Below, piece by piece: positions 1-64,000 of a DNA stretch of 64,000 bases. The stretch is from a bacterium (GTDB lineage Bacteria; Zhuqueibacterota; Zhuqueibacteria; Residuimicrobiales; Krinioviventaceae): the NCBI GenBank assembly GCA_963674595.2, contig CAXXFV010000016.1, forward strand, positions 320,001 to 384,000, read 5' to 3'. Numbering within the stretch: position 1 is the stretch's first letter; each line of letters opens with the position of its first letter. The notes below the pieces were generated by a model that was given only the letters and a program-made list of their open reading frames with translations, did no database searches and had not been told where the DNA came from. Position numbers and translations under genes: made by a program.

Positions 1-1023
1 TATTTTAAATGCATTTGGGTCTATTTTAGCCTGACTTTTTCCCAAAGCCGCTACTACACGGCCCCAATTGGGATCGTGGCCGAATATAGCTGTTTTTACC
101 AGCATCGAGTTGGCAATTTCTTTTGCCGCTTTCAGAGCTTCCTGTTGTGTATTGGCCTGGTTAATTGTTACTGTAACGAATTTTGTGGCGCCCTCACCAT
201 CTGCTGCCAATGCTTTGGTAATTTCAAGACAGATGGATTCAAGGGCATCTGTAAATTTATTAAAATTTTCATCTTTACTGGTTATTTGTTTGTTTCCGCA
301 TTGACCGTTTGCCAATAAAAAGACAGCATCGTTGGTACTCATGTCGCCATCTATTGTCAAAGCATTTAAGGTACGGGGAATGACTTTATTCAGAGCTGAT
401 TGCAGCATGTCGGCATCGATATCCACATCCGTTGTCAGGATACAAATCATTGTCGCCATATTGGGATTAATCATTCCGCTGCCCTTGGCCATGGATCCGA
501 TCCGTGCTTTTTTACCGTCAAGCTCAAATTCGACGGCAAAATATTTCGCATAGGTGTCCGTGGTCATTATAGCTTCGGCAGCTTCTATACCACCCTGATC
601 TTTAATGGCGCTGCAAGCTTTAACAATTCCTGAACGAACTGTTTCCATGGGCAGGGGAACACCAATAACACCGGTAGAAGATACCAAAACCATATCTTCA
701 GACATGCCGAGGCAGCCGGCAGTCACCGTAGCCATTTCCTGTGTGTCTTTATATCCCTGGTCTCCGGTACAGGCGTTGGCATTTCCGCTATTAATTATTA
801 ATGCTTGTGCTTTTTTATTTTTAATAATTTTTTTACTAAATAGAACACAAGCCGCCGGAAGAGTGCTTGTTGTAAACACAGCCGCACATTGCGCTGGTAC
901 ATCACTTGTTACAAGGGCAAGGTCCTTACCCGATTTTTTTATACCGGCAACAATTCCACTCGCTTTAAAACCAAACGGAAAAGTTACGGAACTTTTTTGT
1001 ATATCAAAAGCGTTTTTATTCAT
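1..1023 (-). CDS. argJ: Bifunctional ornithine acetyltransferase/N-acetylglutamate synthase (3' end runs off the window)
   Basis: Not in ORF track. Manual translation from ATG at 1023: MNKNAFDIQKSSVTFPFGFKASGIVAGIKKSGKDLALV...GMAKGSGMINPNMATM...DGDMSTNDAV...IANSMLVKTAIFGHDPNWGRVVAALG, all ArgJ motifs. Confidence 0.93.
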   Translation of the reverse strand, partial: MNKNAFDIQKSSVTFPFGFKASGIVAGIKKSGKDLALVTSDVPAQCAAVFTTSTLPAACVLFSKKIIKNKKAQALIINSGNANACTGDQGYKDTQEMATVTAGCLGMSEDMVLVSSTGVIGVPLPMETVRSGIVKACSAIKDQGGIEAAEAIMTTDTYAKYFAVEFELDGKKARIGSMAKGSGMINPNMATMICILTTDVDIDADMLQSALNKVIPRTLNALTIDGDMSTNDAVFLLANGQCGNKQITSKDENFNKFTDALESICLEITKALAADGEGATKFVTVTINQANTQQEALKAAKEIANSMLVKTAIFGHDPNWGRVVAALGKSQAKIDPNAFKI

Positions 1024-1090
1024 TCATGTTCTCGAAAATATTTTAAAAAATTATATATTGTTACTGTGGAAAATATTAGTATTGATGAAA

Positions 1091-1189
1091 GCGTAACCCC
1101 ATAACCCCTTCCTACCAATTTACCGGTGAGGGGAAATGGGGACCATACGGATTGGGTAATAGCGGTCCCTGCGCGGAGAATAGTGCAGC
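1091..1189. other. GC-rich three-hairpin intergenic element (candidate structured RNA or miniature repeat)
   Basis: Stems CCCCAT(1097-1102)/ATGGGG(1136-1141), CCCCT/AGGGG, GGGACC(1139-1144)/GGTCCC(1164-1169) and CTGCGC/GTGCAG, all in a very AT-rich spacer. Confidence 0.5.
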
Positions 1190-1198
1190 AAAATATAT

Positions 1199-2779
1199 TT
1201 AATCATTCGATTTATTGTCTTTCATTAATTTATAACTGATAGAGTCAACAAGGGCCTGCCAACTTGCCTCAATAATGTTTTCGGAAACACCAACAGTTCC
1301 CCACACGTCTTGTTCGTCGGTTGATTCGATAAGCACACGAACTTTGGCAGCGGTCGCCTTGTCACTATCTAAAACTCGAACCTTGTAATCTACTAATTTT
1401 AATTTTATTAATGAAGGATAAAATTTTTCCAATGCTTTTCGTAAAGCTTTATCAAGTGCGTCTACCGGTCCGTGTCCTTCAGCAGCCGTGTGCTCTTGTT
1501 CATTGCCGACATGCAGTTTCATAATAGCTTCGGAATAGAGCGCACCGTTTTCACGTTTATCAATGGTTACACGGGCAGAATCCAGTGTAAAAAAGTCTTT
1601 AAAGTTGCCGGTAGATTTTTGCACCAAAACTTCAAATGAACCGTCTGCACCTTCAAACTGGTAGCCGAGATGTTCAAGTTCCTTAAGTTTTTGAACGATA
1701 GTTAGTACCTCTTCCCGGTTACTGGAAAGGTCCAGGCCCATTTCTTTTGCTTTAACCAGAACATTGCTCTGACCGGATTGATCAGATACAAGGACCCGCT
1801 GATGGTTGCCAACCAGTTCAGGTTCTATATGTTCATAGGTCTTTCGGTTTCTAAGAATGGCACTTACGTGAATACCGCCTTTATGGGCAAATGCACTGTT
1901 GCCAACAAACGGCGCTTCTTCACGGTGAGGCAGATTTGCAATTTCACTCACATATCTGGAAATTTTTGTCAGACTTTTTAAATCCAGTTTGGGCGAAATA
2001 TCTATTGATGATTTTAATCCGGCGTTGGCGATAACAGAGCATAAATTTGCGTTACCGCATCGTTCTCCGTATCCGTTTATCGTTCCCTGAACATGACAAA
2101 CATTATGCTCAATGGCTAACAGACTGTTGGCAACAGCCAGGTCAGAATCGTTATGCGCGTGAATGCCAAGCGGAATATCAAGATTCATATTTTGAACTGT
2201 TTTAATAATTTCTGCGCATTTAGAGGGCAATGTTCCGCCGTTTGTATCACATAACACCAGGCAATCGGCACCAGCCTGAGCTGCTGTTTGAAGTGTTTTT
2301 AACGCATATTCCGGATTTTCAATATAACCGTCAAAAAAGTGTTCAGCGTCGTAAATGACTTCTTTTTTATTGTCTTTTAAATAAGATATGGAATCTCTAA
2401 TGATTTCAAGATTTTGTTCCAGAGTGGCCCGCAATCCTTCAATAACATGAAGATCCCATGATTTTCCAAAAATTGTTACAACGGGTGTATCTGCCTTTAA
2501 TAAAAGACTTATATTTTCATCTTCCGATACTTTAGCCTTTACTCTGCGGGTACTGCCGAATGCTGCAATTTTAGCATTTTGCCATTCCATGGTTTTGGCA
2601 ATGTTGAAAAATTCCATGTCTTTTGGATTGGATCCCGGCCAGCCGCCTTCGATATAATCAACGCCAAATTTGTCCAGTTTTTTGGCGATGTTTATTTTAT
2701 CGTTCGCTGAAAAGGAGATTCCTTCACTTTGAGATCCATCTCTTAATGTCGTGTCGTAAACGACCAATAAATTAGACAT
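1199..2779 (-). CDS. cimA: Citramalate synthase
   Basis: [50 protein letters not shown] and a LeuA-type allosteric C-domain. Confidence 0.92.
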
Positions 2780-2797
2780 GATACACCCTCCGCAACA

Positions 2798-3883
2798 CTA
2801 TGATAGTAGTTTTTTAACATTGTCAACGAGTAATTGTCCCATTTCTTTTGTTGTGACAACCTTTGAATCTGTTGCCGCAATATCTTTTGTCCTGAAACCC
2901 TGGTTCAAAACGTTGGATATTGCATCTTGTATGGCATCCGCTTCTTTTAATCGTGAAAAAGAGTGTTGAAGCATCATGGCTATAGAAGCGATTGTCGCAA
3001 TGGGATTGGCAATATTTTGTCCGGCAATATCCGGGGCAGAACCGTGAACAGGTTCATAAAGACCGGAACCATCGCCAAGACTGGCTGAAGGCAACATACC
3101 CAACGAGCCGGTCAACATTGAAGCTTCGTCACTTAATATGTCGCCAAACATATTACCCGTCAGAATAACATCAAACTGTTTTGGCCAGCGAATGAGCTGC
3201 ATGGCACAGTTATCCACATACATGTGGTCAAGTTGAACCTCTGGATATTCGCGGGCGGTTTGCATAACAATTTTTCGCCAGTATTGTGAAACTTCAAGCA
3301 CATTGGCTTTGTCGACAGACATGACTTTTTTATTTCGTTTCATGGCAGCATCAAATGCAACTTTGGCTATACGTTCCACTTCATGCTCAGAATAAACCAT
3401 TGTATTATAACCGCTACCTTTTTCATTATCAATACCACGTGGCTGACCGAAATAGATACCGCCGGTGAGTTCCCGAATAATAAGAATGTCAATACCTTCT
3501 ACCAGCTCTTTTTTCAGACTTGAAGCATCAACAAGACTTGGGTATACTTTTGCCGGACGAAGATTTGCATAGAGCCCCAAACCTTCGCGCAAACCTAACA
3601 GGCCCCGTTCCGGGCGCATATCTGAAGGCATGTTGTCCCAGCGTGGATCACCAATAGCGCCTAAAAGAACAGCATCACTGTTTTTACATGTTTCCAGGGT
3701 TTCTGCCGGTAATGGATTGGAATATTTTTCCAGCGCAATGCCGCCAACTTCAGCATAAACCAGCTCAACTGTAAAATCACTTGAATCTGCAACCGCTTGT
3801 AAAACATTAACTGCCTGTGAAACTACTTCCGGGCCTATACCGTCACCCGGCAAAACTGCAACTTTATAATTATCTTTTTTCAT
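2798..3883 (-). CDS. leuB: 3-isopropylmalate dehydrogenase
   Basis: [34 protein letters not shown]. Confidence 0.96.
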
Positions 3884-4386
3884 ACAAAACCACGTTGTTT
3901 TATCCAGTTCATTAATCCATCAGAGTTCATGAGTTCTTTCATGAATTCCGGAAATTGTGTCGAATTAAAATTTTGGCCGGACGGATGATGAGTCACCTGG
4001 CCGTTTTCAAAATCTATGGTAATTTCATCACCTTCTTTAACCATATCATACGCTTCGGTGCATTCAACAATCGGTAGACCGATGTTGATGGCGTTGCGAT
4101 AAAATATTCGTGCAAAACTTTTGGCAACAACACAGGCAATACCCGCCGCTTTAATGGCGATGGGTGCGTGCTCACGTGATGATCCGCAGCCGAAATTTTT
4201 TCCGGCAACAATAATATCACTTGGTTTTACTTTATTTGGAAAGTCTTCATCAGCATCAACCATGCAATATTTTGCCAGTTCATCAGGATCAAATGTATTT
4301 AAATAACGGGCAGGAATAATCAAATCTGTATTAATGTCGTCATCAAATATCCATACCCGGCCTTTTACTTGTTTTTCCATAGTCAT
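3880..4386 (-). CDS. leuD: 3-isopropylmalate dehydratase small subunit
   Basis: [40 protein letters not shown]. Confidence 0.95.
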
Positions 4387-4403
4387 TCTCTTTGTTAAAA
4401 TTT

Positions 4404-5657
4404 TTATAATGAATCCGGACCGGAGATAACGCCGTTAATGCCGGTTGCTGCGGCAACGGCCGGACTTGCTAAATAAACCTGACTTTTGGTGCTGCCCATT
4501 CTTCCAACAAAATTACGATTTGTTGTCGCCAGGGCTACTTCACCTTCTGCGAGAATACCCATGTGTCCGCCAAGACAGGGTCCGCAGGTTGGTGTTGAAA
4601 CCACTGCACCGGCCTGTACAAAAGTTTGTACCAAACCTTCTTCAATGGCCTGAAGGTAAATATCCTGAGTTGCCGGAAAAACAATAAAACGCAAATCATT
4701 ATGCACTTTTTTGCCTTTTAACAATTCCGCAGCAACCCGCAAATCCTCAATTCGTCCGTTTGTACAGGAACCAAGAACAACCTGGTCCACTTTGATGTCA
4801 TTTAGCGCGCTTACCGGCTTTGTGTTTGACGGCAAGTGCGGACAGGCAACTGTCGGTTCCATAGTGCTGACATCAAATTCCAGGGTTTGTTCGTATTCGG
4901 CATCTGCGTCCGGTTCAAAAATTTTAATTTCTCTTTTTGCACGTCCGTTATAATAGGCCTTTGTTTTTTCGTCTGCTGCAAAAATACCGTTTTTTGCTCC
5001 AGCCTCAATGGCCATGTTTGCCATTGTTAGCCGGCCTTCAACGGACATGTTTTCAATGGCCTGACCAGAAAATTCCAATGATTTATATAAAGCGCCGTCT
5101 ACACCGATTTGTCCGATCAGGTAGAGAATGAGGTCCTTACCGCTCAACCACTTGGGCATTTTGCCATTAAAAACGACTTTGATCGAAGTGGGTACTTTGA
5201 ACCAGGTTTCTCCTGTTATCATTGCGGCTGCCAGGTCTGTGCTGCCGACACCGGTCGAAAATGCACCAATAGCTCCATAGGTACATGTGTGAGAGTCTGC
5301 ACCGATAATGCAGTCACCCGGCACGACAAGGCCCTGTTCCGGCAATAAAGCATGTTCAATACCAACCCGGCCCATTTCGAAAAAGTTGACAATGTTATGT
5401 TCTCTGGCAAACTCACGCATCAGCTTGACCTGTTCCGCAGATTTTATATCCTTATTGGGTGTAAAATGATCCGGAACCAGGGCAATACGCGTATTGTCAA
5501 AGACTTTTTTTGCGCCAATTTTACGAAATTCTGAAATGGCCGGCGGAGCAGTTATATCGTTTGCGAGAATAAAATCCAGTTTGACGGTAATCAGATCACC
5601 CGGAGTAATTTTGTCCTTACCCGCATGTGCTGCTAAAATTTTTTCTGTTAATGTCAC
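4404..5657 (-). CDS. leuC: 3-isopropylmalate dehydratase large subunit (short, homoaconitase-like type)
   Basis: [33 protein letters not shown]. Confidence 0.95.
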
Positions 5658-5659
5658 TT

Positions 5660-7195
5660 TTATAACTCCGCTTGTATAGTACGCTGTTGCAGATGCAACA
5701 TTCTGTTTATAGCATTTAAATAAGCTTGAATGCTCGCTTCAATAACGTCAGTGCTTGTGCCGCGGCCAAGGAATTGTTCGCCGTTTTTTTGGATTCTAAC
5801 AATAACTTCACCCATAGCGTCTTTTCCGCCGGTTACGCCCCGAAGCGAATAATCTTTCAGCTTGAGATCAACCTTAACTATTTTATCAATGGCTTTGTAT
5901 GCTGCATCTACAGGACCATCACCAACAGCGGCTTCTTTAAAAGATTGGTCCTGATATTTTAAACTGAGTGTTGCAGTTGGTAGAGCCTGGTTACCGCTTA
6001 AAATATGAAAATACTCCAGATGGTATACTTCGTCAACTTCTTTGGATTCAGCGCCGACAAGTGCTATCAAATCTTCATCAAAGACTTCTTTCTTTTTATC
6101 GGCGACCTCTAAAAATCGTTGATAAACACTGTCCAGTTCTTCCTTTGGAAGATTATATCCAAGATCAGTTAACCGTTGTTTAATACCATGACGACCGGAG
6201 TGACGGCCAAGTACAATTTTGTTCGAATCCAGACCAACTTCGTCTGGTGTCATAATTTCATAGGTGCTGGCGTCTTTAATGACGGCATCCTGGTGAATTC
6301 CGGATTCATGAGCAAATGCATTTGCTCCAACAATTGCTTTGTTGGGCTGGACCGGAATGCCCATCAGACTGCTGACCATTCGACTGGTATGAATAATTTC
6401 TTTGGTGTTGATGTTGGTAATTTTGTTATAAAAATTCTGTCTTGTTTTTAAAGACATAACAACTTCTTCAAGAGAAGCATTACCAGCCCGTTCACCAATA
6501 CCGTTTATAGTGACTTCAACCTGTTGGGCGCCGTTTCGAACGGCTGCCAGTGTGTTGGCGACGGCCAAACCAAGATCATTATGACAATGGACGCTTAATA
6601 TCGCTTTATTCATATTTGGTACTTTTTCACGAATTTCACGGATTAGAGAACCAAATTCTTCGGGATTTGAATATCCAACCGTATCCGGGATGTTGATTGT
6701 TGTGGCACCTGCATTAATAGCCGTTTCTACAATGCGAAACAAAAATTCCCTTCCTGTCCGTGCGGAATCTTCTGGTGAAAATTCAATATCATCACAATAT
6801 TTTTTCGCGCGTTCAATACCGGCAACCGCCATTGCAAGAACATCATCTTCAGATTTTTTAAATTTTTTCTCAAGATGTATTTTTGAAGTTGCAACAAAGG
6901 TATGAATTCTGGGTTTTTTTGCACCTTTTAGCGCCTCTCCGGCTCTGTCTATGTCTAGTTCTACACATCGAGCCAGTGCACAAATAACAGGACCTTTTAC
7001 CTGTTTTGCAATTAGTTGTGTGGCTTCAAACTGAGCATCGGAAGAAACAGGAAAACCTGCTTCGATTACATCAACTTGTAAACGGGACAATTGGTGGGCA
7101 ATTGCCACTTTTTCAGGTACGTCAAGGCTGGCGCCCGGAGATTGTTCTCCATCACGCAGTGTTGTGTCAAAAACCAGAATACGGTTGTTATCCAT
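5660..7195 (-). CDS. leuA: 2-isopropylmalate synthase
   Basis: [39 protein letters not shown]. Confidence 0.96.
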
Positions 7196-7206
7196 AATAA
7201 ATCCTC

Positions 7207-8232
<1,026 letters not shown>

Positions 8233-8239
8233 TCATAAT

Positions 8240-8728
8240 TTACGGTTGAACGTTAGAATCTCTGACCATCGCCACGGTACCGGTCCGGGCTGTTTCTTTA
8301 ATGCCGAATGTTTTAACTGTTTCGAGAAAGGCATTGATTTTCGCTTCGCTTCCGGTAAGTTCAAAAGTTAGCGACCGGTTGCTGATATCGACAACTTTGG
8401 CCCGAAAAATGTTTGCAATTTGTGAAGCCTCTCCTCGTTTCGCCGGGGAACAGGCAATTTTTACAAGAACAAGTTCACGTGCAACAAAATCTTTGCCTGT
8501 TACATCCGATACACGGATGACATCAATTAGTTTGTTGAGTTGTTTGGTGACCTGTTCAATGACCCAATCGTCCCCGCGGACAACCAGGGTCATAGATGAT
8601 GAGCCGTCTGATCTTGGCAGACCGACTGTCAGGCTTTCGATATTATAACCACGTGCGCTAAAAAGTCCTGCTATACGGGCTAATATGCCTGCCTGGTTTT
8701 CTACTTCTAAATTAATAATGTGTCTCAT
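8240..8728 (-). CDS. ilvN: Acetolactate synthase small (regulatory) subunit
   Basis: VENQAGILARIAGLFSARGYNIESLTVG ACT domain; TAATG overlap with the upstream ilvB. Confidence 0.95.
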   Translation of the reverse strand: MRHIINLEVENQAGILARIAGLFSARGYNIESLTVGLPRSDGSSSMTLVVRGDDWVIEQVTKQLNKLIDVIRVSDVTGKDFVARELVLVKIACSPAKRGEASQIANIFRAKVVDISNRSLTFELTGSEAKINAFLETVKTFGIKETARTGTVAMVRDSNVQP

Positions 8729-10449
8729 TACGCCATACCTCTAATCATTTGATGAATAGGAGCCCCAGCCGGGACCATTGGATAGACATTTTCTTCGTTA
8801 TCTATAATAAATTCGACGACAACCGGTCCTTTGGTTTGCAGAGCTTTTTTAAGGACAGGTAAGACGTCTTCCTGTTTATCGGCAAAGAGTCCGGTAGCGC
8901 CATAAGCTTCGGCGAGTTTGGAAAAATTTGGTATATATGCTTGCGGGCAATTTTCACCGGACTGATCGCACTGAGGCGGACAGTTGATATTTCTTCTCAA
9001 ACAGATGGACGAGAACCTTCTGTCATAAAAGATGGCCTGCCATTGTCTGACCATACCCAGGGAATGGTTGTTAAGGATGATGATCTTGACAGGCAGTTGA
9101 TAAAGCACGGCGGTCGCGAGTTCCTGAATATTCATTTGAATGCTTCCGTCGCCGGCGATATCGATAACGGTTTTTTCGGGGTGAGCGATTTGTGCGCCGA
9201 TGGCCGCCGGGAATCCGTAACCCATGGTTCCGAGTCCGCCTGAAGAGATAAAGGTCCTTGGTTTGATAAAGTTAAAGAACTGGGCGGTCCACATCTGGTT
9301 TTGCCCGACTTCTGTGGTGATGATGGCATCGTGTTTTGTCAGTTCAGCGACTTTTTCAATAACATATTGTGGTTGAATATGGCCGTTATCGCCGTATTTC
9401 AGAGCATGATCGTTTTTCCAGTTTTGAACTTGCTGCGTCCATTCCGTATTTTTTTTCTCAGTAACGATTTTATTGAGTTCATTAAGAACGTTTTTAACGT
9501 CCCCGACGACCGGCAGAAAGACCTTGACGTTTTTCCTGATGGTCGTTGGGTCGATGTCGATATGAACGATTTTTGCATTAGGCGCGAATTTGCTGACTTT
9601 GCCTGTAACTCTGTCGTCAAAGCGGACGCCGATAGCAATGAGGAGGTCGGCTTCCTGAATGGCATAATTGGCATATTCGGTCCCGTGCATGCCGATCATT
9701 TTAAGGGCATTTGGGTGGTCTTCGGGAAATGTACCGAGTCCCATAAGAGATGTTGTTACAGGTGCGTCAATTTTTGCAGCCAGGGTTTTGAGCTGTTCGG
9801 AAGCTTCGCTTGAAATAACGCCGCCGCCTGCAAAGATAACAGGTTTATGTGCAGCATCAATGGCTTTGGCCACTTTTTTGATTTGTTGAATATGACCCTG
9901 CATGGTTGGTTTGTAGCTGGGAATATCAACGGAATCGGGATAGGGGATTAATGTTTTGGCCTGCTGAATATCCTTGGGTATATCGATGAGCACCGGTCCC
10001 GGTCTGCCGCTTTTTGCAATCATAAAAGCGGATTTGAGGATGTGAGGCAGCTCATCAACGTTTTTAACGAGATAGTTGTGTTTTGTAATAGACCGGCTGA
10101 TACCGACCATGTCGGCTTCCTGAAAGGCATCATTACCGATAAGGTGAGTAGAAACCTGGCCGGTAATAGCGACAATAGGGATGGAATCCATGTGAGCAGT
10201 TGCAAGACCTGTAACAATGTTTGTTGCGCCAGGTCCGGATGTAGCAATACAAACACCGACTTCACCTGAAGCCCGTGCGAACCCGTCTGCTGCATGGATG
10301 GCTCCCTGTTCATGGCGTGTCAGGTAAAAAGGAACCTCACCATCATATAACAGATTGAAAATATCAATAACGGCTGCTCCCGGGTATCCAAAAATTGCTC
10401 TGACATTTTCCGCTTTAAAAGCATGTATTATTAATTCTGCACCAGTCAT
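8728..10449 (-). CDS. ilvB: Acetolactate synthase large subunit, downstream copy
   Basis: RHEQGAIHAADG, ATSGPGATN, GDGSIQMN, MVRQWQ. Confidence 0.95.
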   Translation of the reverse strand: MTGAELIIHAFKAENVRAIFGYPGAAVIDIFNLLYDGEVPFYLTRHEQGAIHAADGFARASGEVGVCIATSGPGATNIVTGLATAHMDSIPIVAITGQVSTHLIGNDAFQEADMVGISRSITKHNYLVKNVDELPHILKSAFMIAKSGRPGPVLIDIPKDIQQAKTLIPYPDSVDIPSYKPTMQGHIQQIKKVAKAIDAAHKPVIFAGGGVISSEASEQLKTLAAKIDAPVTTSLMGLGTFPEDHPNALKMIGMHGTEYANYAIQEADLLIAIGVRFDDRVTGKVSKFAPNAKIVHIDIDPTTIRKNVKVFLPVVGDVKNVLNELNKIVTEKKNTEWTQQVQNWKNDHALKYGDNGHIQPQYVIEKVAELTKHDAIITTEVGQNQMWTAQFFNFIKPRTFISSGGLGTMGYGFPAAIGAQIAHPEKTVIDIAGDGSIQMNIQELATAVLYQLPVKIIILNNHSLGMVRQWQAIFYDRRFSSICLRRNINCPPQCDQSGENCPQAYIPNFSKLAEAYGATGLFADKQEDVLPVLKKALQTKGPVVVEFIIDNEENVYPMVPAGAPIHQMIRGMA

Positions 10450-12091
10450 TAAAATTTCATTTCTTTTAAGTTCGTTGTATATAAAGTTATGCTAATCCTC
10501 TAATCATTTGATGAATAGGAGCCCCAGCCGGGACCATTGGATAGACATTTTCTTCGTTATCTATAATAAATTCGACGACAACCGGTCCTTTGGTTTGCAG
10601 CGCTTTTTTAAGGACAGGTAGGACGTCTTCCTGTTTATCGGCAAAGAGTCCGGTAGCGCCATAAGCTTCGGCGAGTTTGGAAAAATTTGGTATATATGCT
10701 TGCGGGCAATTTTCACCGGACTGATCGCACTGAGGCGGACAGTTAATATTACGTCTTAAACAGATGGAGGAGAACCTTCTGTCATAAAAGATGGCCTGCC
10801 ATTGTCTGACCATACCCAGGGAATGGTTGTTAAGGATGATGATCTTGACAGGCAGTTGATAAAGCACGGCGGTAGCGAGTTCCTGAATATTCATTTGAAT
10901 GCTTCCGTCGCCGGCGATATCGATAACGGTTTTTTCGGGGTGAGCGATTTGTGCGCCGATGGCCGCCGGGAATCCGTAACCCATGGTTCCGAGTCCGCCT
11001 GAAGAGATAAAGGTCCTTGGTTTGATAAAGTTAAAGAACTGGGCGGTCCACATCTGGTTTTGCCCGACTTCTGTGGTGATGATGGCATCGTGTTTTGTCA
11101 GTTCAGCGACTTTTTCAATAACATATTGTGGTTGAATATGGCCGTTATCGCCGTATTTCAGAGCATGATCGTTTTTCCAGTTTTGAACTTGCTGTGTCCA
11201 TTCCGTATTTTTTTTCTCAGTAACGATTTTATTGAGTTCATTAAGAACGTTTTTAACGTCCCCGACGACCGGCAGAAAGACCTTGACGTTTTTCCTGATG
11301 GTCGTTGGGTCGATGTCGATATGAACGATTTTTGCATTAGGCGCAAATTTGCTGACTTTGCCTGTAACTCTGTCGTCAAAGCGGACGCCGATAGCAATGA
11401 GGAGATCGGCTTCCTGAATGGCATAATTGGCATATTCGGTCCCGTGCATGCCGATCATTTTAAGGGCATTTGGGTGGTCTTCGGGAAATGTACCGAGTCC
11501 CATAAGAGATGTTGTTACAGGTGCGTCAATTTTTGCAGCCAGGGTTTTGAGCTGTTCGGAAGCTTCGCTTGAAATAACGCCGCCGCCTGCAAAGATAACG
11601 GGTTTATGTGCAGCATCAATGGCTTTGGCCACTTTTTTGATTTGTTGAATATGACCCTGCATGGTTGGTTTGTAGCTGGGAATATCAACGGAATCGGGAT
11701 AGGGGATTAATGTTTTGGCCTGCTGAATATCCTTGGGTATATCGATGAGCACCGGTCCTGGTCTGCCGCTTTTTGCAATCATAAAAGCGGATTTGAGGAT
11801 GTGAGGCAGCTCATCAACGTTTTTAACGAGATAGTTGTGTTTTGTAATAGACCGGCTGATACCGACCATGTCGGCTTCCTGAAAGGCATCATTACCGATA
11901 AGGTGAGTAGAAACCTGGCCGGTAATAGCGACAATAGGGATGGAATCCATGTGAGCAGTTGCAAGACCTGTAACAATGTTTGTTGCGCCAGGTCCGGATG
12001 TAGCAATACAAACACCGACTTCACCTGAAGCCCGTGCGAACCCGTCTGCTGCATGGATGGCTCCCTGTTCATGACGTGTCAGGTAAAAAGG
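8738..12091. repeat. Tandem ~1.6 kb near-identical direct repeat (about 8738-10332 and 10497-12091, offset 1759) covering the ilvB cores
   Basis: Base-by-base comparison by eye shows identity except for roughly 15 synonymous substitutions. Confidence 0.95.
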
Positions 12092-12208
12092 GATTTCAGA
12101 TTCATAAAGTACATTAAAGATATCAATAACTGAACCACCTGGATATCCAAAAATAGCTTTAACATTTTCACGCTGAAACGCGTGAAAGATCATTTGTGCA
12201 CCGGTCAT
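10487..12208 (-). CDS. ilvB: Acetolactate synthase large subunit, upstream copy
   Basis: Same motifs; GYPGG; RBS AAGGA upstream. Confidence 0.95.
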   Translation of the reverse strand: MTGAQMIFHAFQRENVKAIFGYPGGSVIDIFNVLYESEIPFYLTRHEQGAIHAADGFARASGEVGVCIATSGPGATNIVTGLATAHMDSIPIVAITGQVSTHLIGNDAFQEADMVGISRSITKHNYLVKNVDELPHILKSAFMIAKSGRPGPVLIDIPKDIQQAKTLIPYPDSVDIPSYKPTMQGHIQQIKKVAKAIDAAHKPVIFAGGGVISSEASEQLKTLAAKIDAPVTTSLMGLGTFPEDHPNALKMIGMHGTEYANYAIQEADLLIAIGVRFDDRVTGKVSKFAPNAKIVHIDIDPTTIRKNVKVFLPVVGDVKNVLNELNKIVTEKKNTEWTQQVQNWKNDHALKYGDNGHIQPQYVIEKVAELTKHDAIITTEVGQNQMWTAQFFNFIKPRTFISSGGLGTMGYGFPAAIGAQIAHPEKTVIDIAGDGSIQMNIQELATAVLYQLPVKIIILNNHSLGMVRQWQAIFYDRRFSSICLRRNINCPPQCDQSGENCPQAYIPNFSKLAEAYGATGLFADKQEDVLPVLKKALQTKGPVVVEFIIDNEENVYPMVPAGAPIHQMIRGLA

Positions 12209-12291
12209 TTTATTCCTTTCAGATTCAAATTGAAATCCTGAGGTTTGTTAAAATTACGTTATTACAAATTAATCAATAACTTGTATCTTTA

Positions 12292-12427
12292 CAAAAAAAC
12301 AACCTGCCACTGCTGGTGCAATCGTACAAAAGAAACTTTTACTTGATTTAAATGATTGAAAATTTTGTTCTTGTAGTACCTCTTGCACCTGTTGTGAATT
12401 AGCTAATTCGACGTAGCGGCAAGAGGT
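12292..12427 (-). promoter_or_regulatory. Transcription attenuator of the ilv-leu operon (alternative 1:2, 2:3 and 3:4 pairings plus U-tract)
   Basis: mRNA ACCUCUUGC (12419-12427) pairs with GCAAGAGGU (12378-12386). Overlapping GGUGCAA (12383-12389) pairs with UUGCACC (12315-12321). An imperfect hairpin at about 12300-12325 is followed by U7 (12293-12299). Confidence 0.75.
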
Positions 12428-12596
12428 TTAGAATCAAGAGAGGTAATATCTCTAGGCGTAATATAAAACCTAGAAGAATATATAAGAGGCCTAAAAAGAC
12501 AAAATAAACATATTTAACCACTAACTCATTCACTAATAAAACAGCGTCAATGAGCTTGGTTATCAAACTGATAAATATGTTAAACAGTATGTTCAT
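12399..12596 (-). CDS. Ile/Val/Leu-rich leader peptide (65 aa)
   Basis: 36 of 65 residues are L/I/V (20 L, 10 I, 6 V); includes 4 CTA and 5 ATA codons; lies directly upstream of ilvB, with its 3' end overlapping the attenuator. Confidence 0.8.
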   Translation of the reverse strand: MNILFNIFISLITKLIDAVLLVNELVVKYVYFVFLGLLYILLGFILRLEILPLLILNLLPLRRIS

Positions 12597-12631
12597 TATG
12601 TCTCAAATTTAGTGTAATTTGTAAAGTATAT

Positions 12632-12659
12632 AATTTAAATAAAAATATAAGAATGTCAA
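12632..12659 (-). promoter_or_regulatory. Putative sigma70 promoter of the ilv-leu operon
   Basis: TTGACA (12654-12659)-16 nt-TAAATT on the minus strand, about 35 nt before the leader ATG. Confidence 0.55.
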
Positions 12660-12675
12660 TAGAAAAATTCAATTT

Positions 12676-13200
12676 TCATAAAAATTTTCTTTTTTGCAAA
12701 AGCTGATAAAAGATAACAGCCAGAATTCCACCTGAAATCGCGGTTAAAAGTTGAGGGAATGTAAGGACGGCAATTATTTTATCTGATATAGTTTTACTAA
12801 ATAAAAGCGGAAATATCTTTGTCACAGAAAAGTATAACCATAAAAATTTTAAAAATGACCCGGCGATGATACTCAACCATAACCAGAATGAATGAAATAA
12901 TAGTGTTTCGCGAAAATATCGTTTTCTGTAAAACGAAAAGATTGTTACATAGGTTATATTACCAATTATGATCGCAGGGACCAACGGATATAAAACAGCC
13001 GGTAATTGCCCACGGATAAGAGCAATCATGGGTGTCAATACACCGAGAAAAATTCCTGCTAAGGGGTTTAAAACCAGGGTTGTAAAAATGAGCATTAAAT
13101 TAACAAGCGTTCCGGTGATGGGAGAAGGAAAACCAAGCATCTCCAGGATCACTGTAATTGTTAAAAGAATAACCAGTCTGCTTTTATATTTCATGTGCAT
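12676..13200 (-). CDS. ECF transporter S component (substrate unknown)
   Basis: 174 aa hydrophobic protein; PITGTLVNLML, GVLTPMIAL, PAIIIGN, PQLLTAISGG pattern. Confidence 0.7.
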   Translation of the reverse strand: MHMKYKSRLVILLTITVILEMLGFPSPITGTLVNLMLIFTTLVLNPLAGIFLGVLTPMIALIRGQLPAVLYPLVPAIIIGNITYVTIFSFYRKRYFRETLLFHSFWLWLSIIAGSFLKFLWLYFSVTKIFPLLFSKTISDKIIAVLTFPQLLTAISGGILAVIFYQLLQKRKFL

Positions 13201-13336
13201 TTATACATGTTATAATAAATTAATTTATCTGTAATTAAGGTTGATATTATAATAATTCCATCTTTTAAAGTCAACATCGTTTTTATTTGCTTTACCTGAG
13301 AAATTATTTATATTATTAAATATCAAATATATAACA

Positions 13337-15495
13337 GTGAGTTATAAAATGCCGCTTTTTCTTTTAATAAATATTTTAGGATTTGGGTTCGGCACGGCCC
13401 TTACCCTTATTCTGTTAAGCCTTTCTTTAAAAAAATATCCCAAACATTTTTCTGATTTTTCCTTTGGAATTGTTCTGTTTGCCTGTTTGTTATGGCATGG
13501 CGGTAATTTTATATCTCTGTTAATGACATTATTATTTGGGACGTTTACCACCCTTGTGGCGAATCTTGCCATGCTTTTTGCCTATTTGGGAATGGCAGCA
13601 CTTCCTTCTGTATTGATTCATGAACATTTGGCAACCTTTTACAGTATAAAACATCCTAAACTTGTTGCTTTGGAGAGAAAACACTATTTATTGTTTGCTC
13701 TTCCATACCTGCCTTTTTTGTTAATTATTATTTCGGGATTATCGCATTTTACTGCTGATTTTTCAATTTCTCAAAATTTTATAAACAGAATAAGAATTCC
13801 TTTTGATCTGTGGCTGTTAATTGCCTTGCTGTTTAGTGTTTTTCTGTCAAACAAACTTTACCATCTTTTATCAGAAAAAGCCGATCAGCATTTTTATCGT
13901 GACATAGCCTATATATTGGGCGCTGTTGCAGCCGGTCTTGTCTTTATTTATATTATACCCATATATCGCCTTGCTTATATCGGGCCTTATTTTAACCTCC
14001 TTATGAATCTGGCTCCATCTTATCCAATGGCACTGTTGGCTTATTATGTGTATCGTTACAATTTTTACAGACTGGTCATAAAACCAAGTTTGATTTATTC
14101 TTTAATATACGGCATTGTTATGGGGGTTTATTTGCTGGGGATTCGCCGCCTTGGTGAATATTTGAAACAGTTCCCGGAAATAAATTCGGAATTTATTGAA
14201 GGTTTGTTGTTAATTGCCCTTGTCTTTGCTTTTCAACCTTTTCGAAATCAATTACAAATTCGTTTGGATAAGGTATTTTTAAGGACCGTTATTATTATCA
14301 ACAATTTTTGCGTGAATTGTCTGATACAATCAGCAGTATTGTTGATTTGGAAACGTTGTTATTCACAATTAAAGATGCCATGATGACCACATTAAAAGCG
14401 CGTTATTGCACGTTGATTGTTTTTCTGGATACTGAACATGGTACGGAAATTTACAAATCCGTTGGTAATAAAGATGTTTATGCATTATCCGACATTGTCA
14501 ACGCACTTGTTGCTACTCAACATTTTCGTCTAAGGCGTCAAATGCGTGACCGCCGGGTCGTCTCTGCTCTTCGAAAAAATGCTTTGAAATAGCCATCCCG
14601 GTTTATTCTAATGAAAAATTTACCGGATTGATATGTCTTTCAGAAAACAGACCGTAATGCTTACTCTGATGAAGAGTTTGACATGCTGCAAACATTTGCA
14701 AATCAGGTTGGTTTGGCTTTTACCAATACTCTTTTAATTCAGGAACGGATTGATCTTGAAGGCCGGATATACGAATCTGAAAAATTGAATACGTTAGGGC
14801 GGCTTGCTACGACAATGGCGCATGAAATTAAAAACCCTCTTTCATCCATTAAGACCATTATTCAGGTTTTGCATGAAAATGCTGAAACAAACGACAAGCA
14901 TGATTTTATGCTGGTTATCAATGAAATTAACCGATTGAATGGTGTTTTGGAAAAACTATTAAGCTTTGCCCGTTCGGCACCTGCTAATATTGAACATTTC
15001 GATGTGTCTCAGGTTATACAAGAAACTTATGAATTATTAAAACACCAGGCCGTTAAATCGAAAATAGATTTAAAATTTGAGAACCAATCTGATATTTGGG
15101 TAATGAATAAACGGCAACCGTTCCGGGAAGTTATTTTTAACCTTGTTTTTAATGCTATTCAGGCGATTACCGGATCAGGGAGTATTACCATTTCCATTGT
15201 TCTAAAAAAGAATCAGGCTATGGAAACACAAAAAAAGAATTGGCCTTTGCGTCGAAACAATTACATTTTAATTTCAGTTAGTGATACGGGTCAGGGCATT
15301 CCTCCGGAAATCAGGGACAAAATATTTGATCCATTTTTTACAACAAAAACCGTGGGTACCGGACTTGGCCTTGCCATTGTTAAAAGAAATGTGTCTGTTC
15401 TGCATGGAGAAATATATGTGATTCACCATGAAATCGGCACGGAATTTTTAATTTATTTACCTAAAGAGATAAAAGATAACTATGACAAAATGTAA
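13337..15495 (+). pseudogene. Membrane-bound GAF sensor histidine kinase, broken by four single-base deletions (likely sequencing errors)
   Basis: Multi-TM N-terminus (13337), GAF segment (14308), HisKA H-box AHEIKNPL and G-boxes DTGQGI/GTGLGL (14683). Frames rejoin by adding one base near 14280, 14585, 14647 and 14653. Confidence 0.8.
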
Positions 15496-16879
15496 TGTTC
15501 TTATCGTGGATGATGAACCGGCTGCCAGATATGGTATGCAAAAAGCCCTGAAACAAGGACCTTATACTCTTTTTGAGGCTGAGAATGGGGAGCTAGCATT
15601 ACAAAATATTTTAGAGATCAATCCTGAAATTGTGATTTGTGATATCAATATGCCCCTTGTGAATGGGATGGAGTTATTGAAAAATATTCAGATCAACGAG
15701 ACAATTCAGCAGAAACCTCTTGTTATTGTTGTTACTGCCTATGGAACGGAACGGATCGCCGTGGAAGCGATGAAAAACGGGGCCTATGATTATTTGACAA
15801 AACCCTATGATATAGAAGAACTGCGCCTGATTTTGAAAAAAGCCTGGGAAAAAATCAAGCTTGAGAATGAAAATAAAATATTAAAACAGCGTCTAACCTC
15901 CAGTCTTTCTACTGAAATTATTGGAGAAAGCGATCAAATAAAATCTGTACTGAGTCTGGTTGATAAGGTCGCCTCAACAGATGCCACTGTTTTACTCACC
16001 GGACAAAGTGGAACCGGTAAAGAACTTGTTGCCCGCACCATTCATCAGCAAAGCCATCGCAGGAACAAGCCGTTTATCACAATGAATTGTGCCGCTATTC
16101 CTAATGATCTGGTGGAGAGTGAGCTTTTTGGTCATGAGAAAGGGGCTTTTACCGGTGCGACTGTTCAGCGGCAAGGCAAGTTTGAAACTGCAAACGGCGG
16201 TACTTTATTTTTGGATGAAATTGCAGACATGAGTCTCGAAACCCAGGCAAAAATTTTACGTGTTTTGGAAGATAAAACTATTACCCGTCTTGGTGGTAAG
16301 GATGTTATTAAAACGGATGTACGGCTTGTAAGTGCAACGAATAAAAATTTAGTTAAAGAAATTGAAAGTAATAATTTTCGAGAGGATTTATATTATCGTA
16401 TTAAAGTTGTGGAAATTAAACTGCCGTCTTTGCAGGAAAGAAAAAGCGATATACCTTTATTGGTTGATCACTTTATAAAAATGTTTGCCGATAAACACCA
16501 AAAATCTGTCAGAGGTTTTAAAAGCGCTGCCATACAAAGTTTAATTCGCTATAATTGGCCGGGAAATGTAAGACAATTATTACATGTTGTTGAACAATGT
16601 ATTGTGTTATCCGATAGCGACTATATTAAAATTGAACACATTCCAAATGAAATAACTGATAGTCTTGAAACTGTATCAGCGCCACTTTTAGATTCTTCTT
16701 TTTCTTTTACCAAAGCGAAAAAGGAGGCTATTCAAAAATTTGAGAGTAATATAATTGAAAATGCCCTGCAACGGACCAATGGAAATATTACACAAGCCGC
16801 TACATTATTGAAAATCAAGAGACAATTTTTACAACAAAAAATAAATCAATTGGGGATTTTGGCGGATAATTATCGCTAG
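15482..16879 (+). CDS. NtrC/AtoC-family sigma54-dependent response regulator
   Basis: Receiver domain (VDDE, CDINMP), Walker A GQSGTGKE, GAFTGA, WPGNVRQL, Fis-type HTH. Confidence 0.93.
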   Translation: MTKCNVLIVDDEPAARYGMQKALKQGPYTLFEAENGELALQNILEINPEIVICDINMPLVNGMELLKNIQINETIQQKPLVIVVTAYGTERIAVEAMKNGAYDYLTKPYDIEELRLILKKAWEKIKLENENKILKQRLTSSLSTEIIGESDQIKSVLSLVDKVASTDATVLLTGQSGTGKELVARTIHQQSHRRNKPFITMNCAAIPNDLVESELFGHEKGAFTGATVQRQGKFETANGGTLFLDEIADMSLETQAKILRVLEDKTITRLGGKDVIKTDVRLVSATNKNLVKEIESNNFREDLYYRIKVVEIKLPSLQERKSDIPLLVDHFIKMFADKHQKSVRGFKSAAIQSLIRYNWPGNVRQLLHVVEQCIVLSDSDYIKIEHIPNEITDSLETVSAPLLDSSFSFTKAKKEAIQKFESNIIENALQRTNGNITQAATLLKIKRQFLQQKINQLGILADNYR

Positions 16880-16884
16880 TAAAT

Positions 16885-16920
16885 AAAAAACCCCTGCTCA
16901 AAAGGGCAGGGGTAAATTTT
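16885..16920. terminator. Intrinsic terminator between convergent genes
   Basis: AAAAAA-CCCCTGCTC-AAAA-GGGCAGGGG-TAAATTTT. Confidence 0.8.
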
Positions 16921-18297
16921 TTAATTAACCCGGTTAAAAACAAAAGGTACATTAACCGTTACAGAACCTTCCTGTATCGGCGGGAATTTTAACCGTCTAA
17001 GTATATTTAAAACTTCTCGAATAAAGTCCTGGTTGCTGATAGAACTTTCAACAACATCAACTTTGGAGACTCTTCCATTTGCCTCAATTGTCACATCAAG
17101 ACTAATTTTACCTCCGAGATTTGGATCTTTGCGTAAATATTTGTTATATTGATACATAATCCGGCCTTGCTGAGAATTAATCACAGCCATGACTGCATCG
17201 GCTGTTCGTTGCCCCATTGCAGCCTGTGACCCACGTACCCGGCCGGGTGTTTGAATATTTACTTTGCCCTTTTTGCTGAGATTTACTTTTTCAACGCCTT
17301 CATCTCCAATAAGGTCGTCAATGCCGCCTGAAAGTCCAAAATCCAATAAATCATCTATACCATCGCCTGAACCGGACCCGACACCCGAACCTGTACCATT
17401 TCCACGGCCAACACCGTTTTTGTTTTTATGCAGCGATTTTTTGCCCAACAGGTTGTCAAGTTCCTGAACTAATCCCTTGTCGATGAGAAAATCCACAGCA
17501 GAGCTGGAAACGGAAGATTCTCCTCGACCACCGATCAGGCCTAACAAACCCTGGCTTGCGACCGGTTTTTTCGATTGATCAGAACTTCCTCCGGATGTTT
17601 TTTTCTTTTTCGAGCCTTCTTTTTCTTCTGTCTTGTTTTCGTCTTGTTCAGTTCCTTCTGCTGTACCGTTCGTAGAAGTAATTTGTACTTCTTGTTTAGG
17701 CTCTTGTTTTTTAATAACAAATTTTGCAAAACGTTCCGGTACTTTAGCAATATCAGGTGGTTTTTCCGGTGCGAGTTCTATTTTGCCTATCCAAACTCCA
17801 AAACCAACTTCAAAAAGTATGAATAAAGTAAGAAGGACTTTGAATAACAAATCTCTTTTTAAGGATTGATTGGTTGCGGAAGTCCAGGAATAGTTGGCTT
17901 TCGGCTTTTCAGCAGCACCGTCCATTGACGTTGAAAATTTAAAATCCAGTAATGTATCCTGCAGTTTAATACGCCCGGCTTGACCGTCTTTTAATTTCAA
18001 GCACGCATGTTTCCCGTTTTGCGGTAAAATGTCCTGAATGAGTAAATCCTGAAAAGACAGAACAGACTCTTTATAATACAGGTTACCATTTAACTCGGGT
18101 AAAACATTCAGGTGAAATCGCCCTTTTTTATACTCTAATAAAGTGTGTGATTTGGGGACTTTGGCATCATAAACAACAATATCATTATCGGGATTTTTAC
18201 CGATTGTTAGTTTATCCTTTGAATGAAGGACTCTTTTTGTTTCAGAGCTTCCTTTTTTTATTTTTATTAAAACCAGACTGTTTTTTGATTTAATCAT
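16921..18297 (-). CDS. FHA-like + TM + Gly-rich linker + TonB-like (AgmX/PglI) C-domain protein, GltG-like
   Basis: LTIGKNPDNDIVV N-terminus, single TM, GRGNGTGSGVGSGSG linker, C-terminal YNKYLRKDPNLGGKISLDVTIEANGRV...FPPIQEGSVTVNVPFVF. Confidence 0.75.
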   Translation of the reverse strand: MIKSKNSLVLIKIKKGSSETKRVLHSKDKLTIGKNPDNDIVVYDAKVPKSHTLLEYKKGRFHLNVLPELNGNLYYKESVLSFQDLLIQDILPQNGKHACLKLKDGQAGRIKLQDTLLDFKFSTSMDGAAEKPKANYSWTSATNQSLKRDLLFKVLLTLFILFEVGFGVWIGKIELAPEKPPDIAKVPERFAKFVIKKQEPKQEVQITSTNGTAEGTEQDENKTEEKEGSKKKKTSGGSSDQSKKPVASQGLLGLIGGRGESSVSSSAVDFLIDKGLVQELDNLLGKKSLHKNKNGVGRGNGTGSGVGSGSGDGIDDLLDFGLSGGIDDLIGDEGVEKVNLSKKGKVNIQTPGRVRGSQAAMGQRTADAVMAVINSQQGRIMYQYNKYLRKDPNLGGKISLDVTIEANGRVSKVDVVESSISNQDFIREVLNILRRLKFPPIQEGSVTVNVPFVFNRVN

Positions 18298-18337
18298 TTA
18301 TATTTCAAATATTTTTCAAGTTCAATTCAATTACTGT

Positions 18338-18856
18338 TTATCCTTTTTGAAGGACTGTCAACAGCATATTATTATATCCTACTTCTCCACAAGTCAACAT
18401 AATACGTTTTAACAAATTAAATGTTATTTCACGATCTGCCTGAATGGAAATATTACCCTGAAATCCTTTCATCTGGTTAGAAATTTCACCTATTCCTTCA
18501 GACATTGCTCTTAATTTTAATAATTCATCATGCAAATTATCAATAAGCAATTCTTCCTGAAAAAGTACGGTTTCGATTTTATCGATAGGGCGGCCATCAA
18601 CCAATATCCATTCGTTTGTAATTGAAATAACGGACGTTACCTTGGGGGCCTTTTCTGAAGTTGATTCCGGGAGAACAAGGTCTTTTGAAAGTGTTACAAT
18701 TTGGCCTTCAGCACTGTAACTTTTTAAAAGGAAAACCAAAAGAATTGTAAACATGTCAATCATAGAGGTTAATTTTAATGCAAAAACACCTCTTTTGGTC
18801 CTTTTGTTACCGGTGGCCAATCTTAAAACCGTTTGTTGTTCTTCGATTTTTACCAT
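18338..18856 (-). CDS. ExbD/TolR family protein (AglS-like)
   Basis: LKLTSMIDMFTILLVFLLKSYS TM with the conserved Asp; IQADREITF. Confidence 0.85.
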   Translation of the reverse strand: MVKIEEQQTVLRLATGNKRTKRGVFALKLTSMIDMFTILLVFLLKSYSAEGQIVTLSKDLVLPESTSEKAPKVTSVISITNEWILVDGRPIDKIETVLFQEELLIDNLHDELLKLRAMSEGIGEISNQMKGFQGNISIQADREITFNLLKRIMLTCGEVGYNNMLLTVLQKG

Positions 18857-18863
18857 AATTTAT

Positions 18864-19331
18864 TTAGCCTGAAATTGATATATTTGGAAAACCGGATTCC
18901 CGGCATTTATCCATTACATTAATTATTGTGTTATATTTTATTTCATCATCAGGTGAAATAATAATATCTTCCGAATCCGGGTATTTTGTTTTAACTTTTG
19001 CCAACTGTTCATTTAATATTGCCCAGTTGTATTCATTATTTTCTTTAGTAATTTTAGAAAATTTTAGGTCAGGGCTTTTTAATTCAAAATCATCTTTTCT
19101 GAGATACAGAAAATTTATAACAATAGCTTCGGCAGGTTTTTCTGTAACAACTGCTGATTTTTTATCAAGGTTCGGAAGCGCCAGTTCTAATACGGAAATT
19201 TTAACAAAAACAGCGGTTAAAAGCATGAATGGAATGAGAATAAGAAAAACATTCATTACGGCTGTAAGATTGAGTTCGGTTTCCTCAGCATGCCCTTTTC
19301 GTTGTCTGTTTAGTGATTCTTTAAGGTTCAT
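18864..19331 (-). CDS. ExbD/TolR family protein (AglQ-like, TM Asp replaced by Asn)
   Basis: ELNLTAVMNVFLILIPFMLLTAVF; IKYNTIINVMDKCRESGFPNISIS. Confidence 0.85.
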   Translation of the reverse strand: MNLKESLNRQRKGHAEETELNLTAVMNVFLILIPFMLLTAVFVKISVLELALPNLDKKSAVVTEKPAEAIVINFLYLRKDDFELKSPDLKFSKITKENNEYNWAILNEQLAKVKTKYPDSEDIIISPDDEIKYNTIINVMDKCRESGFPNISISG

Positions 19332-19955
19332 TTATGACCTCGAATTTGACATATACCGAAAAAGTCTGGCTACATTTTCATTAATTTCATCAATCTGTTC
19401 GTTTGTCTTTTCAACAAGATATGTGAAACCAATAAGACATGGAATGGCAGTGATGAGGCCAAAAGCTGTTGTGTTCATGGCTAATGAAATACCTGCGGTT
19501 AAAAGTGTTGCTTTATCGGCTGCATCGGCATGGGCAACAGCCGCAAATGAATTAATTAAACCTAAAATTGTACCCAATAAACCCAGCAGGGTGGCTACGT
19601 TGGCAATCATCGAAAGATAGTGAGTTCTTTTTTCCAGTTTAGGAATTTCAACCATTGCCGAAAGTTCCATTGCATTTTGAACGGATGATGGGGAATGGTT
19701 CATCTCTTCGAGACCAGCTTTGGTGATTTTGGGTAAAGCAGCATCTGATAAATTACAATATTCAATTGCTTTGTTTGTTTGGCCTGCTTTAACCAGCTCA
19801 ATAATACGGTTTACAAATGAATCCGTATCGATACGATTTTTAAAACGAATGTAAATAATACGTTCAATGATTATGACAAGACCAAGAATAAGAGCAAATA
19901 AAATAACATACATAACTGGTCCACCACTGGTGAAGAACCTGATAATACTATCCAA
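19332..19955 (-). CDS. MotA/TolQ/ExbB proton channel family protein (AglR-like)
   Basis: ANVATLLGLLGTILGLI, ISLAMNTTAFGLITAIP; TTG start after AAGGAGGT. Confidence 0.92.
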   Translation of the reverse strand: MDSIIRFFTSGGPVMYVILFALILGLVIIIERIIYIRFKNRIDTDSFVNRIIELVKAGQTNKAIEYCNLSDAALPKITKAGLEEMNHSPSSVQNAMELSAMVEIPKLEKRTHYLSMIANVATLLGLLGTILGLINSFAAVAHADAADKATLLTAGISLAMNTTAFGLITAIPCLIGFTYLVEKTNEQIDEINENVARLFRYMSNSRS

Positions 19956-20050
19956 GTTTTACCTCCTTAAAAAAATGTTTAATAATGTATAAAAAATAAA
20001 TGGGCAAGGTATTTTATTATAACCTGCCTGCTAAAAGCAAATAATATTAT

Positions 20051-20398
20051 TTACCAAGGGATATAATCTTTACGATTTTTTGTGGGTACCGTTTCAATTT
20101 TAGCAAGAAACCGACCTTTTTTTTCAACCGGTCTAAAGATTTGATTAAAAAAGGACCTTTCAATTTGAATATCATCAATTTCAGGATCGTTCCCTGGTAC
20201 AAAAAATACGGCCTGTGGTCTTTCCAACTGTCCACTAACTTCTATTTTATCCAGTAAAAGTTTAATTGCTTCATCTCCTATAACGGGAGCCTGTTCGCTT
20301 TCTTTCGCTTGATCATTTTTATTGTCCTGCGCCTGAGCTGTCAACAGGGTTGCAAGCATTACAAAAAACAAAATTGTAATACATTTTTGATGTAACAT
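20051..20398 (-). CDS. Small exported protein, GltF/CglF-like
   Basis: Signal peptide (AQA-Q); LDKIEVSGQLERPQAVF...ERSFF motif; sits between TPR and ExbB genes. Confidence 0.6.
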   Translation of the reverse strand: MLHQKCITILFFVMLATLLTAQAQDNKNDQAKESEQAPVIGDEAIKLLLDKIEVSGQLERPQAVFFVPGNDPEIDDIQIERSFFNQIFRPVEKKGRFLAKIETVPTKNRKDYIPW

Positions 20399-20412
20399 TT
20401 ATACTCCAATTT

Positions 20413-23286
20413 TTAACTGTCACCAAGCCCTAATTCAAGAACAAGTACCTGCATTCTTTTTTTACTTTCAGCTATCCAATTGTTTTCTATTTGGTTTAGC
20501 TCGGCTTGTTGTACATTTTTTTTGTATGTTTCAAGGGCTTTTTCTTTATATGGTTTGGCTGTTTGGGCCAATTTTTCGTTATATAATTCCAAATCTTCGC
20601 CTTCTAACCCTTCGGGACGAGGCGATTCCATAAACGCTCGAACAAACTCTTCAAAAGCCATGCCAATCCGAAATGATGCGGCCGTACTCCAATCAGCAAC
20701 CTGGTATTCCAGAGTATTTTTGTAGGCGTTAAATACATTTTTAAATTTTGCCACTTTTAGCTTCAAGTTGCGATCTAATGGCGGTGTTAATTGCAAATTT
20801 TTATAGTCGTCAAAAAGCAACTCACCGATCATAAATTGAGAGTGTGCTGCATAATATCCATCAACCTCTTGTCCTGAATTCATAAAATTATCGAAAGACG
20901 AAACTGCTTTTTGATAGGCCATCATGGCTTGCTGTCCGTCATCGATTTTCATGCAAAGTTCACCAATTTTGTAATAGCTTTCAATCAGGTCATCGTTGGC
21001 ATTGGGAAATAATTCTGTTACTTTTTGATATGTTGCTTTTGCAGTAAACCAGTCTTCAATGTTTTCGTAACAGCGGGCTGCGTTTTTAAGGGCCTGTAAA
21101 GCGAACTTGGAATTTGTATATTGGTTTACTATCGTCATATAATTAGCAGAGGCAAGGGTCCATTCTTCATTATTTTCCCGAAGTCCTGCTGCTTTGTATA
21201 ATGCTTCATCGGCAAGTTGTGATGAAGGCACGTTTTTAACCAGATGTTCCAGTGAAAGTGCTGCACGTGTAAAATCATTAGCTTTTTGATATTGGTTTGC
21301 TGCTTCAAAATAAGCTCTTTCCTGAAACGCCGGATCATCGGACGTGACGGCAACATTGTTTAACAATTCGGCAGCCGCTTCTACATCACCCTGGTCGCTC
21401 ATTTGTTCTGCCATTTTATACTTTGAAGATAAGGATAAACGTAACGCTTTGTCATAAAAACGAGTCGAATCGGGGAAATTGGTTACAATGTTATTAAACC
21501 ACATATTTGCTTCCCCATAAAAGCCGCCGTCAAAACAACTTTGTCCCGCATTCATAGCGGCTGTCAGGTGATATGGGTTGTCAACTCCCAATTCCATCAC
21601 TTTTTTATAAACTTTAACAGCACCCGAATATTCCTGCAACTCATGCAAGGTTTCACCAAAATTCATCAAAACCTGATCCAGCCATTTGCTTTCAGGAAAG
21701 ATACGACAAAAGTCGTTACAAGCTCTTAAAAGATCTATTTCAGATTGGTGACCAACTTTGACAGGTAATATTTCGCCGGTACCTAAAAATTCATCAATAT
21801 AAATAGTGACACTTTCAATTAATTTATCACTTCCGGTAAGTTGATAGTAGCTTAAAATTCGGTTAAAAGCAGCTTCTTCCCGATAGGAGGAAGAATAGTA
21901 GCTGTTAACAACATTGTGATATGTTTTTGCGGCATTTTCATAATCTCCGGCACTGTAAAAACATTCGGCCAGGTAATATTGAATTTTGTCGGCATCATCA
22001 GCGTTTGGAAACAAGTTTAAATACTCTTTATATTTTTGTATCGCCAGGTGATAATCACGAACACGATCGTTTTTTTGCGCTTCAGCCTGATAATATGTTG
22101 CCAGGTAATATAACATCTCTTTAGAAATTTTTATACCTTCTTCATAAAGCGGACCGTCGGTATATTTTTGCAGCCAGTTTCCACTGGGCCCAAAGGTATA
22201 AACAATTTCGTTACGTACGTCATTGGCCTTTTCAATTCTTTCGTCTAATTCATAGTTTGTTACAATTTGACGGTAGATAGACGGGGATTTTTCATAATAG
22301 GGATAAAGTTCGGTGATTATACGATAGCTGCTAATTGCTTCAGGGTAATAATTCCTTTTTTGATACAATTCCGCCATGTTTAACAAAATATCCAAAGAAT
22401 AGTCTTTATCTTTTAACGGCAGCAAAAATTCTTTTGCTGCATCCGCGCCGCCAAATTCTGTAAAACAACTGGCGATATAAAAAATTGATTCGGATGTAAG
22501 ATCAGCTTTTGTTTTGCCTAAAATTTGTGATTTTGTACGCTCTAATAAAGAAATATCTTCAATGAGGTATAAAAAGGTACTGATTGAATTTGTGTAATCA
22601 TTAACATTGTAATAAGACCAGCCCAGTTTATATAGGGCCATGTCAAAATAGGGATTGTCCCATTTTTCCAGTAAAGCTTTATAATGAAGAATAGCATTGC
22701 TGAAATCACGTTTGGAAAAATAGTAATCTCCTAAACGAAAATGGGATTCCAATGTAATAGGAGATTGAGGGTGTTCTGTGATTATTTGTTCAAAATATGA
22801 TTTTGCTTTACGATAGTTGCCTTCCTGAGAATAGGCCATTGCCAGTTTGTATAAAATTTTATCTTTAAATTTATTGTTTGGATAATCTCGAAGGATTTTG
22901 TAACAATACTCGATTGATTTTTGAAGACTAATGCGTGGCATTATGGGTTCTTGGGTTAATTCGCCTCTGTCATATTTATCCAGCGCTTTTTCATAATCAG
23001 TCATTTCATTTTGGAAAACAATAGATGCCTGCTTTTGATACAATTCAGCAAGTTGAAACATAACAGTGGTTGCAAAATCACCATTTGGATATTTCACTAA
23101 TAGTTTTTCATGCTCAGATATTATTCGTTCCAGCTTGTCGAGATTTCCGTCCGAGTCTTTAATGACGGCCTGGACAAAGGAACTTTCCTGGGCTATTACA
23201 TCTTTTATTAAAAATGAAGAAATATTTACGGCAGAAAGACATGTAAATATTAATATCGATTTTTTAATGTTCATTTTATTTTGCAT
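20413..23286 (-). CDS. Large exported TPR protein (GltD/AgmU-like)
   Basis: Signal peptide and many TPR repeats (KILYKLAMAY, ALYKLGWSYY, WSTAASFRIG). Confidence 0.8.
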   Translation of the reverse strand: MQNKMNIKKSILIFTCLSAVNISSFLIKDVIAQESSFVQAVIKDSDGNLDKLERIISEHEKLLVKYPNGDFATTVMFQLAELYQKQASIVFQNEMTDYEKALDKYDRGELTQEPIMPRISLQKSIEYCYKILRDYPNNKFKDKILYKLAMAYSQEGNYRKAKSYFEQIITEHPQSPITLESHFRLGDYYFSKRDFSNAILHYKALLEKWDNPYFDMALYKLGWSYYNVNDYTNSISTFLYLIEDISLLERTKSQILGKTKADLTSESIFYIASCFTEFGGADAAKEFLLPLKDKDYSLDILLNMAELYQKRNYYPEAISSYRIITELYPYYEKSPSIYRQIVTNYELDERIEKANDVRNEIVYTFGPSGNWLQKYTDGPLYEEGIKISKEMLYYLATYYQAEAQKNDRVRDYHLAIQKYKEYLNLFPNADDADKIQYYLAECFYSAGDYENAAKTYHNVVNSYYSSSYREEAAFNRILSYYQLTGSDKLIESVTIYIDEFLGTGEILPVKVGHQSEIDLLRACNDFCRIFPESKWLDQVLMNFGETLHELQEYSGAVKVYKKVMELGVDNPYHLTAAMNAGQSCFDGGFYGEANMWFNNIVTNFPDSTRFYDKALRLSLSSKYKMAEQMSDQGDVEAAAELLNNVAVTSDDPAFQERAYFEAANQYQKANDFTRAALSLEHLVKNVPSSQLADEALYKAAGLRENNEEWTLASANYMTIVNQYTNSKFALQALKNAARCYENIEDWFTAKATYQKVTELFPNANDDLIESYYKIGELCMKIDDGQQAMMAYQKAVSSFDNFMNSGQEVDGYYAAHSQFMIGELLFDDYKNLQLTPPLDRNLKLKVAKFKNVFNAYKNTLEYQVADWSTAASFRIGMAFEEFVRAFMESPRPEGLEGEDLELYNEKLAQTAKPYKEKALETYKKNVQQAELNQIENNWIAESKKRMQVLVLELGLGDS

Positions 23287-23300
23287 TTACGTCCATAGAG

Positions 23301-24674
23301 TTATTCTAAAGTTGTTTTCTGTTTTAAAAAAAGAGCTCTAGATTTTCCATACTCTGCATAGGCGCGCCAGTCTCGTCGTTCTTCTTTCATTGTTGCCAGT
23401 TTTTTTAACCTTAAAATTTGGGTTGTTAACTGGTCAAAATCTTCTCTCTCTTTTTTAATTCTTTTCAAGAATTCTTCACGAAGTTCTGTAATATGTCCTT
23501 TTTCCTGTTGCATATTCTCCGGAAGACCATCAGTGGAATACAAGGGTAAAACTTCCAAAAGTTTACTTTCCAAAACCAGCAAATCCATTTTAATACGTTC
23601 AATGTTGAGTTCTTCACGTGCCAGGCTTTGACTTACGTCTTGTAATATAACAGGTATGGTATTGGCATCCGGGAAAATATCAACCAGATGTTCGTAAACT
23701 TTTAGGGCTTCATCATAGCGTTCAAGTTTGAGATAACTTCTTCCAAGGAGGAAAAAAGCTTCTTCAGAATTATCATTTTCAGGATATTGTGTAATGAAAT
23801 CCGTCAATGCCGGTACAGCATCTTCATAATTATTTAACTGACATGCTGCCCATCCTGATGCCAGCAATGCCTGGTCATAATTTTCATGATTGGATGACAC
23901 AGATTGGAATTCTTTATAGGCAAGATCATACTTGCCAAGCTCATAATATATATATCCTAATGTTAAATGGGTTTCATCAACGATACCACGTCTTTCATCA
24001 CTCACAATAGGTAAATGACTGAGTCTGCGAAAAGTTTCAACTGCTTTTCGAATACGTTTCATGCGTAAAAGAGATAAACCAATGTTGTATATACCATAAT
24101 CATAATATGGGCTGGTATCACTAATTTGTGATAAAACCTGAATAGCACGGGGATAGTCTTTCATGTAATAATAACTCTGTCCCGCATAATATCTTGAACA
24201 ATCCAGAATATCCGATGAAGGTGAACCTCTTAATATTGCTTTATAAAATTCAATACAACGCGCATAATCTTTTGTGTCGAACTGGATGCGTTGGAGACCC
24301 AGAAGGGCATTTGGAAGATGGGGACTACGGATGTATTTTTTTATAAGAAATTTGTAAATATTGCCGGCACCTTCATATAACCCAATTTCATACAAGCAAT
24401 CACCCAGTGTATAGACAACCTTGTCAATTTTTGAATAATCCGGGTAAAAGTCCATCAATATGATTAAATCTCTGGCGCTTTCCCAGTATTTTTCTTGATC
24501 AAAATGAGCAAGTGCTTGTTCATGAAGTTTTTGAGAGGCTTTTTCCAAATCTTCATTATATTTCTTTTGCATCCCCGACGAAATCGGCGTTGATGAAAAA
24601 GATTCAAATATAAAGACACATAAAATTTGAACGATTATAGAAACAGATAAAATGCCTTTTTGGGAAATATTCAT
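23301..24674 (-). CDS. Exported TPR protein with C-terminal coiled coil (GltC/GltE-like)
   Basis: Signal peptide, TPR repeats (ALLASGWA, AFFLLGRSY). Confidence 0.78.
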   Translation of the reverse strand: MNISQKGILSVSIIVQILCVFIFESFSSTPISSGMQKKYNEDLEKASQKLHEQALAHFDQEKYWESARDLIILMDFYPDYSKIDKVVYTLGDCLYEIGLYEGAGNIYKFLIKKYIRSPHLPNALLGLQRIQFDTKDYARCIEFYKAILRGSPSSDILDCSRYYAGQSYYYMKDYPRAIQVLSQISDTSPYYDYGIYNIGLSLLRMKRIRKAVETFRRLSHLPIVSDERRGIVDETHLTLGYIYYELGKYDLAYKEFQSVSSNHENYDQALLASGWAACQLNNYEDAVPALTDFITQYPENDNSEEAFFLLGRSYLKLERYDEALKVYEHLVDIFPDANTIPVILQDVSQSLAREELNIERIKMDLLVLESKLLEVLPLYSTDGLPENMQQEKGHITELREEFLKRIKKEREDFDQLTTQILRLKKLATMKEERRDWRAYAEYGKSRALFLKQKTTLE

Positions 24675-24702
24675 TTAATTACTTTCCAATTTTAAAAATT
24701 AT

Positions 24703-25731
24703 TTACTCCAAAGGCTCTTTATTTTTTTCTTTTTCAAGTTTCTTGCGCAGTTCTTCCAGTTCTTTGGCTACTTTTTCACGTTTATCACGAATGGAGTCCA
24801 GTTTGTTTTCTTCCTGTTTACGTTGTTCTTCTTTTATTTTTTGTTCTTTGGTTTTATATGAAAACAAAGTAGTACGATAGGTTGCACCGACAAGAATTTT
24901 CCAGTCAGCATAGTCTTTTAAATAGGGATTGTTACTGAGTTCCAGTTCCGAAGGTTTGTAACCACCGAGTTCAATATCACCGGCAATGTCAAAAACCAGA
25001 TTTAAAGGACCCAGGAATCGTAGTCCTTGAGTGAAACGAATGGAATTCTGACTAAAAGTCACATTGTCGCCATTGTTGATAAAAAGTTCACCGGTTATTT
25101 CAGAATAGAGCAGGGAAGACCGGACCGGGAATTTAAATCCAAAACCACCAATTAATTGGTCTGTTTTGTCAGAGAAAAAGCGGTCTGCCATATCATGATC
25201 CCAATACCCAACATTTAAAGATATTTTTAAGGGTAACATACCGGAAGTGTTTTTCAAATCAAAAGTCGTTAATCCCATGATACCCCATCCTGTTGCGTCT
25301 GAACTATATGGTTCAAATAAAACATTGTGATGTTGCGCTGTCGGGAAACTTGCAAAACCAAGGATGGCAAAATTAGTTACGGCGTCTTTGCGTTGAAATT
25401 GATATTTAATTCCCAGTTTTGAATCTCCGGGAGGGCCGAAAGCATTCTTTTGATCATCCTGATAAGGAACAAGGTGAATAAACATATCAAAAGATTTTGC
25501 TAAACCTAATGTAAATGAAAGGTTAAGAGTATGGTCTTCAAATGTTGATTTTGTTTCCTTTTCTCCGGCATAACCACTATATGTGGCATTAATGTATAGA
25601 TGACCCGGATAAACGGTTTCTGCATCAAACACACGTAGCTGTCCTTTACCACCTGATAAAGTAACCTGTGAGTAGGATAAAGATGAGATTGTTAATAAAA
25701 AGACACACGCAATAATATTTATTTTTTTCAA
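24703..25731 (-). CDS. Putative outer-membrane beta-barrel protein with C-terminal coiled coil
   Basis: Signal peptide, GGKGQLRVFDA start, alternating strands ending in ILVGATY, then a K/E-rich helix. Confidence 0.6.
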   Translation of the reverse strand: MKKINIIACVFLLTISSLSYSQVTLSGGKGQLRVFDAETVYPGHLYINATYSGYAGEKETKSTFEDHTLNLSFTLGLAKSFDMFIHLVPYQDDQKNAFGPPGDSKLGIKYQFQRKDAVTNFAILGFASFPTAQHHNVLFEPYSSDATGWGIMGLTTFDLKNTSGMLPLKISLNVGYWDHDMADRFFSDKTDQLIGGFGFKFPVRSSLLYSEITGELFINNGDNVTFSQNSIRFTQGLRFLGPLNLVFDIAGDIELGGYKPSELELSNNPYLKDYADWKILVGATYRTTLFSYKTKEQKIKEEQRKQEENKLDSIRDKREKVAKELEELRKKLEKEKNKEPLE

Positions 25732-25880
25732 ATTGTCTTCTCCGCTTTTTGTATTTCCAAAATTGAAATTTTACAGGTAAATTGCCTTTAAATGATTGTA
25801 AATTTAAAGGTTTAATTTAACGCAAAATTCTAATTTAAATGATCTTGTGAATAATTGCAACATAAATTTAGCTCTTAAAC

Positions 25881-28055
25881 TTAAAGCATACCTTTTTGCT
25901 TTCTGATAAACCATTCTAATGACAGCAATAATAGTATAAATACTAAAACGAGTGTCTTATCGCGTAGAATAAATTCATTTTCAATAGTAATTTTTTCAAC
26001 TTTTCCGGTAATTTGGGACTGAAGAGAATTGACAGAGTCAATATGTGTGTAACTACCGTTAGTTGTTTGAGAAAGCTGTTTCAGTATTAAACTTAAAAGC
26101 TGTGTGTTGTTTAATTCGTTATTATAATTACCAACTGTAAATAGTGTGCTATTTTTACCAATGAGCTGATCATTTTTATTTGCCGTTATTTCAATTTTAT
26201 AATCACCGGGTTTTTGAGGTTGGTATTTAATTTCATAATCACCCGGTTCTTTTTCTGTTGCAATGATCGTCAGGTTGTCTTTTTCTGTCGTTATTTCTGC
26301 TTTTACATAGGCAGATTCAACCGGAGACCTGTTATTGTCATATACTTTAACTTTAACCTGGACAGGTTCTCCAAATTTATAGCTCGATTTATTTGTTTCA
26401 ATGTATACGCTTTTCGTTGATTTTTGATTTTCAAGCGATCTAACCAAATTATTATAAAGCTTGTTATAAAAATCAGAATTGTTGTTTATGCCCCAAAGCA
26501 TCAGGTCCCAACGCCAGGTCGGGTATGCAAGAACTGCTGCCGACTTGTTTATGCTTGATCGTGTCAGGATAAAAGGGGCTTTATCCGTGTCTTTAGCATT
26601 TAGGCTGACATTTTGAGATGAAAATGTTTTCAGTTCAGCCAATAGCTCAGAATCCGGCCATTTTTGATAAACATGATTAGAAAAAATCGGTGGGAGTTGT
26701 TGCCAAATGAAATTCATTTTGCTGCTGTTCTCTCCAAGTTGCATGACCTGATGTTGTTCACCCACAGCCGTTAACTGTGTGTAAACCAACCTTTCGTTTC
26801 GTTGCTTAACTATGCTGCTAAAGGGCAAAAAGTCTTTAAATAGTAACAGTTTTTCAGGATTTACATTTTTTCCGCTAATAAATAAAATAGAGCTTTTGTT
26901 TTTTTGTAATTGCTCTAAAATATTTTTTATAAATTCTGAATTTGTTTGAAACGTTGGAAAATCCAGGAAAATGAAAATATCCGTATTTTCCAGTTTATTA
27001 TATTCGTTAAAATTATAAAAATTGCTCTTTGTGTTTTGAAAAGAGTAAATTTTATATCGTTTATTATTGGACAGGTGCCTCTTTAAAAAACTTGTTTCGG
27101 CATTTATACTGCCCGCAATTATTGTAATTTGCAACTTTGATTTTAAAATATCAAGATAAAAATTTTTTTTATTGTTTTTTTCGTTTTTTTCTTGCAATAA
27201 TTTCGGAATTTCGACTGTTAATTGCTGCCGACCCACCTGTTGAGGGGTATAATCCAGCTTTAATTTAATTTCAGAGGGAAAAGATGTAAACGTTATATTT
27301 TTTGTTATGATTGTTTTATTTTCTGACTTGAGAATAACCGGTACGGTTACATTTTTTATTCCGTTGTTATGTATGGTAACATAGACCGGAGTGCTTTCTC
27401 CTATATAGGCAAAATTGTTAACCTCAAGATCAACAATAGAAATATCCGGAGATTGTTTTTCTGAACCGACTCCGATAGTGTAAATTGGGACCTCAAGCTC
27501 AGGGGCCACACGAACAGGATTACCGCCCGATGTATAATTACCATCTGTTATTAAAAAAATGCCATTCAAATTTTCCTGTATCAGTTCGGCTTTTGCCTGC
27601 TCTAAATTTGTTTTTAAATCGGTTTCATCGCCTGTAAAGGTTAAAGTATCATTTTTTGTATATTCTTTTAGAGTGTTGGCACCGGAAAACGTATAGTATT
27701 TAAATTTGTAATTTGCGCCGAGTTTATTAAAAAAATCTGTTTTTAATAAATTGATGACTTGCTTTGAACCAAGTCCCTGATCATTTTCGATATTCATACT
27801 CGCTGAGTTATCCAATAATACGGCAAAAACAGGTGGTAATTTTTTTGAAAAAAAGGTATGAATTGTCGGCTCTGCCAACAGTAAGACAAGTGTAAAAAGA
27901 ACAATATATCTTGAAATAATTAAAATTGTTTTTAAAAAAGGGGGTATAGGGGGATTGGTGCGTTTATATATAAATAACGTAAATACTATTAGTATTAAAA
28001 ATAATATAACCAGAATAGGTAAAGAATGAACAATGTTTATTTGAAAGTTTAACAT
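25881..28055 (-). CDS. Membrane-anchored vWA-domain protein
   Basis: N-terminal TMs, MIDAS LLDNSASM and LITDG, C-terminal LEWFIRK. Confidence 0.75.
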   Translation of the reverse strand: MLNFQINIVHSLPILVILFLILIVFTLFIYKRTNPPIPPFLKTILIISRYIVLFTLVLLLAEPTIHTFFSKKLPPVFAVLLDNSASMNIENDQGLGSKQVINLLKTDFFNKLGANYKFKYYTFSGANTLKEYTKNDTLTFTGDETDLKTNLEQAKAELIQENLNGIFLITDGNYTSGGNPVRVAPELEVPIYTIGVGSEKQSPDISIVDLEVNNFAYIGESTPVYVTIHNNGIKNVTVPVILKSENKTIITKNITFTSFPSEIKLKLDYTPQQVGRQQLTVEIPKLLQEKNEKNNKKNFYLDILKSKLQITIIAGSINAETSFLKRHLSNNKRYKIYSFQNTKSNFYNFNEYNKLENTDIFIFLDFPTFQTNSEFIKNILEQLQKNKSSILFISGKNVNPEKLLLFKDFLPFSSIVKQRNERLVYTQLTAVGEQHQVMQLGENSSKMNFIWQQLPPIFSNHVYQKWPDSELLAELKTFSSQNVSLNAKDTDKAPFILTRSSINKSAAVLAYPTWRWDLMLWGINNNSDFYNKLYNNLVRSLENQKSTKSVYIETNKSSYKFGEPVQVKVKVYDNNRSPVESAYVKAEITTEKDNLTIIATEKEPGDYEIKYQPQKPGDYKIEITANKNDQLIGKNSTLFTVGNYNNELNNTQLLSLILKQLSQTTNGSYTHIDSVNSLQSQITGKVEKITIENEFILRDKTLVLVFILLLLSLEWFIRKQKGML

Positions 28056-28097
28056 AAAAGTGATAATTCTTTTTTTTAACTATCATATTTTGCATAG

Positions 28098-29090
28098 TTA
28101 ATTTACAAGTGATAAATTGGGAACAACATCCAAATCAAGGTCTGATTGCTGCCCTTTCAATAGTCTTAGTTGTCCTGCTTTGGCAATCATTGCGGCATTG
28201 TCTGTGCATAGCTTGGGAGACGGAATGAATAATGAAATATTCTTTTTATGGCACTTTTCTTCAAATGTTTTACGTAAGGCTGAATTGCACGCTACTCCGC
28301 CGGCAATTACCAGATTTTGACATTTATATTTTTGTAAAGCTTTAATACTTTTAATGAGTAATACATCTATCACTGCTTTTTGAAAACTGGCGGCAACATC
28401 TGCAATATTTATATTATCCAAAGTTTGTGACTGAACATGGTATAGAACAGCGGTTTTAAGGCCGCTAAAACTAAAATCCAGATTATCTTTATCCAAAAGA
28501 GCGCGTGGAAATTGAATGGAATCCGGATTTCCATCGAGTGCGGTCATTTCGATAACAGGGCCGCCGGGATAACCAAGCCTCAGTATTTTTGCAACTTTGT
28601 CAAAAGCCTCGCCGGCAGCGTCATCAATTGTTCGGCCTATAATTTTATAATCCAAAGGTTTTTTAACGAGAACCAGTTGTGTGTGCCCACCGGATATAAT
28701 GAGGCAGATAAAAGGGTATGATATATCATTCTCTAGAAAAGCAGCCGATAGATGACCCTCGATATGATTGACGCCGATCCATTTTTTATCAAGGCCAAGT
28801 GCCAGACCTTTACAAACACCGAGTCCGACTAAAAGAGAACCCGCAAGCCCCGGACCATAGGTTACTGCCAGTCCATCAATATCATTTAGTGATTTGCCTG
28901 CTTCGGTTAATGCTTTTTTAATAATCGGAACCAGCAATTTAACATGTGCTCTTGAAGCAAATTCCGGTACAACACCGCCATATTCTTCATGGATTTTTTG
29001 GGTTGTAATAATGTTTGATAAAATTGAATCAGAATCTATAACCGCTGCACTTGTTTCATCGCAGGATGACTCTATTCCTAAAATGGTCAT
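28098..29090 (-). CDS. tsaD: tRNA N6-adenosine threonylcarbamoyltransferase
   Basis: LGIESSCDET, GGVVPEFASRAH, HIEGH, SGGHT, CTDNAAMI. Confidence 0.97.
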   Translation of the reverse strand: MTILGIESSCDETSAAVIDSDSILSNIITTQKIHEEYGGVVPEFASRAHVKLLVPIIKKALTEAGKSLNDIDGLAVTYGPGLAGSLLVGLGVCKGLALGLDKKWIGVNHIEGHLSAAFLENDISYPFICLIISGGHTQLVLVKKPLDYKIIGRTIDDAAGEAFDKVAKILRLGYPGGPVIEMTALDGNPDSIQFPRALLDKDNLDFSFSGLKTAVLYHVQSQTLDNINIADVAASFQKAVIDVLLIKSIKALQKYKCQNLVIAGGVACNSALRKTFEEKCHKKNISLFIPSPKLCTDNAAMIAKAGQLRLLKGQQSDLDLDVVPNLSLVN

Positions 29091-30064
29091 TTGATGCCTT
29101 GATTTGATAGTCGTTCTAAAATTATCTTGAATCTTTTTGGCTGAATTTCACGATACCTGATTCCGGGAAGGGGTTCAATATATGCGGGAAACTCGTTATT
29201 GCTTTGGTCTTTATGTCTGGTATAATCTATAAATGCAATAATATCTTTTTCCTGAACTTTGGCAACAACGTCAACTCCACCTTGTATGATGAGAGATAAT
29301 GAAGAAGGGATGACGAGAGCTTTCATGTTGTCCGGTATATTAATTACATTAACTGATATGTTGTAAAGCCGCCTTTCCATAAGTTTTTGAATGTCGGCAT
29401 TAATAACTGTGTTTGATTCGGATATTCTTAATAAATCTGTTTTAGGTTGTATCAGGTCTATTGGTTTTTCAATAGGAAGTTTTAGTTTATCCCAATAATC
29501 GGCTTTGGTGTATATAGAGTCGCATGTGTCAACAACAGATTGCGCCCCTGATATTTCGATGTGAGACGGTGTCAGCGTTATGTCATCGACAATGGTATAT
29601 CCGGCAAGAGGTTTGACTAAAACATTGTTTTTTATAGGAACGCTCTTTGAAATATATTTTTCAATTTTTATTTGAAAAGAATCCGGGGATGTTATTTCAA
29701 GTAAAGTTAATTTTTTAGAGTTACCATATAAACGAATATCCGTTAAAGTTGGACGAACTGTTTGTGTACCTGCTTCCCATTTTGGAGATATCTGTATATT
29801 GCCTTCTCTGAATATAAGAAAAGAAAGAAGAGCTTTCCCTTGCCCGCGAATTCGAATTTGGGCTTTTGACGGAATATCACTAACTATTATAAATCCGTGA
29901 GTTTGTTCTGGACAAATTATAGGGAGGTCGGTTTCATATTCGAATGAGCCGTTAGAAACAACAAGAAACCAGATAAAAAAGGCAAAGCATGTTGATGCGA
30001 TTTTAATTTTATTTTTTTCCCAAAATCGCTTTTCTTTTGAGAAAAATTTATTTGTATGAAGCAT
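29087..30064 (-). CDS. YbbR/CdaR-like membrane-anchored protein
   Basis: N-terminal TM (FAFFIWFLV) followed by repeated beta domains (SKSVPI, PSHIEISGA). Confidence 0.7.
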   Translation of the reverse strand: MLHTNKFFSKEKRFWEKNKIKIASTCFAFFIWFLVVSNGSFEYETDLPIICPEQTHGFIIVSDIPSKAQIRIRGQGKALLSFLIFREGNIQISPKWEAGTQTVRPTLTDIRLYGNSKKLTLLEITSPDSFQIKIEKYISKSVPIKNNVLVKPLAGYTIVDDITLTPSHIEISGAQSVVDTCDSIYTKADYWDKLKLPIEKPIDLIQPKTDLLRISESNTVINADIQKLMERRLYNISVNVINIPDNMKALVIPSSLSLIIQGGVDVVAKVQEKDIIAFIDYTRHKDQSNNEFPAYIEPLPGIRYREIQPKRFKIILERLSNQGIK

Positions 30065-30108
30065 AAAAAATATCGTAACCCTGTTGCTGCAAATATGTTG
30101 AAAAGTAG

Positions 30109-30137
30109 AAAAGGGTGGCTAGTTTATTGGCCACCCT
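30109..30137 (-). terminator. Intrinsic terminator after the small Zn-ribbon gene
   Basis: AGGGTGGC...GCCACCCT hairpin followed by TTTCTACTTTT on the minus strand. Confidence 0.75.
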
Positions 30138-30170
30138 AAAATGCTCTCGAATACGATACATCCTTATGTG

Positions 30171-30362
30171 TTATCTTACAGAAGCTTTGATATCTTTACC
30201 AATACTGATCTCCCCATTGTCAATACGGATATTGTATCCGCATCCAGGATTTGTACATACCCAAGCTTTGTATTTTATGGAAGATCCCTCTCTTCCATAA
30301 TCTGATAAGGGAACCAACACACCAAGTTTACATTTTAAACAATCGGGGTAAACTTTTTCCAT
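30171..30362 (-). CDS. Small putative zinc-ribbon protein (63 aa)
   Basis: CLKC...CTNPGC; strong RBS (GAGGTGAGGAG); has its own terminator. Confidence 0.75.
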   Translation of the reverse strand: MEKVYPDCLKCKLGVLVPLSDYGREGSSIKYKAWVCTNPGCGYNIRIDNGEISIGKDIKASVR

Positions 30363-30525
30363 TACCGAACTCTCCTCACCTCACATTACTCTACCTAATG
30401 GCAAAAGTATATTAATGATTGATTGAATTACAAAATTTTACATAAACTAATAAAAATAAGTTAAATCAAGTTGAAAGTCAATGATTTTTTTACATTTATT
30501 TTGACTAAAATAATTGTACACTGTT

Positions 30526-31227
30526 TTATACCAACAATACTGCAAATCCGCTGAAAAGAGCGATGATGAAAGATGCTGTTTTTGCTATTGTATGATATTT
30601 TGTGTTTTGTTTGTGCTTTATAAAAATTAAAAACAGTATTAATAACGGAAACAGCAAATATATGCCACCTAATAGTATACCACCTGTGGTGACAAAACGT
30701 TCCAGGTAACCTGATATTTTTTGTCTGAATCCCGGATAAGGAATGGTTTTTCCGGTAATTTTTTTATACCAATAGCGTTGGATATAGTATACAATCGGTA
30801 CACTTGCAAATATTGAAAATACGAGTGATATGATATAAATAATATTTTTTTTGGTTATTAATATGCCAAAAATTTTATATTCTTGAATCGTTAATGTACT
30901 ATCAAGCCAGGAGGCAGCAATCCAAATTGCTGCAAAATGCAAAACCTGATCTATACTGAAAAACAACAGATTGTCTTTTTTTGTTTTTTGAGTGAAATAG
31001 ATTTTACTCGTGTCGAGAATAAAGTGAACAATAGCTAAAGCTGCTATTGCTGCCCATGTTTGCCAAAAATGGATGTATGGTATAAGCACAAAGATATTAA
31101 CAAGGGTACATATTAGGATATGAGGAATACCCCCAATTTTTGATTTTGTTTTTAACTGATAAATCAAATCAGTCTGTAAAGGGAAATCCCCTGTTACATG
31201 AGCTAATAAAAGAATGAGGAACAGCAT
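30526..31227 (-). CDS. DUF3307 family membrane protein
   Basis: LAHVTGDFPLQ, HFILD, DQVLH, GYLER. Confidence 0.8.
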   Translation of the reverse strand: MLFLILLLAHVTGDFPLQTDLIYQLKTKSKIGGIPHILICTLVNIFVLIPYIHFWQTWAAIAALAIVHFILDTSKIYFTQKTKKDNLLFFSIDQVLHFAAIWIAASWLDSTLTIQEYKIFGILITKKNIIYIISLVFSIFASVPIVYYIQRYWYKKITGKTIPYPGFRQKISGYLERFVTTGGILLGGIYLLFPLLILFLIFIKHKQNTKYHTIAKTASFIIALFSGFAVLLV

Positions 31228-31261
31228 TCATGTTCCTTGTGCTTTACAGAAATCAGTTTAA

Positions 31262-31705
31262 TTATTCGCGTACAACCCACACTTTAACAGCCGCATCAAC
31301 TTCAGAGTGCAGTTTCACCGGTACATCAAATACACCAAGAGCTTTGAGTGGTTCTTCCAAAACAATCTTTTTGCGGTCAATGCTGAAACCTTGATCGTTA
31401 AGTGAATCAGCAATATTTTGGCTGGTTACGGCACCAAAAACTTTTTCTTCCTCACCAACTTGAACAGCAACTGTAACAGAGAGTTTGGATAACTTTTCAG
31501 CTAATTCCTGAGCTTGTTTGATACCGCGCTGTGCACGGATTGTTTCCAGTTTTTGTTCTTCTTCATAAGAACGCATATTACTTTTGTTGGCAAGTATAGC
31601 AAAACCTTGTGGAATCAAAAAATTGCGCGCATAACCGGGTTTTACGTTAACAATTTCTCCGGATTTCCCAAGAGTTTCATAATCTTTTTTTAATATTACC
31701 TTCAT
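31262..31705 (-). CDS. rplI: 50S ribosomal protein L9
   Basis: MKVILKKD, VKPGYARNFLIP. Confidence 0.97.
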   Translation of the reverse strand: MKVILKKDYETLGKSGEIVNVKPGYARNFLIPQGFAILANKSNMRSYEEEQKLETIRAQRGIKQAQELAEKLSKLSVTVAVQVGEEEKVFGAVTSQNIADSLNDQGFSIDRKKIVLEEPLKALGVFDVPVKLHSEVDAAVKVWVVRE

Positions 31706-31721
31706 AATTTCCTTTCCTTAA

Positions 31722-31943
31722 TTATCGGGTAAAATCGGCTATATAAGGAATAAGTGCCAATTCGCGCGCATTTTTTATGGCCATGACTAATTGTCGTTGA
31801 TGTTTTGCACATGTTCCTGATGTACGTCTTGGGATGATTTTTCCCTGTTCGGTAGTAAACCGCATGAGTCTTTTTTCATCTTTATAATCAATAAAGTCAA
31901 CCTGTTCTTCACAGAATCGACAAATACGTTTCTTCTTTAACAT
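31722..31943 (-). CDS. rpsR: 30S ribosomal protein S18 (Zn-binding form)
   Basis: CRFC, IDYKD, GKIIPRR, CAKHQR. Confidence 0.97.
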
Positions 31944-31973
31944 TATGTCTCCTCTAATGGATATATAAATGTT

Positions 31974-32468
31974 TTAAATTTGCAAATCTTGATATCCAAA
32001 ATCAAAATCTGTATTATCTACTTGAATATCTTCTGATGAAGTATTTTGTTCAATTTCGGGAATATTCGTTGTATCTTCTTCATTGGTTTCAGTTGGCGCA
32101 TTTTCTTCAATTTCTTTGGTAGATTTTCGGTCCAGAAATTGAATTCGTCTGGCCCGAATTTCAACTACGTTTCTTGTTGTGCCGTCTTCATTACGCCAAA
32201 TTCTGCTTTGAAGTTCTCCATCAACAAGAACAGAGCTGCCTTTTTTTAATATTTCAAGGCATGTTTCTGCCAATTTATGCCATGCAACGATCCCAATGAA
32301 ACAAACATTTTCCCGCCAAATGCCGGAATTATCTTTATATTTTCTGTTTGATGCAATATGAAAATTAATAACAGGTGTTCCGTTAGATGTTTTACGGAAC
32401 ATCGGATCATTTGTCAATTTTCCGGCAATTAAAGTGTTATTGATATCTGGCATTTTCAATTCTGCCAT
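31974..32468 (-). CDS. ssb: Single-stranded DNA-binding protein
   Basis: OB fold (GKLTNDP, VLVDGELQSR), rpsF-ssb-rpsR synteny. Confidence 0.9.
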   Translation of the reverse strand: MAELKMPDINNTLIAGKLTNDPMFRKTSNGTPVINFHIASNRKYKDNSGIWRENVCFIGIVAWHKLAETCLEILKKGSSVLVDGELQSRIWRNEDGTTRNVVEIRARRIQFLDRKSTKEIEENAPTETNEEDTTNIPEIEQNTSSEDIQVDNTDFDFGYQDLQI

Positions 32469-32531
32469 AATTAACTCCTAATTATCAAAGCCAGGAATCT
32501 TTTGTTAATTTAAGTATTAAATCCAATACTT

Positions 32532-33035
32532 TTATTTTTCTTCTTCTTCTTCTTCAGTTGAATCTTTTACCTGTTCCTCTTCTGTTGAGACAGGTTCTTC
32601 ATCACTTGAATCATCAATTTTTTCTGAAGGAGTTTCTACTGATTCAGATGGAGTACTTTTATCCTCTGCTGAACTAACGGAATCTTTATCCTCAGTCTTT
32701 TCAACTGTTGGAATAACAGATTGACTTTTTTCCAAAGCTTTTAACGCTTTTTTATCCATGACAAAGGTTTTATATCTCAAAATTGATTCATTTAGACGAT
32801 ATTCACGTTCCAATTGTTTAATCATGGAGCCTGGGCCGTCAAATCGAATTAATACATAATAACCGTATTGTCTTTTTTTGATTTCATAGGCCAGCCGTTT
32901 TTTGCCCCATTTGTCAACCGTTTCTATCTGGCCGCCATTAGCAGAGATGAATCTTTCATATTTATTGATGATGCTTTCAATTTCTTCAGCTTTTAAAAGT
33001 GAATCAACAACAAATATTGTTTCGTATTTTTGCAA
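32532..33035 (-). CDS. rpsF: 30S ribosomal protein S6 with long acidic tail
   Basis: KYETIFVV, WGKKRLAYEIKK, GYYVL. TTG start at 33035 behind GGAGG. Confidence 0.96.
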   Translation of the reverse strand: MQKYETIFVVDSLLKAEEIESIINKYERFISANGGQIETVDKWGKKRLAYEIKKRQYGYYVLIRFDGPGSMIKQLEREYRLNESILRYKTFVMDKKALKALEKSQSVIPTVEKTEDKDSVSSAEDKSTPSESVETPSEKIDDSSDEEPVSTEEEQVKDSTEEEEEEK

Positions 33036-33129
33036 GTTTTCCTCCAAAAAGTTGATTTTTAATGTTTTTAAACATGTTTACCTGGCGAAGGCGTAGTTTA
33101 AAAAATATATAAATCGTAACAATTCTCTT

Positions 33130-33714
33130 TTAGTTTGTTTTTTCTTCAGTATTGATAAGGTTCATTGTCTTATCAATACCTATGGAAATAAAATTTCTTA
33201 TAGTAATAATGGCCTGTGTTTTAATTTCGTCTAGTTTTGCATTTTCGTTTTTTGAAAATGAAGATAAAACATAATCGGCCATATTTTCTTTTGCATATTC
33301 TCCGCCGATTCCAATTCGCAAGCGGGCAAAATCTTTAGTGCCTAAGTGACTGATGATGGATTTCATTCCATTATGTCCACCAGCACTTCCTTGGGGGCGC
33401 AAACGAATCTTGCCAAATGGCAAGTCAGTATCGTCATATATTACTAAAAAGTTTGACAATTCAATTTTGTAAAACCTGCATAATTCACTAACAGCCAGTC
33501 CGCTGTTGTTCATGAATGTTTGTGGCTTTGCAAGAATTGCTGAATTTCTTTCAAGGACTAAATCGCAGATTTCTGATTGAAATTTACTTTTTTTAAACTT
33601 TTCTCGTGCATCGTCAGCGAGTTGATCAAGTATTAAAAAACCGCAATTATGTCTTGTTTTTGAATATTTTCGACCCGGGTTTCCCAGGCCGACAATTAAA
33701 TATTTATCCTGCAT
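33130..33714 (-). CDS. pth: Peptidyl-tRNA hydrolase
   Basis: IVGLGNPG, TRHN, KPQTFMNNSG, GGHNGMKSI. Confidence 0.97.
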   Translation of the reverse strand: MQDKYLIVGLGNPGRKYSKTRHNCGFLILDQLADDAREKFKKSKFQSEICDLVLERNSAILAKPQTFMNNSGLAVSELCRFYKIELSNFLVIYDDTDLPFGKIRLRPQGSAGGHNGMKSIISHLGTKDFARLRIGIGGEYAKENMADYVLSSFSKNENAKLDEIKTQAIITIRNFISIGIDKTMNLINTEEKTN

Positions 33715-33734
33715 TTTAAACGGGCGTTTTAATT

Positions 33735-34355
33735 TTATTCTTTAGATTGCCCGATGACTTCAGGTTCAGCACTTTCTTCTTCTACTTCAGATTCTTCTGT
33801 TTCAGATACACGTGGCGGTGAAACTGTTGCTATGATTGTTTCGGCTTCATTAAGTATATCATATTTTTCAGTTTTAATATCAGCAATGCTTAAAGTTTGA
33901 TTTAAACCAACATCGCTAACATCAACTTCAATGTTTTCAGGGATGTCTGTCGGCAAACATTCAACTTCGATCTCTCTTAATATATGCTGCAAAATACCGC
34001 CGTGGTTTTTAACACCGTCCGGAGTGCCTGTCAAGTGTAAAGGAACAGAAACAGTAACTTTTTCATCCAATTTAACACCCATTAAATCTACATGGATAGG
34101 TGCGTGTGTTAATGGATTATATTGAATTTCTCTGATAAGACATTTTTTGTTTTCTTTACCATCGATTGTTATGTTGATCAAATGTGCTTCGTGTCCTAAA
34201 ATACTCTTTAATTCGCTATACAGCAAGAAAACAGGAAACGTATCCTTACCGTGAAAATAATAAACACCTGGTATTTTCCCCTCTCTGCGGGCTTTTCTAG
34301 CCACTTCTTTACCAGTATCGGTACGTTTCTCAATATTTAAAATAAAATCAGTCAT
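33735..34355 (-). CDS. rplY: 50S ribosomal protein L25/Ctc
   Basis: RREGKIPGVYY, HVDL, GGILQH, LPTDIPENIEVD. Start set at ATG 34355 behind GGAG. Confidence 0.95.
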   Translation of the reverse strand: MTDFILNIEKRTDTGKEVARKARREGKIPGVYYFHGKDTFPVFLLYSELKSILGHEAHLINITIDGKENKKCLIREIQYNPLTHAPIHVDLMGVKLDEKVTVSVPLHLTGTPDGVKNHGGILQHILREIEVECLPTDIPENIEVDVSDVGLNQTLSIADIKTEKYDILNEAETIIATVSPPRVSETEESEVEEESAEPEVIGQSKE

Positions 34356-34398
34356 TTTTTTCTCCAAAATTATATATTTCGATACTCTACATTTTTTA

Positions 34399-35355
34399 TC
34401 AAGCTGGACTTTTTTCCGGAAATAAATCAGAGATGGATCGTTCAAAATGAATACGATCAATTGCATCAGCAAGCAGTTCAGAAACAGAGATAATTTCCAA
34501 TTTTGAAAATATTTTATTTTCCGGAATATGAATAGAATCTGTAAAAAATATTTTGGAAATGGGCGCTTGTGAAAGTCGTTCTACAGCATTTCCCGATAAA
34601 ATAGGGTGTGTGCTGGCAACGTATATTTCTTTGGCACCTTGTTTTTTTAAAACATTAATACCATTAACAAGTGTTCCTGCTGTATCAACCAAATCATCAA
34701 CAAGCAGAACGTTTTTATCTTTAACATCTCCAATTAATCGAGTTACCTCACAAACATTGTGTTTTACTCTTCTTTTGTCCAGAATAGCCAGTTCGCAGGA
34801 TAACCTCTGACCATAGGAACGCGCCAGACTTATACCGCCTATATCAGGTGAGGCAATTACCAGGTCTTCGAGTTCCATTTTTCGAATATGGTCGATAAAA
34901 ATTGATGCACCATAAAGATGGTCCAGCGGAATATCAAAAAAGCCTTGTAACTGAGGTGCATGCAAGTCCATTGTCAGGACTCTGTCTGCGCCGGCTTTTG
35001 TTAATAGATTAGCAACCAGTTTTGCACTTATTGATACCCGGGGTTGGTCCTTACGATCTTGACGTGCATAGCCAAAATAGGGGATAACGGCCGTAATACG
35101 ATAGGCAGATGCACGATGTGCGGCATCTATCATAATTAACAATTCTAAAAGATTTTCAGCAGGAGCATTCGTTGATTGAACGATAAAAACATCTGCACCA
35201 CGAATATTTTCTTCGTATTTGACCCAAATTTCATCATCAGAAAAATTTTTTATAGTGACCCGGCCTAATGGTTGGCCCAAGGCAGAGGCAATTTTAGTTG
35301 CCAGTTGTAGATTGGAACGCCCGGAAAAAATTTTTAGCTCACGATTGCTGGACAT
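34399..35355 (-). CDS. prs: Ribose-phosphate pyrophosphokinase
   Basis: FSDDEI, PYFGYARQDRK, DLHAPQ, VDDLVDTAGT. Confidence 0.97.
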   Translation of the reverse strand: MSSNRELKIFSGRSNLQLATKIASALGQPLGRVTIKNFSDDEIWVKYEENIRGADVFIVQSTNAPAENLLELLIMIDAAHRASAYRITAVIPYFGYARQDRKDQPRVSISAKLVANLLTKAGADRVLTMDLHAPQLQGFFDIPLDHLYGASIFIDHIRKMELEDLVIASPDIGGISLARSYGQRLSCELAILDKRRVKHNVCEVTRLIGDVKDKNVLLVDDLVDTAGTLVNGINVLKKQGAKEIYVASTHPILSGNAVERLSQAPISKIFFTDSIHIPENKIFSKLEIISVSELLADAIDRIHFERSISDLFPEKSPA

Positions 35356-35440
35356 ATTATTCTATGCTTTATTTATCATTCGAATTTTTTTGTCAAACTC
35401 CGTTTGAAGTAATTCAAAAAGTGTTTAATTAGATAAAACG

Positions 35441-35479
35441 AAAAAAATGACGAAAATCACCTTGAACTTTCGTCATTTT
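35441..35479 (-). terminator. Hairpin/terminator downstream of tRNA-Gln
   Basis: 12-bp inverted repeat AAAATGACGAAA/TTTCGTCATTTT ending in a T-run on the minus strand. Confidence 0.6.
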
Positions 35480-35493
35480 AATATTTCAGAATG

Positions 35494-35565
35494 CTGGGGC
35501 GGGAGGATTCGAACCTCCGAATGCAGGTACCAAAAACCTGTGTCTTGCCGCTTGACGACGCCCCA
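35494..35565 (-). tRNA. tRNA-Gln(TTG), CCA not encoded
   Basis: TGGGGCG...CAGGT-TT-TTG-GT-ACCTG...GGTTCGAATCC...CGCCCCAG; conserved ispE-tRNA-Gln-prs synteny. Confidence 0.96.
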
Positions 35566-35610
35566 AACCTTGTATTTAAAAAATACAGAATTTCAAGATT
35601 CATGTATTTT

Positions 35611-36462
35611 TCAAGTTTCATAAATCGGTTTGAAAAGAACGGTTTTATATTTTTTCTTTTCAAGGTCATCAGATGCATTTTTTGCAGTTTCTTTAGATTT
35701 GTATAACCCAAAAATAGAAGAACCGCTTCCGGACATTTGTGCGAAAAAAGCACCACTGTTATATAAATAGCCGATCTGATCGTTTAGCTCCGGATGTTTT
35801 GTAAAAACAACGGATTCCAGATCATTCTTTAAAAAATATCTCCAGCTTTCCAGATCACTAATGCTAGAGATAAAACTTTTAAAGTTACTATTTTTTAGGG
35901 ATTTTGTCAAGTCATATTTAAAATTTTGATATGCCCATTGTGTAGAAATGTGCATGTCGTTTAAAATTAAGACTCCGTGATAATCCGGCTTTTTTAAGAT
36001 CGGTGTTAATTTTTCGCCTCTTCCTTCTCCAAAGGCCAGGCCCCCGTAAATAAAAAACGGCACGTCCGATCCAAGTCTCGCTGCAATGTCAAGTATTTCT
36101 GTCTGTGATAATCCGCAATTCCATGTTTTGTTCAATTCCAGTAATGTTGCTGCTGCATTGCTGCTACCTCCACCAAGTCCGGCACCCGGAGGGATATTTT
36201 TGTAAAGCGTTATTTCAAAGTCTGTTGGTATTGAAGCTTTTTTACATATTTGGTCTACAGCTTTAAAAACGAGATTTGTTTCATCTTCGGGACATATTTG
36301 AGGAATCGACTTTAATTTAAAACCGATTTCAGATTCTTTAATATGAATTGTATCTTTAAAGCTGATTAGTTGAAACAACGTTTCAATGTTATGGTAATTG
36401 TCGTGCCTTTTTTGGGTGATGTGTAAACCCAAATTGATTTTGGCAAAGGAATTGATTGTCAA
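35611..36462 (-). CDS. ispE: 4-diphosphocytidyl-2-C-methyl-D-erythritol kinase
   Basis: AKINLGL, KNIPPGAGLGGGSSNAA, LGSDVPFF, MSGSGS. Confidence 0.96.
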   Translation of the reverse strand: MTINSFAKINLGLHITQKRHDNYHNIETLFQLISFKDTIHIKESEIGFKLKSIPQICPEDETNLVFKAVDQICKKASIPTDFEITLYKNIPPGAGLGGGSSNAAATLLELNKTWNCGLSQTEILDIAARLGSDVPFFIYGGLAFGEGRGEKLTPILKKPDYHGVLILNDMHISTQWAYQNFKYDLTKSLKNSNFKSFISSISDLESWRYFLKNDLESVVFTKHPELNDQIGYLYNSGAFFAQMSGSGSSIFGLYKSKETAKNASDDLEKKKYKTVLFKPIYET

Positions 36463-36491
36463 AAATGCCTCAATCGGATTTTACTGTCTGT

Positions 36492-36776
36492 TTATTTTGC
36501 TTTGGCAGCGACAGCTGGTATTAAATTCTCTACATCAGAATGAGGGCGTGGAATGACATGGATTGACAGCAATTCACCAACTTTTTCTGCTGCTGCTGCA
36601 CCTGCATCTGTAGCTGCTTTTACGGCACCTACATCACCACGTACCAGTACTGTAACCAATCCTCCGCCAATTCTTTCTGTGCCTAAAAGGGTAACTTTGG
36701 CTGCTTTTAACATGGCGTCGGCGGCTTCTACCGCTGCAACAAATCCACGTGTTTCTATCATTCCTAAGGCTTCCAT
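36492..36776 (-). CDS. Bacterial microcompartment hexameric shell protein (BMC-H, EutM/PduA-like)
   Basis: [46 protein letters not shown] 36776 behind GGAGG. Confidence 0.95.
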
Positions 36777-36993
36777 TGAGTACAATGCCTCCTGTTTAAC
36801 ATTTTTATAGTTACTTTTGATTTAAAAATGAAAAATAAAGTACTAAACTTTTGTTTTATTGTCAACTTAATTTTTAGACATGTTCTGGTGTCTGCTTATT
36901 GAGCGTTTTAATTACGAGTAAACTTTCTGTCTTGATTTTATAACGGGGTATGCGTACCTTTTGTAAATTTATTCTAAATTATTTTTTAAGGTT

Positions 36994-37767
36994 ATGGAAA
37001 AAATATTTTTACTGTCAGATGCTCATCTTGGTGCCCAAAATGAGCAGGTTGAAAAATTAAAATCGGAAAAATTGTGCTCATTTTTAGAGTTTGTGTATGA
37101 GCAACATGGCCGTTTGATTATTTGTGGTGATTTGTTTGATTTTTGGTTTGAATATAGTCATGTTGTTCCCAAACTTCATTTTCGTGTTCTGAGCCTTTTA
37201 GCTCGTTTGATTGAAAAGGGGCTTCAGGTAGATTATATTTGCGGGAATCATGACTTTTGGCTTAATTCGTTTATTCGAGATCAGGTTGGAATATCTGTTC
37301 ATCAGGATGAATTGATCATTAACGGTGATTCGCAAAAGATTTATATTCGTCATGGAGACGGGTTGTTAAAGAATGATTATTTATATCGCTGCCTTAAAAA
37401 AATATTACGCAGCCGGATTTGTATTATGCTGTATCGATGCCTGCATCCGGATATCGGTATTCCTGTCGCATTATTTGCGGCTCATCTAAGCCGGAACGCT
37501 GCCAAATCCAGGCCTGATTATTGCGATGTGGACTATCGGCAGTATTCGTTCCAAAAAATTGAGCAAGGTTTTGATATGGTTGTTCTCGGACATACGCACT
37601 GGCCGGCCCTGGAAGCTTATAAAAACGGGTGGTACATAAATCCGGGTATGTGGATGAACAAGTTTACGTTTGCCGTGATTGAGAATAACAAGCCCACTGT
37701 ATTTAGTTGGGATGGCAAACAGCCTCAACCTGTTGAATTAAGCTTACCGCCGGGGAATATAAAATGA
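36994..37767 (+). CDS. lpxH: UDP-2,3-diacylglucosamine hydrolase (LpxH-like metallophosphoesterase)
   Basis: SDAHLG, GDLFDFWFEY, GNHD, HGD, GHTH. Confidence 0.78.
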   Translation: MEKIFLLSDAHLGAQNEQVEKLKSEKLCSFLEFVYEQHGRLIICGDLFDFWFEYSHVVPKLHFRVLSLLARLIEKGLQVDYICGNHDFWLNSFIRDQVGISVHQDELIINGDSQKIYIRHGDGLLKNDYLYRCLKKILRSRICIMLYRCLHPDIGIPVALFAAHLSRNAAKSRPDYCDVDYRQYSFQKIEQGFDMVVLGHTHWPALEAYKNGWYINPGMWMNKFTFAVIENNKPTVFSWDGKQPQPVELSLPPGNIK

Positions 37768-37797
37768 AATATCAGCTTTTGAATGGAGTGTTGATTT

Positions 37798-38592
37798 TTG
37801 TCGTTTCGTAGGAAAATATTCAAGTGGAAAGATTATATTCTTCTTTTCGTGCTGCTGGTTATTTCATTTTTAATGATTTTATTTACAAATAGTCCTGATA
37901 AAAATGTGGGGATTTATAATTTAACCCGTGATGTTTTGGGTAATGTCTTTTTGCCGGTTTCAGAGATGAAGGGATTGTTTGAAATTAAAGAAGAAAATGA
38001 AAAGCTGCGAGTTCAAAACAATTCATTAAAACGGCAGCTCGAATTACTTGAAGAAGCAAAGCAGGAAAATGCAAGACTGCGACAGTTATTGTCGTTTGCC
38101 GAGAACGTTGATTATAACTATGCTGCCGCAAAGGTAATTCGAGAGTCAGATGTTTATGGCATCAAGACTGTTATTCTAAATATCGGCAACGACAACGGTA
38201 TTAAAACAAATTTTCCTGTCGTTTGTGCAGAAGGGCTGGTAGGAAGGATTATTCAATGCTCTGCAAATACTTCCGTTGTACAGTTGTTGAATGATGTAAA
38301 TTTTCGTTCTCTGGCGCGAATTCAGGAAAGCCGGGTGGCAGGATTGTTTAAATGGACGCTTCAAAACAGGGGTGAACTTTATGGCATTCATAAAAGACAT
38401 CAAGTGCGGGAAGGATTTAAAGTGATAACATCCGGGCTTAATTCATTATATCCCGCCGGTCTGGAAATTGGCACAATTATAAAAGTTACCATTGATCGAA
38501 ATAGTTTGTTTCAAAACATTATTGTTGAGCCAAGTGTCGATTTTAACTCATTGGAAGAAGTTTTTGTTTTAATAACAGGGGAGAATCCATAA
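37798..38592 (+). CDS. mreC: Rod shape-determining protein MreC
   Basis: TM, coiled coil ENARLRQLL, GLVGRI, TSGLNSLYPAG. Confidence 0.93.
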   Translation: MSFRRKIFKWKDYILLFVLLVISFLMILFTNSPDKNVGIYNLTRDVLGNVFLPVSEMKGLFEIKEENEKLRVQNNSLKRQLELLEEAKQENARLRQLLSFAENVDYNYAAAKVIRESDVYGIKTVILNIGNDNGIKTNFPVVCAEGLVGRIIQCSANTSVVQLLNDVNFRSLARIQESRVAGLFKWTLQNRGELYGIHKRHQVREGFKVITSGLNSLYPAGLEIGTIIKVTIDRNSLFQNIIVEPSVDFNSLEEVFVLITGENP

Positions 38593-38593
38593 C

Positions 38594-39079
38594 GTGAGAT
38601 TGGCGTTTGCTGTTTTTCTTTTAGCTCTTACATTAGTATTACAACACCTTTTAGGTGGTTTGATATCAGTCCGCGATATAAGCCCTGTATTTTATATTAT
38701 CGTTTTATTATATTCATGCTATTTAACGGGACGTTTTCAGGTTTTGCTGTTGGCGTTTGTGTTTGGTACGCTTTATGATATAATTAACGGCAGCCTGGTT
38801 GGTGCCGGAACGTTTGCAGCAATTGTTGCTGTGTTTGTGTTTAAGACATATATTATGAACAAATCCCGGCATTATTTTCCACGGTTTTTGGTTTTTTATG
38901 CACTTGCTTTATTTATATACTTTAGCTTTTTTTATTTTATAATTTTTATCGGAACTAATTCACTGGGGTCAATATTTTTTAGATATATTCTTCCGGTCTT
39001 TATCTATACTCAGCTTGCGGCTTTATTGATATATTTGATTTTACCTGGCTGGCTATTTGATAATGAGTCCGAATGGTAG
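38594..39079 (+). CDS. mreD: Rod shape-determining protein MreD
   Basis: Hydrophobic 161 aa with GTLYD motif, located between mreC and mrdA. Confidence 0.85.
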   Translation: MRLAFAVFLLALTLVLQHLLGGLISVRDISPVFYIIVLLYSCYLTGRFQVLLLAFVFGTLYDIINGSLVGAGTFAAIVAVFVFKTYIMNKSRHYFPRFLVFYALALFIYFSFFYFIIFIGTNSLGSIFFRYILPVFIYTQLAALLIYLILPGWLFDNESEW

Positions 39080-39098
39080 TTTTTAAGCCTGATAGATA

Positions 39099-40862
39099 AT
39101 GTTTTATAATCCTGAACGAAAATATATTTTTTACCTTTTTATTTCAATGGCATTCCTTGTTCTTGGGGCGCGGTTGTTTTATCTGCAAATAATCAAAACT
39201 CAAAAGTACACAACACAATCTGAGCGAAATCGTATAAGACGTATTGTGTTAGAACCGGTAAGAGGATTAATTTATGACCGTAATGGTCAGGTTTTGGTTG
39301 AAAACAGACCTTCATATTCCATTAGTGCCATACCCTATGAATGTTTGTCTAATGATTCTACTTTGGTGTTGCTGGCCCAAATACTTAATAAGCCTAAAGA
39401 AGTGATTGTCGAAAAACTCAAAGCTGCGGATTATCCACTGTCGTCTGTTAAAATTGAACGTGACGTATCTCTGGAACAATTGGGTATGGTTGAAGAACGC
39501 GCATTGGAATTGCCCGGTGTTATGCACGATGTGGGAGTTGAGAGAATGTATCCCGGGGGAATAACATCTGCACATTTATTTGGTTATTTGGGTGAAATCT
39601 CCAAGTCGGAACTGGATGTCAGGCGAAAGGACGGCCTTGAACCAGGCAACCTTGTGGGAAAGAAGGGACTTGAAAAACAATATGATACTGTTCTGCGGGG
39701 TAAAAGTGGTTATAATTATGTTGAGGTCAATGCAAGCGGACGGGAAGTTAAAGATGTAGTGCTTGATATTGAAACAGCGCCGTATCCCGGCAATGATATT
39801 TATTTAACAATCGATGTACGTTTGCAAAAACTTGCTGAAGAACTGTTTGCGGAAAAAAGCGGCGGTATTGTTTTGTTGGATGCTATTAACGGTGGTGTTT
39901 TGGTCATGTGTAGTAAACCGGACTATGATCCTGTTATTTTTTCAGGTATTTTAAGCTCTGAAAAATGGCGTCAACTGGTTAATGATGAAAGGCGTCCCTT
40001 GTTTGACAGGATCGTTCAAAGCGAGTATCCCCCCGGGTCCACATTCAAAATGGTTACTGCTGCTGCTGTTATCCAGGAAAATTTGATCGATGTCGAAAAT
40101 GAACACGTCTTTTGTGACGGATATTATAAATTAGGCAGAAGGGCCTACAAATGCTGGAACCAGGATGGTCATGGAAGTGTTGACCTGTTAGAAGCGCTTC
40201 AGGTATCCTGTAATGTGTTTTTTTATAAACAGAGCTTAAAGCTGGATGCTGATGTTTGGGCTGATTATGCAAAAAGGTTTTTGTTTGGAAAATCGACAGG
40301 AATTGATTTGCCCGGTGAAAGTAAAGGTTTGGTTCCTGGCAGGGCTTATTTAAACAAAACCTATGGTGAGAATAAATGGACCAAAGGTACCATGTTAAAT
40401 TTGGGTATTGGGCAGGGCGACTTGCTGGTCACTCCTTTACAAATGGCACAATATGCTATGATTATCGCCAATAATGGTGTTTTTTTCAAGCCTCACTTAT
40501 TGATGAAACAATATGATCCTGTTAAAAAAGCATTTGATTTTTATGAACCGCAATTTATACAGATTGATAGTATTGCAGACAGTGTGTTTGAAATTTTGCG
40601 ACAGGGAATGTTTCGAGTTGTCAATGCAGAACATGGTACTGGAAGAGCATCTGCCCTGAGTAATGTCAAAGTTGCCGGCAAAACCGGTACTGCCCAAAAT
40701 CCACATGGTGATCCTCATGCATGGTTTGTTGGTTTTGCTCCCTATAATGCTCCCCAGGTTGCTATTTGTGTTTTTATTGAAAATGGCGGCGGTGGAGGCG
40801 CTCAGGCAGCCCCAATTGCCAAAAAAATTCTGGAAAAGTATTTTAACCAGGAAGGATTTTGA
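39099..40862 (+). CDS. mrdA: Penicillin-binding protein 2
   Basis: RGLIYDRNG, PPGSTFK (SxxK), SCN (SxN), KTGTAQ. Confidence 0.95.
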   Translation: MFYNPERKYIFYLFISMAFLVLGARLFYLQIIKTQKYTTQSERNRIRRIVLEPVRGLIYDRNGQVLVENRPSYSISAIPYECLSNDSTLVLLAQILNKPKEVIVEKLKAADYPLSSVKIERDVSLEQLGMVEERALELPGVMHDVGVERMYPGGITSAHLFGYLGEISKSELDVRRKDGLEPGNLVGKKGLEKQYDTVLRGKSGYNYVEVNASGREVKDVVLDIETAPYPGNDIYLTIDVRLQKLAEELFAEKSGGIVLLDAINGGVLVMCSKPDYDPVIFSGILSSEKWRQLVNDERRPLFDRIVQSEYPPGSTFKMVTAAAVIQENLIDVENEHVFCDGYYKLGRRAYKCWNQDGHGSVDLLEALQVSCNVFFYKQSLKLDADVWADYAKRFLFGKSTGIDLPGESKGLVPGRAYLNKTYGENKWTKGTMLNLGIGQGDLLVTPLQMAQYAMIIANNGVFFKPHLLMKQYDPVKKAFDFYEPQFIQIDSIADSVFEILRQGMFRVVNAEHGTGRASALSNVKVAGKTGTAQNPHGDPHAWFVGFAPYNAPQVAICVFIENGGGGGAQAAPIAKKILEKYFNQEGF

Positions 40863-40877
40863 AATTAAAAGATTGGA

Positions 40878-42104
40878 TTGTTTTTAGTGCTTGCTGAATT
40901 TCGAAAATCACAGTTTGATTGGATTTTATTGATCAGTGTACTATGCCTGATATTGATAGGATTGGTTGCTGTTTACAGCGCTACACATGGGTATGGTTCT
41001 GCTGATTTGCACGACAAGTTTATTAAACAACTTGTTTGGATCGTCATCGGGCTTTTTGTTGCGTTGCTATTTTCATTCATTCCATTTAAATTGTTATTTT
41101 CTTTTACCTATCCTGTTTATGGTGTGTTGCTGTTTTTACTTTTATTGCTGGAATTATTACCGGCGGCCACAGGTTCAGCCGATAGATGGTTAAATATCGC
41201 CGGCTTTCAGTTTCAACCTTCAGAACTTTTAAAGCCTTTTCTAGTATTCACTTTGGCCCGGTACCTAAGTGATGAACATCATTCTTTACACAGAATCAAA
41301 AAGCTATTGATCGTCTTTGCTCTTGTTTTATTGCCTTTTGCGCTTGTACTCAAACAACCTGACCTTGGTACAGCACTGACTTTTATTTTTCTATTGTTAC
41401 CAATTTTATATTGGCAGGGTTTGAGCCTGTTTGTGGTTTTTATTATTATTGCTCCGATTATCAGTTTTTTTGCCGCATTCAATTTTTGGACATTTACACT
41501 TTTTATGTTGATTGTCTCCTTGATACTGATCATGTCTCGACGCGGCGCAAAGGTGTTTTGGAGTGTTTTTGTTATAAATATAATGGTGGGTGTTTTGGCC
41601 CCATTTTTGTGGAATCATCTGCATTCCTATCAGCAAAAAAGAGTTTTGACTTTTTTAGGTTTGATATCTGATCCCCAGGGCGTCGGCTATCAAATTATTC
41701 AATCTAAAGTTGCCATCGGTTCCGGAGGATTGTTTGGTAAAGGCTTTTTACACGGCACACAAACCCAATTACGTTTTTTACCGGCCCAACACACGGATTT
41801 TATTTTTTCTGTTTTTGCAGAAGAATTTGGTTTTTTAGGAACTACTCTGTTATTAGGATTGTTTGCTGTTCTGTTATGGAGGGGCGTTGTTATCGCTTCT
41901 TATAGTAAAAGTCCATTCATTAGCTTGTGTTGTATTGGAATTGTTGCTATATTTGTTTTTCAAATTTTTGTAAATATTGGAATGACACTGGGTATTATGC
42001 CTGTAACGGGTATGCCTTTGCCGTTTTTATCCTATGGCGGTTCTTCCATGTTGACAAGTATGATAATGATTGGAGTATTGTTAAATGCTTCAAAAAATAT
42101 TTGA
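40878..42104 (+). CDS. rodA: SEDS peptidoglycan glycosyltransferase RodA
   Basis: FQPSELLK, QPDLGTA, HTDFIFS, LPFLSYGGSS. Confidence 0.95.
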   Translation: MFLVLAEFRKSQFDWILLISVLCLILIGLVAVYSATHGYGSADLHDKFIKQLVWIVIGLFVALLFSFIPFKLLFSFTYPVYGVLLFLLLLLELLPAATGSADRWLNIAGFQFQPSELLKPFLVFTLARYLSDEHHSLHRIKKLLIVFALVLLPFALVLKQPDLGTALTFIFLLLPILYWQGLSLFVVFIIIAPIISFFAAFNFWTFTLFMLIVSLILIMSRRGAKVFWSVFVINIMVGVLAPFLWNHLHSYQQKRVLTFLGLISDPQGVGYQIIQSKVAIGSGGLFGKGFLHGTQTQLRFLPAQHTDFIFSVFAEEFGFLGTTLLLGLFAVLLWRGVVIASYSKSPFISLCCIGIVAIFVFQIFVNIGMTLGIMPVTGMPLPFLSYGGSSMLTSMIMIGVLLNASKNI

Positions 42105-42125
42105 TTATTAAGTAAGGAGGTAAGA

Positions 42126-42956
42126 TTGCATCCTGTTTTATTCAAACTCGGGGCTTTGGAAATCCGTTCTTATGGACTAGCCCTGGCTATTTCTTTTTTA
42201 CTTGGCATTATGCTGGCCGTAAAGCGGGCCAAGAAAAAAGATGTTGATCCCAATCAGATAACGGATTTATCGGTTATCCTGATACTCAGTGCAATTATCG
42301 GTTCAAGGCTATTATATGTTCTTTTTCATTTGGAGGAATTTAAAGGACATTGGTTGGATACTATAAATCCATTTCAGAGTAACGGTCAAATTGGTATTGC
42401 CGGGCTGACAATGCTCGGAGGAGTGATCCTTTGTTTTATCAGTTCTATTGTTTATTTAAAAGTTAAAAAATTGCCTTTTTTAAAAATTGCCGATATTGTT
42501 ATTCCCTCTGTTGCTTTGGGTATTTTTATTACCCGAATCGGTTGTTATTTAAACGGTTGCTGTTACGGTTTGCCGTGTCATGGACCTCTATGTGTGACAT
42601 TTCCTCTAGACAGTCCGGCCGGTTATATGTTTCCTGATCAAGCAATCATTCCTGCTCAGTTGTATTCCTCTTTGTATGGATTGATTATGCTTGGATTATT
42701 GTTATTCTTTGAAAGAAAACAAAAATATGACGGATTTTTAATGTACCTGTTTTTTATCTTTTATGGAATTTCAAGGTTCACCGTTGATTTGTTCCGCTAT
42801 TATGAATCGAGCATGGTTATCCTGACAATCGGAGGAAAAGGAATTAGTTTAAATCAGGGTATCAGTTTTTCGTTTATAATTTTGGGTCTTGTTTTAATAC
42901 TCTATTTTAATAATAAAACCAAAAAGAATGATGAAAAATTAATAACACCTGAGTGA
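42126..42956 (+). CDS. lgt: Prolipoprotein diacylglyceryl transferase
   Basis: MHPVLF, RSYGL, RIGCYLNGCCYG, PAQLY. Confidence 0.93.
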   Translation: MHPVLFKLGALEIRSYGLALAISFLLGIMLAVKRAKKKDVDPNQITDLSVILILSAIIGSRLLYVLFHLEEFKGHWLDTINPFQSNGQIGIAGLTMLGGVILCFISSIVYLKVKKLPFLKIADIVIPSVALGIFITRIGCYLNGCCYGLPCHGPLCVTFPLDSPAGYMFPDQAIIPAQLYSSLYGLIMLGLLLFFERKQKYDGFLMYLFFIFYGISRFTVDLFRYYESSMVILTIGGKGISLNQGISFSFIILGLVLILYFNNKTKKNDEKLITPE

Positions 42957-43033
42957 ATTTTAAAAAAAACTTGACTTTTTACAATAACTTAAATAACTTT
43001 AAGATAATGAAAACTCTAAAGGTTATGGTGAAT

Positions 43034-44200
43034 ATGAGAAAACCAAATTGTTTTAGAAATAGTTTGGCCATAGTCACGATATTTCTTACCTCCCTGTTTA
43101 TCGCATCTAACAGTTTTGGCTCCATTGAGAAGTTCGGGGTTGGCATAAAAGCTGGAATGTCAAGACTAGAAGGAGACTGGAAAGAACCAAAATTGGGCCT
43201 CGGAAGCTCAATTTACCTTTTTTACAAGCCGGTTCCCTATATATCGATAGGTGGTGAAGCTGGTTATGTTTCATTACAAACAAAGTCAGATGCAGATCGG
43301 ATCTCTTTAAAATATTCAAATTCTTTTGAATTATCGACTCTTGTTTACCCAATATCTTTAAACGCTCATTTTCAGGTCTTACAGTTAAACAAATTCAGGT
43401 TATATTCTTTACTTGGTTTTGGTGCTGTTTTCTGGAATACAAAATATGAAAATACTTCCATATTTCGAGACGGTAAAAAGAAAACGAATAAATATATACA
43501 GTTCGGTGGTTATACCGAGTTATCCCTGTCAAAGAGTATGGCTTTAACCGCTGGTGTTGATTTTTCATATACTACCAGTGACTGGTTGGATCAGATTAAC
43601 AGCGGCGATGAAAATGATGGAATAATATTCGCCTGGGCTGGATTTAAGTATTATCTGTTATCAAAACAAAAAAATGATCCGGACGATGATGGAATTTTAA
43701 CAAAATGTGATCTTGATCCTAGTTTTGCAGAAGATTTTAACGGATATTTAGATCATGATGGAAAACCGGAAGGCGGGCTTGAATCATCCGGAAAAAATAA
43801 AAAATTAACAGTGATTCATTTTCCTGTATTTAAAATGTATAAAGGAAAAGACCTGTTAATAAAGGCACAAATTAATACAAAAAATCCTTTAAGAACGGCT
43901 TCCGTATTATATCGTAAAGCCGGTACAAAAAGCTGGAACGTTAAAGAACTGGAAATCGACAAGGATTTTGTTTATAAAGCTGTTATAGATAAAGAATTTA
44001 TCTCCGGTGATGATCTTGAATATTGTGTTATTGCTGTTGATAAACAAGTTAAAAATATTGGCTATTCCGGATTACCTTCAAGACCGATTCATGTTAAAGT
44101 TGAAAAAAAACCTAAACTATGGTATACGGTGAATAGCGTTGTTACTGCTGTCAGTTGGGGGACTGTTGCGTATTTAATATTAAGGAAACAAAATAATTAG
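43034..44200 (+). CDS. Outer-membrane beta-barrel + TSP3-like Ca-binding loop + Ig-like domain protein
   Basis: Signal peptide from MRKPNC, barrel ending WAGFKYYL, DPDDDGI...EDFNGYLDHDGKPE, C-terminal hydrophobic helix + RK. TTGACT-17-TAACTT promoter at 42971. Confidence 0.65.
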   Translation: MRKPNCFRNSLAIVTIFLTSLFIASNSFGSIEKFGVGIKAGMSRLEGDWKEPKLGLGSSIYLFYKPVPYISIGGEAGYVSLQTKSDADRISLKYSNSFELSTLVYPISLNAHFQVLQLNKFRLYSLLGFGAVFWNTKYENTSIFRDGKKKTNKYIQFGGYTELSLSKSMALTAGVDFSYTTSDWLDQINSGDENDGIIFAWAGFKYYLLSKQKNDPDDDGILTKCDLDPSFAEDFNGYLDHDGKPEGGLESSGKNKKLTVIHFPVFKMYKGKDLLIKAQINTKNPLRTASVLYRKAGTKSWNVKELEIDKDFVYKAVIDKEFISGDDLEYCVIAVDKQVKNIGYSGLPSRPIHVKVEKKPKLWYTVNSVVTAVSWGTVAYLILRKQNN

Positions 44201-44210
44201 GAGCTCAAAA

Positions 44211-45029
44211 ATGAAGACAACAAAGATTTTGGGATGGCTGTTGATGTTGGTTGGGATGACTGCTTTGGTCTTTTTGAACTCGTGTGCAGGTTCGCGAGAT
44301 GATTCTGAAATGATTGGAGATGAAGCATTTGCTAATCAAGCAGAAGCCGGAGAGAGTACTCAAGAATCAACAAACACTTCTGCAGAAGAAGAAGAGGTTT
44401 TAAAATTATTAGGTATAACCAAAGATAACGAACAGAGTCAATCCGCAACAGAATTTGCTGAGAGTGGTGGAGCTTCACTTACAGCAGAAGACCTTGAGCG
44501 TAAAATTGATTATCTTGAAAATGAAGCTAAAAGTAAAAGTGTTGAACTGGCTAACCTGAAAGCTGAGCTGGCAGAACGTGACCAACGTTTGCAATCTTTA
44601 CAATCAGAGGCAAAAAGAACAAAATCTTATTCCGGTTCTGTTGCTACTTCAGGCGCATCTGGAAGCTTTAAACAGCAATATCAAAGTGCATTAACGTTAT
44701 ACAATAATCGTGAATATAAAGAAGGTATTAAACAGTTTGATTACCTGCTGGGATTAAATGAAAGTAATTCGCTTGTTGATAATTGCCAATATTGGAAAGG
44801 CGAATGTTACTATGCTCTGGGTGATTATAACCAGGCCCTCATGGAATTTCAAAAAGTATTTACATTCAGTAACTCCAACAAGTTTGATGATTCTCAGTTA
44901 AAGCTTGGATTATGTTATATGCGCCTTGGAAATAATCAGAGTGCTCGTATGGAATTTGAAAAGTTGCTTTCTGATTACCCGGATAGTGAATATGTTTCCA
45001 GAGCACAATCCTATTTATCTGGCTTATAA
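44211..45029 (+). CDS. cpoB: CpoB/YbgF-like TPR lipoprotein
   Basis: Lipobox-like LNSC, coiled coil, C-terminal TPR (NCQYWKGECYY, DSQLKLGLCY, YPDSEY). Confidence 0.7.
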   Translation: MKTTKILGWLLMLVGMTALVFLNSCAGSRDDSEMIGDEAFANQAEAGESTQESTNTSAEEEEVLKLLGITKDNEQSQSATEFAESGGASLTAEDLERKIDYLENEAKSKSVELANLKAELAERDQRLQSLQSEAKRTKSYSGSVATSGASGSFKQQYQSALTLYNNREYKEGIKQFDYLLGLNESNSLVDNCQYWKGECYYALGDYNQALMEFQKVFTFSNSNKFDDSQLKLGLCYMRLGNNQSARMEFEKLLSDYPDSEYVSRAQSYLSGL

Positions 45030-45051
45030 AAGCTTATAATTATTTGAGTTT

Positions 45052-45080
45052 AAAGGGTAACAATCGTTACCCTTTTTTTT
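45052..45080 (+). terminator. Intrinsic terminator
   Basis: AAAGGGTAAC-AATC-GTTACCC-TTTTTTTT. Confidence 0.88.
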
Positions 45081-45184
45081 ATTGCATTTCTCTCGAATTC
45101 TTTTAAATTTATATATATTATAGTGATACAAAAAATATCCTTCGAACTTGTTATCAATCAAAACGTGTATTTAAAGGCGAGTGT

Positions 45185-46672
45185 ATGAAAAACAAACTCC
45201 GCATTTTGTTTCTATCTTCAGAAGTTAGTCCGTTTGCTAAAACAGGTGGGCTTGCCGATGTATCAGGAGCATTGCCAAAAACTTTATTAGAAATGGGGCA
45301 CGATGTACGTGTCATCATGCCCAAGTATGGAATGATCAGTGAACGAAAGTTTGTGTTACGAGAGGTTATACGTTTAAAACAAATTCCTGTACAACTCGGC
45401 TCTGAAGTGCATGTTACATGTGCAAAGTCAGCTTTTATACCGGATTCAAAAGTACAAATTTATTTTTTAGACTATAAACCCTTTTTCGGCAGAAAAGATT
45501 TGTACGTTGATTCTAAAAACGGTAAAGATTTCCCTGACAATCCGGAAAGATTTGCCCTGTTTAATCGAGCAGTCATTGAAACGATCAAGTTGTTACATTG
45601 GCAGCCGCAGGTAATCCACTGTAATGATTGGCCCACGGCGTTGATACCATGGTATTTAAAAAATGAATACAAGGATGATGAATTTTTTAAAAAGACCTTT
45701 ACGCTATTATCAGTTCATAATTTAGCTTATCAGGGTGTGTTTGATGTAAAAAAAGCCAAAGACATAGGAATAGCAGACGAATTTGTTCAACCAGGTTCTG
45801 ATTTTGAATTTTATGGAAAAATGAACTTTTTAAAGGCTGGTTTGTTAAATGCTGATAAAATTCATACCGTCAGCCCAACTTATGCTAAAGAGATTCAAAC
45901 GGATTCCGAGATAAGTGCCGGTCTGCAAGAAGTATTGGAAAAACGTAAAGATGACATCGTTGGTATTTTAAACGGTGTAGATGAATCAGAATGGGACCCT
46001 GAAACCGACAATGTTATATCGAGTAACTATTCAGCGGTTGATCTTGAGCCAAAAGTTGAAAATAAAAAAGCACTGCTTGAAAAATGTGGTTTAACATTTA
46101 ATAATGATGTTCCGGTTATTGGAATTATTTCCAGGCTCGCTGACCAAAAAGGTTGGGATATAATTTCAGATGCATTAAAAGATATATTAAAATTAAAAGT
46201 TCAGCTCGTTGTGCTTGGAACCGGTGATCCAAAATATCATAAACTGTTGGAATCATGGAAAGAAAAATACCCTGATCAATTAGCAGTTTTTATAAAATTT
46301 GATAATGAACTTGCTCATCTTATTGAAGCGGGTAGTGATATATTTTTAATGCCTTCCAAATATGAGCCCTGTGGATTGAATCAAATGTATAGTTTGTTGT
46401 ATGGGACTGTACCTGTTGTCAGAAAAACAGGTGGACTAGCTGATACGGTTAAAGACTATACGCAAGACCCGGATAAAGGGCTTGGTTTTGTTTTTGAAGA
46501 CTATACAGGTCAGGCGCTTTTAAAAGCTGTGGAAAATGCTGTAACACTTTATAAAGACAAGGCCGCCTGGCTAAAGCTCATGAAACGTGGAATGAAAAGT
46601 AACTTTTCATGGCAAAATGTTGCCGGGCAATATGTAGAGCTTTATAGTAAGGTTGACAGCAGTCGCAAATAA
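45185..46672 (+). CDS. glgA: Glycogen synthase
   Basis: KTGGLADV, HCNDW, HNLAYQG, EPCGLNQM. Confidence 0.95.
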   Translation: MKNKLRILFLSSEVSPFAKTGGLADVSGALPKTLLEMGHDVRVIMPKYGMISERKFVLREVIRLKQIPVQLGSEVHVTCAKSAFIPDSKVQIYFLDYKPFFGRKDLYVDSKNGKDFPDNPERFALFNRAVIETIKLLHWQPQVIHCNDWPTALIPWYLKNEYKDDEFFKKTFTLLSVHNLAYQGVFDVKKAKDIGIADEFVQPGSDFEFYGKMNFLKAGLLNADKIHTVSPTYAKEIQTDSEISAGLQEVLEKRKDDIVGILNGVDESEWDPETDNVISSNYSAVDLEPKVENKKALLEKCGLTFNNDVPVIGIISRLADQKGWDIISDALKDILKLKVQLVVLGTGDPKYHKLLESWKEKYPDQLAVFIKFDNELAHLIEAGSDIFLMPSKYEPCGLNQMYSLLYGTVPVVRKTGGLADTVKDYTQDPDKGLGFVFEDYTGQALLKAVENAVTLYKDKAAWLKLMKRGMKSNFSWQNVAGQYVELYSKVDSSRK

Positions 46673-46687
46673 ATTTTAAAATTCATC

Positions 46688-46787
46688 GCCGTTCTGAACA
46701 GGTGTTTCACACCATACCATAAAAATGTTTTATTTTGGTACATTTTTATGGATAAAAATGGTTTCATCAAATGAACGGCATTTTTTT
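46688..46787 (+). terminator. Long interrupted hairpin with T-tract after glgA
   Basis: Nested pairs GCCGTTC/GAACGGC, ACCAT/ATGGT and CCATAAAAATG/CATTTTTATGG, followed by T7. Confidence 0.55.
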
Positions 46788-46924
46788 GCTCTAGTGATAA
46801 TAATGTTTCTTAGTATCAAAGAAACTGATAGTTATAAAACAATACGATAGGTTCCTTTTTTAGATAGATTTAAATGATTTTTCGGTAAAAGATAAGCCGA
46901 TATAATCACCCCTGATTATGCATG

Positions 46925-46940
46925 TGGCATTAACTTTGCT
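46925..46940 (+). promoter_or_regulatory. sigma54 (-24/-12) promoter of the EPS operon
   Basis: TGGCATTAACTTTGCT = GG-N10-GC, 68 nt upstream of ATG 47009. Confidence 0.75.
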
Positions 46941-47008
46941 TAAATTTTTCCTCAAGACATGTTTTATAAAGTCTTTCCGGTAAAATAAAACGAGGGCTTA
47001 TCTATCAT

Positions 47009-47719
47009 ATGGAAGGAATTGATATTAAAATTTATAATGTTGGCAGCTTGAAAGATGTTGCACTGATAAAAATTTCCGGATTTGTTGATACAGCAACATC
47101 TCCTGAATTGCAAAAGGTGCTTACTCAAACAATGGAAAAAGGCTTTTGTCAGTTTGTTATCGATATGGCCGACGTCCAATATGTAAGCAGTGCCGGTTGG
47201 GGGGTTTTCGTTGGGGAAATAAGGGGTCTGCGTGAAAAATCCGGAGATTTAAAAATTACACAAATGATACCGGAAGTATACGAAGTGTTTGAAATGTTAG
47301 AGTTTGACCGCATATTAATGAATTATGATTCAAACGAAGAAGCTATCGATGATTTTGATTTTGAAAGAGCAATAGATTATAAAGTAATACCTGAAGGGCA
47401 ACAAGTATATAAACCTGAAAGTGCTGAATTACCTAAAGAACAGAAAAAAGTTAAAGATTTTTCTGAAAATTTGGATTTTTCTTTAAAGCCATCTTCAGGG
47501 AAAAGCAGGAATGTAAATGAAGTAGAGTTGCCTTTACCGGAAAAAGTTAAAAAATTGGTAGTTGAAAACCCAAGGTCAGGTGCCTTTGCGCTAAAACGTC
47601 AATTATATTCACCCCGTTTTGGATATACCAAAATTGGAATATTTAAAATCAGAGCGTTATTGAAAAAACTAGGTTTGGAAACAAAAGCAAAAAGATTTCG
47701 TTATTTTCGTTCCCGTTAA
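47009..47719 (+). CDS. STAS (anti-sigma factor antagonist) domain protein with C-terminal HTH-like domain
   Basis: ISGFVDTATSPEL, YVSSAGWG, LKITQM...EVFEML; basic C-terminal domain. Confidence 0.8.
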   Translation: MEGIDIKIYNVGSLKDVALIKISGFVDTATSPELQKVLTQTMEKGFCQFVIDMADVQYVSSAGWGVFVGEIRGLREKSGDLKITQMIPEVYEVFEMLEFDRILMNYDSNEEAIDDFDFERAIDYKVIPEGQQVYKPESAELPKEQKKVKDFSENLDFSLKPSSGKSRNVNEVELPLPEKVKKLVVENPRSGAFALKRQLYSPRFGYTKIGIFKIRALLKKLGLETKAKRFRYFRSR

Positions 47720-47766
47720 GATAATGGTCAAGCTGCTCGGGTTTAATAATTAAGGAATGATAACAA

Positions 47767-48441
47767 ATGAGTAAACCCTTATATAATGTTTTTTGTTTTT
47801 TATTATTGGGCTTTGTACTATTTAATATAAAACTTGGATATTGCCAAAATAATTCAGAAGTCCGGGTTAAGCCGGGCGATGCAATACATATCATGATTTA
47901 TGAAGGTGGATTTATGACGCAGGGAAATCGTTTCGCCTCCAATTTTCATGATACGGATTTGATTATTGACGGATACGGTTATATTGATATCCCGCCTTTG
48001 GAAAAAGCTTATATTGCCGGTAAAAACAGTACGGAAATTAGCCGCATAATTACCGATAAATTTAAACCTTATGCCAAAGACCCTATGGTTATTGTGACAC
48101 CGCTTATTAGAATAACCCTGAGTGGTGAGTTTAACAAACAAGGACTTTATCGATTTGATCCCAATATATCATTTTGGGATATGATAGAACAGGCCGGAGG
48201 ATTAAGAGGGCTTGGAACTGCTGAAGATATATTTCTTATTCGAAATGATGAGATTGTTTATAAAAATTTTAATGATGCCTTGTATAATGGAACTTCACTT
48301 CATGAATTAGGCATACAATCCGGAGATATTTTAGTAGCGCCGCGTATTAATCGGTTGACTTTTTCCAGTATTATTCGATATTTTAATTTTGGTATTTCGG
48401 TTGTCATGCTATACTTAACAATACTTAATCGTAATGATTGA
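47767..48441 (+). CDS. Polysaccharide export protein (Wza-like, SLBB)
   Basis: VKPGDAIHI, IDGYGYIDIP, GEFNKQGLY, AGGL, QSGDILV. Confidence 0.8.
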   Translation: MSKPLYNVFCFLLLGFVLFNIKLGYCQNNSEVRVKPGDAIHIMIYEGGFMTQGNRFASNFHDTDLIIDGYGYIDIPPLEKAYIAGKNSTEISRIITDKFKPYAKDPMVIVTPLIRITLSGEFNKQGLYRFDPNISFWDMIEQAGGLRGLGTAEDIFLIRNDEIVYKNFNDALYNGTSLHELGIQSGDILVAPRINRLTFSSIIRYFNFGISVVMLYLTILNRND

Positions 48442-48450
48442 TGTTTTTTT

Positions 48451-50760
48451 ATGGAAGAATTTGAAACAAATCAGCATACAGAAGAAAATATAGGGGTTGT
48501 TGGTTTTGATTTCGCCAAATATCTACGTGGGCTATGGAAACGAAAATGGTTAATTCTCGCTTTAATTATTATCTTTGCTATTCCGTTTTATCAAAAAGCA
48601 AAAAATGAAGTTCCGATCTTTGAAGCACGGGTTATCCTGGCTACCAAAGAATTAAAAGATCAGGAGCAGCTTTTAAATGAAAGTCGCCGTGTTGAAATGC
48701 GAAGCCGGACTTTTGCAAGTCGCGTAGCCGCTCAAATGGGATTGGCTGTTGTTTCCGGTGATTCTATATTTACACGATGGGACCAGATTTTTTCAGAAAG
48801 ACATACCAGCGAAGAGCCTGTTCCGGGAGCATATAAAATTGTTATTAATCCCTCGGGAAATTACTATTTATACTATAAAGATGGATTGACCAATTCTTTG
48901 ATCGACAGTGCACTGGTGTGGGACGCCGTTGAATCTCTGCGTTCTGTTAATGGTTTTTCCTTCCGCTTAAACCCTGAATTGGTGCAAAAAGCACAAACAA
49001 TCAATTTTAAAGTTGTAAATTTTTTAAAAGCTGTTAATGAAATAAAAAACGGGTTAACGGCACGCCCTGGCGGGTCCTGGATTGTTTTGTCCATGCAGGG
49101 TACGGACCCGGATATGTTATATAAAAACCTCAATCAAATCGCTGAAATTTATATACAGGAAACACTGAAATTAAAATTCAGAGATTCGAATAATTATCGT
49201 GATATGTTACAAAAGCAGCTAGATGCGGCAGAAAATCGATTAAACAGTCATGAAAAGGAATTGCGGGCGTTTAATGCCAAATACCCGACTTCTCTTGAGG
49301 TTGAAAAACTGGGACTTGTTGATAAGCTAAAAGATTTGGATGCAGCGCTGGAACGCCTGCCACGGGAAAGAAATCAACTCAGCGATTTGCTGGACCAGCT
49401 TGACAAAGACCAAAACATGGTTGAACCAAAACAATATCGCAGCATTATTGTAAAGGAACTTGCAAACCTTCCGGTTTTTGCCAATGAGCCGACTCTTAAA
49501 ATGCTTAAGGAAACCTTGACCTTTCAGGAAAAAAAATATCTTAATCTTTTGCAAACCTATTCTGAAGAATATCCTGCGTTAAAAGATTTGGACAGCCAGA
49601 TAAACGATACACAGGAAAAAATTATTTCTTTTGCATCGAAATATAGAAATACACTTGTGGAAAGAGAGACAGAGTATCGTAGGCAATTGGACGAAACGGA
49701 AACCCAGTTGAAAACATTTCCTGAAGAAGATTTTAAATATGCAGAGCTTATGAGAAATAAAGAGATAAGTGAAAAGTTATATACTTATCTATATACAGAG
49801 TTACAAAAATCTGAACTGTCTGATGCCGCCCAATCAGATGGAATTCGAATACTTGATCCGGCAATTAGGCCAAACAGCCCGATTAATTCAAGTCCCAAAA
49901 TTAAAGTTTTTTTAGGTGTACTTTTAGGGTTATTGTGTGGAATTTTTATATCCATTGTTATTGATTTATTTGATAAAAAAATTCGAATTCCGGAAGATAT
50001 TGAAAGGCATTTAAAACTTCCTGTTTTAGGAGCCATACCAATTATTGATTTTAAAAACATTCCTGAATTTCATGATTTTGAAAAAGTAAAACAAATAGAC
50101 CGTCAGCTTGTTACACACGATTATTCACCAACCCAGATTGGTGAAGCCTATAGAGCTTTAAGAACACATTTAATGTTTTCAAAAAAAACAGGCAGAATAC
50201 ACACCCTTTTACTGACAAGCATTTCACCGGAAGAGGGAAAATCGTTTACCGCCAGTAATCTGGCAATTATTCTCGCTCAACAAAAAACTAATACACTTTT
50301 AGTCGATGCAGATTTACGCAGGGGTGTTTTACATAACACTTTTAGTATGAGCAAGGATCCGGGAATTACAAACTATCTGGTAAACAAATCGACACTTGCA
50401 GATGTTGTACAACCAACACATATTCCCAATTTATCAATAATTAGTTGCGGGTCCATGATTCCGAATCCGTCAGAATTATTGGGATCGCTACAAATGCGGC
50501 GGTTTTTAGAAGAAACCCGTCGCAAGTTTGATGTGATTGTTTTTGATGCACCGCCTCTGGAGGCGGCAACAGACTCTGTTGTTTTGGGAACCCAGATGGA
50601 TGCTGTTGCTATTGTTGCCAGGGCCGGAAAGACAAACTATAAAGTTGTTAAGGAAAAGCTTGAAATTTTTGATACTGTTCCGGTAAATTTAATTGGAATG
50701 ATATTGAACGGTTCAAAAACAACAATGCTTAAAAACAGCTACAGTTATTATCATTACTAG
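48451..50760 (+). CDS. wzc: Polysaccharide co-polymerase / BY-kinase (Wzc-like)
   Basis: Two TMs, EAYRALRT, Walker A SPEEGKS, VDADLRR, DAPP, Tyr tail SYSYYHY. Confidence 0.88.
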   Translation: MEEFETNQHTEENIGVVGFDFAKYLRGLWKRKWLILALIIIFAIPFYQKAKNEVPIFEARVILATKELKDQEQLLNESRRVEMRSRTFASRVAAQMGLAVVSGDSIFTRWDQIFSERHTSEEPVPGAYKIVINPSGNYYLYYKDGLTNSLIDSALVWDAVESLRSVNGFSFRLNPELVQKAQTINFKVVNFLKAVNEIKNGLTARPGGSWIVLSMQGTDPDMLYKNLNQIAEIYIQETLKLKFRDSNNYRDMLQKQLDAAENRLNSHEKELRAFNAKYPTSLEVEKLGLVDKLKDLDAALERLPRERNQLSDLLDQLDKDQNMVEPKQYRSIIVKELANLPVFANEPTLKMLKETLTFQEKKYLNLLQTYSEEYPALKDLDSQINDTQEKIISFASKYRNTLVERETEYRRQLDETETQLKTFPEEDFKYAELMRNKEISEKLYTYLYTELQKSELSDAAQSDGIRILDPAIRPNSPINSSPKIKVFLGVLLGLLCGIFISIVIDLFDKKIRIPEDIERHLKLPVLGAIPIIDFKNIPEFHDFEKVKQIDRQLVTHDYSPTQIGEAYRALRTHLMFSKKTGRIHTLLLTSISPEEGKSFTASNLAIILAQQKTNTLLVDADLRRGVLHNTFSMSKDPGITNYLVNKSTLADVVQPTHIPNLSIISCGSMIPNPSELLGSLQMRRFLEETRRKFDVIVFDAPPLEAATDSVVLGTQMDAVAIVARAGKTNYKVVKEKLEIFDTVPVNLIGMILNGSKTTMLKNSYSYYHY

Positions 50761-50765
50761 ACTCT

Positions 50766-51725
50766 ATGGAGAGTTTTATGAACGTATTACTTACAGGTGG
50801 TGCCGGTTTTATTGGCTCACACCTATCTGAATATTTACTTGGAAATAACTGCAACGTGGACGTTGTAGACAATTTTAACGATTATTATGATCCGAATATT
50901 AAGAGAAACAATGTTAAAAGCGTACTCGGAAATTCTGCATATAATTTATATGAAGGTGATATTCTTGATTATGATTTTTTGGAAAATATAATAAAGAACA
51001 GAAATTATGATATCATAGTTCACCTGGCGGCGAGGGCCGGCGTCCGGCCTTCTATTCAGCAGCCGCTTTTATATGAACAGGTTAATGTACAGGGTACAAT
51101 CCATTTACTGGAGTTAATTAAAAAATACGGAATTAAAAAATTTGTTTTCGCTTCTTCATCATCGGTTTATGGGGCAAATAAAAAAGTGCCCTTTAGTGAA
51201 TCTGATTCTGTGGACAATCCTATTTCTCCCTATGCGGCAACGAAAAAGTCCGGTGAGTTGATATGCCACACCTACCATAAATTGTATGGCATTTCCATAA
51301 ACTGTCTACGGTTTTTTACGGTTTATGGGCCCCGTCAAAGACCGGATATGGCCATACATAAATTTGCCAAACTGATTGATGCCAATAAACCCATTCCTGT
51401 ATTTGGCGATGGAAAAAGCCGCCGCGATTTCACCTATATAGACGACATCATACAGGGTATAGCCGGTTCTATGGAAAATTGTAATGGTTATGAAATTTAT
51501 AATTTGGGAGAATCGGCCACCATCGAGTTGATTCAACTCATTCATCTTATAGAAGACAGTTTAGGCAAAAAAGCGATTTTTGATTATCAGCCGGACCAAC
51601 CAGGCGATGTTCCCATTACTTTTGCCGATATTACCAAAGCAAAGGCAGAATTAAATTATTGCCCGCAAACACCTGTTAAAGACGGTATTAAAAGATTTGT
51701 AGAATGGTTTAAATCACAATCATAA
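50766..51725 (+). CDS. NAD-dependent epimerase (UDP-glucuronate 4-epimerase-like)
   Basis: TGGAGFIG, HLAARAGVRPS, YAATKK, RFFTVYGPRQRPDMA. Confidence 0.88.
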   Translation: MESFMNVLLTGGAGFIGSHLSEYLLGNNCNVDVVDNFNDYYDPNIKRNNVKSVLGNSAYNLYEGDILDYDFLENIIKNRNYDIIVHLAARAGVRPSIQQPLLYEQVNVQGTIHLLELIKKYGIKKFVFASSSSVYGANKKVPFSESDSVDNPISPYAATKKSGELICHTYHKLYGISINCLRFFTVYGPRQRPDMAIHKFAKLIDANKPIPVFGDGKSRRDFTYIDDIIQGIAGSMENCNGYEIYNLGESATIELIQLIHLIEDSLGKKAIFDYQPDQPGDVPITFADITKAKAELNYCPQTPVKDGIKRFVEWFKSQS

Positions 51726-51747
51726 TCCTAAAATTTGGTTTTTTAAA

Positions 51748-53205
51748 ATGGTTTCGGAACGCGAAAGATTCTTGGGTAATATTATGAAAGGGGTGGATTT
51801 TTTATTCCTCTTGGCTGCTTTTCCGATTGCCTATTTTTTAGATGAATTTATCCGAAATATAGCCCAGTTATCTATTAAAGCCTACGCTATCGGCTCAACA
51901 TTTTCTGGTTTTATGTTTTTTGCCCAAAAATACTGGTTAATGTTTTTGGGCTTTCCAATTATATGGATCGGGATGTTTTCTTTAAATGGGGTCTATAGAG
52001 AGTTTAGAACAAGAACATTAAGACGCCTTTTGTGGCTGATTTTTACATCTGCTATTTGGGCTTCAATTGCTTCCGGTAGTTATGTCTTTTTATTAAAAAT
52101 AGAAATGGCCAGCCGGTTGTTTTTTGTTGTTTTTGCTTTTGTTTCTTATATACTGATTATCATGGAAAAACGATTGTTGTTAATCGTATTGGATTCTATT
52201 CATAAACGAGGTTATAATCAGGAAAATTTGTTGATTGTTGGTACAGGAAAAAGGGCCTGTGAATTTATTCGTGCTGTAAAAAATCATTCCAACTGGGGCC
52301 TTCGTATTGTCGGGCTGATTGACGACGAACATGGATTGTATGGAAAAGAGTTGGAGGGAAGCCGGGTTATCGGTAGGATTCAGGACATTCCGTTTCTTAT
52401 AAATCGTTTGGTTGTTGATCGTGTTATTTTTGTCGTGCCAAGACTTTGGCTGCATCGTATTGAAGAAGCGATTTTGGCGTGCGAACAGGTCGGTGTGCCG
52501 ACATCCATTTCTTTGGACTTGTATAATTTACATATTTCTCAGACACGGCAAACTGATTTTAACGGATTCCCGTTATTGGAATTTGAAACATTTTATGCCA
52601 AAGAGTGGCAGCTTTTTATAAAGCGGATTATGGATATCGTTATATCATTATCGGCCCTGTTGTTCTTTTCTCCTCTAATGCTGATTGTGTCGTTAATTAT
52701 TAAATTGACTTCCAAAGGTTCCGTTCTTTTTAGACAGGAACGATGCGGTGTAAACGGAAGGCGTTTTACTTTATTCAAATTTCGTTCAATGGTGGCAGAT
52801 GCCGAGGACCGGAAAAAAACATTGTTTGACAAAAATGAGATGGATGGTCCGGTATTTAAAATTAAAAGAGATCCCAGGATCACTCCTTTTGGGTATTTTT
52901 TAAGAAAAACAAGTATTGACGAATTGCCGCAATTTCTGAATGTGTTAAAAGGGGACATGAGTATTGTTGGTCCAAGACCGGCCCTTGTTTCCGAAATTGA
53001 AAAATACGAAGTATGGCAGCGACGCCGTTTGAGCCTTAAACCCGGTATTACCTGCGTTTGGCAGGTCAGCGGCCGAAACAAGATCAGCTTTGAGCAATGG
53101 ATGAAAATGGATATGGAATATATTGATAATTGGTCTTTATCATTGGATTTACGAATTTTATTAAAAACGTTTTTTGTTGTGCTGGTCGGCTATGGTGCAG
53201 AATAG
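51748..53205 (+). CDS. Undecaprenyl-phosphate glycosyl-1-phosphate (priming) transferase, WcaJ/WbaP family
   Basis: KFRSM, DPRITPFG, SIDELPQF, GDMSIVGPRP, KPGITCVWQVSGR. Confidence 0.92.
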   Translation: MVSERERFLGNIMKGVDFLFLLAAFPIAYFLDEFIRNIAQLSIKAYAIGSTFSGFMFFAQKYWLMFLGFPIIWIGMFSLNGVYREFRTRTLRRLLWLIFTSAIWASIASGSYVFLLKIEMASRLFFVVFAFVSYILIIMEKRLLLIVLDSIHKRGYNQENLLIVGTGKRACEFIRAVKNHSNWGLRIVGLIDDEHGLYGKELEGSRVIGRIQDIPFLINRLVVDRVIFVVPRLWLHRIEEAILACEQVGVPTSISLDLYNLHISQTRQTDFNGFPLLEFETFYAKEWQLFIKRIMDIVISLSALLFFSPLMLIVSLIIKLTSKGSVLFRQERCGVNGRRFTLFKFRSMVADAEDRKKTLFDKNEMDGPVFKIKRDPRITPFGYFLRKTSIDELPQFLNVLKGDMSIVGPRPALVSEIEKYEVWQRRRLSLKPGITCVWQVSGRNKISFEQWMKMDMEYIDNWSLSLDLRILLKTFFVVLVGYGAE

Positions 53206-53227
53206 TAAGAAAAGGATTGAATAATAA

Positions 53228-54448
53228 TTGACTCTTGAAACAAATTTTCAGATAAAAAATACAAAACCATTAAAAATACTCATGATCGCTCCCCAACCCT
53301 GGTTCCAGCCACGGGGAACACCTTTCAGCGTATTACATCGTATTAAAGCTTTGTCATTATTAGGGCATCAGGTTGACCTGGCTACCTATCATATCGGTCA
53401 GAATGTGGCGGTAGAAAATCTGCAAGTATACCGTGCGTCCAGGGTACCGTTTATTAATAACATTAAAATTGGTCCTTCTGTACCAAAAATATTTTTAGAC
53501 ATAGCTTTATATCGTCTTGTTGTTTCCCTGTTGAAAAACAATAAATATGACTTGATTCATACTCATGAGGAAGCCGCTTTTTTCGGGTATCGGTTTGCAT
53601 TAAAACATAAAATACCCCATTTATACGATATGCATTCCTGTTTGCCACAGCAGTTGAAAAATTTCAAATATACAAATTCTAAATTAATATCCGGCCTTTT
53701 TGAACGCCTTGAAGGCAATACGATAAAAAATTCAAATGCTGTTATTACCATCTGTCCGGAACTGCAAAACTATGTAAATGAACAGTTCCCGGATAAATAC
53801 AGTGTATTGATTGAAAATGTTGCCGATAACAGTATTGTTTTTCCTCCGAATAAAGAGGACAAGGAACGTTTAAAGAAAAAGTATGGTATTGGTAATAAAA
53901 AAATAGTTTTGTATTATGGTACATTTGAAGCCTATCAGGGAATTGATATGCTGATTAAAAGTTCACAGCATGTGTTGGAAAGATTCCCCGAAGCACTTTT
54001 TCTGCTGGTAGGTGGAAATGAAAAGCAAATTTCAGAATATTCCCGGATGGTTAATGAAGTCAATATGAACCATGCGTTCCGTTTTACCGGGTTTGTACAA
54101 CCGCAGGATATTCCGCAATTTGTCGATATGGCTGATGTTTTGGTTTCATCGCGAATGCGCGGGAATAACTCACCGTTAAAGATTTATTCCTATCTACGGT
54201 CCGGGAAACCAATTGTGGCAACCCGTCATATTACACATACTCAGATTTTGAATGATAATGTCTCTGTATTGACGGAACCGGCTGCAAAAGAGTTTGCCGA
54301 CGGAATTGTTTATGTGCTGCAAAATCCTGAAAAGTCGATGACATTGGCTAAAGCCGCTCAGCAGTTGGCTGAAGAAAAATACGGGTATGCCGAATATCTT
54401 GAAAAAACACAAAAGATTATTGAATATATTATCAACACTGGTTTATAA
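53228..54448 (+). CDS. GT4 family glycosyltransferase
   Basis: RGTP, YYGTFEAYQG, PLKIYSYLRSGKPIVAT. Confidence 0.85.
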   Translation: MTLETNFQIKNTKPLKILMIAPQPWFQPRGTPFSVLHRIKALSLLGHQVDLATYHIGQNVAVENLQVYRASRVPFINNIKIGPSVPKIFLDIALYRLVVSLLKNNKYDLIHTHEEAAFFGYRFALKHKIPHLYDMHSCLPQQLKNFKYTNSKLISGLFERLEGNTIKNSNAVITICPELQNYVNEQFPDKYSVLIENVADNSIVFPPNKEDKERLKKKYGIGNKKIVLYYGTFEAYQGIDMLIKSSQHVLERFPEALFLLVGGNEKQISEYSRMVNEVNMNHAFRFTGFVQPQDIPQFVDMADVLVSSRMRGNNSPLKIYSYLRSGKPIVATRHITHTQILNDNVSVLTEPAAKEFADGIVYVLQNPEKSMTLAKAAQQLAEEKYGYAEYLEKTQKIIEYIINTGL

Positions 54449-54454
54449 TTATAC

Positions 54455-55198
54455 ATGAATAAAAAAACAGATCATTATAGCTATTCCTTGTATGCAAAAC
54501 AGGACTTTGCACAAAAATATGAAAAAGACAGATTTGGTTCTGATTTTGGTCTGTTTTTAAAAAGTTATGAATGTGATCAATATGCACAATTTATCCCGCA
54601 GTTTACAAGATTGCTGGATGTTGGTACCGGTAGCGGTAAACTTGCGGCCTCCTTTTCGAAACAGGGGGAAGGGACGGTTGTTGCTAGCGATGCATCTTTT
54701 GAAATGGCCCGGATTGCCAGAGATAACATACCCGGCAATAAAAAATTTGTAGTGGTTTGCGATGCCCATCATCTCTGTTTTAAAAAAGGTGCTTTTGATG
54801 CGGTCACATCATCCCGTGTGTTGATGCATCTTGTTAATTGGCAAAAGGCGGTTAAGGAATTGTGTCGCGTTTCCAATGACAGGGTCGTTCTCGATTTCCC
54901 CGCTTTTATCAGTTTCACAATAGTTGAAAGAATTTTTCGAAGATTAAAAGGTCTTTTTTCTGATAGAACACAATCCTATCAGGGATTTTTTACAAGTACG
55001 GTTGGTAAAGAATTTCAAAATAATAATTTTGCCATTACCGGAAAAAGCCATGGTTTTTTTCTTCCTGTTGCTTTTTATCGGTTTATAAATTCAGCAAAAC
55101 TGGCCTTAAAATTTGAACAGACTTTTGAAAAGATTAAGCTTGCTCGCTTTTTGGGAACACCTGTTACGTTACTTTTAAAAAGAAAAGAAAATAAATAA
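54455..55198 (+). CDS. Class I SAM-dependent methyltransferase
   Basis: LLDVGTGSG, DASFEM, FDAVTSSRVLMH. Confidence 0.88.
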   Translation: MNKKTDHYSYSLYAKQDFAQKYEKDRFGSDFGLFLKSYECDQYAQFIPQFTRLLDVGTGSGKLAASFSKQGEGTVVASDASFEMARIARDNIPGNKKFVVVCDAHHLCFKKGAFDAVTSSRVLMHLVNWQKAVKELCRVSNDRVVLDFPAFISFTIVERIFRRLKGLFSDRTQSYQGFFTSTVGKEFQNNNFAITGKSHGFFLPVAFYRFINSAKLALKFEQTFEKIKLARFLGTPVTLLLKRKENK

Positions 55199-56850
55199 TG
55201 ACCAGAAATACGGATTTATCCAATAAATTTAATCAAACTTTTGACGTCCTGATAGTGGGCGGTGGAATTTATGGGGCAACTATGTTGTGGGAAGCGACTT
55301 CCCGAGGATTATCTGCCCTGTTAATCGAAATGAATGATTTTTGTTCAGCAACCTCAGCCAATAGCTTAAAGACCATTCATGGCGGTTTACGTTATTTACA
55401 GACGTTGGACTTGAAAAGAGTGCGTGAATCCATCCGGGAACGACAGATCCTTTTGCGAATTGCCCCGCACCTTGTTCAGCCCTTATCATGCCTTATGCCG
55501 ACTGCCGGCCACATGATGAAAAGTAAAGAGGTTATGACCATGGGCTTGTTAATGAATGATTTTATCAGTATGGACCGAAATACTGCCGTACCTGACTTTA
55601 ATCATTTGAAAAATGGTATAATTATAAACAAAGCCAGGGCCCGGGAACAAATACCCTTTGTCAATTTTGATGTGTACACAGGCGCAGCAAATTGGTTTGA
55701 CGGCCAGGCCTATAATTCGGAACGGCTTGTTTTTGGATTTATTCAGTCGGCTGTTGAAAAGGGAGCACAGGCTGTTAACTATATAAAAGCAGAACAATTT
55801 TTAATTCATAATGACCAGGTTCAGGGTGTTAAAGCTGTTGATACGATAACAAACTCTGAATATGAAATTAAAGCTGACACTGTTATAACAACAACAGGCG
55901 CCTGGACAAACAAAATCTGTCCTGAAAGTGTAAAAATTCCATTTATCCCTTCAAAAGCAATTAATCTGATTGTTAAAAAGCGACTGGCTGAAAATGCTAT
56001 TGGAATTAACAGTGGTATTGAATATAAAAATGGTGTTAAGACCTTTCGCCGGAAATCACGGAATTTGTTTATTGCTCCGTGGCGGCACTATACTATTATC
56101 GGTACAACGCATTTGCCCTACGACGGCGATCCTGATGAATATAAAGTTTCAAAATCAGATATTCAGGATTTTTTGCTGGAATTGAATGACCTAATGCCGA
56201 ACACTGAACTGAAAGAAAGTGATGTTACGTTTTTTCACGGTGGTGTTCTTCCGCTCAAAACGTTACCGGAAGCAGGGCGAGATGTGCAATTGCTCGAACA
56301 ATACCAAATTTTTAATAGTGAGATTAAAGGTCTATATAATGTGATCGGGGTAAAATATACCACAGCGCGCGACGTTGCCGAAAAAACAATAAACAGAATT
56401 TATAAGAAAAAAGGCTTAAAGCGGTTATTTAATACAAGGAAAGAGCCGTTACATGGCGGTGATATTGACGATTATTTGGCTTTTGTAGATGATATAAAAA
56501 AGGACGTCGAATCCGTTTTGGATGATAATGTGGTTTTGCAGCTTGTACGGAATTATGGAACAACATGTACAAAGGTTATCAAGTTGATTGAAGAGAAACC
56601 CGAGTTAGCACAACGTTTGGCCGAAAATACAAACGTAATTAAAGCACAGGTTGTATATGCTGTTAAATATGAATCTGCTGAAAAACTTGCAGATGTTGTA
56701 TTACGACGGACAGAATTGGGCTCGGGAGAATATCCCAGTGATGAAGCGTTGAATGCAGCAGCCAAACTCATGGGAAATGAACTTGGATGGGACAAATCAA
56801 GGATTGATAGTGAAATAGAATATGTTAAACAGAAATACCAACCGCAGTAA
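55198..56850 (+). CDS. FAD-dependent glycerol-3-phosphate dehydrogenase/oxidase family protein
   Basis: DVLIVGGGIYG, TSANSLKTIHGGLRYL, IGTT, KYTTAR, DVVLRRT. Confidence 0.85.
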   Translation: MTRNTDLSNKFNQTFDVLIVGGGIYGATMLWEATSRGLSALLIEMNDFCSATSANSLKTIHGGLRYLQTLDLKRVRESIRERQILLRIAPHLVQPLSCLMPTAGHMMKSKEVMTMGLLMNDFISMDRNTAVPDFNHLKNGIIINKARAREQIPFVNFDVYTGAANWFDGQAYNSERLVFGFIQSAVEKGAQAVNYIKAEQFLIHNDQVQGVKAVDTITNSEYEIKADTVITTTGAWTNKICPESVKIPFIPSKAINLIVKKRLAENAIGINSGIEYKNGVKTFRRKSRNLFIAPWRHYTIIGTTHLPYDGDPDEYKVSKSDIQDFLLELNDLMPNTELKESDVTFFHGGVLPLKTLPEAGRDVQLLEQYQIFNSEIKGLYNVIGVKYTTARDVAEKTINRIYKKKGLKRLFNTRKEPLHGGDIDDYLAFVDDIKKDVESVLDDNVVLQLVRNYGTTCTKVIKLIEEKPELAQRLAENTNVIKAQVVYAVKYESAEKLADVVLRRTELGSGEYPSDEALNAAAKLMGNELGWDKSRIDSEIEYVKQKYQPQ

Positions 56851-56882
56851 AAAACGAACTTGTTATTGAAAGGCAAAAGAAA

Positions 56883-57884
56883 GTGATAAAAGCTTTGGTT
56901 ACCGGGGCTACTGGATTTACCGGACAGTATATGGTCCAAAATTTACTCGATAACGGTTATGAAGTGCGTGTTTTGGTTCGCGCTTCGAGTAACCTGGATG
57001 CTCTTAAAAATAAACGTGTTGAGCTTTGTTTCGGCGACATTTGTAATATCGATGAGGTCGAAAAAGCTGTTGAAGGTGTTGATGTGATCTATCACATTGC
57101 TGCCTTGTATCGGGCTGCAAATGTACCTGATTCTGTTTATTATAATGTCAATGTTACGGGAACAAAAAATCTGTTGGATGCGGCCCTTAAATATAATATA
57201 AAACGTTTTTTACATTGCAGCACAGTCGGCATTTATGGACACATTGAAAATCCGCCGGCAGATGAAACCGCACCCCTCAGACCTGGTGACATTTATCAGG
57301 ATACCAAACTTGAAGGTGAAAAATTGGCGCTTTCCTATTATAAAGAAAAAGGATTGCCTGTAACAATTGTGCGTCCCACCGGTATTTATGGCCCCGGAGA
57401 TTTACGGATGCTTAAAATGTACAAGATGATACAAAACGGCAAGTTTATCATGTTCGGCAAGGGCGATGTGTTTTATCATTTAACCTTTGTTACCGATGTT
57501 GTTGAAGGATTTCGGCTTGCTGCTGAAAGTGAAAAAGCAATTGGTAAGGATTATATTATTGCCGGTGATGAATGCTTTACCCTGGAAGAATTTAAAGAGA
57601 CTGTTGCAAAAGTGCTGAATGTAATAAGCAGTAACCTCCATTTACCGGTCATGCCGTTATATTTTTTAGGTTATATTTGTGAAAAAATATGCATACCTTT
57701 ACGTATTCAACCCCCTATCTTTCGCCGACGGGTTGATCTTTTCGTCAAAAGCCGTTCCTTTGATGCTGCCAAAGCAAAAAGAGACTTTGGTTTTCAACCG
57801 AAAATTGGTGTTATGGAAGGCATTAAAAAAACAGCAGAATGGTATTCACAGAACGGCTATTTAAACCAGATTAACAAGGATTGA
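56883..57884 (+). CDS. NAD-dependent epimerase/dehydratase
   Basis: TGATGFTG, YQDTK (YxxxK), RPTGIYGPGD. Confidence 0.88.
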   Translation: MIKALVTGATGFTGQYMVQNLLDNGYEVRVLVRASSNLDALKNKRVELCFGDICNIDEVEKAVEGVDVIYHIAALYRAANVPDSVYYNVNVTGTKNLLDAALKYNIKRFLHCSTVGIYGHIENPPADETAPLRPGDIYQDTKLEGEKLALSYYKEKGLPVTIVRPTGIYGPGDLRMLKMYKMIQNGKFIMFGKGDVFYHLTFVTDVVEGFRLAAESEKAIGKDYIIAGDECFTLEEFKETVAKVLNVISSNLHLPVMPLYFLGYICEKICIPLRIQPPIFRRRVDLFVKSRSFDAAKAKRDFGFQPKIGVMEGIKKTAEWYSQNGYLNQINKD

Positions 57885-57889
57885 TATAA

Positions 57890-59065
57890 ATGAAAAAAAT
57901 TTGTGTATTGGGTAATTTTTCCGGTCGTAATGCTGGTGACGCGGCCATCCTGGGATGTTTATTAAAAGATGTTTCCGAACGATATGAAAATGCTTTATTC
58001 GAAATTCCTACTATAAATACAAACTTTGTGCGTAATTCCTATTCAGAATATAATATAAAACCGATTTCTCTATTACCCTGGAACCTGAGTGCAAAAATTT
58101 TGGGTGTCCCTGTTTTTCGATCAACGTTGAATGCCGACCTTGTTCTTTCAACAGATGCTATATTATTTGATCGCAGACTTTATAATCCTTTGTTTAATTA
58201 TTTATGGACCCTTTCTATTGTTCTTCCTATGGTTAAAAAACGTGGAATTCCCTTTGCGCTTTACAACAGCAGTTTAGGTCCCATTAAAACGAACAGCGGC
58301 GCTGCCTGCTTGAAACGGGTCGTTAGCAGTGCGGATCTGGTCATTCTGCGTGATAAGGTATCTCTGGAGTTGATGAAAAAACTGGATTTTACCCATCCGA
58401 ATGTTATTGAAGGCGCTGATTGTGCTTTAAATTCCGAACCTGTCGATGACCAGGAATTTGAGCGTATTAAAGAAAAAGAAGGATTGTTTGAAAGCGGAAG
58501 GCCGACGATTGGTATAAATATCAATAGTTATGTCGATAAATATGTATCACAATCCGGACAAAGTTTTGGCCGCGATAATTTAACAACTCTCTATGCCAGG
58601 ACAGTTGATCGCCTGGTAAAAGATCTGGATGTTGATATTCTGTTTGTTGAAACCCAGCACATGGATTTGGGGATTGCTTTTGAAACGTTGAGTAAAATAA
58701 AAAACCGAACTCGTGTTAAATTGATTTCCAACAAGATATACAGTTATCGTCAGATATGTTCTGTGCTGAAACGCCTGGACTTGTTTGTAGGAATGCGTAC
58801 GCATTCGTTAATTATGGCCTCGGCCATGGGTGTTCCGGTCGCCGGTATCAATACCTATCCCAAAAATCGTGGGTATATGCAGACCATCGGTATGGATGGA
58901 AATTTAATCGAATTTAAAGATTTGTCGATTGATGCGTTTTTTGACCTGATTAAAGGTGTCTATGAATCCAAAGAAACACATCGCGACAAAATGCTTCCTT
59001 TGGTAGAGCAGGAAAAAAATAAAGCTGCCGGTAGTGCGGATCATTTGAAAAAAATATTTACCTAG
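57890..59065 (+). CDS. Polysaccharide pyruvyl transferase family protein
   Basis: NAGDAAIL, ILRDKVS, GMRTHSLI. Confidence 0.85.
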   Translation: MKKICVLGNFSGRNAGDAAILGCLLKDVSERYENALFEIPTINTNFVRNSYSEYNIKPISLLPWNLSAKILGVPVFRSTLNADLVLSTDAILFDRRLYNPLFNYLWTLSIVLPMVKKRGIPFALYNSSLGPIKTNSGAACLKRVVSSADLVILRDKVSLELMKKLDFTHPNVIEGADCALNSEPVDDQEFERIKEKEGLFESGRPTIGININSYVDKYVSQSGQSFGRDNLTTLYARTVDRLVKDLDVDILFVETQHMDLGIAFETLSKIKNRTRVKLISNKIYSYRQICSVLKRLDLFVGMRTHSLIMASAMGVPVAGINTYPKNRGYMQTIGMDGNLIEFKDLSIDAFFDLIKGVYESKETHRDKMLPLVEQEKNKAAGSADHLKKIFT

Positions 59066-59123
59066 TAAATGTCTCCTGTAATTAATTTTGTTAATTTTTA
59101 AAAACGAATAGGGAGTACATTCC

Positions 59124-60860
59124 GTGAAAAAACAAATGATGTCTCTGGTACGGTTTTTTATAAGCGCATTGCTTTTATACTTTGTTCTCAAACAGGCGGG
59201 GTTATCTGAAATTTGGAAGATCATTCGCACGGCTGATTTGAATTATATGATCTTGTTTATCCTTGTGAGCCCCGTGCTTATCTTTCTAAGTTCCTGGAAA
59301 TGGCAAGTCATTCTCAAAGCGCAAAATATCAATGTGTCTGTCGGTCGGCTTTTTGTTTTATATATTACAGGATATTTTTTCAATACATTTTTACCGACGA
59401 ATGTCGGCGGTGATGTTGTGCGCGCACACATTCTTGGGAAAGCTGTTAAAGACCCTGCTAAAATATATTCTTCTGTGTTTTTAGAACGCTTTACCGGATT
59501 AACGATGTTGTTGTTTTTTGCCATCATCGCTTTCTTTTTGGGCATAAGGGAGTTATGGGACAAGTGGCTTATTCTTTCCATGCTGGTATGCATTGCCGGG
59601 TATGTTGTTTTGTTGGCCGTAATCTGGAATCCGGCTTACTTTGAATGGATTGAGAAAAAATTTAATATTAAAGTTATTAAAACAGTTATACAAAAACTTA
59701 AAAAATTTCAAAAAGCGACCCTGATACTAAAGGACAAAAAGCTTGTCTTGCTGTTTGCTTTATTTAATTCATCCTTGTTTTATTTATTTGCCGTATTAAA
59801 TGTCTATTTTTGCAGCAAGGCCTTTAACCCGGACATGGCATTTATTGATGCCTGTATAATAACGCCCATCGTTTTGGTTATTGCCATGATCCCGATATCT
59901 ATCGGCGGGTGGGGCTTGACCGAAGGCGCCTACTTTTTTACTTTTGCACGAATGGGACTCGGCGGACCACTTGGCTTAACAGTTGGATTATTACTTCGGG
60001 CAAAGTTGTTAATTATTGGAATTTTCGGCGGACTTGCCTATTCTTTTGGAGATGTAAAATTTAATAAAAAGGAACTGGTATTGCCCAAAACGAATATGGA
60101 TAAAAGTGCTGATAATGAGGGTTCCGGTAAATATTTCAGCAGTTTTGAAGATGTGCTGCGCCGCCCCAAATCTCCGTTAAAAAAATACCAGGATATCGTT
60201 ATTGGTAATTACAGTTTGGGGAAACTTTTAAAATTTGAGTTTTTGACATTTTTTCTGAGTTCTATGCCCGGAATATTGGGTTTGGGTTTAAGACAGATAT
60301 TTTACAAAAGTATTTTTAAAAGGTTGGGTAAGGGATCGGTCATTAACAGGAGCGTTTCTCTGCGTCATACCTATAAAATTAGTATTAATAAAAATTGTGT
60401 AATTGATGAGTATTGCATGTTAAATGCCCAGGGTGGGGATGATAGCAAAATTGAACTGGGTGACTTTGTTTTATTGGGCCGGGGAACAGTTGTAACAACT
60501 AAAAACGGCACCATAAAAATTGATGATTACAGTAATATCGGTGCTTATTGCCGAATCGGTACACCCAGTAAAATTGAAATTGGAAAATATTTTTTATGTG
60601 CTGCCAATTGTTATATTGGGGGCGTTACTCATAATTTTAGTGATTTGGAAACACCGATTTTAAAACAGGGATTTGATGATAAAGGCGGCGTCGTTATCGA
60701 TGATGATGTTTGGTTGGGAGCCGGCGTTACGGTATTAGACGGCGTGAAAATTGGAAAGGGTGCTATTATTGGCGCAAATTCTTTGGTTAATAAAGACATA
60801 CCAGCCTATGCGATTGCTCATGGTACGCCTGCCAAAGTTGTTAAATATAGGAATCAATAA
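59124..60860 (+). CDS. Fusion of a UPF0104/LPG-synthase TM (flippase-like) domain and a hexapeptide-repeat acyltransferase
   Basis: FFNTFLPTNVGGDVVR, PISIGGWGLTEG, then LbH repeats VVIDDDVWLGAGVTVLDGVKIGKGAIIGANS. Confidence 0.82.
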   Translation: MKKQMMSLVRFFISALLLYFVLKQAGLSEIWKIIRTADLNYMILFILVSPVLIFLSSWKWQVILKAQNINVSVGRLFVLYITGYFFNTFLPTNVGGDVVRAHILGKAVKDPAKIYSSVFLERFTGLTMLLFFAIIAFFLGIRELWDKWLILSMLVCIAGYVVLLAVIWNPAYFEWIEKKFNIKVIKTVIQKLKKFQKATLILKDKKLVLLFALFNSSLFYLFAVLNVYFCSKAFNPDMAFIDACIITPIVLVIAMIPISIGGWGLTEGAYFFTFARMGLGGPLGLTVGLLLRAKLLIIGIFGGLAYSFGDVKFNKKELVLPKTNMDKSADNEGSGKYFSSFEDVLRRPKSPLKKYQDIVIGNYSLGKLLKFEFLTFFLSSMPGILGLGLRQIFYKSIFKRLGKGSVINRSVSLRHTYKISINKNCVIDEYCMLNAQGGDDSKIELGDFVLLGRGTVVTTKNGTIKIDDYSNIGAYCRIGTPSKIEIGKYFLCAANCYIGGVTHNFSDLETPILKQGFDDKGGVVIDDDVWLGAGVTVLDGVKIGKGAIIGANSLVNKDIPAYAIAHGTPAKVVKYRNQ

Positions 60861-60862
60861 CA

Positions 60863-60896
60863 AAGGATTGCCAATTAGTTGGGGGCAACGATCCTT
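60863..60896. terminator. Hairpin between convergent genes
   Basis: AAGGATTGCC...GGCAA(CG)ATCCTT. Confidence 0.45.
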
Positions 60897-60918
60897 GAAA
60901 TTTTTATCAGAAAAAATA

Positions 60919-62583
60919 TTATCTTAATATTATAAAATTTTCCGGTGAATCCGGCGCTTGTGAATCAATTGTTGTGGTTTTTAAATATAAAACCCAATCA
61001 CCTGAAAACGGAGGTGAAAAAGATTCCATCCCTGCGGCTGCTCTTTTAAATTCCGAAAGATAAGTGCCTTCCCGTGGATTAAACCACAGCACACTAACCG
61101 CATTTACATCTGAAAGATTTACGTTTACATTACCGCCATTTTTTGAATAGAGCAAATACGTTTCTCCGACATTTGCCAGGCAATACCCGTTTGATGTTAA
61201 TTCATCATGCGGAGACATTTTCCAATAGGGGACACCTTCCACAAACTGAAAAAGCCATTTTAGTTCCTGCTGCTGCTGCGGTCTCGCTGTCAGGTCCCAG
61301 CCGCCCTTATCAGGGGCATAGGTTTCCAAAAAACCGGCCGTAAAAAATCCGCCTGCCGTAATTATTTCCCATGCACCGATGCGAACAAAATCATCATCAA
61401 CTTTACCGGCATAAGCGTATTCTCCATTTATCACCGGTTTGTTATAGGTATGGTCTTGCAGAATATCAGAATGCCAGTTAATGTTGTATTTAGAATTTGT
61501 CGGGTCTGTTGTTTGATAGGTCTGCTGCATTATAAAGGACAGCCAACTATCGTTACCAAACTCGGCACAGGTAGAATTGCCGGTCGGGTGCAGCGTGATG
61601 GGATGATCATAAGGATCTGCGTCTGCCAGCACATTGCCATGGTGCCGCATTTTATCCGGTCTATAGCCAATAATGCCATAAATTTCATCATATTCACCAC
61701 AAATTGTCCAAATTACGTTATAAGCCGCATAACGGGCTACCAGGTATTTTATATACCTGTCAAATTGTGCCTCAGAAAATTTAACAAATTCCTGGGCCCA
61801 GGTAAAAAAGAAGGCTGGAGAGATTCCTTTTGATAACGCATATTCTATCCGTTTGTCGACCCATTGAAAGTATCCCGGATTTAAATGATCATAATCCTTA
61901 CCAGTCGCGGTCAAATTGAATACATAACCGCCTTCGTTTCTCCAAAATTCATCACCATTTATATAACTCACTAAAATTGATTGAACAACGTTATAACCCT
62001 GAGATGCCCTCAGGTCAATATAAGGCTTCCAATGGTTTTCGTATGATACCAAATATGTCATACCCCGCCATGAAGTATCTCCTTTCCAAAGGACAGGAGA
62101 ACCATCGTCTCTGATAAAAGAATAGGGATAATCAGGATTATTCCGGATGAATCCTTTATTCGATGAAGATGTACATTCAAACGTTCCTGTTGAATCAAAA
62201 CCTGTATGCGTAGAGGATGATATTGTAAATGACCATGAACCAACTTCAACAGGCGTCATTCTTACAATCCACGTGTCGCCGCCATCCCAAAATCCATTTA
62301 TGGTAATTGTTTGTGTCGGTCCCTGAAAAACACCAGTGATTATTACATCCGTATATTCATTTGCAATAGATTGTGAATTGGTTAATTGAACTTCAAAAAT
62401 TGAATATTTGGGTATACTCTGTATATCGTTTGTTTCCGGCGGAACTGTTTCTCTGGTTGTAGCAACATTGTTTTGTTGATTCGTTTCACTTTCATTGAGC
62501 TGGGCATAGGTATAAGGAATCGAGAGTATAAATAAAAAATTAATGATAACAAAGTTATGTTTGAATTTAGACATAAAAAACAT
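60919..62583 (-). CDS. Secreted DUF5060-DUF4038 (apiosidase/GH140-like) protein with collagen-binding-like domain
   Basis: Signal peptide; GFWDGGDTWIVR, GDTSW, YFQWVDKRI, YLVARYAAYNVIW, KPVINGEYAY, WFNPREG. Confidence 0.78.
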   Translation of the reverse strand: MFFMSKFKHNFVIINFLFILSIPYTYAQLNESETNQQNNVATTRETVPPETNDIQSIPKYSIFEVQLTNSQSIANEYTDVIITGVFQGPTQTITINGFWDGGDTWIVRMTPVEVGSWSFTISSSTHTGFDSTGTFECTSSSNKGFIRNNPDYPYSFIRDDGSPVLWKGDTSWRGMTYLVSYENHWKPYIDLRASQGYNVVQSILVSYINGDEFWRNEGGYVFNLTATGKDYDHLNPGYFQWVDKRIEYALSKGISPAFFFTWAQEFVKFSEAQFDRYIKYLVARYAAYNVIWTICGEYDEIYGIIGYRPDKMRHHGNVLADADPYDHPITLHPTGNSTCAEFGNDSWLSFIMQQTYQTTDPTNSKYNINWHSDILQDHTYNKPVINGEYAYAGKVDDDFVRIGAWEIITAGGFFTAGFLETYAPDKGGWDLTARPQQQQELKWLFQFVEGVPYWKMSPHDELTSNGYCLANVGETYLLYSKNGGNVNVNLSDVNAVSVLWFNPREGTYLSEFKRAAAGMESFSPPFSGDWVLYLKTTTIDSQAPDSPENFIILR

Positions 62584-62642
62584 GGTAATAAATCCTTTGT
62601 TTAAAAATTCATTGAAAGTTCTTTGAATTTTAAAATAAACAA

Positions 62643-62658
62643 TGCAATATCTTTGCCA
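62643..62658 (-). promoter_or_regulatory. sigma54 promoter for the DUF4038 gene
   Basis: Minus strand TGGCAAAGATATTGCA = GG-N10-GC. Confidence 0.72.
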
Positions 62659-63016
62659 TAAGGATTAAAATAGTCTATAAAAAATATGATTTTTTTTTGT
62701 GATTTAATGCCCTGTAAATTAATGAGTTGCTAGTATCGATTTTCAATGGGATTGTTAATTTTTTTAATGACTCTAAAAATTGTCCTATCTGGTAAACAAA
62801 AAAAGTGTTTTAGTGACCAAAATTCAACAAATGTTTCTTTAAATGGTCAATAAATTGGAAATTATTAGTGTTTGGGGTACGATTTTGTAACTTGGTCAAT
62901 AATTTTTAATGAATCCGTCAGCTTGGAGTTGATGTTTTAATTTTTGTTAAGAATTGATTTTTAAGTTGTTATGCCAATTATTTGTTGTGTCAATATATTC
63001 AAGTGATTTCTATGTC

Positions 63017-63032
63017 TGGCATAGTTTTAGCA
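63017..63032 (+). promoter_or_regulatory. sigma54 promoter for the rightmost gene
   Basis: TGGCATAGTTTTAGCA = GG-N10-GC. Confidence 0.65.
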
Positions 63033-63092
63033 TTGTATTCATAAAACTGAATAAATCATTATATTGTTCTTTAGTTATTTGGGAGTAATGGA

Positions 63093-64000
63093 TTGTCTTT
63101 TCGTACATTTTCGCTTTTTACCAAAGGACTCGTAGTCTTTTTTATAATAGTTATCTTTTCAAATAATACAATAGCCGCCACACCATATTGGGCAAATTTG
63201 CAACTGAGTTTACGCAATAACCTAAAGACGATCGTTGATGAAACTCTAAAATGGCAAAATCCTGATGGTTCTGTTTTTCGAAATCTTGCTTTAAACAAGT
63301 GGGATGATGAGGTTGAAATTTTTTATTCCTGGCTTATGTATTACCTGTTAACCGGTGATGAAAGAGCTTATGAGGGCATAAAAAAAATTACGCTGAAATA
63401 TATTAACCGAGGTGAAGACTCTGGTTATTATTTTCATGGATACTGGGCAGATGGTTATAATGATACGGAACATACATTAGAGGGTGTTATTACTTTGGCT
63501 AATTTGGCCTATGTAAAACCCAATGATACCGAGGTTGTTTCTGCTCTGGAACATATTACCGAGCATTTGGGCAATTGGGTTAGTGAATCTCCTGATTGGT
63601 TTGATTATGATACAAAACATATTTATAGTCTGAGACCCGGCACTGAGATCATTAGTTCCACTTATACTACCAGAGTTGATTGGATTTTTAATTTACAGTT
63701 TGCTAAAATGGCCCTTGCCACCTATCATGCTACTTCGAACGAACGGTATTTAAACTGGGTAGGTGAATATTTACAGGGTTGGATGGAATCAACGGAAAAG
63801 AACAAGCAGGAAAATGGTTACTTTTTACTTCCCTGGGAAATTTCCGCTGACACAGGAGAAATAGGCCCCTACAGCGGCACCTGGTATTATCCGGCATTTC
63901 AACCGGGTTGGGGATGGCACACATCCGGTGTAAACGTTGTACGTGATGTTCGCGGATCATTTTTGGATTATTACAAGTTTACTAAAAAACCAGAATATCT
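63093..64000 (+). CDS. Secreted hypothetical protein, possibly an alpha/alpha-toroid carbohydrate-active enzyme (3' end runs off the window)
   Basis: Not in ORF track. TTG after GGGAG gives MSFRTFSLFTKGLVVFFIIVIFSNNTIAATPYW...KWDDEVEIFYSWLMYYLLTGDE...HGYWADGYNDTEHTLEG, open to the window end. Confidence 0.72.
   Translation, partial: MSFRTFSLFTKGLVVFFIIVIFSNNTIAATPYWANLQLSLRNNLKTIVDETLKWQNPDGSVFRNLALNKWDDEVEIFYSWLMYYLLTGDERAYEGIKKITLKYINRGEDSGYYFHGYWADGYNDTEHTLEGVITLANLAYVKPNDTEVVSALEHITEHLGNWVSESPDWFDYDTKHIYSLRPGTEIISSTYTTRVDWIFNLQFAKMALATYHATSNERYLNWVGEYLQGWMESTEKNKQENGYFLLPWEISADTGEIGPYSGTWYYPAFQPGWGWHTSGVNVVRDVRGSFLDYYKFTKKPEY

Follow-up and report, generated by a model that had tools for sequence, protein, structure and literature searches.

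The closest described systems are the E. coli leaders ilvL (of ilvGMEDA), ivbL (of ilvBN) and leuL. Like the leader reported here, from what is probably a KSB1 bacterium, they combine a short ORF rich in Ile, Leu and Val (ILV) before the operon with alternative helices and a U tract. In ilvL, too, some ILV codons lie far from the stop codon, and in our model stalls at its codons 2-19 all weaken its terminator. The initial annotation had set the leader against enterobacterial ones of about 30 codons, and rightly so: the three E. coli peptides count 32, 32 and 28 amino acids, whereas leaders of the KSB1 clade span 46-65 codons and share no sequence with them, the one in the window (the whole 64,000-nucleotide stretch of DNA that was analyzed) being about twice as long. 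The local terminator hairpin amounts to 13-15 kcal/mol in the E. coli leaders versus 2.5 kcal/mol in the window, and the distance from stop codon to U tract is 44-54 nt versus 84-97 nt in the KSB1 loci.

Other systems resemble the locus in part. The attenuator of M. tuberculosis ilvB1 works likewise, with two hairpins, a leader of about 120 nt, four regulatory codons, a local terminator, and a ribosome at the stop codon that masks the antiterminator (PMC13236596); by comparison, the terminator proposed for the window would take its 5' strand from Leu codons about 105 nt upstream of their partner. Upstream of C. glutamicum ilvBNC, a terminator, an antiterminator and an anti-antiterminator are likewise described, with rapid exchange, but the peptide is leaderless and of 15 amino acids, and the hairpins are local and in linear order (PMC11857589). 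The S. aureus ilvD leader, for which Leu-dependent attenuation was proposed from promoter-activity and mutant data, is likewise rich in Ile and Leu and has no Val near the switch; it differs in its 26 amino acids, in a local terminator 52 nt after the stop codon and in co-regulation by CodY (PMC5794164). A further type consists of the uORF-controlled Rho attenuators of tnaC, mgtA, corA and speF, rut sites being regions of 60-90 nt with more C than G and weak structure (PMC12360218). The leader ORFs tnaC, mgtL, corL and speFL are, as to a varying extent in the KSB1 loci, followed by a weakly structured region with more C than G and by a weak intrinsic terminator or none, but they sense Trp, Mg2+ or ornithine and not runs of ILV codons, and the spacer in the window is not C-rich (PMC12360218). 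Leaders without clear terminators are already known (PMC1262725, PMC12360218), and leader ORFs are often annotated as hypothetical (PMC2965389).

Two deltaproteobacterial loci found in our own genome scan are also instructive. L049 (4519-4730, in a deltaproteobacterial MAG) has a 40-codon leader and a strong terminator with U9 before cimA-leuA-leuC-leuD-ilvB, and shows the same Ile-Val-Leu block order as the leader of the window; thus, long block-ordered ILV leaders are not unique to KSB1. L048 (9756-9930) encodes an Ile/Leu leader of 34 codons; a canonical antiterminator and a canonical terminator follow it, ahead of ilvB. Both differ from the KSB1 leader by their strong canonical terminators and by ILV blocks lying wholly inside the default-antiterminator window, and the KSB1 segment 1/2 motif described below is absent from both. 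In searches of the open literature, we found neither an attenuator from KSB1 nor a terminator that arises when control codons pair over a long range. The Gelfand and Lyubetsky groups have surveyed attenuation comparatively, and their work may bear on the KSB1 leader.

The leader ORF of the window heads an ilvB-ilvB-ilvN-ilvC-leuA-leuC-leuD-leuB-cimA operon on the minus strand (Table 1), so that a short ORF rich in cognate codons, with a predicted promoter of its own, stands directly before the cognate operon. The perfect -35 hexamer precedes the leader ATG by 63 nt, and an identical hexamer occurs 59-70 nt upstream in all five clade loci. The promoter candidate as a whole matches at 10 of 12 positions, and the count of such sites is not above that in shuffles (10 vs 8.2). 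No clear Shine-Dalgarno sequence was found ahead of the leader ORF in this locus. Rfam covariance models run over the whole window at the gathering score gave a tRNA as their single match and none at the leader, which is therefore not a T-box, a riboswitch or a known Rfam leader family. Upstream, an ECF transporter S component (PF12822; 12676-13200, minus strand) stops 17 nt short of the -35 hexamer; no terminator was found in the interval, so that upstream transcription could also enter the attenuator. Further on, a membrane sensor histidine kinase region (13337-15495, plus strand) is seemingly split over 13337-14383, 14308-14592 and 14683-15495; these ORFs precede a sigma-54-type regulator, and frameshifts are possible. 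Within the operon, the tandem ilvB copies (10487-12208 and 8728-10449, minus strand) are equally long, with 54 mismatches over 1722 bases; the first 135 bases account for 37 of these. Of the 13 amino acid differences, 12 fall in the first 39 residues, including the region of a conserved Gly-Tyr-Pro-Gly motif. L002-L004 have a single ilvB copy each. The pair could be a duplication with gene conversion yielding two isozymes, or an assembly artefact of strain mixing.

Table 1. Features of the leader region and of its operon, by position in the window
Feature	Position	Strand	Remarks
Sigma70-type promoter, predicted	12630..12659	-	Perfect -35 hexamer 12659-12654; -10 candidates end at 12632 or 12630
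Leader ORF	12399..12596	-	65 codons, 36 Ile/Leu/Val; leader ORFs at the same place in L001-L004
Stable in-ORF hairpin	12515..12562	-	Codons 12-28; 3' arm with Val22, Val26 and Val27
Direct masking window	12402..12440	-	Codons 53-65: Leu53, 54, 56, 58, 59, 61; Ile55, 64; no Val
Segment 1	12415..12427	-	Codons 57-61 with Leu58-Leu59; alternative partners are segments 2 and 4
Stop-codon hairpin, small	12396..12409	-	One arm of a predicted three-way junction; equivalent in L003
Segment 2	12376..12389	-	Pairs with segment 1 or segment 3
G-poor, weakly structured spacer	12328..12375	-	Between segments 2 and 3
Segment 3	12315..12327	-	Partner of segment 2
Segment 4	12303..12311	-	Pairs contiguously with 12423-12415 (9 pairs); putative 3' strand of the terminator stem
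U-rich tract	12293..12302	-	Abuts segment 4; 9 of its 10 nt are U
ilvB (acetolactate synthase large subunit)	10487..12208	-	First regulated gene; TIGR00118 above cut-off
Second ilvB, ilvN, ilvC, leuA, leuC, leuD, leuB, cimA	1199..10449	-	Rest of the operon

The composition of the leader agreed with the initial annotation, which had counted 55% branched-chain residues with 4 CTA and 5 ATA codons: there are 20 Leu, 10 Ile and 6 Val, a total that none of 200,000 base shuffles reached (mean 19.3). The leader is the most ILV-rich of the 275 window ORFs of 40-120 amino acids, with close runners-up (fractions of 0.53 and 0.52), and it exceeds the best 65-residue stretch (32 ILV) taken from 56 long ORFs. 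Its distal part is also rich, with 14 ILV in the 25 codons 2-26 (p = 0.001). The description of three ordered blocks of Ile, Val and Leu stood in part only. All six Val lie inside 15 codons (span p = 0.001), but the Ile codons are divided 5+5, overall block segregation was not significant (p = 0.55 and 0.24), nor was the separation of Ile from Leu (Fisher p = 0.10), and the order differs in relatives; CTA was mildly enriched (p = 0.018) and ATA not significantly so (p = 0.064), all of these being post hoc tests without correction. The hairpin inside the ORF reaches -17.3 kcal/mol, a value attained by none of 200 shuffles and, in a best-window test, by 1 and 0 of 150. As it coincides with the Val block, the composition of that block may be partly structural. 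This hairpin is a candidate early pause site; in relatives it is significant in L002 and weaker in L001, L003 and L004 (8-22 of 150 shuffles).

Among the 120 IlvN relatives listed, 12 bear an NCBI organism label, which is candidate division KSB1 for 8 of them and plain 'bacterium' for 4; KSB1 is thus the probable lineage. The relatives' loci came from the genome scan, as the best 80 of at least 583 stretches. Among these 80, IlvB identity was 70-76% for four loci (L001-L004) and 54-61% for the other 76. The four close relatives form one clade with the window in the IlvB tree (SH-aLRT 100), a quick tree of 42 rows that holds L001-L040, i.e., 40 of the 80 loci, and the two window copies. Each of the four carries a leader ORF (46, 58, 65 and at least 51 codons long), with 12-15 ILV in the last 20 codons read. 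The 8-nt core of segment 1, with Leu codons CUC UUG, is identical in all five clade loci, and in the four ungapped ones (window, L002-L004) segment 1 precedes the stop by 8-9 codons. Segment 2 is conserved in L002, L003 and L004, L001 being gapped, and the combined segment 1-segment 2 pattern was found in these three of the best 80 loci, with an N gap at that place in L001. The sequence of segment 3 is different in every locus, while its pairing with segment 2 is kept. The proposed check for composition and pairings shared by related ilvB upstream regions was thus positive for segment 1 (four of four relatives) and for segments 2 and 3 (the three ungapped ones), but not for the block order: Ile-Val-Leu is not conserved in L001-L004, whose first 25 codons hold 2, 5, 6 and 0 ILV respectively, versus 13 in the window. 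Leader length and the 3' switch are lineage traits, and the block order is not.

By contrast with the motif, the peptide itself is not maintained. A search among proteins of 35-114 amino acids returned the peptide itself as its only candidate, and no Pfam or NCBIfam family matched; the relatives keep position, nucleotide motif and Ile/Leu richness, while peptide sequence and length vary. Composition, position and pairing are conserved without conservation of the peptide, which argues for a ribosome-mediated attenuator and not a membrane protein. The survey for such leaders covered the 71 of the 80 loci with enough upstream DNA (the other 9 were too short) and flagged 10: L001-L004, the canonical L048 and L049, and L033, L034, L045 and L047, three of these last four overlapping the upstream gene. 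Also, a recurring charged small ORF of 69-85 amino acids lies directly before ilvB or ilvD in L013, L022, L043, L056, L061, L069 and L070, a set of Nitrospirota and deltaproteobacterial loci. The first 25 in-frame leader codons of L001 (71-150) and L004 (2379-2460), two loci that form sister branches of the IlvB tree, contain almost no ILV, and their +1 frame shows an Ile/Val/Met cluster of 6 in 9 codons (shuffle p = 0.003 and < 0.001), in or beside predicted hairpins. This cluster could be the relic of compensating frameshifts, an overlapping mini-ORF or a by-product of structure.

Two of the pairings initially described were confirmed. Helix 1:2, which joins the last Leu codons to segment 2 past the stop (12427-12419 with 12386-12378), has -18.1 kcal/mol, and 1 of 200 shuffles was as good; the alternative helix 2:3 (12389-12376 with 12327-12315) has -15.4 kcal/mol and was equalled by 7 of 1000 shuffles in the window and by 8, 32 and 5 of 1000 in L002, L003 and L004. 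Mutually exclusive helices over the control codons, 1:2 versus 2:3, thus occur in all four ungapped loci. RNAalifold on these 4 sequences recovered 1:2 alone, and none of 10 consensus pairs was compensatory, 1:2 being near-invariant and the variable 3' part poorly aligned. Without a ribosome, the probability of 1:2 depends on the 5' boundary of the folded RNA (0.11 vs 0.91); path barriers out of 1:2 were 20 and 16 kcal/mol, as upper bounds computed without pseudoknot routes. The spacer between segments 2 and 3 measures 38-64 nt in the four ungapped loci, and the C:G ratio of its core is 7:3 in the window and 13:4, 9:1 and 22:5 in L002, L003 and L004.

The third element, an imperfect hairpin of segments 3 and 4 followed by U7, was borne out for the U7 (12299-12293) and not for the role as terminator. 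The 3:4 hairpin has -4.6 kcal/mol, compared with -5.2 for a competing hairpin that does not abut the U tract. As good a 3:4 pairing was obtained in 627 of 1000 shuffles for the window and in 526, 417 and 953 for L002, L003 and L004, i.e., 3:4 is no better than shuffles in any of the four ungapped loci. A terminator pattern scan of 11500-13500 gave 2 sites, both inside ilvB (1.6 expected), without listing the 3:4 hairpin, and none of the 314 sites from a hairpin and U-tract scan at -5 kcal/mol or better fell in 12280-12320. Opening the local hairpin costs 2.5 kcal/mol in the window and 3.5 in L003, versus 11.5-15.0 in four canonical leaders. Elsewhere in the window strong ordinary terminators were found (-15.9 kcal/mol at 16890, -11.9 at 45073); that at 16880-16920, where a hairpin with U7 separates two convergent genes and begins some 7 nt past the stop codon of one of them, indicates that this genome uses canonical terminators.

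In the window, a better partner for segment 4 is segment 1. As good a 1:4 pairing occurred in 2 of 1000 shuffles for the window, 22 for L003, 246 for L002 and 705 for L004; the stem is thus above shuffles in the two ungapped loci with a U-rich tract at that place and not in L002 and L004. As for the tract itself, L003 has a U-rich one, L001 has U6 past its gap, that of L002 is weak, and L004 has none. Out of 294 leader windows, segment 1 gave the strongest pairing with segment 4 (-13.8 vs -9.2), and 27 of 1314 random window stretches paired with segment 4 equally well; the 1:4 test was devised after the fold had been seen and is thus post hoc, and part of the complementarity follows from the resemblance of segment 4 to segment 2. 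The window and L003 fold to the same three-way junction, composed of the 1:4 stem, the stop-codon hairpin and a 2:3 arm (z -2.9 and -3.7), and the stem directly abuts a tract of 8 nt, 7 of which are U. In the window, opening the 6 nt before the U tract is predicted to cost 9.5 kcal/mol when segment 1 is free and 2:3 has formed, 2.2 when 1:2 is in place and 3.1 when segment 1 is masked; the respective values for L003 are 7.3, 3.3 and 0.2. Three correctly placed canonical terminators gave 10.4-11.7. Two misplaced control rows were left out, in this measure the terminator at 45073 (1.3) and in the local opening costs L048 (5.1, versus 11.7 in this measure). At equilibrium without a ribosome, the 1:4 state is favored (-29.3 vs -27.5 in the window, -31.6 vs -27.0 in L003). 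A long-range terminator stem is mechanistically possible, since an oligonucleotide pairing in trans beside a U tract can replace the hairpin and release RNA polymerase in vitro (PMC3351154). A 13-bp complementarity in L002 between about 5090-5102 and about 5345-5357 (distal codons 17-20 with a site after segment 3) was not significant (62 of 300 shuffles).

The codons able to act were determined in a masking model, in which the RNA under the ribosome is removed and the RNA 3' of it folded; it was calibrated on E. coli ilvL, ivbL and leuL and on L048 and L049. In the window, ribosomes on codons 20-52 leave 1:2 undisturbed and the helix is lost only for codons 53/54-65, which upholds the initial view that the distal Ile and Val blocks lie too far away to mask segment 1. 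The masking window is free of Val also in L002 and L003, whereas that of L004 includes Val55. With a ribosome at the stop codon, the terminator stem costs 8-15 kcal/mol to open in all five canonical controls, versus 0 in the window and 2 in L003. Together with the shuffle results for 3:4, this does not support the description of the locus as a full classical attenuator: neither a stable local 3:4 hairpin with its U tract nor, in the model, a block of 2:3 by the ribosome at the stop was found. That ribosome leaves 2:3 at P 0.5-0.6 in the window, while 2:3 is mostly blocked in L002 and L004. The gap from stop to segment 2 is 10-11 nt in the window and L003, so that segment 2 is left uncovered by the terminating ribosome, versus 6 nt in L002 and L004, the loci without 1:4. 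In the controls, the ILV codons fall largely on terminator-weakening positions, and in ilvL and L049 the whole run does.

Under classical logic a late ribosome leads to super-attenuation (PMC1183508), and the distal ILV codons (2-26) would then have the wrong sign for starvation. The same would apply to the suggestion that distal stalls promote Rho loading or uncoupling, as both should lower expression under starvation. Long-range pairing, also suggested for the distal blocks, survives as the putative 1:4 stem and fails as a distal decoy for segment 1: a pairing of Val26-Val27 with 12420-12414, for a ribosome at codons 12-17, was equalled by 394 of 2000 codon-order shuffles, 7 of 57 shuffles gave as many switched positions, and relatives show such windows at non-cognate codons.

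That the element is some ribosome-dependent ILV attenuator is in our opinion very probable, and the conserved pairings, the operon position and a peptide without homologues support attenuation over an ordinary membrane peptide, as initially proposed. As to its wiring, we tentatively favor the long-range helix 1:4, and not the local 3:4, as the main OFF or terminator stem in this locus, a reading we hold to be quite possible without calling it probable. The ORF, its operon context, the conservation and the complementarities are read directly from the DNA, whereas the states and energies invoked here are folding predictions, and from these we infer translation, pausing, termination and the kinetics of the leader. 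As RNA polymerase copies the leader, helix 1:2 would form first (predicted P about 1) and hide segment 1. With ample Leu, Ile and Val, the ribosome would run through, melt 1:2 and sit at the stop, with segment 2 exposed by the 10-nt gap. Segment 3 would then capture segment 2, and the freed segment 1 would pair with segment 4 right before the U tract, ending transcription at about 12295. A ribosome stalled on codons 53-62 is predicted to mask segment 1 and thereby to allow readthrough. One delayed further upstream would leave 1:2 intact and also give readthrough, provided that 1:2 is kinetically trapped; this is the least certain step. As equilibrium without a ribosome favors 1:4, fast strand exchange would terminate on distal stalls, and in L003 the model gives a terminator of 7-8 kcal/mol for such stalls. 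Taken to its full extent, the logic would be inverted: 1:2 would act as the antiterminator, the Leu control codons as the 5' strand of a junction-closing long-range terminator stem, and the ribosome as a helicase that has to complete all 65 codons soon enough for segment 2 to pass to segment 3. This complete version we regard as rather unlikely.

Several observations weigh against the 1:4 reading. Since 1:4 is missing in two of the four loci and 2:3 is kept in all, 2:3 has a role independent of 1:4; the near-absence of ILV from the first 25 codons of L001 and L004 counts in the same direction, and a 57-nt spacer could let the ribosome leave and 1:2 re-form, so that the switch would leak. The post hoc design of the 1:4 test, the lack of compensatory pairs in four sequences, the equilibrium preference for 1:4, the dependence on the 5' boundary and the want of a clear Shine-Dalgarno sequence also speak against it. 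In a classical scheme, 2:3 would be the antiterminator, the weak 3:4 would terminate with help from NusA/NusG, and 1:4 would be at most a back-up. The scheme gives 2:3 one consistent role, is in line with the conservation of 1:2 and 2:3 in all four loci, and agrees with that of PMC1183508; by eye, a minimal hairpin of 4-5 bp followed by a U-rich tail can be seen after segment 3 in the window, L002 and L003. Set against it are the shuffle results for 3:4, the low opening cost of the local hairpin, the failure of the ribosome at the stop to block 2:3 in the window, and the strong ordinary terminators that the genome builds elsewhere, and we rate it as unlikely. Equally unlikely, on the same reading, is that codons 53-65 alone sense Leu and Ile, the distal blocks being structural or neutral, which would accord with the coincidence of the strong hairpin and the Val block. 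Leu and Val share a biosynthetic precursor, and Leu sensing could thus cover a Val shortage. All four loci fit a hybrid model: a classical family with a weak 3:4, in some of whose members 1:4 has taken over.

We consider Rho-dependent attenuation distinctly improbable. The G-poor spacer and segment 3 would here be a Rho loading site, open with 1:2 and looped with the 2:3 of a stalled ribosome, and the spacers are indeed nearly unstructured with more C than G in all four loci, most strongly in L004 (22 C, 5 G), the locus that lacks a U tract. Measured by what is described for rut sites, L004 fits, L002 and L003 fit partly and the window weakly: A and U predominate in its spacer core (7 C in 51 nt), C and G are equal (13 each) in the first 80 nt after segment 2, an inert linker would be G-poor too, and the U tract and 1:4 of the window would be left unexplained. 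A translational attenuation, in which the choice between 1:2 and 2:3 opens or hides the ilvB ribosome-binding site, draws on the pyrimidine-rich segments 1 and 3 and on L003, where the 1:2 state adds 3.3 kcal/mol to the cost of opening that site; in the other three loci the states differ by at most 1 kcal/mol and in the opposite direction (7.4 vs 8.1 in the window, 2.7 vs 3.0 in L002, 5.3 vs 6.3 in L004), and this mode seems very improbable. Even less can be said for a small membrane protein or an action of the nascent chain (SRP binding, arrest) with the RNA pairings secondary. Hydropathy windows of 19 residues do reach 2.3 and codons 29-46 carry no charge, but conservation as an ordinary membrane protein away from ilv genes was not found in the searches described above, and what the relatives conserve is not the peptide.

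The preferred reading, with 1:4 as terminator, would have several consequences if true. It would be a natural intrinsic terminator built by long-range pairing with the sensing codons themselves, the meaning of the textbook helices would be reversed, and codons 30-50 positions upstream of the switch could sense amino acids with the correct sign. Under the full inverted logic, the whole leader would be a timer that integrates over Ile, Val and Leu, and a leader left untranslated would turn the operon on, not off. The gene-control switch before the ilv-leu operon of these uncultured, probable KSB1 bacteria is very probably real, and the wiring of its stop signal may depart from the textbook.
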